64,000 bases of DNA from Fistulifera solaris (GCA_030295235.1 AP026126.1:1860001-1924000); one strand, 5' to 3'; numbered from the stretch's first letter, positions 1 through 64,000 are shown. Numbers and translations are program-made. Notes: generated by a model from the sequence alone, not told the origin.

Positions 1-85
1 CTTCTTCTTGTTCACATCATGACCATCTCTTGTCGTCTTTGGGGCATTGTCATATCCAAGACGCTCAGTTTAAGGAGGATGGTCA

Positions 86-1336
86 ATGAACATGAATCTA
101 AGAGACAGAAGTAAAGTGAAAGGCGAAGAGGACGACAGTCTGGAACTGCCGATGGGGCCTGGTTGTGTTTCTTCTTCTTCGTCTCGTCCTCTGCAAACGG
201 AACCAACGGAAATGCAGACAAACACTCCTATTACCAAACGCCGTCGAAGATTACGCGGAGAGGGGTCTTTAGAGAACTTAGCAAGGTCTATAGTCACAGG
301 AAAACGTGTTGTCTTCATCAGCGGGGCTGGGTTAAGTGTTGCTTCGGGTGTACGACCTTTTCGCACGGGGCGTCCGGAAGATGGATCATGGTTACAAGCG
401 AGAAACGGAAGTGAGGACAAGCGCTTTGCAGCAGCAAGTAAGATTGGATTACAGGCTGGATTATGGGATCAAGTGTTGTGGACGACAGCGACACGCGAGT
501 CCTTTCGCCAAAATCCACTGAAATGGTACAATGAGTTCTGGATTCCTCATTTGGGAAGTAGTGGCCTGGGGACGAAACCAAACGCTGGTCATGAGGCTTT
601 GCAACAGATAATGAAGCGATTTCCGAAAAGCTGTAAACAAATAACACAAAATATCGACGGCTTGCAATCTAATGACCCGCACGCCAACAATATAAGCCTG
701 ATTGAGATTCATGGTAGAGCCGGTCTTTACAAGTGTCTGCCGGACTCCGACAGCGATACAGATTCGGATAGTGATGACGAGGAGGATCGACCCGTGCATT
801 TGGGACATCGTCGGAAGACGCGCGATCTCAAACGCAAGCTTCAAGATCCCACTTTGTGTCCATATCAGTATTTAGAATCACTCGGCGCGGATCAGTTGAT
901 TTTGCCCGAAAGTGAGCGTGCTCATCTGGCACCAAAGAATCCCAATTTGTCTAGTGATGCTCCTTGCGGATCATTGAAACAACTATCGGTGTCTCCTCGA
1001 TGTCCTGTCTGCTGTAATATTGCCATGCCGCAAGCTCTACTATTTGATGAAGGTTATCATTCGCATTCCTTTTATGACTTTGAATTGGCGGAAGACTGGT
1101 TGCGCGATTGTGAGGTCATGGTGTTCTGTGGTACCAGTTTTGCGGTGAATTTGACCACCGTGGCTTTGGACCATGCCCGCGCTAAAGAGATTCCTGTCTA
1201 TAACTTTAACTTACATGACACCCTCGTCGCGACAGCTAGGTTGAACGTTTCGAACATTATGGGACCGGCGCACGAGACTCTCCCTAAGCTGGCGGAGACC
1301 ATTCAGCGCATTCAGAACGAGGATGGACAAAACTAA
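86..1336 (+). CDS. Sir2-family NAD-dependent deacylase (sirtuin)
   Basis: Motifs SGAGLSVASG, TQNIDGL, EIHG, CPVC zinc ligands and GTSFAV match the Sir2 core; single 416-aa ORF. Confidence 0.9.
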   Translation: MNMNLRDRSKVKGEEDDSLELPMGPGCVSSSSSRPLQTEPTEMQTNTPITKRRRRLRGEGSLENLARSIVTGKRVVFISGAGLSVASGVRPFRTGRPEDGSWLQARNGSEDKRFAAASKIGLQAGLWDQVLWTTATRESFRQNPLKWYNEFWIPHLGSSGLGTKPNAGHEALQQIMKRFPKSCKQITQNIDGLQSNDPHANNISLIEIHGRAGLYKCLPDSDSDTDSDSDDEEDRPVHLGHRRKTRDLKRKLQDPTLCPYQYLESLGADQLILPESERAHLAPKNPNLSSDAPCGSLKQLSVSPRCPVCCNIAMPQALLFDEGYHSHSFYDFELAEDWLRDCEVMVFCGTSFAVNLTTVALDHARAKEIPVYNFNLHDTLVATARLNVSNIMGPAHETLPKLAETIQRIQNEDGQN

Positions 1337-1456
1337 CTGTTGAAATAGACTCTATTCTCTATTAAAGTATTCATCTTTTCAAACAGTTTTCATTACAATC
1401 GTTTTACGAAACATGTAGAACACTGAAGCAGAATTTCAAAAGATCTGCCTATCACA

Positions 1457-4330
1457 CTAGACTTCGGGTGCGGGGTGGCCACTGGTTGGGCGACGACCAG
1501 CGCGAGCCTGCGAAGGAACGTTCTGCGCCTGTCCAGTGACGGCACGGCTTAAGTTAGTCTTGTTCTGTCCCAAAGGAGCGGAAGTTCGACCTTGTGGCTT
1601 TTTCGTCGTTACTCCATTAGAGCGGAAATCAGTAGTGTGCAAGCTGCCAATTTCAATGTCGGGCTTGTTTTGCTTTCTTTCAATCTCATCCTCGAGCATG
1701 AATGTCTTCAAAGCAACAAGCTTACTCTTCGAATCTTTCTTCGTATTCTTGCGCGACACGGGTGCCTTCTTCACGACAGTTGGGCGCTTTTGCACAAACG
1801 GCCATCCAAGGATGTAGGGATTCAAGATGATAGGAACGATGAAACACATTGCCGCGAGAACGAAAGGCGGACCAGCGAAAAGTGCGTGACCAACAATATC
1901 GGTAGTAGGCATGGTTGTGTTATCCCAATCTTGTTCTTGCAAGACCGTCGCATAAGCCAGACCAGCGATGAACAACGCAATGGCCCAACTACTCGAGTTG
2001 AATTTTGCCATTTCCCAAAATGCCGTGCAGCGAGAAATGGTAATTGAATCCTTGTTGGTCGCAGAGCAAATGTTGGGGCGGGAAAGCATGTGATCCATGG
2101 ATCCCAAAAAGAAGAAGGTCAATGTCGCAACTGTGTAAAACAAGATTTGGAACGTGAAGCAATATCGCAGTTCGGTAGCGATCAATCGACAGGTACCACC
2201 AAATCGCTTTCGGTACTCCGGGAACAACAAGTTCTTGTTGATGGAATACATTCGAACCATCGAGATGATGAAGGTGATGTATCCGACGATGTAGTACACA
2301 AGGAAATTGAGCACAATGATTCCAGCGGGTGAAAATGCTTGGAGACTGGTGATATCATTTTCGCTGTCGAGGAGTCGAGCAATGGCGGCCGCCGAGAACA
2401 CGATCAAGTAGGTACCACCGGAAGCATAGGAGCACAAGTACGAAACAAGGAATACCTTGTAATATGACGGAATATCGCATTTCAAAAATGTTCGAAACAG
2501 CGGAGTGAAGACGCCGCCACCAATCATGTCTTGAAAGGAATTGAACACTAGTTCGTGAGCACCAAGAGCGAATTTTCGGTGCCGACCGGCTTCTTCGTCG
2601 AATGTGCGGGTGATACCTTCCTCAAATTCACAATCAGGATACGCACAGTATCGTCCATTAAAACCGAGATTGTAGAGATGAATCATCAACTCGAAATCCT
2701 CGGAAACATGACTTTCCGACCAATACTCGATGCGATTGGCGCTCGACAAGTTGGAAAAGCCGACTTGATCAACCGGAAGAAACGGCAAACCGATGTTATT
2801 AAGCCAACGCTGCGCACTTCGTAGATTACGCATTCGACCGCATTGGCGCACAGCCTCAGTGCGTAGGAAAATGGAATGACCGACCAACGGTGGGTGGCAA
2901 CCGAGAATACTCGAGAGAAGGAAATGCCCTTGGTAAAGCGCATCCGTGTACACGGTCAACATACGGGTATAATATGTCTCTTGGCGTTGCTCGCACATGG
3001 TCTTGGTCGCGTGTTGCGTAAATCCCAAGCTTTTATCGTTCAAAAATTCGGGCACCGTCTTGAAAATTACACTTTGCGCCATACGAGCATCGGCATCGTT
3101 AATGCAAATCAGATGGCCCAAGCGAATATCATTGCCAAACATCATGTAGCGAGAGCCGTCTTCGTTGTGCGATTCGTTCAATAAAGCGCTTTCAAAGTCA
3201 CTAAATTCGCCTTCGTTGGATTCTGAGACAAGCTGAGCGGCTCCGAGAGCCAATCGCAAATGCGAGTTAAGGTTGGATGCCTTCTTGAATTTACCTCGAC
3301 GGTCCACAGTCGATCGGGCAACGAAGCCGATCTCATAATGATAGTAATACAACATGCGATGAAAGACTTCATAGACACTTCGGCTACGCAATCCTTTCAA
3401 GTGGTGACGAGACGCACGCGGGACAAGCTTGAGTAGCTTTCCCAGCTTAATGACACGACCTTCGGTCTTGACAACAGTCTCCCATAACATTTCTGCTGCT
3501 GGAAAGTTATCTTTCAAGTAGCTCATCATACCATCATCACAAACAACAATGTTGCATCGGGCTCCCGTCTTCTTGATGTAGTAGTCCCGCGAGGCTTGGC
3601 AGGATTTCAGCGTCGGCATGAGTACTTCCAGCAGAGATTCCTTGTACACCGGGATCTGTATCGTAACCTCCAGCCACTCTGCCCCATCGGGCTTTTTCTC
3701 TGGCAAGATCGAGCTATACTTTGTATTTGAAGTGAAGGCCTTCGCCGGAATGAAGCATTTGAAGATTGATCCGATCGTAAAGTAAGTATTCCAAAATAGT
3801 CCTAGAAAGGAGAGCAGCGCAAGAATGACTTCGATTAGGATCCTTGCGATAGAGCTGTACGACCAAATTGCATTGAAAAGAAGAGCTCCGATCAACAAAA
3901 CAGTGATGGTGAACGCCAAAGTACTCGCATACTTTGCAATCTGCAAAGGCTCTTCCGGGCGGTTCGACCGGCGATTGGCAGGTTTACTGAAGGGAGATCC
4001 AGGAATCAAAGAGGCATCATTGTCAAGCAAACGTTTGTTGGGGTTGACAAAGACACGACGATTATTCTCCAAAGCTTCTTCAGATTCATTCAACAACCGA
4101 TCATCCTGAGAATCTTCTGAGAAAAGGCTCGCGGCTTCATCGTCATCTTCATCCAGAGTGCCCATCTTGAGTTCGTTGAAGATATCATCGAGATCAACAG
4201 GGCCAGCATTGCTGCGGTTCTGTCGAGGCTGTCGACGGAAACTTGACTGCCGCGCAGATCCGAGGCGATCTCCTGTTTCTTCGTCCATTTCGTACGAGTT
4301 CGCTTCCTGAATCATCTTGGCAGCAGGCAT
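1457..4330 (-). CDS. Multi-pass glycosyltransferase family 2 protein
   Basis: IQIPVYKE, VCDDG, KFKKASNLN, NDAD (DxD) and HVSEDF motifs; 2 N-terminal and several C-terminal hydrophobic helices; 957 aa. Confidence 0.85.
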   Translation of the reverse strand: MPAAKMIQEANSYEMDEETGDRLGSARQSSFRRQPRQNRSNAGPVDLDDIFNELKMGTLDEDDDEAASLFSEDSQDDRLLNESEEALENNRRVFVNPNKRLLDNDASLIPGSPFSKPANRRSNRPEEPLQIAKYASTLAFTITVLLIGALLFNAIWSYSSIARILIEVILALLSFLGLFWNTYFTIGSIFKCFIPAKAFTSNTKYSSILPEKKPDGAEWLEVTIQIPVYKESLLEVLMPTLKSCQASRDYYIKKTGARCNIVVCDDGMMSYLKDNFPAAEMLWETVVKTEGRVIKLGKLLKLVPRASRHHLKGLRSRSVYEVFHRMLYYYHYEIGFVARSTVDRRGKFKKASNLNSHLRLALGAAQLVSESNEGEFSDFESALLNESHNEDGSRYMMFGNDIRLGHLICINDADARMAQSVIFKTVPEFLNDKSLGFTQHATKTMCEQRQETYYTRMLTVYTDALYQGHFLLSSILGCHPPLVGHSIFLRTEAVRQCGRMRNLRSAQRWLNNIGLPFLPVDQVGFSNLSSANRIEYWSESHVSEDFELMIHLYNLGFNGRYCAYPDCEFEEGITRTFDEEAGRHRKFALGAHELVFNSFQDMIGGGVFTPLFRTFLKCDIPSYYKVFLVSYLCSYASGGTYLIVFSAAAIARLLDSENDITSLQAFSPAGIIVLNFLVYYIVGYITFIISMVRMYSINKNLLFPEYRKRFGGTCRLIATELRYCFTFQILFYTVATLTFFFLGSMDHMLSRPNICSATNKDSITISRCTAFWEMAKFNSSSWAIALFIAGLAYATVLQEQDWDNTTMPTTDIVGHALFAGPPFVLAAMCFIVPIILNPYILGWPFVQKRPTVVKKAPVSRKNTKKDSKSKLVALKTFMLEDEIERKQNKPDIEIGSLHTTDFRSNGVTTKKPQGRTSAPLGQNKTNLSRAVTGQAQNVPSQARAGRRPTSGHPAPEV

Positions 4331-4917
4331 TTCAGAAGGAAAAACGAAAGGCTTGATAGTTTATGAGTTATGAGGTTGAATCAGTGGACAAGCAACAACT
4401 TTTTGAAATTGTCGAAAAACGAAAAAATTGTTGCTGTCCAAAGGCGTCGCATGAAAAACTGCTCTCTCCCTTGTTCCGTCCACTCCGAGATTGAGTCTTG
4501 TCTTGTCACCTGGGGTACCATTCTTTGATCCAGTGTCAGAGAATTTAGTAGAACGTGTGACAGACTGCTTTTAAACATTTCAGTCATGGACGAAAACACT
4601 GTGACGGAACGAACTAAATTTGAACCGTTTCTCATGTAAGTAATTCGGCACTACCATAGTGATGTAACCGTCAAAAACCGTACAATTCGTTTCCGAGTTC
4701 GGCGAGAAACTTGGAGCGGACAACAAACAGAAAACGGCACTGGACACTGGACCAAGATGTAGGATTGATTTGCTTGGATGCTATCCTGGACAACAGCTTC
4801 GTACCGGTACCGGTACCGGTACCAACATCTTTCTTCCAAACATTTCTCATGTCGGTATCAATTTTTGAACGCAAAAGATCATCCTGCTTGTATTAACAAC
4901 AAAACGGAACAAGTCAA

Positions 4918-6226
4918 ATGCTAAACGAAAGATATGACATAGGTGATATGGTCGGGGAGGGGTCCTTCGGAAGCGTTTTCGTCGCCTCTTCCAAGGAAAC
5001 GGGTGAAAAGGTAATGATATTCGTGTGTGTGATTCGTTATGAATTACAATGTCTTTGGCGATACAATAAATCTAATCCGTATTACGTCTCTTTGATCTAG
5101 CGAGCACTCAAGCTTTTGAAGGATACATACACATTCCAAGAGATTATCAATCTACGAGAATTTCAATCGATTCAGATTGCTGGCTACCATCCATTCATTG
5201 TTGAGCTCTTTGAGGTTCACCGCGTCAAGTACTCTTCTGCTACTGTTTTCGTGTTTGAGTTCATGCCCGACGGATCTTTGCATTCACTTCTTTACCATCG
5301 ATTTACAAACAAACTCGGCCCTCCAGAACATGCTTTTATTCGTCGCACAACTCATCAAGTACTTCAGGCCTTAGAACATTTGCATAGCCGAGGATGGATG
5401 CACCGTGATGTCAAACCAGGTGCGAAACCAAAATGACGATGTACAAGTCAGGGCTACTCAGAGCTGCCTCTCTCACTGTTTCTCTACATAACCAGACAAT
5501 CTATTACTCAAAGGAGACACGTGCAAGTTGGCTGACTTCTCATTGGCGCGACCATGCAGCCACTTGCATCAAGAAGTTGGCGGCGGCGGTCCAATGACAC
5601 AGTCTGTCGCGACGCTTTGGTATCGATCTCCCGAAATAGTACTCTTGGCTCCTGATTATTCTTCCCCGGCTGATTTATTCGGTCTGGGATGTGTGGCCGC
5701 TGAAATGTTTCGATTGAAACCCCTCTTTCCTTCTCGAAACGATGCTGACATGTTGTGGCGCTTACTGAAAATGCTGGGTAACCCGATCGCATCCGGGTGG
5801 AAACAGGGACAAGCACTCCTCGAAAAGCGAGCTCCATACTTGGAAATCGACTCAAAAGACTTTTCGGACGAAGATTTTCGGAGCAATCTAACCGAATGGC
5901 TAAGTTCTGGTGCTGTGAAACGGGATCCAGAGCCCCTCCTTGATTTACTCATAGGGATGATGAACATGAATCCAAGCAGCAGGCTCACTGCCAGCCAAGC
6001 TTTGCAAAACCCGTACTTCCATCAAAATCCAAGCCATAAAGCATGGAAAAGCCCCTCTGCTGTTCCTACCGGACATCACGAGTTAGAAATCGCAAGTAGC
6101 GTCGTCACAACTTCACCGCATGTAGAAGACACAAGTGGTCATACCAGCCCTCTTGATTGTGATCATTCCTTCAAGAACAGCTCACGCCAGTACCCTCAAA
6201 AACTTGTGCTGAAACGTTGCAAGTAA
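4918..6226 (+). CDS. CMGC Ser/Thr kinase (MAK/CDK-like), 3 exons
   Basis: GEGSFG, ALK, HRDVKP, DFSLAR and WYRSPE; GT-AG introns at 5011-5100 and 5420-5495 join the three ORF pieces in frame. Confidence 0.88.
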
Positions 6227-6277
6227 TTTTTTTATCATGTTAGGCATTGGTCGCAGCCGGTGTGATGTGAATACAAT

Positions 6278-9200
6278 CTAATAGAATGAGTAAGCCATCT
6301 CGGTCTTTTGCCTATTACCGATATATTCGTTCATGCTTTGACATCGTAGAAATAGTTCCATGACGAGATTGAAATCTTCGACCGAAAGAGCGAAGTGCTT
6401 CGCTTGGTCCTCAACATCTTTTTGAGACATCAACCGCGAATATCGCATCTGTTTTACCTTGAAGAATCTATTCTCATCCAACACAATCGTAGGCTCTGTT
6501 TTCTCTAAATCTGTTGGAGAGGATTCCTCAATCCAAAAGCAGCACGAAGATACTCCTGCGACAAGTTCATTGACGAACGAACTGCATAGGTGAGATAGCT
6601 TATCGAAGCGAGACACCTTCATATCATTAGCTGACTGTTGCAGCAAGCTATCACATAGCCATAGATCAGGCTGTAAGCTACGACCTATAGCGGTTCCTAA
6701 AGTTTGCGCCAGCTGTAAAATCTGCAACCGGAGTGCTCTGGTCACATCTTCCGGATTTTCTGCGTTGATCCTACCGACCTCCTCCTTGTTTGACAAAGAC
6801 GCGGCTAGGATCACTCTTCCCACGTCCAAATCGACCAAGGTTATATCATCCGGAAGGTCACGGATCAAGTCCAGCATTCCGGGGTCTTCCGATGCAATCC
6901 CAATAATAAATGGAGCCGGATACTGGAGAAGATCCGACGCAAGTGATGTAGGCACTCTTGGAACGAAGAGATGACACCACTGAAGAGGTTTCAGTAGTTC
7001 AACAATGACAGTCGCTGCTGAAAGCAGAATACTTCTGCGACTTGACGATAATACAATCTTTTGTTCAAGCAATGCCGAAACAAAGAGAAGCGCCAATTGA
7101 ACAGGAGGCAGACTATCAATCAACTGATTTCCAGTAAGTTGAATAAATGTAGCTTTTTGGGCATCGCTGGGGAGATTAACCCAAGGCTTCGACGACAAGC
7201 TGAGAAATGGCCTGAGAAACCCCGACAAGACCTGTCTCTCATTCTCTTGACTGCCAAAATTGTGTAGTATAGCAACAAGCTGCGGAATCGATTCATCGTC
7301 AAGCATAAGAGAGGAAGAAAAAGATCTTACGAGAGTGAACATTGTTTCCCGCATGGCCGGGATGACATTCCGCTGGCTCACGAGAGCAAGACCTATGAGA
7401 GATTCAGAACACGTATAGGCAGACGCTGTCGAGTCGGTTACTTTTTGTTTGAAATCGCTTGCTTTATTGATCACTTCAAGAGCTTCTCGCAAAGCGGACG
7501 ACTCATCCTCTGAGATTGGGACTTTGCAGAGGTTTTCCGATTTCCTACTCTGTAGATGAGAGCGGAAAACAAGCGAAACACCGTAAAGCGAAGACTCGCC
7601 ATTTTCTGACGAAGCAGCAGCCCTGGGAATCACGAAGTTAACTAACGATATATCCCATCCGGCAACCTGATAACACGATGAAGACTCTTCGCAAAATCCC
7701 CAGAACAGTTGATGACGATCCTGTGACACAGTTGCATAGGCTTCCAGAGTCGGCAATATCTCGCCTGGTTGCAGGAAACCCAACGCATCGTCCGTCAGAG
7801 ATTCACAACAAAACCTCTTTGGCTGCTCGGCATGGCCAGCCACTGAACCGAAAACGACGGCACACTCAGCGTTATGTACAATGACATCATGAGGTAGGAC
7901 GGCATCTGTACCGGGCTTATTGACGCCATTGATAGGTTGCAACGACGGTTTGTGAGGTGTGACGCCATTCGGCCACTGTACCTTTCGCAGCAATCGTTTG
8001 ATACACCCATTGGCCAAGGTGGGAGAGCTCAACACAGAGTTGTCCTCATTCTGGACCCCACATATTAGTAGCTCCTCGCAAAGCCACTCGTGCAACTTGT
8101 GGGCCTGAAACCTCGAGTGATGCTTCTCCCAATAATCATAAATAAGTTCATCCGACAAACCACGTGCGATATCCAACAAATCTTCATCAACAGAAAGTAT
8201 GTCGTCCGAATCATCCGACTTCAAGGACAACTTGCTTACATAATGCGCTAATTTTGAAGCATATTCTCCATTATGCTGGTCGCCCAAACCAGGACCCAAA
8301 AACACTTCCCAAAAATGCCCAAGAGTGCGCTTCACATTTTTTTTGCGCGTTTGCACTTGGCTGCTTCCATTCCTGATGTAATGACGGAAGGACAGAGCTT
8401 TGCAGATATAGATAGGCGCACAAGTTCATGGCTGTGTCTTCTATCCTCCTGGGGTGTGTGGCTGTTGACTCTCCTGCCTTTCGAGTGCCGGCGGCATTGT
8501 TTTGTTCCAGCAAATCATCATTCTCACCGAATGGTTCTTGATCAGTCAAGGTTAGTAGATATATCAATACATAGAGCATATAATTCTGGGCGAAAGAGCA
8601 CTGCTGTTGTCCGTCATCAGACTCCGATGTAATTTGCTTTACCACATGATCGAATGGAATGTTAACAAAGGGCGCTGTGTTTCGAAGATAGGCCCGCATT
8701 CTGGCACATTCGTTCGAGACCAAGAACGAGAGGAATGGAGTTTCGAAGGATAGAGAGTCAGCGACAGTGCGCTGGAACTCCATAAAGGTATCCTTTGTCA
8801 GCAATTCAGGCTCTTTTAAAGCCGACTCAAGAGAACGCAGTGCCCTATCAGAGACAATGTGATGAAAATCAAACGTCGGCGGCACAAGTACTAAGTTGTC
8901 GACCTTTGAGGGAAGAAAATATTGGTACGCAATCTGATCCGCAATTTCTTTGCGTCGTTCACGTGATAGCAAGGGAAACAAGGCAGAATAATTGAGCATG
9001 TCCGAAAACATCTTCAACATGGCGTCGCTAACACTGAAAGCTTCACGATTGTCCTGATCTGACGTAGTTTCAGTTTCAACTTCTACGTAAGAGATATGTA
9101 TTTGCGCAAAGTGTCGTGCGAGAAAGGGGAAACGGCGACAGTCGATGACACAAACTAAAAACGCATTTCTTAGCGCCGATCGAAATCCAACGCTAGTGGC

Positions 9201-10633
9201 GGCGAGTTGCGAGAGATCGTTTTGAACGTCTGGATAGCCCACTTCATTGCATCTCTTTGCAACGTGCGACAGAACACACGATCGCAGCGATCCCGGAGGG
9301 ATACCAGGATTTAAGAACTGATCAATAGAATCCAGTAATTCCACCTGCACATCTTCAATAATCCCTGTTGTGGTGTTGTCAATCTTGCTCTCTCCGGGCC
9401 CGTCAAAACTGGTCGGCGAAATTAGTTCCATCTTATCCGTGGACCGATCGCCCTCCTCTTCTTCATGGCTGCTACCTCGGCTAGTTCCCAAATCTTCCGA
9501 ATCATCATCACTATCGGTCGAAGTGTCGTCATGTTGCGGATTCACGTCATGAACCGTAGTATCCAGAACCCGATAATGATGCAACAACCCTAGACATGCA
9601 TCTACATAGGTGATGCGGTCAATGGGAATCTCGGAACTAATTCCACACGTGGACAGTATCAGATGCACGGGACGTGCCGCCGAAGCAATGGTCTGTGGCA
9701 CGACCCAAATATTTGATTTTCGAACATCCACCGATCCTACCGACAGCAGTGCATCCCCCACATAGATGACCCCGGATCGTTCTGCCGAACCACGATGTAC
9801 CAAATAATCTACATAAACACCTTGATGCTTCAAATAGGTCTGTTTCAGATTCACTCCGAGCATTCCGCGACCCAACAGCATGACAAATTCATTGGGTGGT
9901 CGATTCTTGCCCATGAGCGCCTGCATATGCGTTGCATGCGGACTGGACATGATACGCGTCATCTGCGATGGTATTGGTTTGGTCGATTCCGTCTGCGGCG
10001 GAAGTTCACTCTGCGTGCTGTTTTCCCGATTGTATCGTCCTCGAAAGTAAGTCGTATTCTGTTGCACCGAATCGAGTACATTAGTTGCTGCCCATTGCAA
10101 CGCAGTGACACCTCTGCGACTGTAGTGCGAGTCGTCTGTGGTGTCTTTTCGGGATGATGTTGCGTCGTCCTGATCATCTTCTTCAACAATTTCAATCACA
10201 TTTGATTCATCTGGACTGGTTGGCTTGGCAAAGAAAGGGGAAGGCACCTCGGCGGACTGTTGAATTGTACTAGAGGCTGACGATTGCGCTGCATTGCTAT
10301 TGCTTTTATTCATCATGACAGTCGGTGGTGAGCTGTTGGAGCGACGAAACAAGGTCGCTACAGCGGTATCTTTGGCCTGTTGTCCCCAATGCGAGAATCG
10401 ATTTATCAAGATTTGTCCAGGATCTTCGGCGGATGTAAAGGAACGCTTATCATTCTTTTGGGGGTGATTAGTGATGGTAAAGGATCTGTAACAATATTTT
10501 CTTGCGATGGCTGAACTTCAGATATGCTAGACGTTTCCAGAGGATGAAAGGACACGGCGCTGTCGTTGCCTCCCTCAAGCGAAGCGGTTTCGTTGGTATT
10601 TGCGGGCGTGTCTTCTTGATGGACGTTCGACAT
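6278..10633 (-). CDS. Large DENN-domain (Rab GEF-like) protein with N-terminal PDZ and probable RGS-like region; split by two frameshifts
   Basis: PDZ-like GMLGVNLK...GSAERSGVIYVGDALLSV in ORF 8271-10409; DENN core (SALLEQKIVLSS, PLQWCHLFVP, PAPFIIG, LVDLD) in ORF 6278-8356; same-strand overlapping ORFs join at about 10408 and 8340. Confidence 0.75.
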
Positions 10634-11334
10634 TAGTGTGCCTATTTCCCGCTTGACTATTAAGAACAAATGGACGAGATGTTTTGATTTGTTTTCCTTT
10701 TGAAGTACAAACGTGTTGACGACGAGTGTTACTTGTACTTGTACGAGCGACAGCGTAAAACCGCGTCAAAACAAAACCATGAAATCATCGCGCGCGCAGT
10801 CGAATTTCGTGACTAAAATTCAGTCATGGAGTGAATCCTACCGCCTCCACGCGTTGAACCACAGTCAATTTTGTTTCGACAATACCGAACGATTTTCGAC
10901 GCCAATGATCGAGTTGTTGTTAGCAAAAGTGTTTCATCATGTCACTTAGCATCAATCATAGAAAAAAGTGCTGTTTTGACGTCAAGCATTTTATCGCCGG
11001 ATTGCGAGAAACACAAGAACTGTTTTGCCTCGTGACTGGAATTCAGTCTTGAAAAAACGTCGCTTACAGATTGAACGATACTAAAGTCAGATGCGATCAA
11101 TACTGAGCGATTTTGGCGTCGAGGATCGAGCTGGTGTTTGCAAATGTACAAGTAAATCATTATTATGACACCTAGCCGCGTCCAAGCATTAGCGCTGGAC
11201 ATAGAATATCGTAAAGGTGTGAAAAGCAAGAACGAGCAATCAACTTTTTGGCTCATGACTGAAAGGCATTCTTGGAATCCACCGTAAATACGGTATACAC
11301 TTTATCTCACAGTAAGTTTTCCAGGTGAACCGGA

Positions 11335-11514
11335 AAAATCTGGGCGTTAGGTATTTTGACGTGTCCAGAAAATCTGGGCGTTTGGTATTTTGACGTCTGC
11401 AGAAAATCTGGGAGTTTGGTATTTTGACGTCTCCAGAAAATCTGGGGGTTTGGTATTTTGACGCCTCCAGAAAATCTGGGACATGTAAATTTTGACGTGT
11501 CCAGAAACTCCGGG
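11335..11514. repeat. 34-bp minisatellite, about 5.3 copies
   Basis: Unit AAAATCTGGGNGTTTGGTATTTTGACGTNTCCAG repeated head to tail; the fifth copy is more diverged. Confidence 0.95.
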
Positions 11515-11793
11515 CCCTTGGTGCGCATTTTGCAACGTGTGAATCCGTCATGTTCTCAAGCAGCTTTGATTTCTTTGTGATATATACAATTAATTAATCA
11601 CTATCGCAAAAAAGCTGTCGCCCGGGAGGAGAGAAAGGCGAGTTTATATCATTCCGACCGAACTTGCAGCAATTACTGATTGCACCACTTTTTGGTATTT
11701 CGTCCTCTTACACTGTTAAGTGGGCTGTTGTTTTTTGTCTGTATTCACATCAAAGGAAAAGCTCTTTGAAAATAGAGTATACTCTGCATCAAG

Positions 11794-12900
11794 ATGATCA
11801 AGAATCCTTACGCAAAACGCAAACCCCCGCCGCAGTCGTCGTCCGAGACACCAGAAGCAACGAAACCATTGGCCTCGATCGCCCCACCCGCAATCGTACG
11901 ACACCACAACAATACAACCTCAACCACCAATGGCGCCACAACATTCTCACAAGCATTTGAAGCCGTCGAAGACACGATACATTATCAAAATCAATGCACC
12001 GAAATTAGTGTACAGCAACAGCAACAACAAGCCGAACGGGCGCAGCAACGAGCGCTCGAACACGAATCGGCTCTCACCGATCGCGATCATCACGTCTTTT
12101 TACAACCACAATTGCGGCTCTGTGTTTCGACACGACAACGTGGCAACGGAATTTTACAACATATCCGGAATGTCCCGTATTCTTTTGAAACTATGGTTCC
12201 CGATTACATTATGGGGACACAACGATGTGCCTTGTTTTTGAGTTGCAAGTATCATAGTTTGCATCCAACCTACATTGAGCATCGAACGGCGGAATTAAAA
12301 CAAGATTTTGCTTTGCGCGTCTTACTAGTCTTGGTGGATGACAACGATGCATCGAAAACACTACAATTTTTGAATGCTTTTTGTGCGCGCCAACGATTGA
12401 CCATGATTCTGGCGTGGAGTGAAGAAGAAGCGGCGCGGTATTTAGAAACCTTTCAGGCAATGGATGGAAAAGACGCTTCTTTGATACAAAAACGAAAAGA
12501 TACGAATGCCTTTGGTGATCAAGTAGCTGATTTTCTTAGCAAAGCTAGTGTCAACAAGACCGATGCGGCACAACTCATGGCACAGTTCTCCAATGTGCGG
12601 GCTATCGGTCAAGCGTCCATGGACGAACTAGCTACTGTCAGTGGTATGGGACATGTCAAAGTAAAGAGACTATGGGATGCCTTCCATAAACCCTTTTCTT
12701 CAGAAGCAGCGGCAAAAAGACGAAAGGCATTGTTGGAATCATCAGCGGCGAAAGGAGACGATGCTGCTCTCAATACTGAAGAATCTACTGATAAGAACCC
12801 TAAAGATGACGACGGTATGGAGCCTGGTAGCAGCACTGTCGAAGAAGTTGCGGATGCAGTAGAAAAAGATGATTTAAATCATGAGTCATCAAATCTGTAA
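11794..12900 (+). CDS. ERCC1: DNA excision repair protein ERCC1/Rad10
   Basis: RQRGNGILQHIRNVP, PDYIMG, LFLSCKYHSLHPTYI, LAWSEEEAARYLETF and C-terminal HhH (VNKTDA...GMGHVKVKRL). Confidence 0.93.
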   Translation: MIKNPYAKRKPPPQSSSETPEATKPLASIAPPAIVRHHNNTTSTTNGATTFSQAFEAVEDTIHYQNQCTEISVQQQQQQAERAQQRALEHESALTDRDHHVFLQPQLRLCVSTRQRGNGILQHIRNVPYSFETMVPDYIMGTQRCALFLSCKYHSLHPTYIEHRTAELKQDFALRVLLVLVDDNDASKTLQFLNAFCARQRLTMILAWSEEEAARYLETFQAMDGKDASLIQKRKDTNAFGDQVADFLSKASVNKTDAAQLMAQFSNVRAIGQASMDELATVSGMGHVKVKRLWDAFHKPFSSEAAAKRRKALLESSAAKGDDAALNTEESTDKNPKDDDGMEPGSSTVEEVADAVEKDDLNHESSNL

Positions 12901-12913
12901 TCTACATCACTTG

Positions 12914-14086
12914 CTATAAGTTATAATCAATGGGATTGTTACTACTTTCTCCCTGGGCGGCAACCGTCAAAATACTATGAAGTAAAGCCAAAATACGAAC
13001 CGATGCACCTTGCCGTTGGAGACTTTCTCGAAGCTCAACTGAGGCCTCTCGGTAATTTACGTCGCGGAAAGCATCAAAGAGAGCAGCGTTGCAGTAAAGT
13101 AGGGTTTCACCAAATACGGACATTTCAGTTCGATAATCGTGTACTGTAATACTGTGAACTTGTCCACTCAAAATGGTATAGAACTTTTCATCAAAATGCA
13201 TTTCGTATTCCCACTGCTTCATCCCGTGCCAAGTCGTTCCAAAATCGTCCCACCAACAAATAGACCCACGAAAAATCCGTTCTTCAGCATCGAATGTAAC
13301 ATTGCGAAACGGAACTCGACTAGGCAGGGCTATTCCACTATCTAACGTCCCCCAGATGGCGGTAGTTGTGTGTTCATAGGATATATAACATTCATCTTTC
13401 GACACGAAATGATACGAAGCCAACCCGACTATCTTGGCTTGACAAAAGGTATTTCCAAAAAGAGTATTGCTGAGATAGGTAGGAGGCGTTCGTGGAATTG
13501 TTAACATTGCTATTTCTTCGGATGCCCGATAGATGCAACCGACAATCGATTTATCGGCCGCCGAAGCTCGATGAATGGTTCTCCAATCACACGCGAATGT
13601 CAACGTTAAGGGACCAGCCCCATTCTCATCCTCCAAACGCATGGTTCTGGACGGATTATGCCATTGAAACTTGACAGTTTGGCGCGTTGTACTCCCATAA
13701 GTAATTACAGCCCCACTTTCATCGAAAAGGATGCGAGCCGGAAGGCGATTATGCATCACGCTCGTTCCATTGTGAAGGTTCGCTACATCTTGCAACAAAT
13801 AGGTCAAGCCCATTAACGGAGTCATTTCCGAAAGATCCGGATTATACGGATACAGAGGTTTTTCTTCCTGTTGCAAATCAAATAACGAAGTAGATTGTCG
13901 ACACATGGGACACAATCCTTGTGTCGGAATCGCCGTAGCTAGTAAAACACGTTCTAAACATGGTCGACAAAAGGCGTGTCCGCAAGGACCTTGTACGGCG
14001 GTGTGCGAAAGATCGTGCCAGCAAATGGGACAGGAATTGGTTTCTGTATTCATTATTACGTTGTCATTCTTGCTGAAACGAAACAA
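12914..14086 (-). CDS. RING-finger (C3HC4) protein
   Basis: CPIC...PCGHAFCRPC...CPMCR at the N-terminus; C-terminal region unassigned. Confidence 0.8.
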   Translation of the reverse strand: MFRFSKNDNVIMNTETNSCPICWHDLSHTAVQGPCGHAFCRPCLERVLLATAIPTQGLCPMCRQSTSLFDLQQEEKPLYPYNPDLSEMTPLMGLTYLLQDVANLHNGTSVMHNRLPARILFDESGAVITYGSTTRQTVKFQWHNPSRTMRLEDENGAGPLTLTFACDWRTIHRASAADKSIVGCIYRASEEIAMLTIPRTPPTYLSNTLFGNTFCQAKIVGLASYHFVSKDECYISYEHTTTAIWGTLDSGIALPSRVPFRNVTFDAEERIFRGSICWWDDFGTTWHGMKQWEYEMHFDEKFYTILSGQVHSITVHDYRTEMSVFGETLLYCNAALFDAFRDVNYREASVELRESLQRQGASVRILALLHSILTVAAQGESSNNPIDYNL

Positions 14087-14379
14087 AGAGTAATGATAAT
14101 GATTAGATAGTATATTGTCGTTTCCTCGCGAACAATCGAAGAAGAATGCGATGATGATGTGTTTCTCATCAAGTTTTGCTGTTCCTTGTCACCAAGTGAA
14201 TTAAGGTTCTAGATTTAGGACGTTCATCATTCGCATTACGACAGCATTTAAATTACTCCGTACTACGTAAATTATTTAGCAAATCAAGTTCCCACCTGAG
14301 GAGTCGTGTTTCCGTCGGTTCGGAAGCAAAAAATTCTCGAAGCTTTTTAACTTTATCGCTCACAACATTAAACGCAACC

Positions 14380-15173
14380 ATGAACGAATCATCTTCATCA
14401 ACTGTTCCTTCTCCAGTACTTTGCATACTATTTTCCTCAGGAGGAACTGCTGATGTGGGTCGACATGCCGTACAAGCCGCTATAGAAAAGTACGACGGAC
14501 CGATTCGCGTTTTGACGAAAGATCCTCAAGTACTACAACAAACCAATTGGAATTGTGCTTGTCCCGAACCGCACCAAGTCGATTTGCAACGATTGGATGT
14601 ACGAGCCGTGGATGTCAGCAAAGACGATCTCAAAGAGCATTTGAAAGATGCCGGAATTGTGATCAGTGCATTGGGAAATCGACAACCGTTTCACGGAGAT
14701 TGTGTCGCACAGGCAGGGACACGGAACTTGGTCAATGCCATGCTGCATCACAATATTTCTCGTCTGATCATGATCACATCTGCTGGTTGTAATGAAGACT
14801 TTCCGCCTATGGAGTTCCATTGGACTGGAACGATCTTGCGATGCCTCTTTCGATGGGTGTCGCGTAGAGAATATCGTGACTTGTGTTTGGCGGAAGATGA
14901 ATTGCGCAATCACGAGCAGTCGGATCGATTGGACTATTTGATCGTCCGACCCGTCGGTCTAAGTGAAGAACGGCCCCCGTTCATGCGTGGGTGATTCAAA
15001 AACAAAAACATGAAGATAAGTTAGGACCTGACATGTCCAAAATGGACTGCGCCCGCTTCTGTCTTCAAGAGGCTTTGCAACCAACATTTCATCGACAGGC
15101 TGTAGTGATAGGAAGTGATCCAGAGACATTCGTGTTTAATCCGAATAAGAGTGTCAAGAGTAATAGGGAGTAG
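14380..15173 (+). CDS. NAD(P)H-binding protein (flavin/biliverdin reductase-like atypical SDR), frameshift near 14975
   Basis: GGTADVG Rossmann start, VISALG, DYLIVRPVGL; continuation MSKMDCARF in ORF 14991-15173. Confidence 0.75.
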
Positions 15174-15662
15174 TTGATCTAAGGAAAGTTTTCTTCACGC
15201 TCAAAACTGTGCACGAAATGGCCAGCGAAGTCATCGAACATTTCTCAGAGAAGGTAATACTCTAAGCTCAAGCTCATTACTTTCCAAAATTTCACGACTT
15301 GTGCGTAATTTCTCGTATTTCATCATGCAACGAAAATATATACGATTCCCGGGATTCATTAGTTGTTAAGTCGTGACATGCCACCCCTACTTTTGACGAG
15401 ATAGTTGAGTTCCTCAGCATTCGTTTTGCAGAACGCGTACTGTACCAGTACCAGAACAACAAGCGACACATCACAAAAGTCTATCATCATTCTCATTCGA
15501 TCATACAATAATAGGAAAGAAAGCGTCGTAGTTCATTTATCTCTCGATGCGTCGTCGCAAAATACCGCGCCGTCAGTCTGTATGATCGTTTGAAGTCCTG
15601 ATTAGCCGCAACGTTCATTGGTTCATTGGGGACACCGAGTCAGATAGGGCCTCCGGCAGCCA

Positions 15663-15698
15663 CTTCCTTCCTTCCTTCCTTCCTTCCTTACTTCCTTC
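15663..15698. repeat. (CTTC)n microsatellite
   Basis: About 9 near-perfect CTTC units upstream of the ORF at 15751. Confidence 0.9.
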
Positions 15699-15750
15699 CA
15701 TCATTATTCTTTTCAAATAACAAGGAAAACTCTGCGTAGCAGCGACACGA

Positions 15751-16957
15751 ATGACTGACGCCGTCCAGCACAATCAGGAGCGCTTAGCAAAACTTCTCAA
15801 AGACTACGACAAATCCAAGCCAGTTGTGGTGACAGGCGTCGATGGTTATTTGGCGGGTGTCTTGGTGCAACAATTGCTGTCACATGGCTTTGTCGTTCAC
15901 GGAACACACATTCAACCTCTTGCATCGAATCTCAACTACTTAACAAGTCTTCCTCACGCCGAGCATAAACTCAAACTTTATCGAGCGAACTTGTTGGATA
16001 TAGGCAGTTTCGATGAGGCCTTTCACGGTTGTGAAGTTGCCTTCCACACAGCTTCACCGTTCTTATTGCAGCACGGACTGGATGTCGAGCGGCAACTGGT
16101 CCAGCTCGGCCGTCGAAGGGACCAGGAATGTACTTCAAACGTGCAATCGAACACCGACCCTTCGTCGAGTTGTTTTGACGTCGTCCGTAGGAGCTATATT
16201 CGCTGATGCGGCCGATTGTGCCATTTCTCCTGTGGACGAGACCACTTGGAATCGTACGAGCACGCTAACCCATCAACCTTACTTTTACAGTAAAACACTA
16301 GCTGAACAAGAAGCTTGGATTCTTGCGGGCAGTCAGACACAGTGGACGCTGGTTGTAATGAATCCGGCCATGATTTTAGGACCGGGGCTGCGTTATTTTC
16401 CGAACAGTGAATCCTTCAAAACAATATACAAGTGCGGGAGTGGTCACTGGTTGACTTGGTTTGGAAGTCCGACGTTTGCCATGCCCGCAGTTGATATTCG
16501 TGATGTAGTGACTGCGCATATCATTGCCGGATTGGACAAGGCTGTAACGGGCCGACATATTCTTTGTTCGAGCAACAGTTCACTTCCGGAATTTTGTCGA
16601 ATCCTTTCACGTATCTTTCCGAATTATCCCATTCCTCGCATTCCGGCTCCGATTCCTATTTTCGCCTTGGCTCTGGTGGCTCCCTTGCTACGACAAGGAA
16701 TTGACCGCAAAGCTGTTTGGCGCAATTGCAATTGTCGGACGCAACTCGACTCCACAAAATCGACTAAGGGTGCATTGAATATGCGTTACCGCCCTCTGGA
16801 GGTTTCTTTACGAGATATGTATCAGCAAATGATTGACGCGGGTGCTGTTCAGCCTGGTTTACCACCCGAACTATACGGTCTCTCGATTGCACTCCTGGCT
16901 TGTTTCGTGATGTCATCTCCACTCATTCAATATTATCAATCGAGTCGTTCCAGCTGA
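15751..16957 (+). CDS. Extended SDR, cinnamoyl-CoA/dihydroflavonol reductase-like; frameshift near 16100
   Basis: VVVTGVDGYLA, FHTASPF, VVLTSS, YFYSK (YxxxK), VDIRDV; C-terminal hydrophobic segment. Confidence 0.85.
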
Positions 16958-17052
16958 TACTGCTTCGAAAGACCCTTTTCGTTTTCTACGATTTTCTTAG
17001 ACTAAAATATAAATAATTGCATCACTATAGCTAGCAATTGGCTTGTTCTCTA

Positions 17053-18225
17053 TTATCTTACCTTTTGTAATTGACCCATTTTTGTTCGCAGACTTTCCGG
17101 CCAATCCAGTTTTGTTTTCAAAAGATCATCATTTCGATATTCACTGCAATCCAAAAGAACCGGATGATCATCGATGCTGTACGCAAGGCGCAGAGCTTCA
17201 TCTTCCTTTTCTTTTGCATTGTTGACTTTACTCAAGACTTGCTGGACCTTGCCGAGTCGACTACAGGCATTCTGTAGTTGTTCCTCAGCTGGACTACGCT
17301 CTCCCGCACTCCAATACAAAGCCGCTAAAGCCATATTCGCTTCACTTTCCTTCGCCAAAACCCGCTGCACCATTTCAGAGTCCCGCCCTTCAACGACACC
17401 TTTATCAAATTTCACAGCCAAAACGGTCTTTAACAAATTGCTATTGCTCGTATCCAAAGCCGCATCGACCCAGGAAATGGAAGAATGAGCCTTATCACCA
17501 ATTTCATCAAATGCTTCGGCCGCCAGCTGATGGATTTCCGCGGCTTTGTTATAATCTTCCGCCACGCGGAGTACCAAAGCCCATTCCCAAGCGGCATACG
17601 GATTCCGTCGAATCCCGTCGAGTATTAATTCTTCGTCCGTATCCCAATCCTCTTGTCGTCCCGTGAGTTGCAGTCCCAATTGATAGTCTTTTGCAATGTT
17701 CATGGCCGTTTTCGAATCACCGGGACGAAGCATACTCTTATTGGCCCGGGCACGCCCCAACAAGGCAACCGCCAATTCATCTTGCCCATTTGATTTTTGA
17801 ATCAATTGCACGGCTTGATCGTAATCCGCCGCGGCGGCGGAAGCATCCGCGAGTGCAAAATGGCAATCTCCTCGCACGCGATACAATCCGGCAACTTCTT
17901 CGGGCGCCTGTCCCTGCCATCGTTCGATAACGGCATTCAACAATTCGAGTGATTTCGGTAAATCGCGATTCATGCCGTAAAATTCGGCAAAGGCTTGTCG
18001 CAACAATTGTATATCCGCCGATGAAGGCGGTGCAGGAGCTGCCGCGATCCATGTGGATATGCCTTGTTGCAACGGAGAGGCAGTGGCAGTACGGGAAGAA
18101 GATGCGGGGAATAGGAGTGAGGACGAATGCGTCAGCGGCGGTAGTGGTAGGATTGTCAGACTTGTTGCAATGTAATTCGTCAGCCATAATGCTGCGGTAC
18201 ATCCCGCGAGTAGTAGTAATCTCAT
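17053..18225 (-). CDS. TPR-like helical-repeat protein with N-terminal signal peptide (possibly plastid-targeted)
   Basis: Hydrophobic leader, S/T-rich transit-like segment, TPR-like YRVRGDCHFAL...AAADYDQAV. Confidence 0.65.
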   Translation of the reverse strand: MRLLLLAGCTAALWLTNYIATSLTILPLPPLTHSSSLLFPASSSRTATASPLQQGISTWIAAAPAPPSSADIQLLRQAFAEFYGMNRDLPKSLELLNAVIERWQGQAPEEVAGLYRVRGDCHFALADASAAAADYDQAVQLIQKSNGQDELAVALLGRARANKSMLRPGDSKTAMNIAKDYQLGLQLTGRQEDWDTDEELILDGIRRNPYAAWEWALVLRVAEDYNKAAEIHQLAAEAFDEIGDKAHSSISWVDAALDTSNSNLLKTVLAVKFDKGVVEGRDSEMVQRVLAKESEANMALAALYWSAGERSPAEEQLQNACSRLGKVQQVLSKVNNAKEKEDEALRLAYSIDDHPVLLDCSEYRNDDLLKTKLDWPESLRTKMGQLQKVR

Positions 18226-18749
18226 TGCTGTGCAAACAGCTCAGCAAAAAAAGCTTTTGTTATGATAATTCTAACCTAATACACGGATCTTATAAAATGG
18301 GCACCAACAAGTCCGATGATGCGCAACGTCTTATTTTGTGCTTTTTTTTATGCGGACGCGCACCTGTTGCGATTTCATCGCGATCCTGCGGCTCATGACT
18401 CAGGAGAGAAAATCAGTCGTTATTTCGTTGAACACTTTCGCCTACAGTAAATGCGGAAAAGAACGATCCGCAAGTAATTTCGACATCAAGGATCATGGCC
18501 TGCCTCGCAAATGTTGCTTAAGGAGAAATAAAATCGTTTTAGAAATAAATTGTGTTCACCAGGATAGCACAGTACGAAAGATGATGGTACAAGTAAGGAA
18601 GCAGTTTCGTTCTCGTTCGAACCAATTCGATTCATGACTGAAAACCAGTCTTGGTATCGCGGCGTCTACATCTCGGACCTATAGTAACTACGGAAGAGGT
18701 GTGTTTGAAAAGGAAATAATAAAACAGAATAAGCGCGCGAGACGCTGAC

Positions 18750-20147
18750 ATGATTCAATTTCATCACTACCAGTACTGTGTACCAGGTATTATTCGTCGC
18801 CCTTCTTCTACTCCTAATTTCATAACAATGGAATCCTGCTCCGTCACAAGAAAGATAGATGCACTCCATAACTGGCTGCATTCCACCGGCGTCGCCTTGC
18901 GATCACGCCGCGACTTTGTCGACGCTTACTGTCTCCAGCTGCGCTCACTCGAAATTCCAATAGACCGCTTTTGGATGTCAGCCGTCGTTCTTCATCCTCT
19001 GACTGCCGCGCATGCAGTTAAATGGGAAGCCGAAGGGGGTCGTATCACCGAACGAAGTTGGTCGCGTGATCATTTTATTCGATTCGTTACAGACCCAGCC
19101 AACAATCAAGAAGCAGCTGCTTCACGGTCGCCCATGTATCAACTTATGATGGGAGTGACGTCCGTCACTATCAAAGACACAGATTCTGATATACCACCCG
19201 ATTGCGACTGGATGATACCGGAAGGATATACGGAATTGTTTGCCTTACCACCACCGGGAAAACTCGGCGCTTGGTCACTCGAATCGGGGGTTCAACCCGG
19301 GAAATTGGAAGGAGGCTTTACTTGGTCAACAAAACAACCTGGAGGATTTACCGAGCAAGATAAAAAAATTCTCATTCGAACGGTGGGGGCATTGAGTACG
19401 GTTACGCGTCTTTACATTGCTTTGGAAAACAGTAAGTCGTTGCTGCAAGCCTATTTGGGAGAGGATGCCGGTTCTCGCGTTCATCGAGGCGAAATCGAAC
19501 GAGGAGAAGGATTGACGATACGAAGTGTTGTGTGGTTTAGTGACGTTCGTGGCTTCACACAAATGTCGTGTGAATTGTCACGCACGGAATTGATCGATGT
19601 ACTGAATAGCGTCTTCGAATTGACGCACAAAATTGTACAAAAACACGGGGGACAAATACTGAAACTGATTGGCGATGGATGCATGGCCATTTTCTCTCAT
19701 TCGTCGAAAGGATTTCAACGATTTTCATTTTCTTCGGATGACAAAATAGAAATTGATGATGAACAGGGTGCTCGCGTATGTGCAAGTGCACGCATGGCCG
19801 CCACCGAACTCCAAAATGAATTGACTCGGTTGAAACTGGAAAGAGAGAGACGTGGGTTAAGAGGCGCGAATGTTGGTGTGGGGCTCCATTATGGTGATGT
19901 TAGCTACGGGAATGTCGGTGCCGCTGACCGACTCGATTTTACCGTGTTAGGACCTTGTGTGAACTTAGCCAGTCGCACAGAAGGAATGTGTTCCAAGCTC
20001 GATGCCAAAGTGTTGGCAACGGGACAGTTTGTTCAATTAGATCGGGAGCCGGACGCTTGGAAGTGCAGAGGTGATTACGAACTTAAAGGGGTTAGTTGCC
20101 CCACGACAATATATGAATTGATGGAGGACGAAAACAGTGCACAATGA
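18750..20147 (+). CDS. Class III adenylate cyclase with N-terminal GAF-like region (probable start 18828)
   Basis: WFSDVRGFT, KLIGDG, GLHYGDVSYGNVG and DFTVLGPCVNLASR; K/D specificity residues indicate ATP. Confidence 0.9.
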   Translation: MIQFHHYQYCVPGIIRRPSSTPNFITMESCSVTRKIDALHNWLHSTGVALRSRRDFVDAYCLQLRSLEIPIDRFWMSAVVLHPLTAAHAVKWEAEGGRITERSWSRDHFIRFVTDPANNQEAAASRSPMYQLMMGVTSVTIKDTDSDIPPDCDWMIPEGYTELFALPPPGKLGAWSLESGVQPGKLEGGFTWSTKQPGGFTEQDKKILIRTVGALSTVTRLYIALENSKSLLQAYLGEDAGSRVHRGEIERGEGLTIRSVVWFSDVRGFTQMSCELSRTELIDVLNSVFELTHKIVQKHGGQILKLIGDGCMAIFSHSSKGFQRFSFSSDDKIEIDDEQGARVCASARMAATELQNELTRLKLERERRGLRGANVGVGLHYGDVSYGNVGAADRLDFTVLGPCVNLASRTEGMCSKLDAKVLATGQFVQLDREPDAWKCRGDYELKGVSCPTTIYELMEDENSAQ

Positions 20148-20605
20148 GATCACCATCATTCCGTCATTGGTCATTGTAGATGCTGATTGCTGTCATGGCA
20201 AATGAATGCTAATGTGATCATTGCGGCGAACATACTCATCAGGATGCATTCATTTTTGAAAAAAATAGGTTTCATCTAAGTTTTTCTACGTCCAAAAGGT
20301 ATGATTGTACGTTGTACATGCACTTTAGTATAGCCGTGTTTTACTTCTATCAGCAAACCAGAAGCCAGCCCGAGGCTTCATCTCGTACGCTGTGAGACTG
20401 CGAGACACGACTCGAAACTCGAAACGCACGTTCTTCGAATTCGGCAATCAATACTCCGACGATCTCCGCCTTGTTTCTTCGGCGATCAGAACGAGCGTCT
20501 TTCTACGAATGTCAATTGAATCGAATTGAGAACACAAAAAGTAATCGACCAAGATTGCCGAGGAATTCATACTCATTTATCCGCTGAAACTGTAAGCGCA
20601 TCATC

Positions 20606-22718
20606 ATGTCAATAACTCGTCAGTCACACGACAATGGCGACCCGCATGATTTGCGATCGAATTCTCCCGCCGTTTCCGAAATCTCACAACTTGAAGGTTT
20701 GTCAGTAGCGTCCCAGAGTTCTACTCCCATGAGCGACGATGAAAGTCCCGACGAGACGTCCTTCGAAAAAGTCGGAAACGGAGCAGAATTAAGGCAGGAA
20801 GATGCTGTTTCATCGAAAGACAAAACTCGAGAGAGGAGGAAATTATTTGATTTTAAAATCAAACGGAGACATCTCGTGGCGCTTCTCTTTCTGGTAATCA
20901 GTTGGAAGGGCAAAGACTCGGTCGAGCAGTTCAACGTGGACGAATTTCTCAATCAAACCATCTTTCAAAATTTGAATGAAACCATGTTTCCGTTGTCGAA
21001 TTATTTGGATCAAGAGAAGAAACGCCCTGGCTATCAACTTACACTAAAGGGTGCAAGAGCAAAGTATCCAGTCGTCATGATCCCTGGGTTCGTTACTTCG
21101 GGATTGGAGGTCTGGCAGAGTAAGGAATGCGGTAAAAAGTTCTTTCGGCAAAGGTTGTGGACGGCCATTACCGCTGCTCGGAGCTTCATTCTTGACAAAG
21201 AATGTTGGGGTCAGCATATGATGCTCGACCCGGTGACTGGAGGTGATCCGGAAGGAATCAGCTTGCGAGCGGCTCAAGGATTTGAGGCGGCTGATTACTT
21301 TGTCGGGAATTATTGGGTATGGGGAAAGCTAATTGTCAACTTGGGTGACATCGGATATAATCCTTCCATAATGTCCATGGAGCCTTACGATTGGCGACTT
21401 TCGTTTCAAATGGTTGAAAAGAGAGATGGTTACTTGACAAAGCTCAAGTCGAAAATTGAAGCCATGCATAAGACGACAGGGATGAAAGTCGTTCTAGCGA
21501 CGCATTCAATGGGAGCCATGTTGGTACATTATTTTTTTGCTTGGGTCACCACGCCGGAGCAACATGGCGGTGGCGGAGGCGGCAAAGACTGGGTAGACAA
21601 GCACGTGCATACTTATGTGAATATTGCAGGCTCCCACCTTGGTGTTCCCAAAGCGGCCAGTGCACTTTTCTCAGGTGAGATGAGCGATACAGTCTTGACA
21701 GGAATGATGGCGAATGTGGTGGAAAATTTCTTTAGTCGACGTCGTAGAAGAGATCTGTGGACAACTTGGGGGTCGCTTTGGGCGATGCTTCCAAAAGGAG
21801 GGGATCGTCTGTGGGGAGTTGGTGCCGATTTGTGTTCAAATCGCTCTCAAGACGACCCGTTCTGTCCAGAAAACTCGTCGATTTCTCCGATGTTTCACAT
21901 CAAACAACTGAATCGGTCGAGTACCGAGGCTCAGGCAGCCGATTTAACGTCTGATACAAGCCCAAGGACAGAGCTGGAACTGCTTGCAGCTAATTTTGCT
22001 CAACAAGAGTCTCACACAGCGGAGGAAATCAACTCGTTCCTAATCAAATACGGAGCGGGCCGCGGATCTGACACATCAGCCTACCGGGATTTTGCGCTGA
22101 ATATCCAAGGAAGAAAATCATCTCAAAGTTGGCATGATGTAACGATTACTCCTCTCCCCCATGCTCCAACTATGAAAATATTTTGTCTATACGGGATCGG
22201 TAACCCAACTGAAAGAGCTTACCACTACCAGGAGTGGAGCAACGACAACGAAGAAGGAATGGAGACCCCGCACCCATCGGCTGTTCTCGATGTCACCTTT
22301 AATGACGAAGCTCTAAATACGACTTTTGGCACCAGGTTTGTTGACGGTGATGGGTCTGTTCCTCTATTATCACTTGGTTACATATGTGCTGATGCCTGGC
22401 GAAGGCCGGAGACGAAGCTAAATCCGTCGCGCTCGAAGGTCGTTACCCGGGAGTATGCCCACGCAAGTGGAATTTCGAGTAGACGACCCTATGCGCGGTG
22501 GACCCGAGTCTTCGGATCATGTTGATATTCTTGGTAATGACCACATGACTTATGATTTTCTTCGTATTGTGTCTGACTTTGAACAAGAAGAAGTGGAAGA
22601 AGATCATATCACGAGCGATATCATGGAGATTGCGCAACGGATCAACGAAAGTCCGTTGGGGGGTGTTCGAAGAGAACCTGATAAGTTGGAAAACTGGAAA
22701 ACATTCCTCAATCTCTGA
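20606..22718 (+). CDS. PDAT: Phospholipid:diacylglycerol acyltransferase (LCAT family), frameshift near 22460
   Basis: PVVMIPGFVTSGLEVW, YDWRLS, THSMG nucleophile elbow, DGDGSVPLLSLG and DHVDILGN; N-terminal TM helix. Confidence 0.9.
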
Positions 22719-22758
22719 AGAATGACGTAGGATATGTTGTGCATACTTTAGATACAAA

Positions 22759-24307
22759 TTAACCACTTTCAAGACCGAGTTTACGATCGTGCTCCTTGCG
22801 CCGCTTGTGGGACTTTCTATGCTTGGATTCCTGATGCTTACTTCTTTTCTTGTCGTCCAGGACTTCGTATTCATCTATCCTACGTCCATCTCCTCCAACA
22901 AGTCCTTCTTCTTCCTCTCGCAGAGCAAGATCCATATGTCGTCTGCACTTAAACTTCGTTTGCATCCAGTCACTTCCTGCCTTTTCGTCGTCACTTTCCA
23001 GGATTTGACCATGGTATGACGGGACGGCGTCCTTTGCTGAAAGCTGATTGCTGTCTGCGATTCGTCGAGCCATACGAGAAGCCAGAGATGAATCAGCGAC
23101 CTCCGATTTGGAAGTGTGTTCTGTCTTTTTGCTGCTTTGCATTTTGCTCCGGAACGCGAACAATTTTTCTATCGTTTCATTTTCTCTCTCCTTCTTACTC
23201 TTGCGCCCTTTTGCATACTTTGCGCGTCTACTTTCCAAAAGACTTTCCTCCTTGTGACTCGTATCCATTACACGACTCCTCTTGGCGTTGCCTTCAATAG
23301 AGCTGGAGTCTCGATTAGTGGACTGTATCCTTTGTGCGACTCGTTCATTTGACACTTCTTTGACCGAGAACTCCTCTTCTCTCCTCCCATGAACATCGCC
23401 CACATCTGCAAGTTGACCAGGTTCGTAATTATCCTCCAATGAAGGCATTGCAACTATTGGTTTTTCTTTTTGAATAGGAGCCTCTTTTTCTGTTTTCCTA
23501 GCCAATGACTCTTTCACTGCCACATCTACGTTCTTACTCAACTTTTTGCTTTCCAAAACATCGTGACTACTCTTCATCCCCACGGTAGTCAGTTCCATTT
23601 CCTCTTCCATTTCGTCCCCAAATGAAAGAACATTTATGTCTCTTTTTCCTTTGCGTTTCCTTTTTTCTTTTCGACGGATCTTTTTCCTCTTTGACGAGCC
23701 AGGGCACAACCGTTTGAGGAGCGAGCGACGTATGAACTGGATTTTCAACTATTTTGACAGACGTCACCCGAGGAGCGTAGGTCAAATCTCCCGCCGGTGC
23801 GTTTTCTTCTACATCCGTCTGTCCAATGCGAATCGCATTGAATAAAGTCGGTCCCACGACAGTCCCAAAGAGAACATGCTTTCCATCCAAGTGAGACGTC
23901 TCATCGAGCGTGATGAAAAACTGCGGATGTATTTCTTCATCCTCGTCATCGTCGACACCCAAAGCCATCGCAACTTGTCCTCTATGATTGAAATGTAAAC
24001 GAGAATGCACTTCATATTTTCTTCGTTCCCAGGCTCGATTGGCTTGTACGGCCGATCTATATTTCTCCATAGCGTTCGGCTGGACCTCGACGGGAGGCTG
24101 ACGCAGCGCTCCTGTTTGAATGAGAAACGACGGAATGATTCGATGAAAGACCATATTATCGTAGAATCCATCCATGCAGAGCTGCAGGAAGAATCGTGTG
24201 GTTTCCGGACATTCTCGACACCACAATTGAATGTCGATCGGGCCGTGTGTTGTTTCAAAAATGACGCGACCCGAAGTCGCAGGCTCTGTGGCGTAAACAC
24301 TGCTCAT
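22759..24307 (-). CDS. CWC27: Spliceosome-associated cyclophilin CWC27, frameshift near 23650-23700
   Basis: MSSVYATEPATSGRVIFETTHGPIDIQLW...FHRIIPSFLIQTG...QFFITL...GKHVLFG; long charged C-terminus with NVLSFGDE and ERENETIEKLFAF. Confidence 0.88.
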
Positions 24308-24785
24308 GTTAACAACCGCGTAGCAGTCTGCAGATGATGAAGAATACTACAATGGAGAACTGATGAAAGAAGGAGGGAAACACAAGCATTCAATCCCCTT
24401 TGTTGCAAATTGCTTTGTTGTCGATGAATTTTTCATAGTCTCATATCTCATCAGTACTGCAGACGTTTCGTTTGAACCACGTAGGGTTCAGGGTTCAGGT
24501 TGAAAAGTTTGAGCCAACCAAAAACAGATGCTTACATTTCCCGTCAGAGTAATCTGTGTTACCCAATCAGAATCGTCCGTGCTGTTCTTCGGGAAGATTT
24601 TTGGTACACCATGCGTTGAGATTATAGAGATAGCGGGAGGAAAAGGGAGCAATTTTGATGTCCGCGATGTTTTTCTCGTCGTTGTTGCGTTGCTTGACAC
24701 TGGGCTCTTAAAGATAAAAAAGAAAAAGCCGGCTCACCCTTCTGTGAATGTGATTCTATCGATTAATACTTCATTACGATAAACG

Positions 24786-25458
24786 ATGTCCCAAGCCGCA
24801 TGCACGCCATCGTCTGCTGAATTGCAAGCAGCCGTGACGACCGTCCTCGCGAAGGTATGTAAAGATCGTTCGGCGTCATGCAACTTTCTCTTCCCGTAAT
24901 ATCGATATTTCTCACGTTACCTCCTCTAACACTCTTTCTTATCTTTAGGTACCCGGTGCGAGCGCCGCCGACATACAGCAAGAAGTAGAGGCCCATCATC
25001 CGACATGGCAAATACAGTCACTCCGATTGCGCAAGTACATTCGACGAGCTCGCCGCGAAATGGATATTATGCAGGATCTTTCGGTCAGTAGTGTGACAGG
25101 AGGAGGGACAGGAGACGAAGATGTGAATCATGTTTTCGGAATCAAGGGAGTGATTCAACAGGCGGGGATGTTTCTGTCTCCTTTTTCAAAGCGACGTCGG
25201 CCTTCGAAAACAAATTTTGTTCCGGACACCATTCAGAGTTTTGACGAGCGCGATACTGACAGAGATAGTCCTGTCACTGTAGATAGCTCACTGGAGCCAG
25301 CTATTCCATTGACACCGACACTGGAGGAAACGAAAGCAGCCATTAGAACTAACAAAGGCAACCAAGAAATATTGGTTGAGGGAAGCAACACAATGAAACA
25401 AAAAGACCTTTACGTAGATGACAACGAAGGAAAGAAAAGATCTTTGCGAGTTTTGTGA
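24786..25458 (+). CDS. Hypothetical protein, 2 exons
   Basis: ATG at 24786; GT-AG intron 24855-24948 (ctaac branch point) splices in frame into ORF 25027-25458; 3' end uncertain. Confidence 0.6.
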
Positions 25459-26012
25459 AAAATGCAGGATTCTGTAAACGGTTTTGCGGGTTATTGTATT
25501 TCAAGCTTCTTGCTGGCTCTTTTTCGTGGGGACTTTTTAGTGCTTTGGTATTATTTTCCAGCATATGGATTCTGGTTCGTACACGAAGCCACCTATTTGT
25601 TAATAAATGCTAATTTAATGAGGTATTTATTCCTCAATGCAACGAAACTATCCCTCTCTAGTGTGCTCTTTTCTCAATGAGTTTCAGATTTTGATTCATG
25701 ATTGCTCTCAAGGGAGCAATAAATTATCTTTGTGTCTTCCTGTCATTGTAACATCGATGTAGACTGAGCTTAAGACTCGGTCTCGCTTGCTTATCATCTC
25801 TCTCACGGGGAATTACTCTGTTTTGTCCCACAGGTCCATCGGTGGGAGTAGACTTTGGTCCTAGCAAAAGTCATAGTCATACCGCGACTTACGTCACACA
25901 ACTTCACAAATACTCCGAATATGCCAACAATTTTCGCTTGCCGCATCAATTGCACATTATGAAAAGCCGTCTCGAACAAGTCTAGTGGATACAACAGATC
26001 AAAAAGAGATTC

Positions 26013-26814
26013 ATGGTCGAACACAAAACAGTCAACTCGTGGCTTTTTATGCTTTTTTGGCATCGTACATCGGTCCCAAAGTTTGTTGGCACCTGCTTCA
26101 CGAAGAGACTTCCTGGACCGGATCGCTTATTTGTCCAGTTCAAGTGTTTTCACCTCCTCATCGGCCGAAGCTTCATTCCGAACATCTGCTTACGGGAAAC
26201 AAGAGTACACCAATTCCATCACGGCTAGTAAAGACACGAATCTTTCACCAGCCGAAGCGTACGACACAATACGCGATCGCGTGCCATTGAAAAAGGATGG
26301 AGTAGCTTTGGATTTGGGAGCCGGTGCTGGGTTATCTACTCAGGTGTTGTACGAGTCCGGATATACCACAATTGACGCTGTCGATTGGAGTATTGCAGCA
26401 TGGGAGACTTCGGTACTCGAGCAACCTAATTCAGTCCGCTTCTTTGAACTTTCTGATCAAGAGTTCTTCAACTACATTCGGCCGACCCAACGTCGATACG
26501 ATGCCATCGTTTACAATTTTGCCGTGAATTCAGAGAAGGCAGTAGCAATTGCAAAGACGTATCTGAATGATGGTGGCGTGTTACTCGCCCCATGCAACGA
26601 TCGACGCGACTACTGGTACAAGCAGAGTTACTTGCTTCTAAACAGTAATGGCGACATAGTTTGGAAATCGCAACCTGAAGTTGGAGCTTGGTCGGTTCAA
26701 TTTCAACCAGATGTAGAGAGCAAGACGTGTACAGGGATCTGGTGCGGAACATTTAACGGATTTGAGGACCAACGAAAATTACGAAAACTCAAAATCAATT
26801 CTTCCTTTTTGTGA
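26013..26814 (+). CDS. Class I SAM-dependent methyltransferase (5' end uncertain or frameshifted)
   Basis: ALDLGAGAG motif I, IDAVDWS and YDAIVYNF. Confidence 0.75.
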
Positions 26815-27498
26815 TTCGGCTTGGAAACACTGCAAACATACACACCACAAGGACTGATACGCAAATGATCCACTGTGAACAAATGGCTTTTTTTATGTTT
26901 TATTCGTCTAGCGTCCGCGCGGCCGTTATCCAAATTACATTTCAAGGTGCTCAGGCACGCGGCAAGCTTTGATCGGCTGGCATTTCTTCGTCTCCTGGAA
27001 TCCTTTCATCACACGAAGATACAGACGATTTATCCGATACACTCTCCGATTCGGTTCCATAACCTTGTTCCGCCGACTGCATGTTACTTTTCTCATAAAG
27101 GCAGTAGACGCAACATGACTTAAAGAACCATCCGAACACTATAAGTGTAGAAAGAATAGTGAAGGCGGCAATCGACCCGCCATCCAGTCCTGTTCCCTCT
27201 TTACAGTTTCCATAGAGCGAAGACTGATTGCAGGCTTCGTCAAAGGAGGCATTTTACTTAACACCGCAGAGATGGTGGTATTTCGGAGAAGAGACGCCCC
27301 AGCCGTTTGATCCAAAATGTTCGATGATGGTGTTGCCATTCCTCATTCACAAAGCGATAAAATTTTCTGTCTCAGATCAGGACGATGCTGCTCTAATTAT
27401 AAGGTTCCAACATGCAATTAAGATGTGATGGGGGGTCTACATCAACTTGTTTATTGACTTACTTCAAAATTTTTGTGATCGATAATCGAGAAATGGAT

Positions 27499-27590
27499 GG
27501 TACGGTACCGGTACGGTACCGTACCAGGTACTATATAGTCGAGGCGGCGGTACCTTGGTACCGGGTACAAGTACCGTACCAGGTACCCGT
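27499..27590. repeat. Degenerate GGTACC/GTAC-rich low-complexity tract
   Basis: More than ten GTAC cores within about 90 bp. Confidence 0.85.
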
Positions 27591-27852
27591 AGCGATACTG
27601 TTTTTTTTTTCGAGACAACGGAAAGGGAGGGTTAATGCACCTGTTACCTGGTACTTTTACCCGGTAAAATTCTGCCTGTAGTTTGTACAGGCGCAAGATT
27701 CTGGCATTCGGAAGGTGACGCAAGCAGACACGAATGAGAAATAATGATATTCACGGAATGATGGCAAAAAATCTTTTCTTTTTTTTCCTTTCCCATAGAT
27801 AGATACCACAAAAAAGTGGGCCAATTCAGTTACAATGCTTTGCAGCAAGACA

Positions 27853-28679
27853 ATGTTCACTCGTATATTCATCTTCTTTTTCGCTTCATCGTCTACTTTC
27901 TGGAAGAAGGTGGCTGGCGTTTGCTATTGTCCAATTCAATGTTTCAATTGCTTGGACAACGGAGATATTATTCGGTGGCCTATCTACAAATCCGCCCCTT
28001 GTAATGACTTGGAATCCGCGCAAGAGTGCGAAAAAGCTAACGCAGAGATCAAAGACATGCAAAATTCGATTGTACCTCTTGTCTTGCTCTTCCTTGAGTA
28101 AGTGCGATGATTGTTGCATTCGTTTTCGTTTTATGAAAAGTCTAACGAGTCAACGCACTGCGAAGTGACGCTGTTCGTACGCAAAATATGACCATGATGC
28201 AAGCTGGCTATGCTAGATCCCTTGTAAGCTTAGCACTTGAGGATGATAAGCCAGAAGGCGACTGTGCGAACGGACTCCTCACCGATACTCCTATCAAAGG
28301 TACCTTAGGCAAGTGCTTCTCTCCAGAACTCCTTGAACAGTGTGCACGCGTCCGCGATAGAGTAAACTCTTACCAAGACAATATTCCTATCAAACTGGAA
28401 AGCTTCCTCGGTAATAACACGATGATGTATAGTGACAATATGACCTTGTATGACCGCTCCCTCGAGCTCAATTTAATCAACAGCGATCGGGTTGTGATTC
28501 ATCCGAAAATGGCAGAACTTATTGAAATGGTCCGATTTCGTGGCAAGATCCGAACGGCTCGAATTCGCTGCGCTTCCTTTGATGCCACAACCATCGAGAT
28601 CGCTGAAGCCGGTGCTTTGTCGACCACGACAGCCTTCTCCTTGACCGTGTTGAGTGCTGCGAGTGTGATGTGGTTCTAG
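27853..28679 (+). CDS. Cys-rich secreted, putatively GPI-anchored protein, copy 1 (intron 28098-28165)
   Basis: Signal-peptide-like start, CxCPxxCFxC, in-frame splice to ORF 28188-28679, small-residue plus hydrophobic C-terminus. Confidence 0.75.
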
Positions 28680-29242
28680 TTAACGGTTCAATAGGTAAAG
28701 TGATCTTCAATAATCTAATCTGACTCGTTACTTGCGAAGCGTTTTACTAGGTTCGACCAAAGCCTTTGCTTCTATAAAAGACACCCATAGCTGAACTTTC
28801 GCGATCGCAAAGTTCTAACTTGTCCACGGAACAGACGTGTTCGGCCACTTTCTGCTCTTCTTCCCGAGGGAGCTATCTCGTATCTCGTGACATAGCGAGT
28901 AGCCTTTGCGACGTACCAAGAGCCAGTGTTCTTTTGCAACAAAGTTCTTTCTTCTTCGTGTCAGAATCATCCGCAAAGTCGCCCTTCAACGACATCTTAC
29001 TTTGTAAGGGATACTACAAAACCGCGTCTCATTTTCCTTTGGAACAGAGAATCTTTTGCAGCATGCAATTTCATGAATCTCGGAAGCAGACAAGCTGACA
29101 CGAATGAAAAAATGAGGCAAAGTTCATTTTCTCTGCTAGGTACCTGGTAGCCAAGATCCTTTTCGTTGTTTTCATTTATGAAGAACAATTACAATTGTTG
29201 ACCACAAAAACCAGTTTCCATACTCTCTGTTTCAGCACGGCC

Positions 29243-30048
29243 ATGTTCACCCGCAAATTCATCATCTTTTTCGCTGCCTCTGCCACTCTGCGGGAGAAGG
29301 TCACTGGCGTTTGCCGGTGCCCCGTTGGCTGTTTCGACTGCCATGAATACTATCGTCGTCCCATCTACAAGCTTTCTGCTTGTAACGACATTGAATCCGC
29401 TCAAGAATGCGAGAAGGCCAACTGGGAGATTGCTGGTATGCAAAGTTCACTTGTTCCTCTTGTTTTGCTTTCCTCGAGTAAGTTCATCAGTGTAATAGTT
29501 ATTGCATTCTACTGTTTTGAAGCAAGATCTAACGAGTGAAGTCGCTTCGTAGAGACGCAGTTCGCACTCAGAATATGGCAATGATGCAAGCTGGCTACGC
29601 TAGATCCCTTCTTAGTTTGGCATTGGAGGATAATAAGCCGAAAGTGACTGCGCGAATGGAATCGTCACCGATACTCGTATTAAAGATACGAGAAAAGCGA
29701 AATGCTTTTCTCCCGAACTCCTTGCTCAATGTGCGCTCGTTCGCGATAAAGTAAACTTTTATCAAGACAGCCTTCCTGTCAAGCTCGAGTCTTTCCTCGG
29801 CGATAACACGATGATGTACAGCGATAATATGACCTTATTTGAACGTTCCCTTGAGCTCAGTTTGATTAACACCGATCGGGTTGTAATTCACCCAAAAATG
29901 GCAGACCTCATTTCGGACGGCTCGCATCCGTTGTGCTTCGTTTGATGCCACCACCATTAAGATCGCTCAAGCTGGTGCTTTGGACTTATCGACATCGACA
30001 GCCTTCTTCTTGACCTTGCTGAGCGCTGCGAGTTTCCTTTGGCTTTGA
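29243..30048 (+). pseudogene. Copy 2 of the same gene, probably disabled
   Basis: Colinear with copies 1 and 3 but has a 9-nt deletion in exon 1, frame disruptions near 29640-29720 and a 26-nt deletion near 29912. Confidence 0.7.
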
Positions 30049-30525
30049 ATATAAGTTTACTTGTGAACCAGATTTCTCTTATTATAGGCGCTCGTTCCAG
30101 ATAGCTAAGGCCATTGCTTTTTAAAAGCTATGATAATCATGGCTGCACTTTCGCGCGGCAAGTTCTAACTTGTCCATGGAACAGAATTGTTCCGCCACTT
30201 TCTGCTCTATTTCCCGAGGGAGTTATGTCATCTCGTAACATAGCAAGTACCTTTTGCGACGTACCAAGAGAAACAAAGTTCTTTCTTCGTGTCAGAATTC
30301 AGAATCTTTGCCCCATAAAGAAATCGTGCTTTGTGAAGGATACTACACAGCTGCGTCTCATTTTTCCGGATAGCAATTTCACATAATATCATCATGGAAG
30401 CAGACAAGCTGACACGAATGAAAAATGTGGCAATTTCCTGGCAAAGATCCTTATTTCACTTTGAAAGAAAAATTACGATTGTTGAGCACACAAACCCATC
30501 TCATTTCTCTCTGTTGCACAAGATC

Positions 30526-31364
30526 ATGTTCACCGGCAAATTCATCATCTTTCTCGCTGCCTCTGCCATTGTGTGGGAGAAGGTCGCTGGCGTTTGCCTG
30601 TGCCCCATCGACTGTTTTAACTGCCGCGAGAATGGAGAAATCGTTCGTCGTCCCATCCACAAGCTTTCTGCTTGTAACGACATTGAATCCGCAGCAGAAT
30701 GCGAAAAAAGCCAACTGGGAGATTGCTGATATGCAAAGTTCCCTCGCATCTCTTGTCACGCTTTTCCTCGAGTAAGTAATCCTCCGTTCGTCAATAAATT
30801 TCATCCTTCCGCAAGACAATCTTCTAACGACGCCTTCTCAATCCCATGCTATAAAGTGACGCGGTTCGCAGTCAAAACATGACCTTGATGCAGGTCTCGT
30901 ACGCTCGATCGCTTCTGAGCTTGGCCTTGGAAGACAACAAACCGGAAGGCGACTGCGCAAACGGACTCCTTACGGACACTCCCATCAAAGGCACCCTTTC
31001 CAAGTGCTTCTCGCCGGAACTCCTGAACCAATGCGCGCTCGTCCGCGACAATGTCGGTTCGTATCAAGACAATATTTCGGTCAAACTGGAAGGCTTCCTC
31101 GGGAATAGTACGATGATGTACAATGGCACCATGACCTTGTATGATTACTCCCTTGAGCTGAAGTTGATTGACGGTGACCGCAATGTGATTCATCCGAAAA
31201 TGGCCGACCTGATTGAAGCGGTCCGCTATCGTACGAGCATTCGGACGGCTCGCATTCGCTGCGCTTCGTTTGATGCCACCAATATTGAGATCGCCGAAGC
31301 CGGTGCGTTTAGTTTGTCTACCTCGATGGGTGTATTTTTGGCCTTGTTTGTCATGGGAATGTAA
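30526..31364 (+). CDS. Copy 3 of the Cys-rich putatively GPI-anchored protein (one intron; homopolymer frameshift near 30705)
   Basis: Same exon structure; exon 2 protein highly similar to copy 1 (KPEGDCANGLLTDTPIKGTL, TARIRCASFDAT). Confidence 0.72.
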
Positions 31365-31686
31365 GGAATGAGCCCTTTATATTTTATATTTATTTGCATG
31401 ATTATGAGAAAAAATGTTGAGAGTTGCGAGACACAACGCCAAAATAATAATGACTGCGTGTTACTTTCAAAAAAAATATTAGGGATTTTTACTCCACAGC
31501 TTGAAGTTAGCTGAAAGACCTTAACCTTATTGTATATCTTGCATCTTTTCTGTGCGTGAGGAGTCAGCTTCTACGAATGAATGTCATACTTTTGTCATTC
31601 TCATTGTTGCTAGTCTAGTTTCGAGGACTCGCCGGATAATAATTGATCGTCTCACCACGATAAGAAGTAGTAAAAAACACACAGGA

Positions 31687-33010
31687 ATGAAAGCAATCGT
31701 GCAATCGAGTTGGTTTTTGGCTTACCTTTTATTCCTTCACCTTTCTTTGGCCAAAAGCACTGCCTTCGTGAATCACAGTCACACTCCACAAGAAAGAATG
31801 GTCTTTCGAAAGCTATTCGCATCATCATCCTCGTCGACTTCGGGAAACGCCGCATCTTTACCTGTTCCTGAAACGACAATTGTGCAACAGCGATTACGGC
31901 AAGCACTGTGGGCGTTTTTTTGCCGGTGACGCCCTCTCGTCGCCCTCTCATTGGTTTTACGGAGGACCGCGACAAATTCAGCAACAATACGGTGCCTTGC
32001 TTACGGATTATACCAAGCCGACAGAACAATTACCGGGTTCTATATTAAATAAGAGTAATCTACTAGGAGCGGGTCGTAGCAAGGGAGGCATGCAGCGACG
32101 ATCGGATGATGATCTTCCTCCGACTATCGTCGGACACGTGATTCTTCACGGCAAACAAGATTATTGGCATCCATCCAAGCAGATTCATTATCATGCAACT
32201 TTACAGGCGGGAGAGAACACATTGGAAGCATCACTAGCACGTGTACTGATGCGTTCCATCGTTGAAAAGAAAGGTCATTTTGACGCCAACCACTTCCGTC
32301 AAGCCTACATGAACTTTATGATGACTCCCGGCAGCCACAATGATACTTATGCTTCGACTTGTCATCGCATGTTCTTCTCCAATCTCATTTATGATAAGAA
32401 GTCACCGGAAGATTGTCCTGACAACGATTCTCATAATGTCGATACCATTGATGGCTTGATTTTGCCGACTCTCGTCAGCTTGGCAGTTGCGGCTCAACCC
32501 TCGGCGACAGCCGAAGACGCGGCTCGGGAAGCACAACAGTGTGTGGCAGTGACGCGTCGTAGTAAGCCTCTTCAAACGGCTACAGCTGCATGGGCAGGAC
32601 TCGTTTATAATATTATTCGTAGAGAGAAGAAAGAGGAAAACTTGACGGACACGGTGGAAGCCATGGCGAAGAGCTTGGGCCTCCCGAAGCCGAAAGTCCG
32701 CCCCACGGAAAATACCATGACAGCCTGCTATCTGGATTCGTCACTCCCTGCGGCTCTCGATAACTTGGTCACCTTTGAATCTCAAAAGAGTATTGGTGAT
32801 GTTTCTGAAGTGTGGCGAAATTTACTTGCTATTGCCAATACAGGCGGAGAGAACGTACACCGAGCGTCCTGTATTGGTGCTATATTGGGCGCCAATAGCG
32901 ACCTTCAACCAGAAGCATGGTCAAAGTCACGTTTAGTGCAAGGATTGTACCATCGTGAAGCGTTGCACAAAGAGATCGAAGACTTTATTGTTGCGGTGAC
33001 GAAATGTTGA
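31687..33010 (+). CDS. ADP-ribosylglycohydrolase family protein with bipartite signal; frameshift in T run near 31918
   Basis: ALWAFF-AGDALSSPSHWFY, GENT, NTGGENVHRASCIGAILGA; leader ending STA-F. Confidence 0.82.
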
Positions 33011-33191
33011 GCACGGTCTTCGTAGTCGAGTTATGGGGTACGATGAATTCAATCGGTCCTCTTAAAGATTTAATAATATTTGTTTACTTCGCGATATGAT
33101 ACTTATTATTGCACAAATTTAAAACTTATTACGAATAAAGAGAAACGTTAGGAGAAAATGAACAGACAAGCATTGTTGGGTAAAAAATTGA

Positions 33192-34733
33192 TCAATCTCT
33201 TGTAGCATTTATAATAGCTGAAATTGCACCAAGTTCGCGAGATTGTTTCATCAGGGCTTGTTCCAGGATTTCTTCGTCTTTTTGGAGTGATTCTTCCATC
33301 TGGAGCAACTCCTGCAACAGCTTCTTACGGGTTTCATACTTCTCGCTTAGGGAGGTGCTCTTGGATGTAAGAGTCTCTTGTATGATGGATTGATTTTCCA
33401 CCATAGATTCTAGAGTCGCAGTGAGGGAGCCAAGTCGACCATTCACTGCTCCGGAACGCTTCTTAAAAGCTTCGTGTTGGTCCATCAAGTCACCAAGCGT
33501 ATCTCTCAGTCCATCACATTCTTGTTCGCTGCGGAGAAGTTTCCCTTGTGTTTCGGCAAGGGTCTCTCTCATAAACATCAATTCATTATTCTTCTTTTCC
33601 AACTCTGCATTTGCCGACTGAGTCTCACTCAACACTTTTTGATGATGATCAAGAAGGGCCTCGAATCGCTCTTTCCATGTCTTCGTTTCCATTTCCCACG
33701 GAGCCTTGCTCTCTCGCTTAAGAAGAATCGCTTGCTCTGCAAGTTTCGCCTTCAATGCCGAGACCTCCTTCTCTTTCTGAAGCACCATAGCAGAGAGTTT
33801 GCTTGCTTCTGTTGCCGCAGAATAAGTACTTTTTTGGGTTCCGTTTGTTGCTGTAGTATGCTTCGTGATCTTGCTAAGCCCAGAAACGACACTGTCCTCT
33901 TCTTTCTTTTCCTCTTCGTCATAAGTTCGGTGAGAAAGTGCACTCATCATGGAAGGACGATGGGACATGGTAATAGAAGACTGTGCGTGGGATAGCTTTG
34001 TTGATAGTGGGGATATCATGTTTGAGCTATTGTCGATGGAGCGTTTGCTTGTCTCTTCTGAAATGACTGATGTGTCGTCAACCATCCATCGTTTCAATAC
34101 CACAATAACGTCATCACGCTGCGGATATTCGCTTTCTTCGGCCAAATCCAAAGGAGTTTTACCCTCATCATCACGGGCATTAATGACGCCTCTATGAGCA
34201 ACCAAAATCATGTCAACAACAGCAACAGAACTAGGGCCCCAACAAGCGAGATAATGGATCGGAAGCATACCTCGAGGATCGCGGATTCGTGTAGCTTCCG
34301 GACAACACACAAGAAGCGAACGAATGACGTCTTGGCTTGCCTGATTTCCGCAAGCGTAATGCAAGGCATACATGCCTTGGTCGTCGATGCATTTCGGTCC
34401 GTCGGGGTATGCTTTAATAAGGGCATCGACAACGGCTGCGGGCGGATGGCGAGCACAAGCTGAATGAATGGGTAAGAATCTCCACATAATTTCCTGTTCC
34501 TCCGTGTCTTCTTCCTCATCATAATGTCGAACTACCCACGTGGCGGCCTGCATCGGGTCTCGCTTACAGATTGCGATTGCATCGTCCCAGCTCTGATCCG
34601 TAATGGCCTTGTACAACTCAGTGAGATTCTTGTCAAAATCCACCTCCAGCGTTGAAGGGGATACCTCAAGGTCGAATGACATTATTGAAAGATCTCCTTG
34701 TTTGTTCAAGGAAACTAGGATACGGTTGTCCAA
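33192..34733 (-). CDS. Ankyrin-like repeat protein with C-terminal coiled coil (probable start near 34682)
   Basis: LPIHSAC, YALHYAC, LPIHYLA and GKTPLDLA repeats; heptad-rich tail. Confidence 0.8.
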   Translation of the reverse strand: MDNRILVSLNKQGDLSIMSFDLEVSPSTLEVDFDKNLTELYKAITDQSWDDAIAICKRDPMQAATWVVRHYDEEEDTEEQEIMWRFLPIHSACARHPPAAVVDALIKAYPDGPKCIDDQGMYALHYACGNQASQDVIRSLLVCCPEATRIRDPRGMLPIHYLACWGPSSVAVVDMILVAHRGVINARDDEGKTPLDLAEESEYPQRDDVIVVLKRWMVDDTSVISEETSKRSIDNSSNMISPLSTKLSHAQSSITMSHRPSMMSALSHRTYDEEEKKEEDSVVSGLSKITKHTTATNGTQKSTYSAATEASKLSAMVLQKEKEVSALKAKLAEQAILLKRESKAPWEMETKTWKERFEALLDHHQKVLSETQSANAELEKKNNELMFMRETLAETQGKLLRSEQECDGLRDTLGDLMDQHEAFKKRSGAVNGRLGSLTATLESMVENQSIIQETLTSKSTSLSEKYETRKKLLQELLQMEESLQKDEEILEQALMKQSRELGAISAIINATRD

Positions 34734-35218
34734 TTGACTTACAAGAAGTTCGGCAAGAGGGATAAAACAAACTTTCGCGATTTCGCCAACGAGAGACGTT
34801 TGGCGAGGTTACAGCTCGACTGGCGCAAGCTGGCCCATGTTATTCTTCACGTTGAAGTGCTAGTCCGCAATACCAAATGCGACTACCTACAGTGAGGACA
34901 GCACACTTAACTCTATATCAATATATTCACTTAGACAAACTCTTCTCTAAAATACTTATTGACATCGAGATTATTCTGAAGGTCTACGAGAAAATTGGGC
35001 CCATTGAAGTACTAAACACAGTAACGAGTCACGAGTCTTTCAATCCTGGACTAAAGCCTGTAAAATACTGTAAATCTTACTAAGGGTGAGGATCAAGAGC
35101 AAGTGTGACGTTACCGCTTACCTCGTTACTCACTTCAGCATTCTGCTTCTTCTACATGGCGATTCCGGAGGGAGCTCGAGTAACGAAGTAACTTTTGAAA
35201 TAATAATAAGAATAGACC

Positions 35219-35645
35219 ATGTCAGAAATTGCAGCGCTACTTTTATGCAAACTCGGCGGTAAGGGAGGATCAGTAGATGAGATCACGGCGGTCTTAACCG
35301 CGGCCGGTCTCGAGGCTGATGCCGACGCCGTTTCAAGATTGGTTGGTGATATTGAGGGAAAGGATATCAACGAACTTTTGGCAACCGGATCTGAGCAAAT
35401 CAAAAATGTTCCACTCGGAGGTGGTGGCGGCGCCGGAGGTGGTGCCGCTGCCGCTGGAGGAGCTGCTGCAGCTGAGGCAGCTAAGCCAGGTACGTGTTGT
35501 TTTCCGAAACTTCAAGCTGGAAATTCATTAAGACCCAAATGCCTCTCACTTTACTGTTCTCGCAGAGGAACCCGAGGAGGAAGAAGCCGAAGCTCCTGCT
35601 GTTGATATGTTCGGAGGCGGCGGTGGTGGCGGCGGTGACTATTAA
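35219..35645 (+). CDS. RPP2: 60S acidic ribosomal protein P2 (intron 35490-35565)
   Basis: LLLCKLGG...EGKDINELLATG, Gly/Ala hinge, spliced acidic tail EEPEEEEAEAPAVDMFGGGGGGGGDY. Confidence 0.9.
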
Positions 35646-36397
35646 AGCATCGGTGATTACATTGTCATTAAATAAATACTTTGATCCTTGCTTCTTCTGT
35701 CAATCATCGGGAAATTTCGCTGATTTAAATTGAGTCTTTTCTGATGAAAGGAAGAACTTGACGACTTGTTCAGCAATCGTGTTGGCGTCTCAAGCCTTGA
35801 TTGGAAATTCAAGGAGTGTTCTGCGAAAGCAAATTAAATTGGTGTTTTCCATGTTTTACTCCTTTTCTGGAAGATCTATGCATTCCTCTTTGCGCCGCGC
35901 TACAGCAACAGACCACGAGTCTTTTTCTAGCATTGTTTTATCGATCCCTAGTCGTTGTCCTGGGAATGACAGCGGTATCCTTGTTCGAGTACCTGGCACA
36001 AAAGAATAGCACACCATCATCCAGTTTTCACAGAAAGGGTGTTTATCAGAAAATACGAAGTAGATGCCCATCCGATTAGAAGAGGCTCCACATCCAAACC
36101 CCAACTCGCCTCTAGTTTTGGATGCGACTCAGCGCCCAAATAATAGCATCAAAATCAACGAACTCCGCGTCATCCATCGAGTCGTCGTACGTCTAGCTAG
36201 GTCGCTTTTACTTTTTACTGCACTGTCATTATTTCTCCACATCACTTCCACTTTTCGCTCACTAATCTCGCGCGTAAAAAAAGCCAACGGTCTTTTTCGG
36301 CGGACTTTTGCTTCTTTCCTTCTTCTGTTGACGTGACGATTGCCGATACCTCACAATATTTACCATCATTATCGAAAGTAATCAAGTAGCTTTACCC

Positions 36398-37339
36398 ATG
36401 CCGTGGTTTAAATTGTATACAGAAGAGGAATTCTTCCGCATACTGTACCAGGAAGACGTTACCCTCATCCGATCGATTCTCTACTGGCAGGGAGATTTGG
36501 CGAATGCACAAGATACTGAATGGAGACCATTAGTCTATGCTTGCTACCGAGGAAACACTGAGCTTGCACGAGTAATTCTCGAGACAGCTGGGAAGCGATT
36601 AGATGTCAATCAAAAGGATCGAATGGGATATTCTTCACTCCTTTGGGCCGTTTCGAAAGATTTTTGGAATTGCTCATCTGTTACTGAACCGCAATGATAT
36701 TGACGTCAATGTAAGAAGCAAGGACAACGAAACACCTCTATTGGCCGCTACTCTTTACAATCGCCCCATGATAGTGCAGCGATTGCTCTTTCACGGAGCA
36801 CGTGTTGATGTACTAGACAAAGAGGGGAACTCTCCGTTGTCACGCGCGTGCCTCCAAAATCATTTCACAATCGCGCAAATGCTGCTCAACGCAGGGGCTA
36901 ACCCGAATACACGAAACTATCGCTGCGGACACACTCCGCTGGCGGAGTCCTGCATTTTAAACCACGATCACATTGTGAAACTGTTGATAGAGGCAGGAGC
37001 TGAAGTCAACGCTTTAAATCACCATGGCAGCACGCCGCTCCTCCTTGCTGTCAAAGCAGGATCCTTAAGTGTAATATACACACTTTTGAAGAACGGAGCT
37101 GGTAAGTCAATACATCTGCAGGTATATGAAATGATTCCCAAATTGAACTCAAAACTAAGAACTTGTTCACTGTGAATCAAGATTGGAACAAGGCAAATGG
37201 CACTGACGAGACACCCCTAACAGTGGCAGCCACTTGCAAGAATTTAGGAGCTTGTCAAGTTTTATTGCAATTCCAACAGTCTGAAGATAAAGGCCGGGCT
37301 AACGTGGGATTCATCTCGCTTTCGGGGCGTGAAGCAACA
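36398..37339 (+). CDS. Ankyrin repeat protein (frameshift near 36660; intron about 37101-37181)
   Basis: Multiple TPL/SPL-x-A ankyrin repeats with DVN/NPN linkers. Confidence 0.8.
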
Positions 37340-37849
37340 GCTGTAGCGGCGTGCACATAGGGCGAACAACAATGGTAGCACATTCCCTTACGCCACAAGG
37401 TAATAAAGATAGAATTAACGGGCAGTTTTCCCCTTCAAAAGTTAAGGGAAACGGTGTCGGCGTGGCTTTCATGATCGATTTAGATATTGCTGCCGACCAC
37501 AATCGGTTGCCCTCTTCAATTGCATACAATTAACTGAATATTCTAATGAATGGATGTGAAGATTGATCGCCGATTTTCTACGTTAACGAGTTCTTCGCTA
37601 GAGTTTACGTAGGGACAAGTGGCGCGCATCCTTCTAGTTGACCATCACAAGACCAGGTACCGGTACCGGTACCTACCGGTATTGGACTGTTTAAGTACGA
37701 TCCCTGAGCGTGCGACGTACGTACAGCGCCAAATCATCGCTATGCTATCATCTAAACACGCGCACTCGAAACACGTTGCCGCGACAGCAAACTATATTAT
37801 AAAATTACTTTTCAATTTCATCGACTGACCGAAAGTCACGCAAGGTAGT

Positions 37850-38495
37850 ATGCCTCCTACGTACACTCTTTACACCCCAGAAGCATCGTTTCGAGCGTTC
37901 GCTACTTTAATTGCCGCCGAATACAACGCCGTCGCGGTTGATATCGTCACGGATGTCACAGCCGAGGACGCGAAGTCCCCCGTTGGCAAGTTGCCAGTGC
38001 TGGAGACACCTTCTGGAGAAAAAGATTTTTAGTTGTTATGCTGCCGCCCGTTTCATTGCTGGCTTGCGACGTGATACTGGTTTGACTGGAAATTCACCTG
38101 TGGAAGCGGCATTCGTCGACGCATGGATGGACTTTGTAGCTCAAGAGTTGGAACTACCAGCATGTGCATGGTTTTACCCCGCTGCAGGATACATGCCATT
38201 CAACAAGACCAGCTACGAAAAGTCAAAAGCGGATCTTGCGAAAGCTCTGCAAGTTCTAAACGGACATTTGAACGGCAAAGCATATCTCGTCGGCAACCAA
38301 ATTACTTTGGCGGACATCGTCGTGGCGTCTACCCTCCTGTATCCCTTTAAACTGGTGGCAGACCCGTCTTATTTGAAACCTTTCGACTACGTTCTGAAAT
38401 GGTTCACGAATTGCGTCAGCCAGGAAGAATTTCAACAGATTGTCGGACAAGTCACGATGTGTCAAAAAGAAATCATGGCACCAGGACAGTCTTAA
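37850..38495 (+). CDS. eEF1B-gamma-type GST-fold protein (GST domains only); frameshift near 38020
   Basis: SPVGKLPVLET, AFVDAWMDF and YLVGNQITLADIVVA. Confidence 0.82.
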
Positions 38496-38785
38496 CAAAA
38501 TTTAGATCTAACTCTTTCAGTTTGTAGTGGGTGTTTGAATTGATTGTACACGTTATTACTTGCTATTGACCGTGCGGATCATTCGCGTATCACGTACTTA
38601 TTGAACAAACATAAACACAAATGCTGATTCAGATACCGTACGCCCAGAAATTAAGTGCCCAATCTGATGAAATCAAAGAGCAACCTCGTCTAGCCAGTGT
38701 GAATGTAATGGCCTAAATAGGGAGAGGCTAAGAGACAAGGGGTCATAGAGTTATGATCAGCGACGGCACTGACGTCTGTCATCTG

Positions 38786-38834
38786 GAGACTGCGGGAAAT
38801 ATGATAATTATGAAAAATGGAAATAACATGAAAA
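38786..38834 (+). repeat. Left terminal inverted repeat
   Basis: gagactgcgggaaatatgataattatgaaaaatggaaataacatgaaaa. Confidence 0.95.
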
Positions 38835-39777
38835 TTTATTGTTTAATTCAACTGCAAAATTTCGAAAAATGGACAAACTGCTGCTACTTTACATAAAAAT
38901 AGATCAAAATACGAAAAATGAGATTTTGAGTTTTTCGTGGCTGAGAACTTAGCTCACGCTTACCTGGTAGCGCGGTTTCAGCGTTACTGGAGTCGAATGA
39001 GGCCGTCAGTCCGCTGCCGATGCCTGTGACGTATATACGGACCGACGACACAAGATTGGAAAACCTTGAGCCGAGTCGAGCAGTCGAGGGTCCAAACTCA
39101 AAGGTAAATAAAAATCTCGATGTTCTTATCGTCGTTGTTCACTATCATCCACATTGTAGCACATTCAGTTTCTGTGTCTTCCTGTGATTGACTGTCGAGT
39201 GCGGCGTGTGAAGTGTGAAGTCTGAAGGAATAAAGGATTATTGTACGATCTGGAGTCTGGAGTCTGGAGTCAGAAGTAGGAAGTTGCGAAGTAACACTGC
39301 CAACTGCCACGCACCATTCAAGAAATTTTTATGTAGTAACAATGATCAAAAATAGCTTTGATTTTTATAGCCTGCCGCGTCATAAGCCCCTTCAACTAGT
39401 GCCACCTGCCGCAAATTGATTTCTGTATGCCGAATGCCGACTGCCGACTGTGAGAGAAATTGCAGTAACAATTAACAATTCAATTTGGAACGCGGTACTG
39501 TCATATGATCGGCTCGCACTCGTGACTTCTTCTATATCGTGAATAGTAGGTGGTCTTGGCGACATCGTCCTTTTCCACGCTAAGCATTACAGTCTCCATT
39601 GAGACTCTCTTAAGTAGTAGGAGAGTTTCATGGAAGAATTGCCGTTCTCTTCCTCTCTCCATCTCGCACTTTGATCGTCAACCTTCAATTATCACGAGGG
39701 CCGGGAACTCCCACAAATAATCACAAATCACTCTGCGGCGACATTTCAAACGACAATAACAACAGATCTTATCAGCA

Positions 39778-41189
39778 ATGCCAAAGAAAAACGACAACGG
39801 CGACGGCGTTGATGCGAATCTTCCCGAAATGGGGTGAGGGTACAAAGGGCTGGCACACTCTCATCTTCATGCTGAGCAAGAAGATGATTTCAGTCGAAAG
39901 TAAATCTGCTGGTGGTCAAGGACCGGCAGAGGTGAAACCATGAGCCCTCTCTTCAAATACAAATTGGCCAACTTTACCGCCAATCTTGATAAGATTCGGG
40001 AAGAATTGGAATGGGAAGAAAAAAGAGTGGCTCAAAATCTTGGACACCAACGAAGTCGACCCAGAAATTCTTGCAAAGGCCGGGAGCAGCGGGAAATGGG
40101 GGAAATGCGGAAAGCGAAGGTGGTGGTGACGACGACGACGATGATGATAACGGCGATGCCGGTTTGGGTGATCTAGACAATGAATTAGGTGGTAAGCGTT
40201 CTTCTGCTTCTAGATTTTTTTCTTCTATCTGACAAATTTCCATTTTTTACAGGCATGAACTTGGATCCGGAAGGTGATGCTGAGAAGAAAGCAACACCAA
40301 AGAAAGACATCAAGAAGCCAGACTGGGAAGAAATCGTGCTGCCGAACCTTGTGATCGGATGGATGGGTTCAAACCAGAAGCAGAATCTGACAGTTATCGC
40401 ACGCCTTCCTGCAGGGCTTCGCGCACTCCAGCTCCAGGAAGTGGTTTGAAGAGCTACGTCACTGCGTACATTGAAAATTCCCTCACAGCCACAATCGCTA
40501 TTGATGTGACTGACGATACTATCCATGATCCTATCAAATTCTCACGACAAATTCTGGGGTCAGCGCCAAATTCGGTACAGAGCACGTGAAAGTTGTCGGA
40601 CACCACACTGCAGTCCGTCTTCTCAAGAACAACAACCCTCGCAAGCGCATCATCAAAAAGTGCCGCATCCAATTGCCTTTTGAAGTCGAACTTCAGTGGA
40701 ATCCTGATATCCCGACGGTCGAGCAGCTGGTCATGCTCAAAATTGGAGTAGACGGTAGTCAAGAGCAAAACGTTGTCATGGAGATGAAGGAAGCCCTTGC
40801 AAAGGAATTCAAAAGCCACAACGTTTCTGTCGCATGGGATACTTGTTATGATGACGAACCAGTAGTAGCTACGAATGATGGAGCGGCCACTGGTGCTGCG
40901 GCAAATGTTCCACGCTCGGAAGATGATGATGAAGGCGATGAAATGGACATTGACCGAGACCCCAAGAAAACGCCAAGTCTTACGTTGCGAGACCGACCGC
41001 ACGAAGAACCTACGCGACTTTGTTGACCATCTGATGAAAGGAGTTCCGGTTGAGACTGTGAATGAGACAGATGAAAAGGAGAAGGATGACGGAAAGAAGA
41101 CAAAGACGGTTCCTATTGGCCAGCCGAAGATGGCTCTCATTACAAGACTGATACGAATCACGCCACAGCTTAAACGCTTACGAGGATAA
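39778..41189 (+). CDS. Transposon accessory gene A: putative N-terminal DNA-binding helical domain, acidic linker and the shared accessory domain; multiple frameshifts; intron 40192-40252
   Basis: Chain of overlapping + ORFs (39671, 39940, 40011, 40189, 40359, 40586, 40875); phase-consistent GT-AG intron; HVKVVGHH...LK...IQLPFEV...MEM shared with genes B and C. Confidence 0.7.
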
Positions 41190-41271
41190 AAGCTGATTGG
41201 CTTTGTCTAGTATATATTTCTACAACTATTATAGTATATCGTAATGTATTTGATGCTAGATTGCTTTATCA

Positions 41272-41911
41272 TCAAGTTTGAGGCATGCGAATATTGCGTT
41301 TGGCACCCTGAGCTAAAGGAGAATAGAAACCGTCGTATTCTCCTTGCATTTCCAAACCTGCTGTAATCTCAGGACAGTTCCGCGCTCCCATAAAAGCAAT
41401 GCGAGATCCACTCGGATACTCCTCCGCAATCGAACAAAAGTTAGGTAGTACCGCCATTGGTAGTTTCTGCTTGTGAACATAAACAATAGAATTTGCCATT
41501 GATGTCGTCTTGAGGTCTTTGATAGCCTTCATATGGGCGACAACCTTTGGGTGTGTTTCCGAGTAAGCAGCCCCGTTGTTGCGTGACACAGCACGCCAGA
41601 ATTCTGCAGGCATCATCATGTACGAATTGTCCCCCTTCATCCGAATCTCAGTTTCGGTCCGAGACTCGTTAATGGAGCAATGGACATCCGCTTGGTCAAC
41701 ACCAGAGAGCAGAACTGTCTGCTGTGACAATCGCTTGTACTCCAGGTCTTCCCATTTGTAAAGGAGTGAGCCTGGGAGTTTGACAGGGACTTCAATGGTT
41801 CTCACACGTTCGTCGTTATCGTCGTAGTCTGGGTCGAAGCATCAAAGAAAACGGATCAGTTAGCAAGAAATTGTTGAAGCCGATTAAACAGGAACGCTAC
41901 ATACCAGCCAT
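41272..41911 (-). CDS. Transposon accessory gene B (187 aa; intron 41829-41904)
   Basis: ATGGCTG, then intron gtatgt...gctaac...cag, then ACTAC gives MADYDDNDERVRTIEVPVKLP in frame with ORF 41272-41805. Confidence 0.8.
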
Positions 41912-42213
41912 TATGGATTTTTTCAAGAGGACATTGTCAACAAGATGCAAGATGCAATTGAAATGAGCTTGGCCAAGGTCAACGAATCGCAGCGATTTGC
42001 ATAGTGAGTGCTTGCTGCGGGCGCACTGCTCGTGCTCGGTCTTTTGTCAAAGGAGCGAAAAAAGCCCAGAACTTGCGAAGTGTGTGTGTCTTCTGTAAAA
42101 TAATAATGATGAATATCAAACTTCACTTGGTACGCTTCATTGTTCTATAGTTATAGATTAAACAAGCCCAGTACACTGTACTAATGAGCCAAAGGAATTT
42201 TATGTTTTTGTTA

Positions 42214-42450
42214 CGTTATGTTATGTTATGATTTGTTATGTTATGTTATGTTATGTTATGTTTTGTTATGTTTAGTTAGGTTCAGTTATGTTTTTACTAC
42301 TCGAAAAAAAAGATGGTACAACTTTTGTGTAGATTCTACTCGATTCACGAGTACATTTTTCAGACACGTTATGTTATGTTATGTTTTGTTATGTTATGTT
42401 AGGTTATGTTATGTTATGTTATGTTATGTTATGGTATGGTATGTTATGGT
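42214..42450. repeat. (TTATG)n pentanucleotide microsatellite in two blocks
   Basis: Runs at about 42214-42290 and 42368-42450. Confidence 0.95.
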
Positions 42451-42961
42451 ATTCTTTTCTGTAATGTTTTCAGTAATAAGTTATGATTTCAGTACAAAAT
42501 GTATATAGAGAACAAGGAACACGTTGAACTGTCAATTTCTCTGTATCTTTCTAAACGAGCTTCTTCCTTTGTCATACTCGATACTCGATACTCGATCCGT
42601 CAACATTAACGACTGATTACTGATCAAGATGCATACTCTGAGTTTCTACTGTAGCTCCATTCCCAGTTTCGCTTCCCCTCATTCTAGTGTACCGAGTGTG
42701 TGTGTGTGTGTTGAGTGTTGAGGTGTTGAGTGATGGATTGGACAGTCTCGAGGAGGAGGAGGAGTCGTCTCGAGTGTGTGTGTTTTTCGTGTGATGATGA
42801 TGAGATGAAAAGGACGACACGCTGGTGCGCACTGCCTGTTGCGGTTTCCGCCATCATCATTCTTGTCACAGCTCAAATCCGATTCTCCAGTCAAGCCCAA
42901 ATTCTTACGGAATCTCAGAAGCCTCACCAACTTTCAAAAATACACAAATATCACGAAAACC

Positions 42962-44281
42962 ATGTCTGAGTTTGGCGAGAGCGAAGAGACCGTCATTATT
43001 GAGGGGAAACTCCCCGCGTCCCTCATATATAGCTGGCATGATAGGCATGCCAATCTTCGCATTTCACAATACACAAACCTTCTTTCTGGTCTCCGTCAAC
43101 GAACCGCATATGGTAGAGAAATTGTTGAATGTTGTGTTGATGAAGAAGGGACTGAAATTATGATTGACATCACGGACTCTGCCATGTTCCGCGACGATTT
43201 CTTTGTCAACTACGGCAATAGAAGCGAGGATCACCCGCTTGTCGTTGCGCATAGGCTGAAAATGAAGGAACTCAAAGGTGACAGCAAGAAGATACTGTTC
43301 TCGCATCGTGAGACTATCGAAGAAGGCACGGTCACACTGAAAAGAATGGATGATATTGATTCTCAAGCCTTCCGTATCATTAGAAGGAACAATACATCTG
43401 GGGAAGAAACAGATACTGTTGCAGCAATTGAAATGGAAAGTAACTCTTTGAACTTTGTAGGTCAGGAGCACGGCCAGCTCAAAACACTTTCTATGCCGGA
43501 TCGAATGGACACGACTCCTTCTACTGAGTCGAGCCAGGAGCCGCAAATGGCTTTGAACGAGCTATCTGTGGCTGACATGATTCAGCAACCGAACCACCAG
43601 CCTGTCTTTCAAACACTGACACGCGATGTCACTGTAGCAAAGCAGGAACACAGCGAGGATTCTTTTATTTCTACTTTCGTGGAGCAGCAAACTGTTGTAC
43701 AGCAGCTTTCGAAAAGATCCATTGTAAGCTCGGGTGGCTCACTAACCAAAGCCCTTGTGTCGGATGCGTCTTATGAGATGAGCCGCAAGGTCAAAAGCCG
43801 CGGCCGAGATTCAACGTTCGACCAGACTTGGACGGATTCACAAAAGAAAACAGCAGACCAGCTAGTTACATCCGAAGTGCATGGCAACCTACCTGGGACA
43901 AACGACGGACTGATGTCAGCATTCAACGAGAATATGGGTGCTTGGTATACCATCAAGATAGGAGAAACAGCAGAGATACCAAGTGTTGCAGCAAGACTCG
44001 CGAATCTCCGCCCTACCCGACCATCATCTCTCTCAAGGGCGATAGCTGCGATACCAGCTAATCCTTCAGATGACGTAGCTGAACAAGCATTGGCTCTAAA
44101 TCAAGTGCCAATTGACGTGGAAATGAATTACGAATCACTGGGAAAACGTGATTTTGAATTTTTCAGTACGAGTGTTGACGCTGGAAAGGAACCGAGGCAC
44201 GGGGGGGAGATTGTTGTGTACGAGGGCAACCAAACTTCAAGTAACCTTGTTCACACTGCCAAGAAACCGAAAAGCCCTTGA
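42962..44281 (+). CDS. Transposon accessory gene C (439 aa): shared accessory domain plus long polar tail
   Basis: Intact ORF from ATG 42962; KLPASLIYSW...LLSG...SEDHPLVVAH...KELK homologous to gene B. Confidence 0.8.
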   Translation: MSEFGESEETVIIEGKLPASLIYSWHDRHANLRISQYTNLLSGLRQRTAYGREIVECCVDEEGTEIMIDITDSAMFRDDFFVNYGNRSEDHPLVVAHRLKMKELKGDSKKILFSHRETIEEGTVTLKRMDDIDSQAFRIIRRNNTSGEETDTVAAIEMESNSLNFVGQEHGQLKTLSMPDRMDTTPSTESSQEPQMALNELSVADMIQQPNHQPVFQTLTRDVTVAKQEHSEDSFISTFVEQQTVVQQLSKRSIVSSGGSLTKALVSDASYEMSRKVKSRGRDSTFDQTWTDSQKKTADQLVTSEVHGNLPGTNDGLMSAFNENMGAWYTIKIGETAEIPSVAARLANLRPTRPSSLSRAIAAIPANPSDDVAEQALALNQVPIDVEMNYESLGKRDFEFFSTSVDAGKEPRHGGEIVVYEGNQTSSNLVHTAKKPKSP

Positions 44282-44421
44282 TTCGCACCTGTAATCCTTG
44301 AGGAAGGCACCCACCAAGAACCAAAAATCTGAAGAAGAATAAATTGCGCGCCTATTCTCATTCATTCGATTAAAGTTTGCATGCTATAGGTTAATTGAAT
44401 GATATTTATCTACTTTAGTGT

Positions 44422-45352
44422 CTACTTCGGTAGAGAGTTGATAGGGTTATCGGTTTTTAGTCGAAGCTGTACAACCGATGCAACTGCTCGGAAGTAATAA
44501 ACATGCCGTTTCAATTCATGTCGGAATTGCTGGCGCAGACATCCAAACCGCTTAATTCGTTGATTTACGTTTTCATGACGCGCCAAAGATTTTCCAATCA
44601 AAATCAATTTCCCTTTCTGATGACCACGATTTTTTATTGTCAGCTGGGAGATCGAACGATAGCCTTGGTCTGCTATTCCTTTTTCACCCTTCGAAAGCTG
44701 ACCGGCAAGGTTTCGTCGAAAAATCTTTGAATCAGGAAATTCCCCGCAAGGAAAAGGGCCATTGATCCAGATCATTTCACTGTCAAAAAGCGAGACAGCA
44801 ATTTCATAACGTAGTCCGGCGCTTCTGAATTTGTGCGAATACCATTTGGGCGAAAACGGACTCGGTTCGTTAATCGGACAGTCAGTCCCATCAACCGAAA
44901 ATGTATGAATACCAGATTTCGTTCGGCTGTTCCACTTTATCTATAAGAAAACATATTGTTAGCGATATACAAAGTGCAACAGGTAATCAGCGCAAAAGAC
45001 TTACCAATCGAGTAGAGAGCAATGCCAGTGCAGTGATAAACTGGTCGGACCACTTTCGAAAGGTCTTTTCATCGCATCCGGCCATGCCACTTAAAACTTC
45101 CTCTGTTGCATAAACTTTCAATTTCAGTAGGGCCCAAAGCAGATGCTTGAAGCGTCCATTCTCAGGGACTTTCAATAAGATCCACAGCTGAGAGCATTGT
45201 GTTGGCGATACGCCAAAGTGCGACATGAAGCGTCGCGTTTGAACCAAAGTGGGCTTGTAGCTGCGCATGTCCAGCGACTCGCCCATTATGAAACACCCAC
45301 TTCTCAAGAACTCTCTAGTCTGATTAGAAGAATAATTAAACTGTATCTTCAT
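44422..45352 (-). CDS. PIF/Harbinger-type DDE transposase (about 288 aa; intron 44941-45004)
   Basis: Spliced product has an HTH-like N-terminus (HLLWALLKLKVY...DEKTFRKW), then SVDGTDCPI, WYSHKF..GLRYE, IADQGY and RHENVNQRIK, giving the D-D-E triad. Confidence 0.92.
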
Positions 45353-45846
45353 CGTAACTTGATGATCCAATCACCAAGAAAAATTCTACTTGTTGACAGC
45401 TGAATGGCTGAATGTGCGAGAGCGTGACAAATCGCAACTTTCTGTTTGTGTGTGTACGGAGTCGAGGACTCTATCGCCAAATGTCGTTGCCAGTTGCCAG
45501 GATGGTGGCATTGTCATATATGTGCTTGTGTATCGTTTCCACTGTACTTTGTAGGCTCCACGCTCCACGCTGCACGATTTTTTCAGCACTACGAACCACG
45601 ACTGAGGTCAGGATTTCAGTCTCTGTTGTTGGTCCGTATGACCGTCTCGTACTTGGTACGTAGCACGTAGCACAGTACTGCACCGGCAACTGCAGTGTGC
45701 AATTTTTCTACAATCTCTGCGAATTCAGAGTTCGCATCCAGGAAAAATTCAAAATCGCATTTTTTGTATTTTTTCTGTTTTTTAAAGAAAAATCAACAGT
45801 GCGCCTTGATTCAAAGGACATTTTACAGGTACATCAATGCCTATCT

Positions 45847-45895
45847 TTTTCGTGTTATTTCCAGTTTTCATAGTTATCATATTTCCCGCAGTCTC
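45847..45895 (-). repeat. Right terminal inverted repeat
   Basis: ttttcgtgttatttccagttttcatagttatcatatttcccgcagtctc is the reverse complement of the left TIR with 3 mismatches. Confidence 0.95.
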
Positions 45896-46078
45896 CTGTC
45901 GCTTCCGTTTTACTACTGAGTAAACAATAGCAAAATAAAAATTGCACCGCATCGCGTTCGCGACATAGACTGCATTATTTCATTTGGTCGAAAAAGTAAC
46001 AATAAAATGCTATCGAATATGCGATGCATGTCTCCATTGGGCTAAGGTTGCTTGCGTGAATAGATATCAACGACTAAA

Positions 46079-46840
46079 ATGCGGACTACTCTGCTGACTA
46101 TTTTGTTTTGCCTTCAATACAGAACGGGGCAAGGCTTTGTTCTCAACTCACATCGAGGAGGCGTTGTAAAGCGATTTCTCAACGACTACAGCGACGGTAT
46201 TCCTACAGAAATAAAAAACGCTGTCTTGAAGTCTGTCTATCTGGATATGGTCAATTTCAGTCGAGAAAATGGTAACCCGAATATCCCTTTGGGAAGTAAA
46301 GAAGGTCGGCAATGTGAGCAGCTTCGGCGTTTGGCTGTTCAAGGAAAGTTAAGCGAACAGGAAATGGAGTTGCTGCAGAAAATGAATTTTCGATTTTACA
46401 GTCTTGAACAGGTTTACGAAACTGCCGACTTTGACGAACTCTACGGTAAATTGGTGAAGTACAGGGATGAAAACGACGGGGACGTTTCACCACCAAAAAA
46501 ATACAACAAAGACCCAGAGTTAGGTGCCTGGGTCACAGGAATTCGCCGCAAAGGGAAAGACTACCTTGATCCGGATCACGTAAAGAAATTGGATGCTATA
46601 CAATTTGATTGGGTCAGTCCTCGTGGTTGCGGAAGCCAGTTCATGACGCAGTATCGCGATTTGCTACGGCGTAAATCACAAGGCGAGGACATATTTCAGG
46701 ACGAAGCAGCGCGTAAATGGTTACGAGCTCAACAAGAAGCTGCAAAGCGAGGCACTCTCAGTGAGACTAGGCGCCATTACATGGAAGCGCTCATGCAAGG
46801 AAAGGACTGGGTAACTGACAAATTGCCGCGACAGACGTGA
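46079..46840 (+). CDS. Helicase-associated (HA) domain protein with signal peptide
   Basis: FDELYGKLVKYRDENDGD...DPELGAWVTGIR...LDAIQFDW HA repeat; leader ending GQG-F. Confidence 0.75.
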   Translation: MRTTLLTILFCLQYRTGQGFVLNSHRGGVVKRFLNDYSDGIPTEIKNAVLKSVYLDMVNFSRENGNPNIPLGSKEGRQCEQLRRLAVQGKLSEQEMELLQKMNFRFYSLEQVYETADFDELYGKLVKYRDENDGDVSPPKKYNKDPELGAWVTGIRRKGKDYLDPDHVKKLDAIQFDWVSPRGCGSQFMTQYRDLLRRKSQGEDIFQDEAARKWLRAQQEAAKRGTLSETRRHYMEALMQGKDWVTDKLPRQT

Positions 46841-48028
46841 CATCGTTTGGTGTTGGCTGAGAGAAGAGAGAGCTACAAGTACTCCGTAATCTTTTACTGT
46901 CGCGTCACTTTGTCATCTAAACTAAGGGCTGTCCCTGACATCTTTTTCCTGAAAAATCTAATTTTTAGTGAGCATAATATCATCATCTTAGCTTGCACCA
47001 TGCACATGACGATGTGTTTTCAAATTTATTTATTCATACAGAAAAGTGAAGAATGCGTCGTGTGTCTGACGTGAGATCGTCGATTCCATTCACGCATCTT
47101 CGCCCAAGCTCAAGAGAACCTGAGTTTATTAAAGCTTCACCTTTCGGCTTTCGGTGCACGACAAATAACACGACATCAACAATCAACATGGAACCAAGGA
47201 ACACGCAACATGCATCCTTAAAGTTTTCTTGATAGTGTTATGTAGTGTCTCTAAATCCAAAAGTCCTGAGCCCTTCGTACGATTAGGAAAGCTTTCTATT
47301 TTTTAAATGTTCGTGGAAATTTCACTGTATTTTTAATATCCGTTGACGCGAGGTAGTCGTAATCGCTGTCTTGGAATTCCATTAGGCATATGTGAATAGA
47401 AATAATGAAATAATACAGCATGTTTGAGAAGCTCGAGTATAGTCGTTTGTGTTTTCTGGTCACCAGTCATTAGTTACTCAACTTGAACAGTGAAACATGG
47501 AACATGGAACTCCATATAGAACATTCGATATGCACGGAAGTCAAAAGAAAGAAAAAAGATACCTCCCGCTGCTTACTATCCGCTACTCGCTACTCGCTAC
47601 AAAGGCTTACAGAAGTTCTTTGGTCGAATATCTATCTTCCGTTAGGATTTAATCAACAGCTCATTTTACTGTTTAGCAAATAGAACGAGAATTTCTGTTC
47701 ATTATTCTGAAACCGAACTTACTATAGTCGTCGTATGTATCATTTGCCGTCTGTTTTTAGATTTTTTTAGATCAACCTGGTTTTCAAAGGAAATCATTGT
47801 AACCATAGAAATTAGTACTTTTGAAGTATCGTCGATAAATATTAACGGGCTTCATCACTATTTACACGACCTTTTACGTGGAGAAGCGGAAATAGCCACA
47901 ATACACCATTTCACACCACGAAACGAACAGACCCGGTTCTTTTGAGTCGTCGTTGCGAACGCTTTGGCGAAATTGCTGTCGTAGTTCACGGTTTTGCACC
48001 AAGCGTCAGAAATAAAGAATAAACATAC

Positions 48029-48899
48029 CATGAACACATCTATTAAGTGCGATAACTACTTCAACGAGGCTAACACTAAGAGGTTGAACGCGAAGAGGAA
48101 CGGTGGGTCTTCTTTCGTTAACAATGCTGACAACGAGATCCTCGCAATCGCTTCTCCAAAACGAAGAAACTTTGACCTAGATATCTCGCGGTCGAGTGAG
48201 CATACGTTTGACGAGCGCTGTCATAAAGCCCTTGTATACACCGTTTGCTGTAGTTTCAATGATGACGAGGACGATGACGATTTTTCCGTATCCACAAGCT
48301 GCAGTGTCTGCACAGAATTTCAACCAGAATCACCAGTAAAATTTGACAACCAAAAAGAAGTACGTTTTTCAGAGACAATGACAGTCCGGGAATTTTCAAT
48401 CACTGTTGGAGATCCTGCGCTCTCCGCTGATTCTTGTCCGTTGACGCTGGACTGGCTGTTTTCAGAAAAGAAAAAATGTTTAAACGAATCACCGCGAAGT
48501 AGTGCACTTCGAAGACTCAATGTTTATCAACGGCGAGAGAGAGTGGCACAAGTGCAGGGTATAACAATAAACGAAGTCAGATCGATCGAAATTGAGCGCG
48601 TGCTAGAGCGCATGGAGGATACAATGCATCTTCAAGAATCATATTTGGAAGAACTGATAGAAGTTGAGGACGAATCAGAGTCAGGGAATGAATGGATTGA
48701 AAAACGGACACTAAATATTGATGGGATACGTGAATACAGAGATGAGACCGACCAATCATCACGAGCCAGGATCTGGTCCGATCGCGATTGGTCTCGAGCT
48801 TTACCGGATGATAGTGAATCAGAAACATCCTCGCAATGGCTGATGAACGCATCACTAAGAGATTTGAATGTTGAGTGGAGCCAAGGCGAGGAATGGTGA
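48029..48899 (+). CDS. Hypothetical protein with VRF..VREF..TVGD..PLTLDW motif
   Basis: Long ORF; motif resembles an RVxF/CSRNP-N-like segment (tentative). Confidence 0.6.
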
Positions 48900-49325
48900 G
48901 CGAAGCCCACCGTATGGAAAAGAACAAAGCGTTATATGTTTTTTCGTTTCAGATAAAAGAATAACTACAAAATCCTGCACCTCTACCAGATGAATGCACG
49001 ATAACCTCTAGAAGCATGTTAAATTATTGCTACGTATGCTTGCTAAAGAGAAGAGGACTTAGCCAGATCATCTTAGTATAATACTTGAAGGGCTACTACA
49101 AGCAAAAAATAACAGGAACGGCTGGGGCTGGGTCAAGGGCCAATCAACGAAACCAATCATGTCTTGCAACCCAAGGAAAAGGACAGCCTTTTGCATGAAC
49201 TTGAATGTAACAATGAAATAGGGCCTATTGCTTTATCGCAACCTGGATGGGAACGATTTGGAGTGCACAATGTGTAAGATGTCATCACCTTCGACAAATG
49301 TGCTTTTCCATAAGCCCTTTTTCTT

Positions 49326-50086
49326 TTAATCAGAAAGCAAAATGCTCTCTACAGATAATCCGGACTCTGATTGTGTTAAACGCGGCGGCCTTGAATCTTG
49401 ATCAATAGGCTCTTGCTTTCCAATTTGTGATTGACGTCGGCACACCTCCAAGAGTAGAAACCCGTGCCAAAGGTATTCAGCGATATAGGCAGGGTACCAA
49501 AGTCTGAGATCATTAACGTTGTATACATCATGGCCAACATAGTGGAAAGAGAAAGATTGCTGGTTGTAGAAGGAGTGTAGGAGGGACCAGACTCGGGAGC
49601 ATCCATAGCTCGCAACAATTGATGAAACGGCAAACGGTCGAGACTCCATTTTTCGCCAGCACCATATCGTTAATAGCGGATGCGCTACTAAATCAAAGAA
49701 ATGGATAACAGCCCTGAAAAGCAGCGCACACCCGGTCTGAACAACGGTATCGTCATCCATGATCATCTCTCGCAAGACTTGCGGACTGTTTTTGTACAAC
49801 AAATGAAAAACGGTGCCGTACAAAATATGTTCGACCACGACAGATGAATACCAACCTAGGCAGACCCCGGTGCCCTGAATAGCAAGAAACTGACAAAGTC
49901 TATCATTTCGGGTGAAAAGAAGACGAGCACACCCCAGTTAAACCATAGTGTGTATCCACGGTTGAGAAACCACTCTGTCGGCATCGTTGGCAGGAGACAA
50001 ACGATTAACCATATGGGCACGCGCCAAGATGGTGGCCCACTAGATTCTGATTCAGACTTGATTTTCCTTGGTTTGTAGTGACACAT
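49326..50086 (-). CDS. Hypothetical membrane protein (frameshift near 49855)
   Basis: Two adjacent same-strand ORFs with hydrophobic segments. Confidence 0.55.
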
Positions 50087-51262
50087 TTGTTCTGCTCCTT
50101 TTCAAGAACAAGATTGAATGACGAATCTTGGTCATCGCGAGCAAGAATGAGGAATGCTTATTAGATTCTCACCATGGGTTTCTTTTTTGTTTTCTCAAAT
50201 CCACCACTATTTTTTGTCACACATTCCCTAAGTATCCTTCTTCGATTGTACGTTGTACTTGTTTTTGTTTCGTACATAGACTTTATTCTTTTCGTTCTAC
50301 AATATATCTGATACATTGCTAATGTTTATGATTATTTTATCCGTTGCAGCATATTAAAGAGTGATAAGAGCGTTTTCGGCTTCTGATGCGCAAGTTTTTG
50401 TCGACCATGGATTGGCTTATTAGAAAGAACGCTTCCGGAGTATCTATTGTACCCTTGTTCGTTTTGATGATTTAGGAAAGTAAAGCCGATTCGAGTAATG
50501 ACTCTAAACAGGGCAATGATGTTTGCCATTCGCTTCTTGGTCAGCACCGACGAACTTGTTGTGATTCAACCTCCAACCCGGCGGAGATCCCTCAAAAGCC
50601 CGTCTCGGCGGACAAGAATCTGGACTCCACCGGCAAAAACAACTCGTGCAATAGATGCAGGTGAGCTTCTTGTAACGAGTATCGGTTACTTAAGTCATCT
50701 CATTGCCATTTTTCTACAAAGTAACGGGAGACATCCAGGATAGCCCAATACTTTGGTTGCTCTACGTGACAATCCTGACCCGGACACGTGCGACGGTAAT
50801 AAGAAAAAATTCTCATTGTCGCCATTTCTTCCTTGTCGTCTCCTTACTATTTCCCGCATCACAGTTGTAACACTCAAGACCTTTACTGGTACGCATTGGC
50901 CGGGCGAATTGAGTATACTTTGTGTAGTCCCATGCGAAAAGACTACGACCAACGATCCGGTTGAGTGTCTTGAAGCACTCCGCCAGGAGGAGGAGGCAGA
51001 GACGTTGGTGGGGAGCGAACGACAGTGTATTTCTCCAGAAATTTGCCAACTGGCTTGCGCGTTTTTTTGCTTAGCTGGCTCGACACCCCAATATTGTGAT
51101 TCCTTATCCTTGCTGCATAACCCAGAGCACGCATTCTACTTGGTACAATATGAGCTATTAACATGCATACGGCAAACTTTTTCATCGCGAAAGAAACTTT
51201 GAATCTTCTCTGCCACTTTATCTTCACTGCTACCAACGCGTAAAGATACCGACCGTTTGCCC

Positions 51263-53055
51263 TCAGCCATCTAAAGGAGTAACAAACTCATCAAGCCACT
51301 CAAGCTGATCAATCGCTTGTTGCGCCCTAACACACCATCGCTCGATTACTTCAGGAGACTCGCAAGCTTGAAACCCTTGCTTCAACACACGTTGCAGCTC
51401 GTCAGTGATGCCTCTCCAAGCAGCCAAATCTTTCGGAGTACCGCTGTTGGCAAACTCCGAAAAAGCTTGGGCGGCTTCAACGTTCCCTTCGCAAATTTCA
51501 ACCATAATCTCATCAACAGTTTGACTTTTGTGCGGCGTCAATCCAAGATTGAATAATTTCTGCGCCGATTGCATCACCAGTCGCTGTCATCAATGTTTGT
51601 ACTAAGCATTCCGCGTTGCAATTCGCGAGCTCACGCCAGTTATGGATACCAGCTTCCAACAAACACGTTGCGTAATGATCCGCTTCGCAAGCGGTGTTCT
51701 CATTCTCGCTTACACACTCTTTCAGTTCGTCTAGGTCCGGGTCCGATGGTGTCACCACAACGTACGGGGCACTGTCTATACGAGCCGCCACAGCATTTGC
51801 AAAACGAGTACTGCGCGACTGGCGTTCGAACGCTTGCAGATTGTCCATCGCTTGTTCAACAGACTCTATGGCTTCAGCAGCTGCTTGCCAATCGTCAGTA
51901 CTTGCATCTCCAGACTGCTTTTGTCGAAGATTTTCGATGGCTTTTGCGCTCAAGTGCTCTTTCCTCCGTCGAAGAAAAGACCAATCCAAATCTGGTTGCA
52001 AAACCTGGAGTGCCTGTCCAAGATCAATTTGCTTAGTCTCAAGAGATGAACAGTAATGGTGCGCGACGGACCAGAAGACGCGAGGCGAGAGTATTGCTAT
52101 GTTTTGCGGTCGCAAAGCCTCTGGATTGGCGCGGTGAATTGCCGCCACAAGAGACTGCAATACCTCTTCCGAAATTTCATCAACTTGTTCTTCAAAATCT
52201 CCTCTTCCTTGAACACCTTTAGAGAAGGTGACTCTCAACCTGTCATTCTCTAGCAACGTATTCCATTTTCCGCTTGTCAAAGCAGCGATTCGTGACATGG
52301 CCTTGTTTTTGTTCGAAAGCGTCATTGACAGCCTGACGCCATCTTGAACGCATAAGAAGCGCTCCCTTGCTGTTATTACTCGAATTCAGCGCGTCAAGCA
52401 AGCCAGCAGCAGGGTCATCCGTGTTGAACTGCTGTTTGATACTTCGTCGTGGGTGCTTGGCATTTAACACAACACCGTCCTCTAATCTCCGTCCAGTTGT
52501 AGACGCCGCAGCAAAGTGCGGATTGCGACGTGGAGTCGAATTAGTTTTAGCTTTATTTTGATTCATTTTTCGTGCATTGTTGGTACTGGCTTTAGGACGT
52601 TTCGTCGAAATCTGCTCTCGTTCGTCGATCAGTCGGTTCATTTCGGAAAACGAGGCAGACGCCACTTGGGCCGCGGCACGTTTAGACCCTTCACGGCGCA
52701 TCGGCGAGGCAATGTCGCTTTCATCTGCATCTGAAAAAACGGCCTCTTCGCATTCATCATCTAATCCCTTGTGTTTCTCCGCTTTTGGCTTTTCTTTCGA
52801 CTTGGAGCTCGACTTATTATTTGCTTCTTTCGGTACGACCAAAATTCTATCTTGCGATTGTAATCCGGCTTCCAGGAGAGTTGTTTTATCACAACAAGGC
52901 AATTCTTTTCGAGGCAAAGCCCTCACTAATTGAATAGAAGGGTTTCCCGAATGCTCATATAGTTCGGCCAAGGTTGCCGACGATTGAATCTGAATTTCCT
53001 TCCGCTTGGGACCTTCCGTGAGCAAGAGCTTCCACATCTTGCTTGAATCCGCCAT
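51263..53055 (-). CDS. Hypothetical protein with N-terminal ubiquitin/UBX-like domain; two frameshifts
   Basis: SSATLAELY...PRKEL...TTLLEAGLQSQDRILV; three overlapping minus-strand ORFs. Confidence 0.6.
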
Positions 53056-53666
53056 AGTATCAGCTCATAGATTGCTGTATAAGTGCGAATAATAATGAAA
53101 CACAATAACGAACCAAAGCGGGATTTTTGATGACAACAGTATTACAATAAAACTGAGTAAAACGAAAAATTGAACCTTTGCAGTAGTCACGAAAACAAAG
53201 GCCCCTCAGTCATGAGAAAAACGTCATGCCGTATGGTATCGTAAAAGATGCACTTCCTGTAGAGTATTGCTATAGGCTGATGTGCGTAATAAGGTAATTA
53301 GTAATTAGTCAACAATTCACTGAAGAAGTTGTCATTCTTAAGTTTCATTATGGTGTCGGGGAAATTACGATCGATACTCGTTGCTCTGTCTCAATGATCG
53401 TCTGCATTTTGTGTGTTCCGGACACTTTAGTTTCGTCGAACGAAAGCTCCTACAAGAGTCTTCCATGTAACGCACAGTAGACTAATCAAGACAGCGACCA
53501 TAAGGTAATGAGAGTATATATTCTGGAAGTCTCCTCGGGTGTGAGTATGTCGATCATGAATATCTGGCTAAATTCTTTTACAAAGTCATCAATAGTAGTT
53601 GAAAAGCTAATATTATTAACAAACAGTTGGTTAGTTAAAACTGAGAACTTGGTTGCCGAACTTGAC

Positions 53667-54353
53667 TCAGAGGGATTGATCCTCTGAAGATTGGGGATTA
53701 GCGAAACGAGGACGCTTCGGCGAAGGTATGGACCACGAGACATTTCGTTTCTGACTCGTCCGACGCAGCGAGTAAAGTTGTTTTTGAAGCTGAATCATGT
53801 GTCGCTTCAGTAGTCTGTTCTCTTCCGCCAAGGCCTCATTTTCCTGTCGGGCCAAGTGTAGATCGCGTCGGGAGTACAAGTAAAGAGTTTCGAAATCATT
53901 GTCCTCTTCCGAGTTGGATGCGATGGTTTCGGGGATCGGAATACGGATTTCGGCTACCGGCGGTGGTACGGCTTTGGCTTCAGCTGAGGGAGACACTAGC
54001 TGCTCTCGAGGTGACACCACTTTTGCTGGCTCTGCAGGCAGCGTTGTGTTGAGGGGAGAAGAGGGAAGAGGAACTGCGTTGTGATTATCATGCGACAATC
54101 CTTGTAGATGATGGGCAGTCAGCATCCAATCTTTCAAAATCGTTCCTTGGCAGGTCTGATTTTGCCGAAACTGATTCACATCAGCCGTTGAGTCGTCGAA
54201 TACAGCCGGGGCGGCATTAGAATGCACAGAGGGAGTCATTTCTACGCTCAATGAGCACCGTCGAAATATTTGTTTGTTGGGCATATTTTCGTGTTGTAAA
54301 AGAGATTTGTGCAATGAGAGTTCAGCGATGAAGGAAAAGATTGCTCGCAGCAA
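53667..54353 (-). CDS. Hypothetical protein with short coiled coil (probable start 54284)
   Basis: LARQENEALAEENRLLKRHMIQLQKQL heptads; basic PKRPR tail. Confidence 0.6.
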   Translation of the reverse strand: MLRAIFSFIAELSLHKSLLQHENMPNKQIFRRCSLSVEMTPSVHSNAAPAVFDDSTADVNQFRQNQTCQGTILKDWMLTAHHLQGLSHDNHNAVPLPSSPLNTTLPAEPAKVVSPREQLVSPSAEAKAVPPPVAEIRIPIPETIASNSEEDNDFETLYLYSRRDLHLARQENEALAEENRLLKRHMIQLQKQLYSLRRTSQKRNVSWSIPSPKRPRFANPQSSEDQSL

Positions 54354-55004
54354 CGAACAGAGCAGATGGCAATGATAGATTTAATTCTTTTTATTTTGAG
54401 CGGCAACTTTTCCCTCTTCTTTTTATTTGGACATTCCTCACGATTTCAAAACCACAATCGGTGTATCCCGCCACAATTTTCGAGGCGCGAAAGAGCGGAA
54501 ACGACTAAACGGATACTTTTTCATAGACGATTGGCCGCGGCAGAGCGGAAAAAAGACCCTTGAAAAATTGCCTCCGACGAGTTCTGTGAACTTCTACAAT
54601 AACAAATTTTGAACTTACCGCTCCCTGACCAAATGCCTGCTCTATCTTTCATAGTGAAATAAACTGAATTTGATGTCTCATACAAAAGTGTACGTTTGAA
54701 AAAATATTCAGTGTCAGATATTGGAAATGGGAAACGTGGGAACGGAGGAAAATGGGGTGGCGGGGCGATAGTCGAAAGTCCTGTTGAGATAATTCTATCG
54801 CGCGACGCTCCTCTTTCTTACACTTTGCATGACAGCGTTGAAATTTTGGTTTGCTCTTTGCGATCTTTTTCAGTAGCAACGGGTCCCGCACACCCATGAC
54901 TCCCATAAAGGACATGAGCAAGCGACGACCCATGAGGGCGAGCGGGACGCGGACGAGAAGATGATGCTATCACCAAACCAAACAACAACCAAAAAAAGAC
55001 AAGA

Positions 55005-56676
55005 ATGTCATCCGCAGTGCAAAGGACGATGTTTGTAGATCTGATACTTCGTACTTCCTACTCAAATATCTTTTCTCGTTCTCGACAACTACTGAAACGT
55101 CAGTGCCCAGCTTTAGCGGAATTACGGAAGGTTGCTCGTGTAAGCAGCGCGACGCGACGCTTCACATCCAACAACAATGACAGTCAATTAAAAACGTTTG
55201 CGCTGCCATTCAGTATATCTCCGGAACAAGGAGTTGAAAAATTTCGGAAATGGGCTATAGAAGAGCAGGGCCTCAACTATCTCGTCAACTGGAATGCTTT
55301 GCGTGTCGGGGCTGCATATTGCCCAGTGTGGTCCTTTGATTTGAACATTCGATTTGTAAGGAAAGATGGCAACAAAGCGTGGAAGCCGGAAATGTTTACT
55401 ATATATGGCGATGCTCCGGTAATTTTCATCCCGGGTCTATCATCATACGCTGGTTATAATTATCGAAGATCTTTGGTTCATCCGGTTCACAGTACAACAC
55501 TTGTGTTTCGGAGTAACGATCTGGTGCCTTTTGGTGGATGGATGTTAAAAGATATGAAGCTTAGTAACGGTTACGCTCTCTCCATCACACCGGATCCTTG
55601 GAACTCACCCAAAGGAAGGGCACTGGCCTTATTAAAAAACGAACTTCAAATTATGGCCCAAAGCGAAGCTCAAGATGTAGAAGTGCAAGTTCAGGTTGTT
55701 TCGTCGAAGCGTGTTTACATGCCAATGTACTTTATTGACTACAAAGTTTGGGTCGGAACAGAATACAGGGCATTTGTTTCTGGTTGCGATTCTGGTGCGC
55801 ATGTCTCCGGTGTATCACATCAAGTATGGAATGTGTCGCAAGACGAATGGCAAAAAGCTAGCAGCACCATGATATCCGGTGCCTTTTCGGCCACAAAAAC
55901 AGGACTACAACTTGCTTTACGAAATCGACAAATTGCTACCGCTTTTATCATTGCTTTGCAATATGTTGGAATGTTTCTGGCCCGGGTATTGGTGCGTATT
56001 CCGGTAATCGGTATAGCTGCTGGACTATTCGTTGGATTTCGAAAGATCGTACAGCCGTGGTATAATAATCAAATGGCAATGGCGGCTTGGGAGCGACAGC
56101 GTGAGCTTGATGCGTCAGAGAAAGTGACTAAAGGCAACGATTTCGAGGATCTGAGCGGTGCAGCCGAAAAATTCTTTGCTCGAAATCAAGCACGCATTTT
56201 GCGGCATTTAAGTGGGGATAGTGAAGGTCACCAGCGCGGTACATACAACTGGTATACCGAATGGGAACAGTGGGCACGTCAGCAGTGGGAGCAGCAACAA
56301 CGACAGCAGCAGCAGTATGGCTATGGCCAGCAACAATCCCAGCAGCAACAAGGAAGCCAATATCGGCAAGCGAAAAAGCAAGAGTATCAATGGGACTTTG
56401 ACCCGAACGACCCGTAAGTACTATTGTGAATCATTGATTAAGGTAGCGTAGATTGAGAAGGGTGGCTGAATTTGTTTTGCTTTTATAAGTTATTCGGTAT
56501 TGGGAGTGCACCGGGGAGCGACAAGCAGTGAAATTTCTGCTGCTTTTCGAAAACAAATGATGATCTACCACCCGGATATGCAGACGGGGGCTTCTGAGGG
56601 AGAAAGACAACGAGCAACAGAGCGGTCGAAGCTTATCACAGAAGCATACCGAAAGTTGAAATCAGGAGCAAGTTAG
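55005..56676 (+). CDS. Protein with C-terminal DnaJ (J) domain (intron 56414-56489)
   Basis: Splice gives DPYSVLGV...AFRKQMMIYHPD...ITEAYRKL; Q-rich linker; mitochondrial-type basic N-terminus. Confidence 0.85.
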
Positions 56677-56697
56677 ACTACTTTCGTGTTAACACGC

Positions 56698-57756
56698 TTA
56701 TCGCTTTTTCCTTTTCGCCATGACGATCTCTAGATAACCGCTTTTACGCCTTCGCTTTTTCACCTGACTTTGAGTTGGCGGTGTTCTCAGTCTGGTGCCC
56801 ACGGGACTGACCAATAACGAGCCCCCTCCGATAGACGACTCGTCACGAGAGTCAATCTCATCTACGGAAGTACTTGTACTTTTTTGTGCTTTAGCCTGCT
56901 TTTGAAGAGACGGCGATTTCGATCTAGGTTTTCTCGAACTCATTGGTGCCGAGTCACTCTCGCTAGAATCCTCACCTGATCTATTGATCGCTTGATCGAC
57001 GTGGGTAGAAGCAAGTGTTTGTCGGAGAAGCTTCAAGGCGTCCAAACAATTTCCTTTGCACACAAGCAACAGTGCCTCTAAATTCCGTGGCTGGATAATC
57101 GTGGATGGGGGCGTCGAGGCTGGCAGGCGAAGTGTGTCTTCACCGCGTTTCCATTGCCAATCCCAGTATACCGTGAGAAACTCGGCTAATTGAACACGCA
57201 CTCGAAATTCTCTCTGTTCAAATGGAAAGTCATTTTCCGCCAAAAATTGTGCCCGCTTCTTGTCAAATTGTAAGTAGCTAGATATTCCTTCAATCCAGAA
57301 TGGTAAATTGTCATCATGAACACGTTGACCCATCCAAGCATCTTCTTCGCGATCGAGAGAACACTTTACGTTGATAGTATTTACATCATCAGCGCGTTGT
57401 ATTTGAACCTGAATGGTACCCTTGACAAAATTATTCGCCATAAAGTACCCTTTTAGAATGTGAACGTCTCTACTTTGACGTATGGTGTTTGTAAAACAGA
57501 AACCTCGTATGGCGCATTGAATTTTGTGAGGAGCGTCCGTTGTCAAGGACTGCAAAAGCGAGGAGCTGATGTCAATAATGGGATTGGATTTTAATAGCGC
57601 GTCAAGAGAATCGTCGCTGAAATCGGACTCTAGAGGTTGGCTTTTCAAAAGAGCTTGTAGCTCTTGCAGTTCATGTTCATATTCTTGAATCAAACGCTCT
57701 TCGCAAGCGATTTGCTGTGAAAGACTGTTTTGAGAGTTGGATCCGTCATCCTTCAT
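56698..57756 (-). CDS. Hypothetical protein (N-terminal coiled coil, basic NLS-like C-terminus)
   Basis: 352-aa ORF; KKRRRK and KRKKR clusters. Confidence 0.6.
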   Translation of the reverse strand: MKDDGSNSQNSLSQQIACEERLIQEYEHELQELQALLKSQPLESDFSDDSLDALLKSNPIIDISSSLLQSLTTDAPHKIQCAIRGFCFTNTIRQSRDVHILKGYFMANNFVKGTIQVQIQRADDVNTINVKCSLDREEDAWMGQRVHDDNLPFWIEGISSYLQFDKKRAQFLAENDFPFEQREFRVRVQLAEFLTVYWDWQWKRGEDTLRLPASTPPSTIIQPRNLEALLLVCKGNCLDALKLLRQTLASTHVDQAINRSGEDSSESDSAPMSSRKPRSKSPSLQKQAKAQKSTSTSVDEIDSRDESSIGGGSLLVSPVGTRLRTPPTQSQVKKRRRKSGYLEIVMAKRKKR

Positions 57757-58343
57757 TTCGCTTTTGCGTTGGTGTCACAAACTAAGATTGCTCGTCGTTA
57801 GACTGCCGATTGTGTTCACTAATCGAAGATCGAAGGGAATGAAACCAATACTCCACGACTTGCGATTTAATACTTTGTATGGCATCAATTAAAGGTTGTC
57901 GTCGCGCATCGCTGCCCCAAGGCGTGGGCGAAAATACCGGGACTGGAATCCAGTTGAGTCACCGAAACGGACTATGCAATGTACAGTGCGGAGTACTGGT
58001 ACGGAGTAAAAGAACCAACTACAGAGGTTAATCATTTGCTATGCGTCATAGCCTTTGATAAACTGCTTGACTATTCTCGTGTAGCCTGGATTAATGGCAA
58101 TTTGGTATCTCTTCATCGAAAACTAAGTCTGAGTCGCCACGTTGAAGTCATCAAAAGAGGATTTCTGTGAACAAGTTAGACTAGCGAGACGAAAGATTTG
58201 CCCTTAGACCAAGCAACGAGGGTACCGTCACTATGGAATACGTATTAAAGCAACCTACATATACCCATAAGCATTGTTGGATTGTTTTGCGCAACTAAGT
58301 AGGCAATATAATTAAAGGCACAGAGAAAAATAGTGATCTAAAC

Positions 58344-58831
58344 TTATTTTCGTCCCTTTCCCTTGATAGGTGTCTTTGTTGGGGCTGGAGTAGCGTCCTG
58401 TGCCAACCACGCGATACCCGCACCAACTCCCCACAATCCCAAGGCTCCAGCAGCAATTTTAGTCAAGTCTTCTTTTCAAGACTCTTACATTTAGCAACGA
58501 AAGCCTTTCCCTTGGCAAGGCAGACGTCAAGTCCAGCTTCCAATTTCGCTTTCATTGCCTCCAACGGGCTGTTGCCTGGTGTTTCTGAAACAACAGCTTC
58601 TACAACAGGCTCCGGTTCCGGCTCTGGTTCGGGCTCCGGTTCCGGTTCAGGCTCTGGTTCCGGTTCTGCTTCCACGACAGGCACAATCTCTTCCTGAACC
58701 GCCTCCTTGACTTCTTCGTACTGCACAGCATCCTCTGATGCAACCTCTTCGGCATTCACAGTGACCATCAGCGTTGCCGAAAGCAGTACTAGAAGGAGCA
58801 TCCATCGGAAAATTGACCGTCTCGAAAGCAT
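58344..58831 (-). CDS. Small single-pass membrane protein with signal peptide and (PE)n spacer; frameshift near 58465
   Basis: Signal peptide, run of about 10 PE dipeptides, then continuation KIAAGALGLWGVGAGIAWLAQ. Confidence 0.65.
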
Positions 58832-59705
58832 GATTTTTATCGTTCTGTTCGCCCGTAAAGAATATTTCCTGTGATGACAAGATTTTTAAGTCAGTGTAAT
58901 TACTACAAATTTATAACGGAAGAAGGAGAAAACATACTGACGGGCTTCTGCGGCAGTCATTCTCGGGCAGTATCAGTCTAGCGAGGTCGATTTCGTTGGC
59001 TTCTCTAAGATGCATCGGCAAATCGCACTGCTTTCGCGCACTGACATTGCAGATTCAGTCAAAATGGATACCCATGCTCTTACTCACCTGGACTCTCAAG
59101 TGTTTGAAAGATCTGCACTCCTTTCAAGCGTTGGTTTGCGTTGCGGATGATCCGAAGTGCTCGCTTTTACGTCTCCCTCCGAGTTATTTTTTCTCGCCGA
59201 GGCAAACATTGGAGGCTTTGCACACTCTGGAACAGTGTACACAACCTCCACGTGTGGTCATCGCGATCGGCGGACGTAAAAGTCGCAGTGCCGTATCCAA
59301 TGGATTGACACCGGTTCAACAATCGACGGACGCATGTCATACGCCTTTGTCCGACGTTTGACGTTTCAGACACGCAGTCACGACCTGCTCACTTTCCGAG
59401 TTCCGAGTTCCGAGATCTCGACGTCTGTCCTGTGCTTCCACTATGAACGGAGAGCGGAGAGACGTGCGCGTTTTAAACCACTGCGATACGTGAAATAGCA
59501 AGACGCCAGCCAGCCTGTACTGTACCAGGGTACCGTGGACCGTCGACGCAAAACAACGCGAAATAGAGGCCGCTGACCATAAAAAATACGGAGTACGGAG
59601 TAAATACAAGTAGCAGCCCATTCGCTATCATAGAGCCTCCAAACGTTTTAGTTCCTTTGATACCTCACTTTCCCTTTTTAGAACTTGCCTTTGAATCATC
59701 TCAAG

Positions 59706-60277
59706 ATGTCCGCCGAAGAGGTTGCCAACGCGTTCGTAAGCCACTACTATAATACTTTTGATAGCAACCCTGACCAGCTGATGGGCCTCTTTGTGCGTGA
59801 TCCCATTCTAAAAGTGTATAGTTATTTGTGTGTCGCTCAGAACGTCTTACACTTTTCTTTTTTCTTTCTTTTCGTCCTTTGAAAATACCGTGCACCTCTC
59901 CCGTTTTGGCCTTTTCACTGTATCATGACGCGCAAACTCAAACAAAATTCACCAATGACGGACTTTCTCATCCTATTTCAAAACAATGAACCTCTTAGCA
60001 ACCCAACAGCATGATGACCTTCGAAGGTCAGCAATTCCAGGGTCCGCAAAACATTGTGGGCAAATTGCGACAGATTGGCCAAGTAAAACACGATGTAAAG
60101 TCTACCGACGTGCAACCCAGTAATACGGAGAGTGCGATCCTCATCTTTGTCACTGGTTCCATTCGTATCGGCGGCGACAATCCTTTGCATTATTGTGAAA
60201 CCTTCCAATTGGTTTCGACCTCTCCTGGAAATTTTTACGTACACAATTCGATCTTTCGTCTGAACTACGGTCTCTAG
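59706..60277 (+). CDS. NTF2: Nuclear transport factor 2 (intron 59793-59998)
   Basis: MSAEEVANAFVSHYYNTFD, then SMMTFEGQQFQG...DVQP...IFVTG...NSIFRLNYG. Confidence 0.93.
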
Positions 60278-60470
60278 ACATGACTTGTCAAACAGAATAG
60301 TGAATGAATTGTGAAACAATGCAAATGCCTATTGCCACAAAAATTTTATCACAATATTCATCCATTCATCAACCTAAAATTTAGAAGCAACATCGCTTAT
60401 TGATTTCTTTGGTAATGATTATCATAATTAGAGTGCCCTGCTTGAGATTCAGAAACACACGTTACACAGT

Positions 60471-61506
60471 CTACTTTTTCTTGTTGGGTCGGTACTCGGC
60501 GATCACCACTGCGTGATCACGTTCGTAAGGCTCCAGCGTGAGCTGTTCCAGAGGCTTGAAGTTTTCAGCTTGTAGTTTTTGCACTTCACGTGCAAACACG
60601 GCTTCGGGAGACGCTGTAGAATCAATGCATGAAGCCTTAACCGCAATGACTGCGTGACCTCCATTCTTCAAAAAATAATGACTGTTCAAGGCCACAATAC
60701 GGGCTTGATCAGGCTGGGCTACATCGGCAAAGACCGTGTCTACCATACCGATCAGCATTCGATATTTCAAAGGATGCCGAGCGTCCTCGATAATTGGAAT
60801 AACGTTCGTGCGCTGTTTGGCCATACTCAACAAGTCACGACCCGGCCGATGACTGAATTCTACTGCGTAAACTGCACCTTGTGGTCCGACGATATCGGAT
60901 ACGTGCGATACACTGGTACCCGCGGCAGCTCCAATGTAGAGCACTTTTGATCCAGGGGCGATCCAAATGTTATCAACACCTCCGAGCACAGCGGCAGCCA
61001 CTGTTCCGATCGAGGATCAAATTTTTTAGATGCCAAGTACACATTCATGTAGCTCATAATATTTCACGATAGCACTTACACTTCGAACGGAAAGGATTCC
61101 ATACACGGTATTCGACCTTCTGGGCGACAGTCTCCCCATCTTTCGGAGGAACTTCGACACTGATTCTCTTTTCACCATAGACAGCAATTCCTGGTGTTGA
61201 GTTCAATGTAACAAGTGCGTCTTCTTTTCCGCGGGCTACAAAGACACCTTCGTGACGGTGTGGCTCGACAATAACCTTGGCTCCGCCTTTCATTCCGCCT
61301 CGGCCCCCACCTCGTCCGCCTCCTCGACCTCCTCTTCCCCCACCGCGACCCGGAGGTCCTCTTCCTCCACGGCCTCCGCGACCTCCACGACCGCCATCTC
61401 CACGGCCCCCGGGACTTCCTCTACCGCGGCCACCACCAGGGCTTCCTCTACCGCGGCCTCCACCTCCACCTCGACCTCCTCCGAATCCTCTTCCTCGGCC
61501 GCTCAT
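60471..61506 (-). CDS. FBL: Fibrillarin, rRNA 2'-O-methyltransferase (one intron about 61002-61079)
   Basis: GAR/RGG N-terminus, [34 protein letters not shown] and [10 protein letters not shown]. Confidence 0.97.
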
Positions 61507-62408
61507 ATTATATCTAGTGCTAATGTGTCGCTTAGTTTGTCTAGCGCGTGTACTCTTTTGTTACCGTAAGTTGATCAGTTGAAGCGGTTGTTAACAACTG
61601 GATTACTTTCAACAAGTTTCCTTTGCAAAGAAGCTCATTCAAATTGTTTTGCGTGTCATCGTTGGGCAAAAAAAATCCGATCAGAAAAAAAGGATCGATG
61701 GATACGACGAGAAGGAAGGTTAGCGGATGGAAGGTTGGACGAAACAAAATTGGCCAGTCTTGGGTAAAATGAGTCGTCAAGATAATACGAGATTATTCAG
61801 AATTAGACTCCTACATATGTAACCTCCTCTCGTCCTATTAGCCTGATAAACATTAAGTGTCATATCCACAGCATTTGAAATGCAAACTTTAATTCTGCAC
61901 GTACGGCTTGGTAGAATTACTATTCATGACTCAAATGCAGTCGTAGCGAAATTGACCTGCATGTAATTACGACATCGGAAACAGATGATCGCATTGAAAA
62001 TGTGATAAAAGGCTATTTCATTATAATCGAGACAAATACGCTACCGGTACCGGTACAATAGGCTAGAAAAGTAAATGAAGCTAAAGTGGTTCGGAAGAAA
62101 ACCTACTCATGACTGCAATGCAGTCGTAGCGAAAAAACGAACAACACTCCGGGCTATAGTAAAAATTGAAGAAGAAGATGATGATTACGGAGTATGATGT
62201 TATTGACGCGCGATGACGAATGACGAAGATGCAACATTGAAAAAGTGCATTGAGCAAATGTACAAGTACAAGTACCTTTCAAAACCTTTCTGCTTGCCAA
62301 GTATCCAGGTTTGCTTCTCATTAACCCATCGAGTGAGTACACGGACCTATTAGCCATACTTGAGGCAGATCGAATATTTTTGTTCCGATTTTTGAGAGTA
62401 ATTATCAA

Positions 62409-62976
62409 ATGGCCATCACAACCACTGCACGAACTGTTCTTGCCAGTCTAGGGCTCGTTCTATCGCTCTATGCAGTCTATGTTGAATACAAAATGGAACA
62501 TCTCGACGACGGCGAGGATTTCACCGCTCTTTGTGATATTGATGCGATAGGTGCTAGTTGTAGGTGAGTTTTCGGCATGCTTTGCACTTTTGAACGTTGG
62601 ATAGTTCTTGCGTTAGCATATCTGACGAATCGAATTTCTTTGGGGAATTTTTTGTAGCAAAACTTTCTCTCTCCCGGAAGGAAAGCTACTTTCTTACTTT
62701 GGGATTGTTCCGAGCGGCCATGCTCTCGATTTACCCAACGCTGCGTTGGGGTCTGTCTTCTATGCACAGTTGTTACTTCTTCGTCAACCGATCCGGCACT
62801 TTGTCTGCGCCGCGATGATGACTTCGATCTTCCTGGCATATCAGTTAACGTTCGTTTTGGGGGATTTATGTGTTCTTTGCTGGTCGACGCATGTCATCAA
62901 TACGATTTTGTTTTATAAGATTGTGCTGTCATCACTTCGGGGACCGGATGGTGCTGGGAAGAAAAAGACAACTTAA
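62409..62976 (+). CDS. Vitamin K epoxide reductase (VKORC1-like) (intron 62564-62657)
   Basis: GLVLSLYAVYVE, ALCDI...ASCS/KTF, PNAALG and CVLC (CxxC) active site; spliced in frame. Confidence 0.88.
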
Positions 62977-63078
62977 ATTCAGAATAACAGTTTTTTTGTC
63001 TTGACTCGTTTAAGACCTACGTTTGAATGAATAAGTTAGAAATTAGAAAGTGTTGTGGTTGCGAAAGAATTGAGGTAT

Positions 63079-63906
63079 TTAGGCTGAAGCTCGGTCGCTT
63101 TCATTTTCTTTCGACTCATCGGAAGAAGTTGTTTTTGGGTCTTTCTTTTTCGACGCTTGTTCATTTGCTAATACAGCCTTTTCTGTAGAGACGTTCTCTT
63201 GTAATTCTGCAGTGACTTCTTGTTGCTGCACTTGTTCTAGCTTGTCTTTTTCTTTTGTTGTTACTGTGTCAGCAATTGCGGTAGCGGCAGCGACTTGTCC
63301 CACCTTCTCTGATTCGTCGCTTTCCTTTGAAGATTCCTCGAACCAGGGAGGAACACCAGCTTCGTCTTTATCGACCCCAAGTCGCCTGGCTTGCCACTGA
63401 CCCATAACATTGGCCGCGGATACAAAACTCCAACCTCTCACGGTACCTTGCATGTAATAATAATCGTCGGCTGTGGTAGCCCAAATTTTCTTTCCCATGA
63501 TCAAAGACTCTTTACTAGCAGAAAAGAAGCCCGAAGCAATATCGATCGACCACTTTCCTTTCGAGTCATCTCCCCAAATAGCAACGTTGTTTCCGTCTTG
63601 ATCGACGGCACACCGTAACCATGTTTCTTCGATCTTATCGCGATTGTTATCCCAGTTTGTACCAACTAGCCATTCGGACCCAGCAAAATCACTTTCTGTC
63701 AATCGTTCAATTTCAATGTACTCGTAGTCATCGTCATCGTCGCCGCTGCTGTTTTCTGAGACTGCTGTTTCTATGTTCGATGAGGTTGTTGCGGTGCCGA
63801 GGCGATTTACGAAAGGTCTCTTTCGAATAGTTCTTGTGTCAGTGATTGACCATGACCACGAAATGTTGACGAGTAAGAACGGTAACAACGACAATATTGA
63901 TAACAT
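63079..63906 (-). CDS. Hypothetical protein with signal peptide (possibly plastid-targeted)
   Basis: Hydrophobic leader ending SWS-W, Trp-rich beta-type core and charged tail. Confidence 0.65.
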   Translation of the reverse strand: MLSILSLLPFLLVNISWSWSITDTRTIRKRPFVNRLGTATTSSNIETAVSENSSGDDDDDYEYIEIERLTESDFAGSEWLVGTNWDNNRDKIEETWLRCAVDQDGNNVAIWGDDSKGKWSIDIASGFFSASKESLIMGKKIWATTADDYYYMQGTVRGWSFVSAANVMGQWQARRLGVDKDEAGVPPWFEESSKESDESEKVGQVAAATAIADTVTTKEKDKLEQVQQQEVTAELQENVSTEKAVLANEQASKKKDPKTTSSDESKENESDRASA

Positions 63907-64000
63907 GATAATCGTTTGATATTAAAAATAATCGTAGAGGAGAAATAAATTGTTTTTCAAGGAAAAGTGCTGCTTGAATACAAAATCTAGCTTTTCAAAT

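Follow-up and report, generated by a model that had tools for sequence, protein, structure and literature searches.

Background

The PHIS superfamily of DNA transposons includes the PIF/Harbinger, Pangu, NuwaI/II, ISL2EU and Spy elements. According to the available part of PMC4482050, the reading frame that accompanies the transposase encodes a Myb/SANT protein in PIF/Harbinger, Pangu and NuwaI/II and a YqaJ protein in ISL2EU, and Spy elements have none; the same text gives the functions of these additional reading frames as unknown and describes CWG target-site duplications as a mark of the NuwaI group. In Arabidopsis, the Harbinger-derived HDP1 and HDP2 co-purify with IDM1, IDM2, IDM3 and MBD7, IDM2 and IDM3 being alpha-crystallin domain (ACD) proteins, as stated in the available text of PMC5339849. 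The interaction results given in that text show no contact of HDP1 or HDP2 with IDM2, IDM3 or MBD7, and both arms of the complex meet at IDM1.

Here we analyzed a window of 64,000 nucleotides, in which all positions are counted from the first base. Positions 38786-45895 very probably constitute a single transposon of the PIF/Harbinger superfamily in which three paralogous genes, A, B and C, encoding a predicted HSP20-like domain with a helical insert, stand in place of the Myb/SANT gene. A first-pass annotation of this DNA had described the domain shared by the three proteins as an ACD/HSP20-like beta-sandwich and had compared the element with the Arabidopsis IDM complex; this interpretation as a whole is partly supported by the results given below.

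The element and its transposase

The PIF/Harbinger (PHIS) element is 7.1 kb long (38786-45895) and is bounded by inverted ends and CTG. A repeat search returned 50-nt arms that are 94% complementary, from which a left terminal inverted repeat of 49 nt (38786-38834, plus strand) and a right one of 49 nt (45847-45895, minus strand) were delimited. The outer 22-mer of these repeats is exact at both element ends and absent elsewhere in the window, the chance expectation being 0. The two copies of the 3-bp target-site duplication, CTG, were read directly from the sequence at 38783-38785 on the left and at 45896-45898 on the right (no strand assigned to either).

The transposase gene (44422-45352, minus strand, 288 codons) consists of exon 1 at 45005-45352, an intron at 44941-45004, exon 2 at 44425-44940 and the stop codon at 44422-44424. 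Its product matched Pfam DDE_Tnp_4 (PF13359) with an E-value of 5.5e-9 and 36.3 bits (cut-off 24.8) over profile positions 1-153 of 158. The element thus has two features of PHIS transposons, namely a DDE_Tnp_4 transposase and inverted repeats with a flanking 3-bp target duplication. Among the 108 six-frame reading frames of at least 38 residues inside the element, that of the DDE_Tnp_4 protein alone passed a Pfam cut-off, and none of the 108 frames in 38786-45895 matched the Myb/SANT families at E<=0.01, the N-terminus of A having been scanned as broken pieces. A match to Kazal_C7 in a 41-residue frame at 45711-45833 scored 21.1 bits against a cut-off of 27 and was attributed to chance.

Genes B and C are divergent and are separated by a spacer with two pentanucleotide arrays of the (GTTAT)n type (42190-42465, no strand assigned). 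The window is eukaryotic, with genes that contain short GT..AG introns. Contigs of a public sequencing run (X1) span the whole element including introns and spacers, so that this run behaves as genomic DNA. These contigs break at 42199 and 42463, in the region of the pentanucleotide arrays, and end at most 1 base from both element termini, consistent with an insertion that is repeated or polymorphic, with flanks differing between copies or alleles.

Transcription of the element

Two RNA runs from the same study as X1 (X2 and X3) contained spliced contigs in which 41828 is joined to 41905 in gene B, with no gaps, and 44940 is joined to 45005 in the transposase gene, confirming the introns of both genes. 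Gene C was covered by RNA contigs without gaps at 43122-44940 (X2) and 43042-44206 (X3); overall, the two runs matched the window gap-free in gene B, the greater part of C and the transposase gene. The X2 and X3 contigs also show a loose end with a T-run before 44387, consistent with a transposase transcript to which poly(A) is added near 44387. Short pieces of B and C were present in a freshwater metatranscriptome (X5). For gene A the X2 and X3 contigs gave no cover and X5 gave a 31-base piece (40128-40158) with both ends loose, which is not evidence for or against its expression. The element is apparently intact and transcribed.

Genes A, B and C share a domain

Gene B (41272-41911, minus strand) has 187 codons and comprises an exon 1 of only 7 bases (ATGGCTG, 41905-41911), an intron at 41829-41904, exon 2 at 41275-41828 and the stop codon at 41272-41274. 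Its domain, delimited by the predicted model and fold searches, occupies residues 8-170 (41320-41808, minus strand). Gene C (42962-44281, plus strand) is a reading frame of 439 codons with no intron seen, in agreement with the gap-free RNA contigs of X2 and X3, and alignment, profile match, predicted model and fold search placed its domain at residues 6-168 (42977-43465, plus strand). The domain therefore lies at the N-terminus of C and in the middle of A, and B is essentially the domain alone. The remainder of C is an acidic, polar tail of about 274 residues (165-439), for which no relatives, no Pfam matches and no ESM Atlas hits were found.

The first-pass annotation had assigned one domain to all three proteins, and this was borne out by sequence comparison. 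B and C aligned with an E-value of 6e-13 (34% identity over 124 residues), and a multiple alignment extended the likeness to about residue 160 of C. An exhaustive phmmer search with B over 1.84 billion representatives returned 10 proteins at E<=1e-3, 3 of them at E<=1e-30, all of them B-like, 116-237 residues long and without a fused transposase. A profile built from these 10 outside relatives only, when run against the six-frame translation of the window, recovered B with an E-value of 9.3e-60 and C with one of 1.5e-21, and it also matched A in the version given by X1 (see below). Judged by these alignments, A, B and C are paralogues that share one real domain of about 155 residues. Since B and C are only 34% identical and A is found by profile alone, the paralogues are old, which argues for long co-residence under selection.

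The domain carries no sequence-family name. Neither B, C nor the pieces of A gave an above-cut-off Pfam match, B had no hit in the ESM Atlas, and the family profile found no PDB sequence at E<=10. Fused or longer forms were absent from a profile search of proteins of 416-2000 residues, which is weak evidence, and two metagenome scans and one viral scan gave no confirmed genomic loci of relatives. A match of B to PDDEXK_3 (E 0.048, under the cut-off, in 1 of 12 family members) was discarded as chance. Two columns, His93 and Lys107 (B numbering), are invariant in the family, and Lys95, Ala98, Ser110, Asn113 and His119 are among those nearly so.

Gene A and its broken frames

Gene A (39778-41189, plus strand) has an exon 1 at 39778-40191, an inferred GT..AG intron at 40192-40252 and an exon 2 starting at 40253, and in the window it is split over several frames. 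Frame changes were also seen in two neighbouring host genes. The A strings quoted in the first-pass annotation exist but belong to three frames, IARLPAG to 40189-40449, VTAYIENSLTATIAID to 40284-40589 and CRIQLPFEVE to 40529-41026. The gene was not recovered by tblastn with B or C as query.

Between the window and the X1 contig over 38786-42199 there are 12 single-base indels, every one of them within 39741-41126, and 15 substitutions, 14 of which lie within 39800-40883; the X1 contig over 42463-45895 shows 3 substitutions and 1 gap. When the X1 differences were applied to gene A by script, a single frame of 443 codons was obtained across the predicted intron at 40192-40252, ending at about 41171-41173. 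This version matched the 12-row family profile in one stretch, residues 154-318 against profile positions 19-177, with an E-value of 2.1e-8, and the outside-only profile likewise in a single stretch at 5e-8 (database of 2,454 frames in both cases). The shared domain of A thus corresponds to approximately 40300-40795 on the plus strand (about residues 154-318 of the X1 version). The window frames of A matched the 12-row profile co-linearly at positions 19-59, 64-97 and 103-177, with E-values of 0.21, 7.7 and 0.0042, and the outside-only profile at positions 19-59 (0.32) and 104-179 (0.0029).

Introns as the source of the frame changes were ruled out by the single-base differences that X1 shows there, and the view that A is a plain pseudogene was not upheld, the X1 version being open over 443 codons. 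The gene A of the window is either a decayed copy or a badly assembled stretch.

Predicted fold of the shared domain

The AlphaFold2 model of B, made from a 12-row alignment, had a mean pLDDT of 83.3 and a pTM of 0.75, and four of the five models reached a mean pLDDT of at least 81. It contains eight strands (residues 11-15, 22-27, 32-39, 49-53, 59-65, 114-122, 142-149 and 152-163) and two helices (74-83 and 94-106). The N-terminal domain of C was modelled with a pLDDT of 76.7 and a pTM of 0.71, its strands and helices following the order seen in B; the same sequence set was used with C placed first, so that the two models share an alignment and are not independent. ESMFold2 gave low confidence. 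A prediction of the complex of the B and C domains scored 0.00, a value that speaks neither for nor against an interaction.

Between strands 5 and 6, the models predict a two-helix insert of about 48 residues that is peculiar to this family. It covers residues 66-113 of B (41491-41634, minus strand) and, as a helical insert, about residues 70-109 of C (43169-43288, plus strand), in accordance with the beta-sandwich with helical insert that had been proposed from the sequence. This site corresponds to the position of the dimerisation loop in non-metazoan ACDs. The invariant His93 and Lys107 lie inside the insert, and the nearly invariant columns lie in it or just after it.

The first-pass annotation had named structure prediction and Foldseek as a check on its fold assignment, and these, run on B and on the C domain, returned the sHSP/CS superfamily. 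In the Foldseek search of the PDB, 32 of the 33 among the matches listed were sHSP or CS domains; the best was 3w1z_B at 1.8e-3, and nothing was found at E<=1e-3. Among viral models (BFVD), 4 of the top 5 were named SHSP, HSP20 or CS proteins (E 5e-3 to 1.6e-2). One superfamily was obtained from three libraries and two aligners, namely the PDB (Foldseek), PDB representatives (VIA-align) and BFVD. In the superpositions whole target domains were covered with an rmsd of 2.5-3.0, and the predicted domain could be superposed on solved ACDs as a compact antiparallel beta-sandwich and on solved CS domains as a sandwich of seven to eight strands.

The strings of B quoted in the first-pass annotation, TVLLSGVDQADVHCSINESRTETEIRMKG and HKQKLPMAVL, both exist in the minus-strand frame 41272-41841, and its motif alignment agrees with the B model, where strands 3-5 carry TVLLSG..VHCSI..TEIRMKG and strand 6 carries IVYVHKQKLP. 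The ACD/HSP20 resemblance was upheld by the predicted structures and the fold searches, but as sequence motifs these matches are not above chance: none of the 12 aligned family members matched Pfam HSP20 (PF00011) at E<=1, none of the 12 matched Pfam CS (PF04969) at E<=1, and no PDB sequence was found with the family profile. The HSP20-like resemblance is thus supported at the level of predicted structure only. On these models an unnamed protein family, with 10 representative clusters among 1.84 billion and no Pfam match, would join the HSP20-like superfamily as a decorated member, alongside the ACDs of small heat-shock proteins and the CS/p23 domains of co-chaperones.

Possible role of A, B and C

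The computed pI was 6.1 for B, 4.9 for the C domain and 5.2 for the C tail, against 10.1 for the transposase, whose net charge is +24; acidic values were also obtained for 7 of 9 outside relatives. This difference between the acidic A/B/C family and the basic transposase favours protein-binding adaptors or holdases over DNA binders. We tentatively suggest, at somewhat less than even probability, that A, B and C could be the element's own non-catalytic adaptor or holdase subunits for its transposase and not DNA-binding substitutes for Myb proteins. As acidic (pI about 5-6) protein-binding adaptors or holdases, they would maintain a very basic transposase in a soluble or assembled state; alternatively, they might link it with the chaperone or chromatin machinery of the host, a role comparable to that of CS-domain adaptors or IDM2/IDM3. 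That a PIF/Harbinger lineage replaced its Myb/SANT partner by three HSP20-like-fold proteins, forming a dedicated chaperone/adaptor module for the transposase, is a further step which we consider rather doubtful. If true, it would mean that HSP20-fold partners of Harbinger-type transposases exist at the transposon level as well as in domesticated form, the plant IDM complex being an example of the latter.

The main rival explanation, itself fairly unlikely in our view, is that the three genes are passengers. They would belong to a small host family restricted to one lineage and would have been taken up by, or enclosed in, a PHIS element without contributing to its transposition, for which the transposase would suffice or would have a partner encoded elsewhere. 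Each of the 10 outside relatives is a short, B-like protein with no fused transposase, and the profile search of longer proteins gave none either; the available text of PMC4482050 describes Spy elements, which belong to this superfamily too, as coding for nothing but a transposase, and the interaction of A, B and C with the transposase is hypothetical. Against this explanation, three deeply diverged paralogues lie together between a single pair of inverted ends that has a single matching target duplication, and canonical members of the superfamily need a second element-encoded protein, according to the available parts of PMC2836001 and PMC4482050, for which no other candidate is detectable here.

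Two further explanations concern the fold. The shallow alignment of 12 rows, the low confidence of ESMFold2 and the lack of sequence-level support from Pfam HSP20/CS and the PDB profile search would fit a modelling artefact, in which the domain has another mixed alpha/beta fold or is a generic sandwich that merely looks HSP20-like. We consider this quite improbable, given the four of five B models with a mean pLDDT of at least 81 and the agreement on one superfamily among three libraries and two aligners over whole target domains. It is also improbable that the three are true small heat-shock proteins with a divergent alpha-crystallin domain, forming large homo- or hetero-oligomers and acting as general stress holdases, an explanation that corresponds to the hetero-oligomeric ACD partners suggested in the first-pass annotation. 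Small heat-shock proteins carry a C-terminal I/V-x-I/V anchor motif; an [IV]-x-[IVLM] triplet is present in the tail of 5 of the 11 family members that have a tail, but such a triplet is common by chance.

Comparison with known systems

The family differs from the alpha-crystallin domains of small heat-shock proteins, such as those of Sulfolobus Hsp20.1 (4rzk) and M. jannaschii Hsp16.5, in giving no sequence-profile match to them and in its two-helix insert of about 48 residues after strand 5 and its 19-residue loop after strand 6; no clear I-x-I anchor stands out at the C-terminus. CS/p23 domains (PIH1D1, Sgt1, Shq1, p23 and NudC) are likewise set apart, since the family has no Pfam CS match and is alone in having the helical insert.

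The element resembles the PHIS elements (PIF/Harbinger, Pangu, NuwaI/II, ISL2EU and Spy) in its DDE_Tnp_4 transposase, inverted ends and 3-bp duplication, and its CTG duplication fits the CWG of the NuwaI group as described in the available part of PMC4482050. It differs from the described members in carrying three extra genes with a predicted HSP20-like fold and no detected Myb/SANT gene. A literature search of titles and abstract beginnings found no transposon-encoded HSP20 or CS proteins. Within this scope the novelty is twofold, namely an accessory gene set undescribed for PHIS elements and the assignment, on the evidence of predicted structures, of an unnamed protein family to the HSP20-like superfamily. 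For the role and replaceability of the second protein of PIF/Harbinger elements this element offers a natural test case, namely whether a protein-binding module can serve the transposase instead of a DNA-binding one.

The comparison with the IDM complex made in the first-pass annotation held in part. HDP1 and HDP2 do co-purify with IDM1, IDM2, IDM3 and MBD7, but the available text of PMC5339849 reports no direct binding of HDP1 or HDP2 to IDM2, IDM3 or MBD7. The Arabidopsis complex differs from the present element in that its proteins are domesticated host genes, and A, B and C have no detectable sequence relation to its ACD proteins. The parallel is therefore suggestive only, and common descent of A, B and C with the plant ACD proteins is not indicated by any result here. 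The likeness lies in the joint presence, in one functional unit, of HSP20-fold proteins, predicted in the case of A, B and C, and a relative of Harbinger-type transposases, and the element provides a concrete object for asking whether the Harbinger-ACD association of plants has a transposon counterpart.

Results and discussion

The ends of the 7.1-kb PIF/Harbinger element, at positions 38786 and 45895, lie within one base of points at which contigs of X1, a public run behaving as genomic DNA, start or stop. Positions 38786-38814 are also covered by a separate X1 contig of 33 bases at half the depth. The contig limits and the half-depth contig are together consistent with the element being present in several copies or being polymorphic for presence and absence. 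In the remainder of the element the X1 contig and the window are almost identical, unlike the stretch 39741-41126 of gene A, in which the differences amount to 12 indels of one base each plus 14 substitutions. Several of these changes, for example near 39935-39937 and 40415-40420, fall in clusters and are not simple homopolymer slips. The window may here contain a decayed copy of gene A, the product of a recombination or a patch of poor assembly.

Pieces of genes B and C were found in the freshwater metatranscriptome run X5 (41181-41704, 43015-43188 and 43917-44112), and five of the six X5 pieces aligned to the window have at least 99% similarity to it; the host organism and both transcripts were therefore present in an environmental RNA sample. 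Genes B and C are transcribed divergently from either side of a spacer of about 1 kb, which carries two arrays of GTTAT-type pentanucleotide repeats (42190-42465) at which contigs from short reads end. At 44281-44424 gene C meets the transposase gene, which lies in convergent orientation; their stop codons are at 44279-44281 and 44422-44424, respectively, and the transposase poly(A) site is near 44387. A single unstranded contig of the RNA run X2 passes through both genes.

Two neighbouring host genes (36332-37175 and 37829-38495) change frame within the gene. The ankyrin-repeat gene occupies frames 36332-36694 and 36603-37172, with matches to Ank families in both, and the GST_C-type gene occupies frames 37829-38029 and 37911-38492. 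In both genes A/T runs occur close to the frame switch, and this proximity hints at assembly indel errors or very short introns. The product of the first gene past the right end of the element (46079-46840) is 253 residues long and carries a helicase-associated (HA) domain (PF03457, E 1.5e-16).
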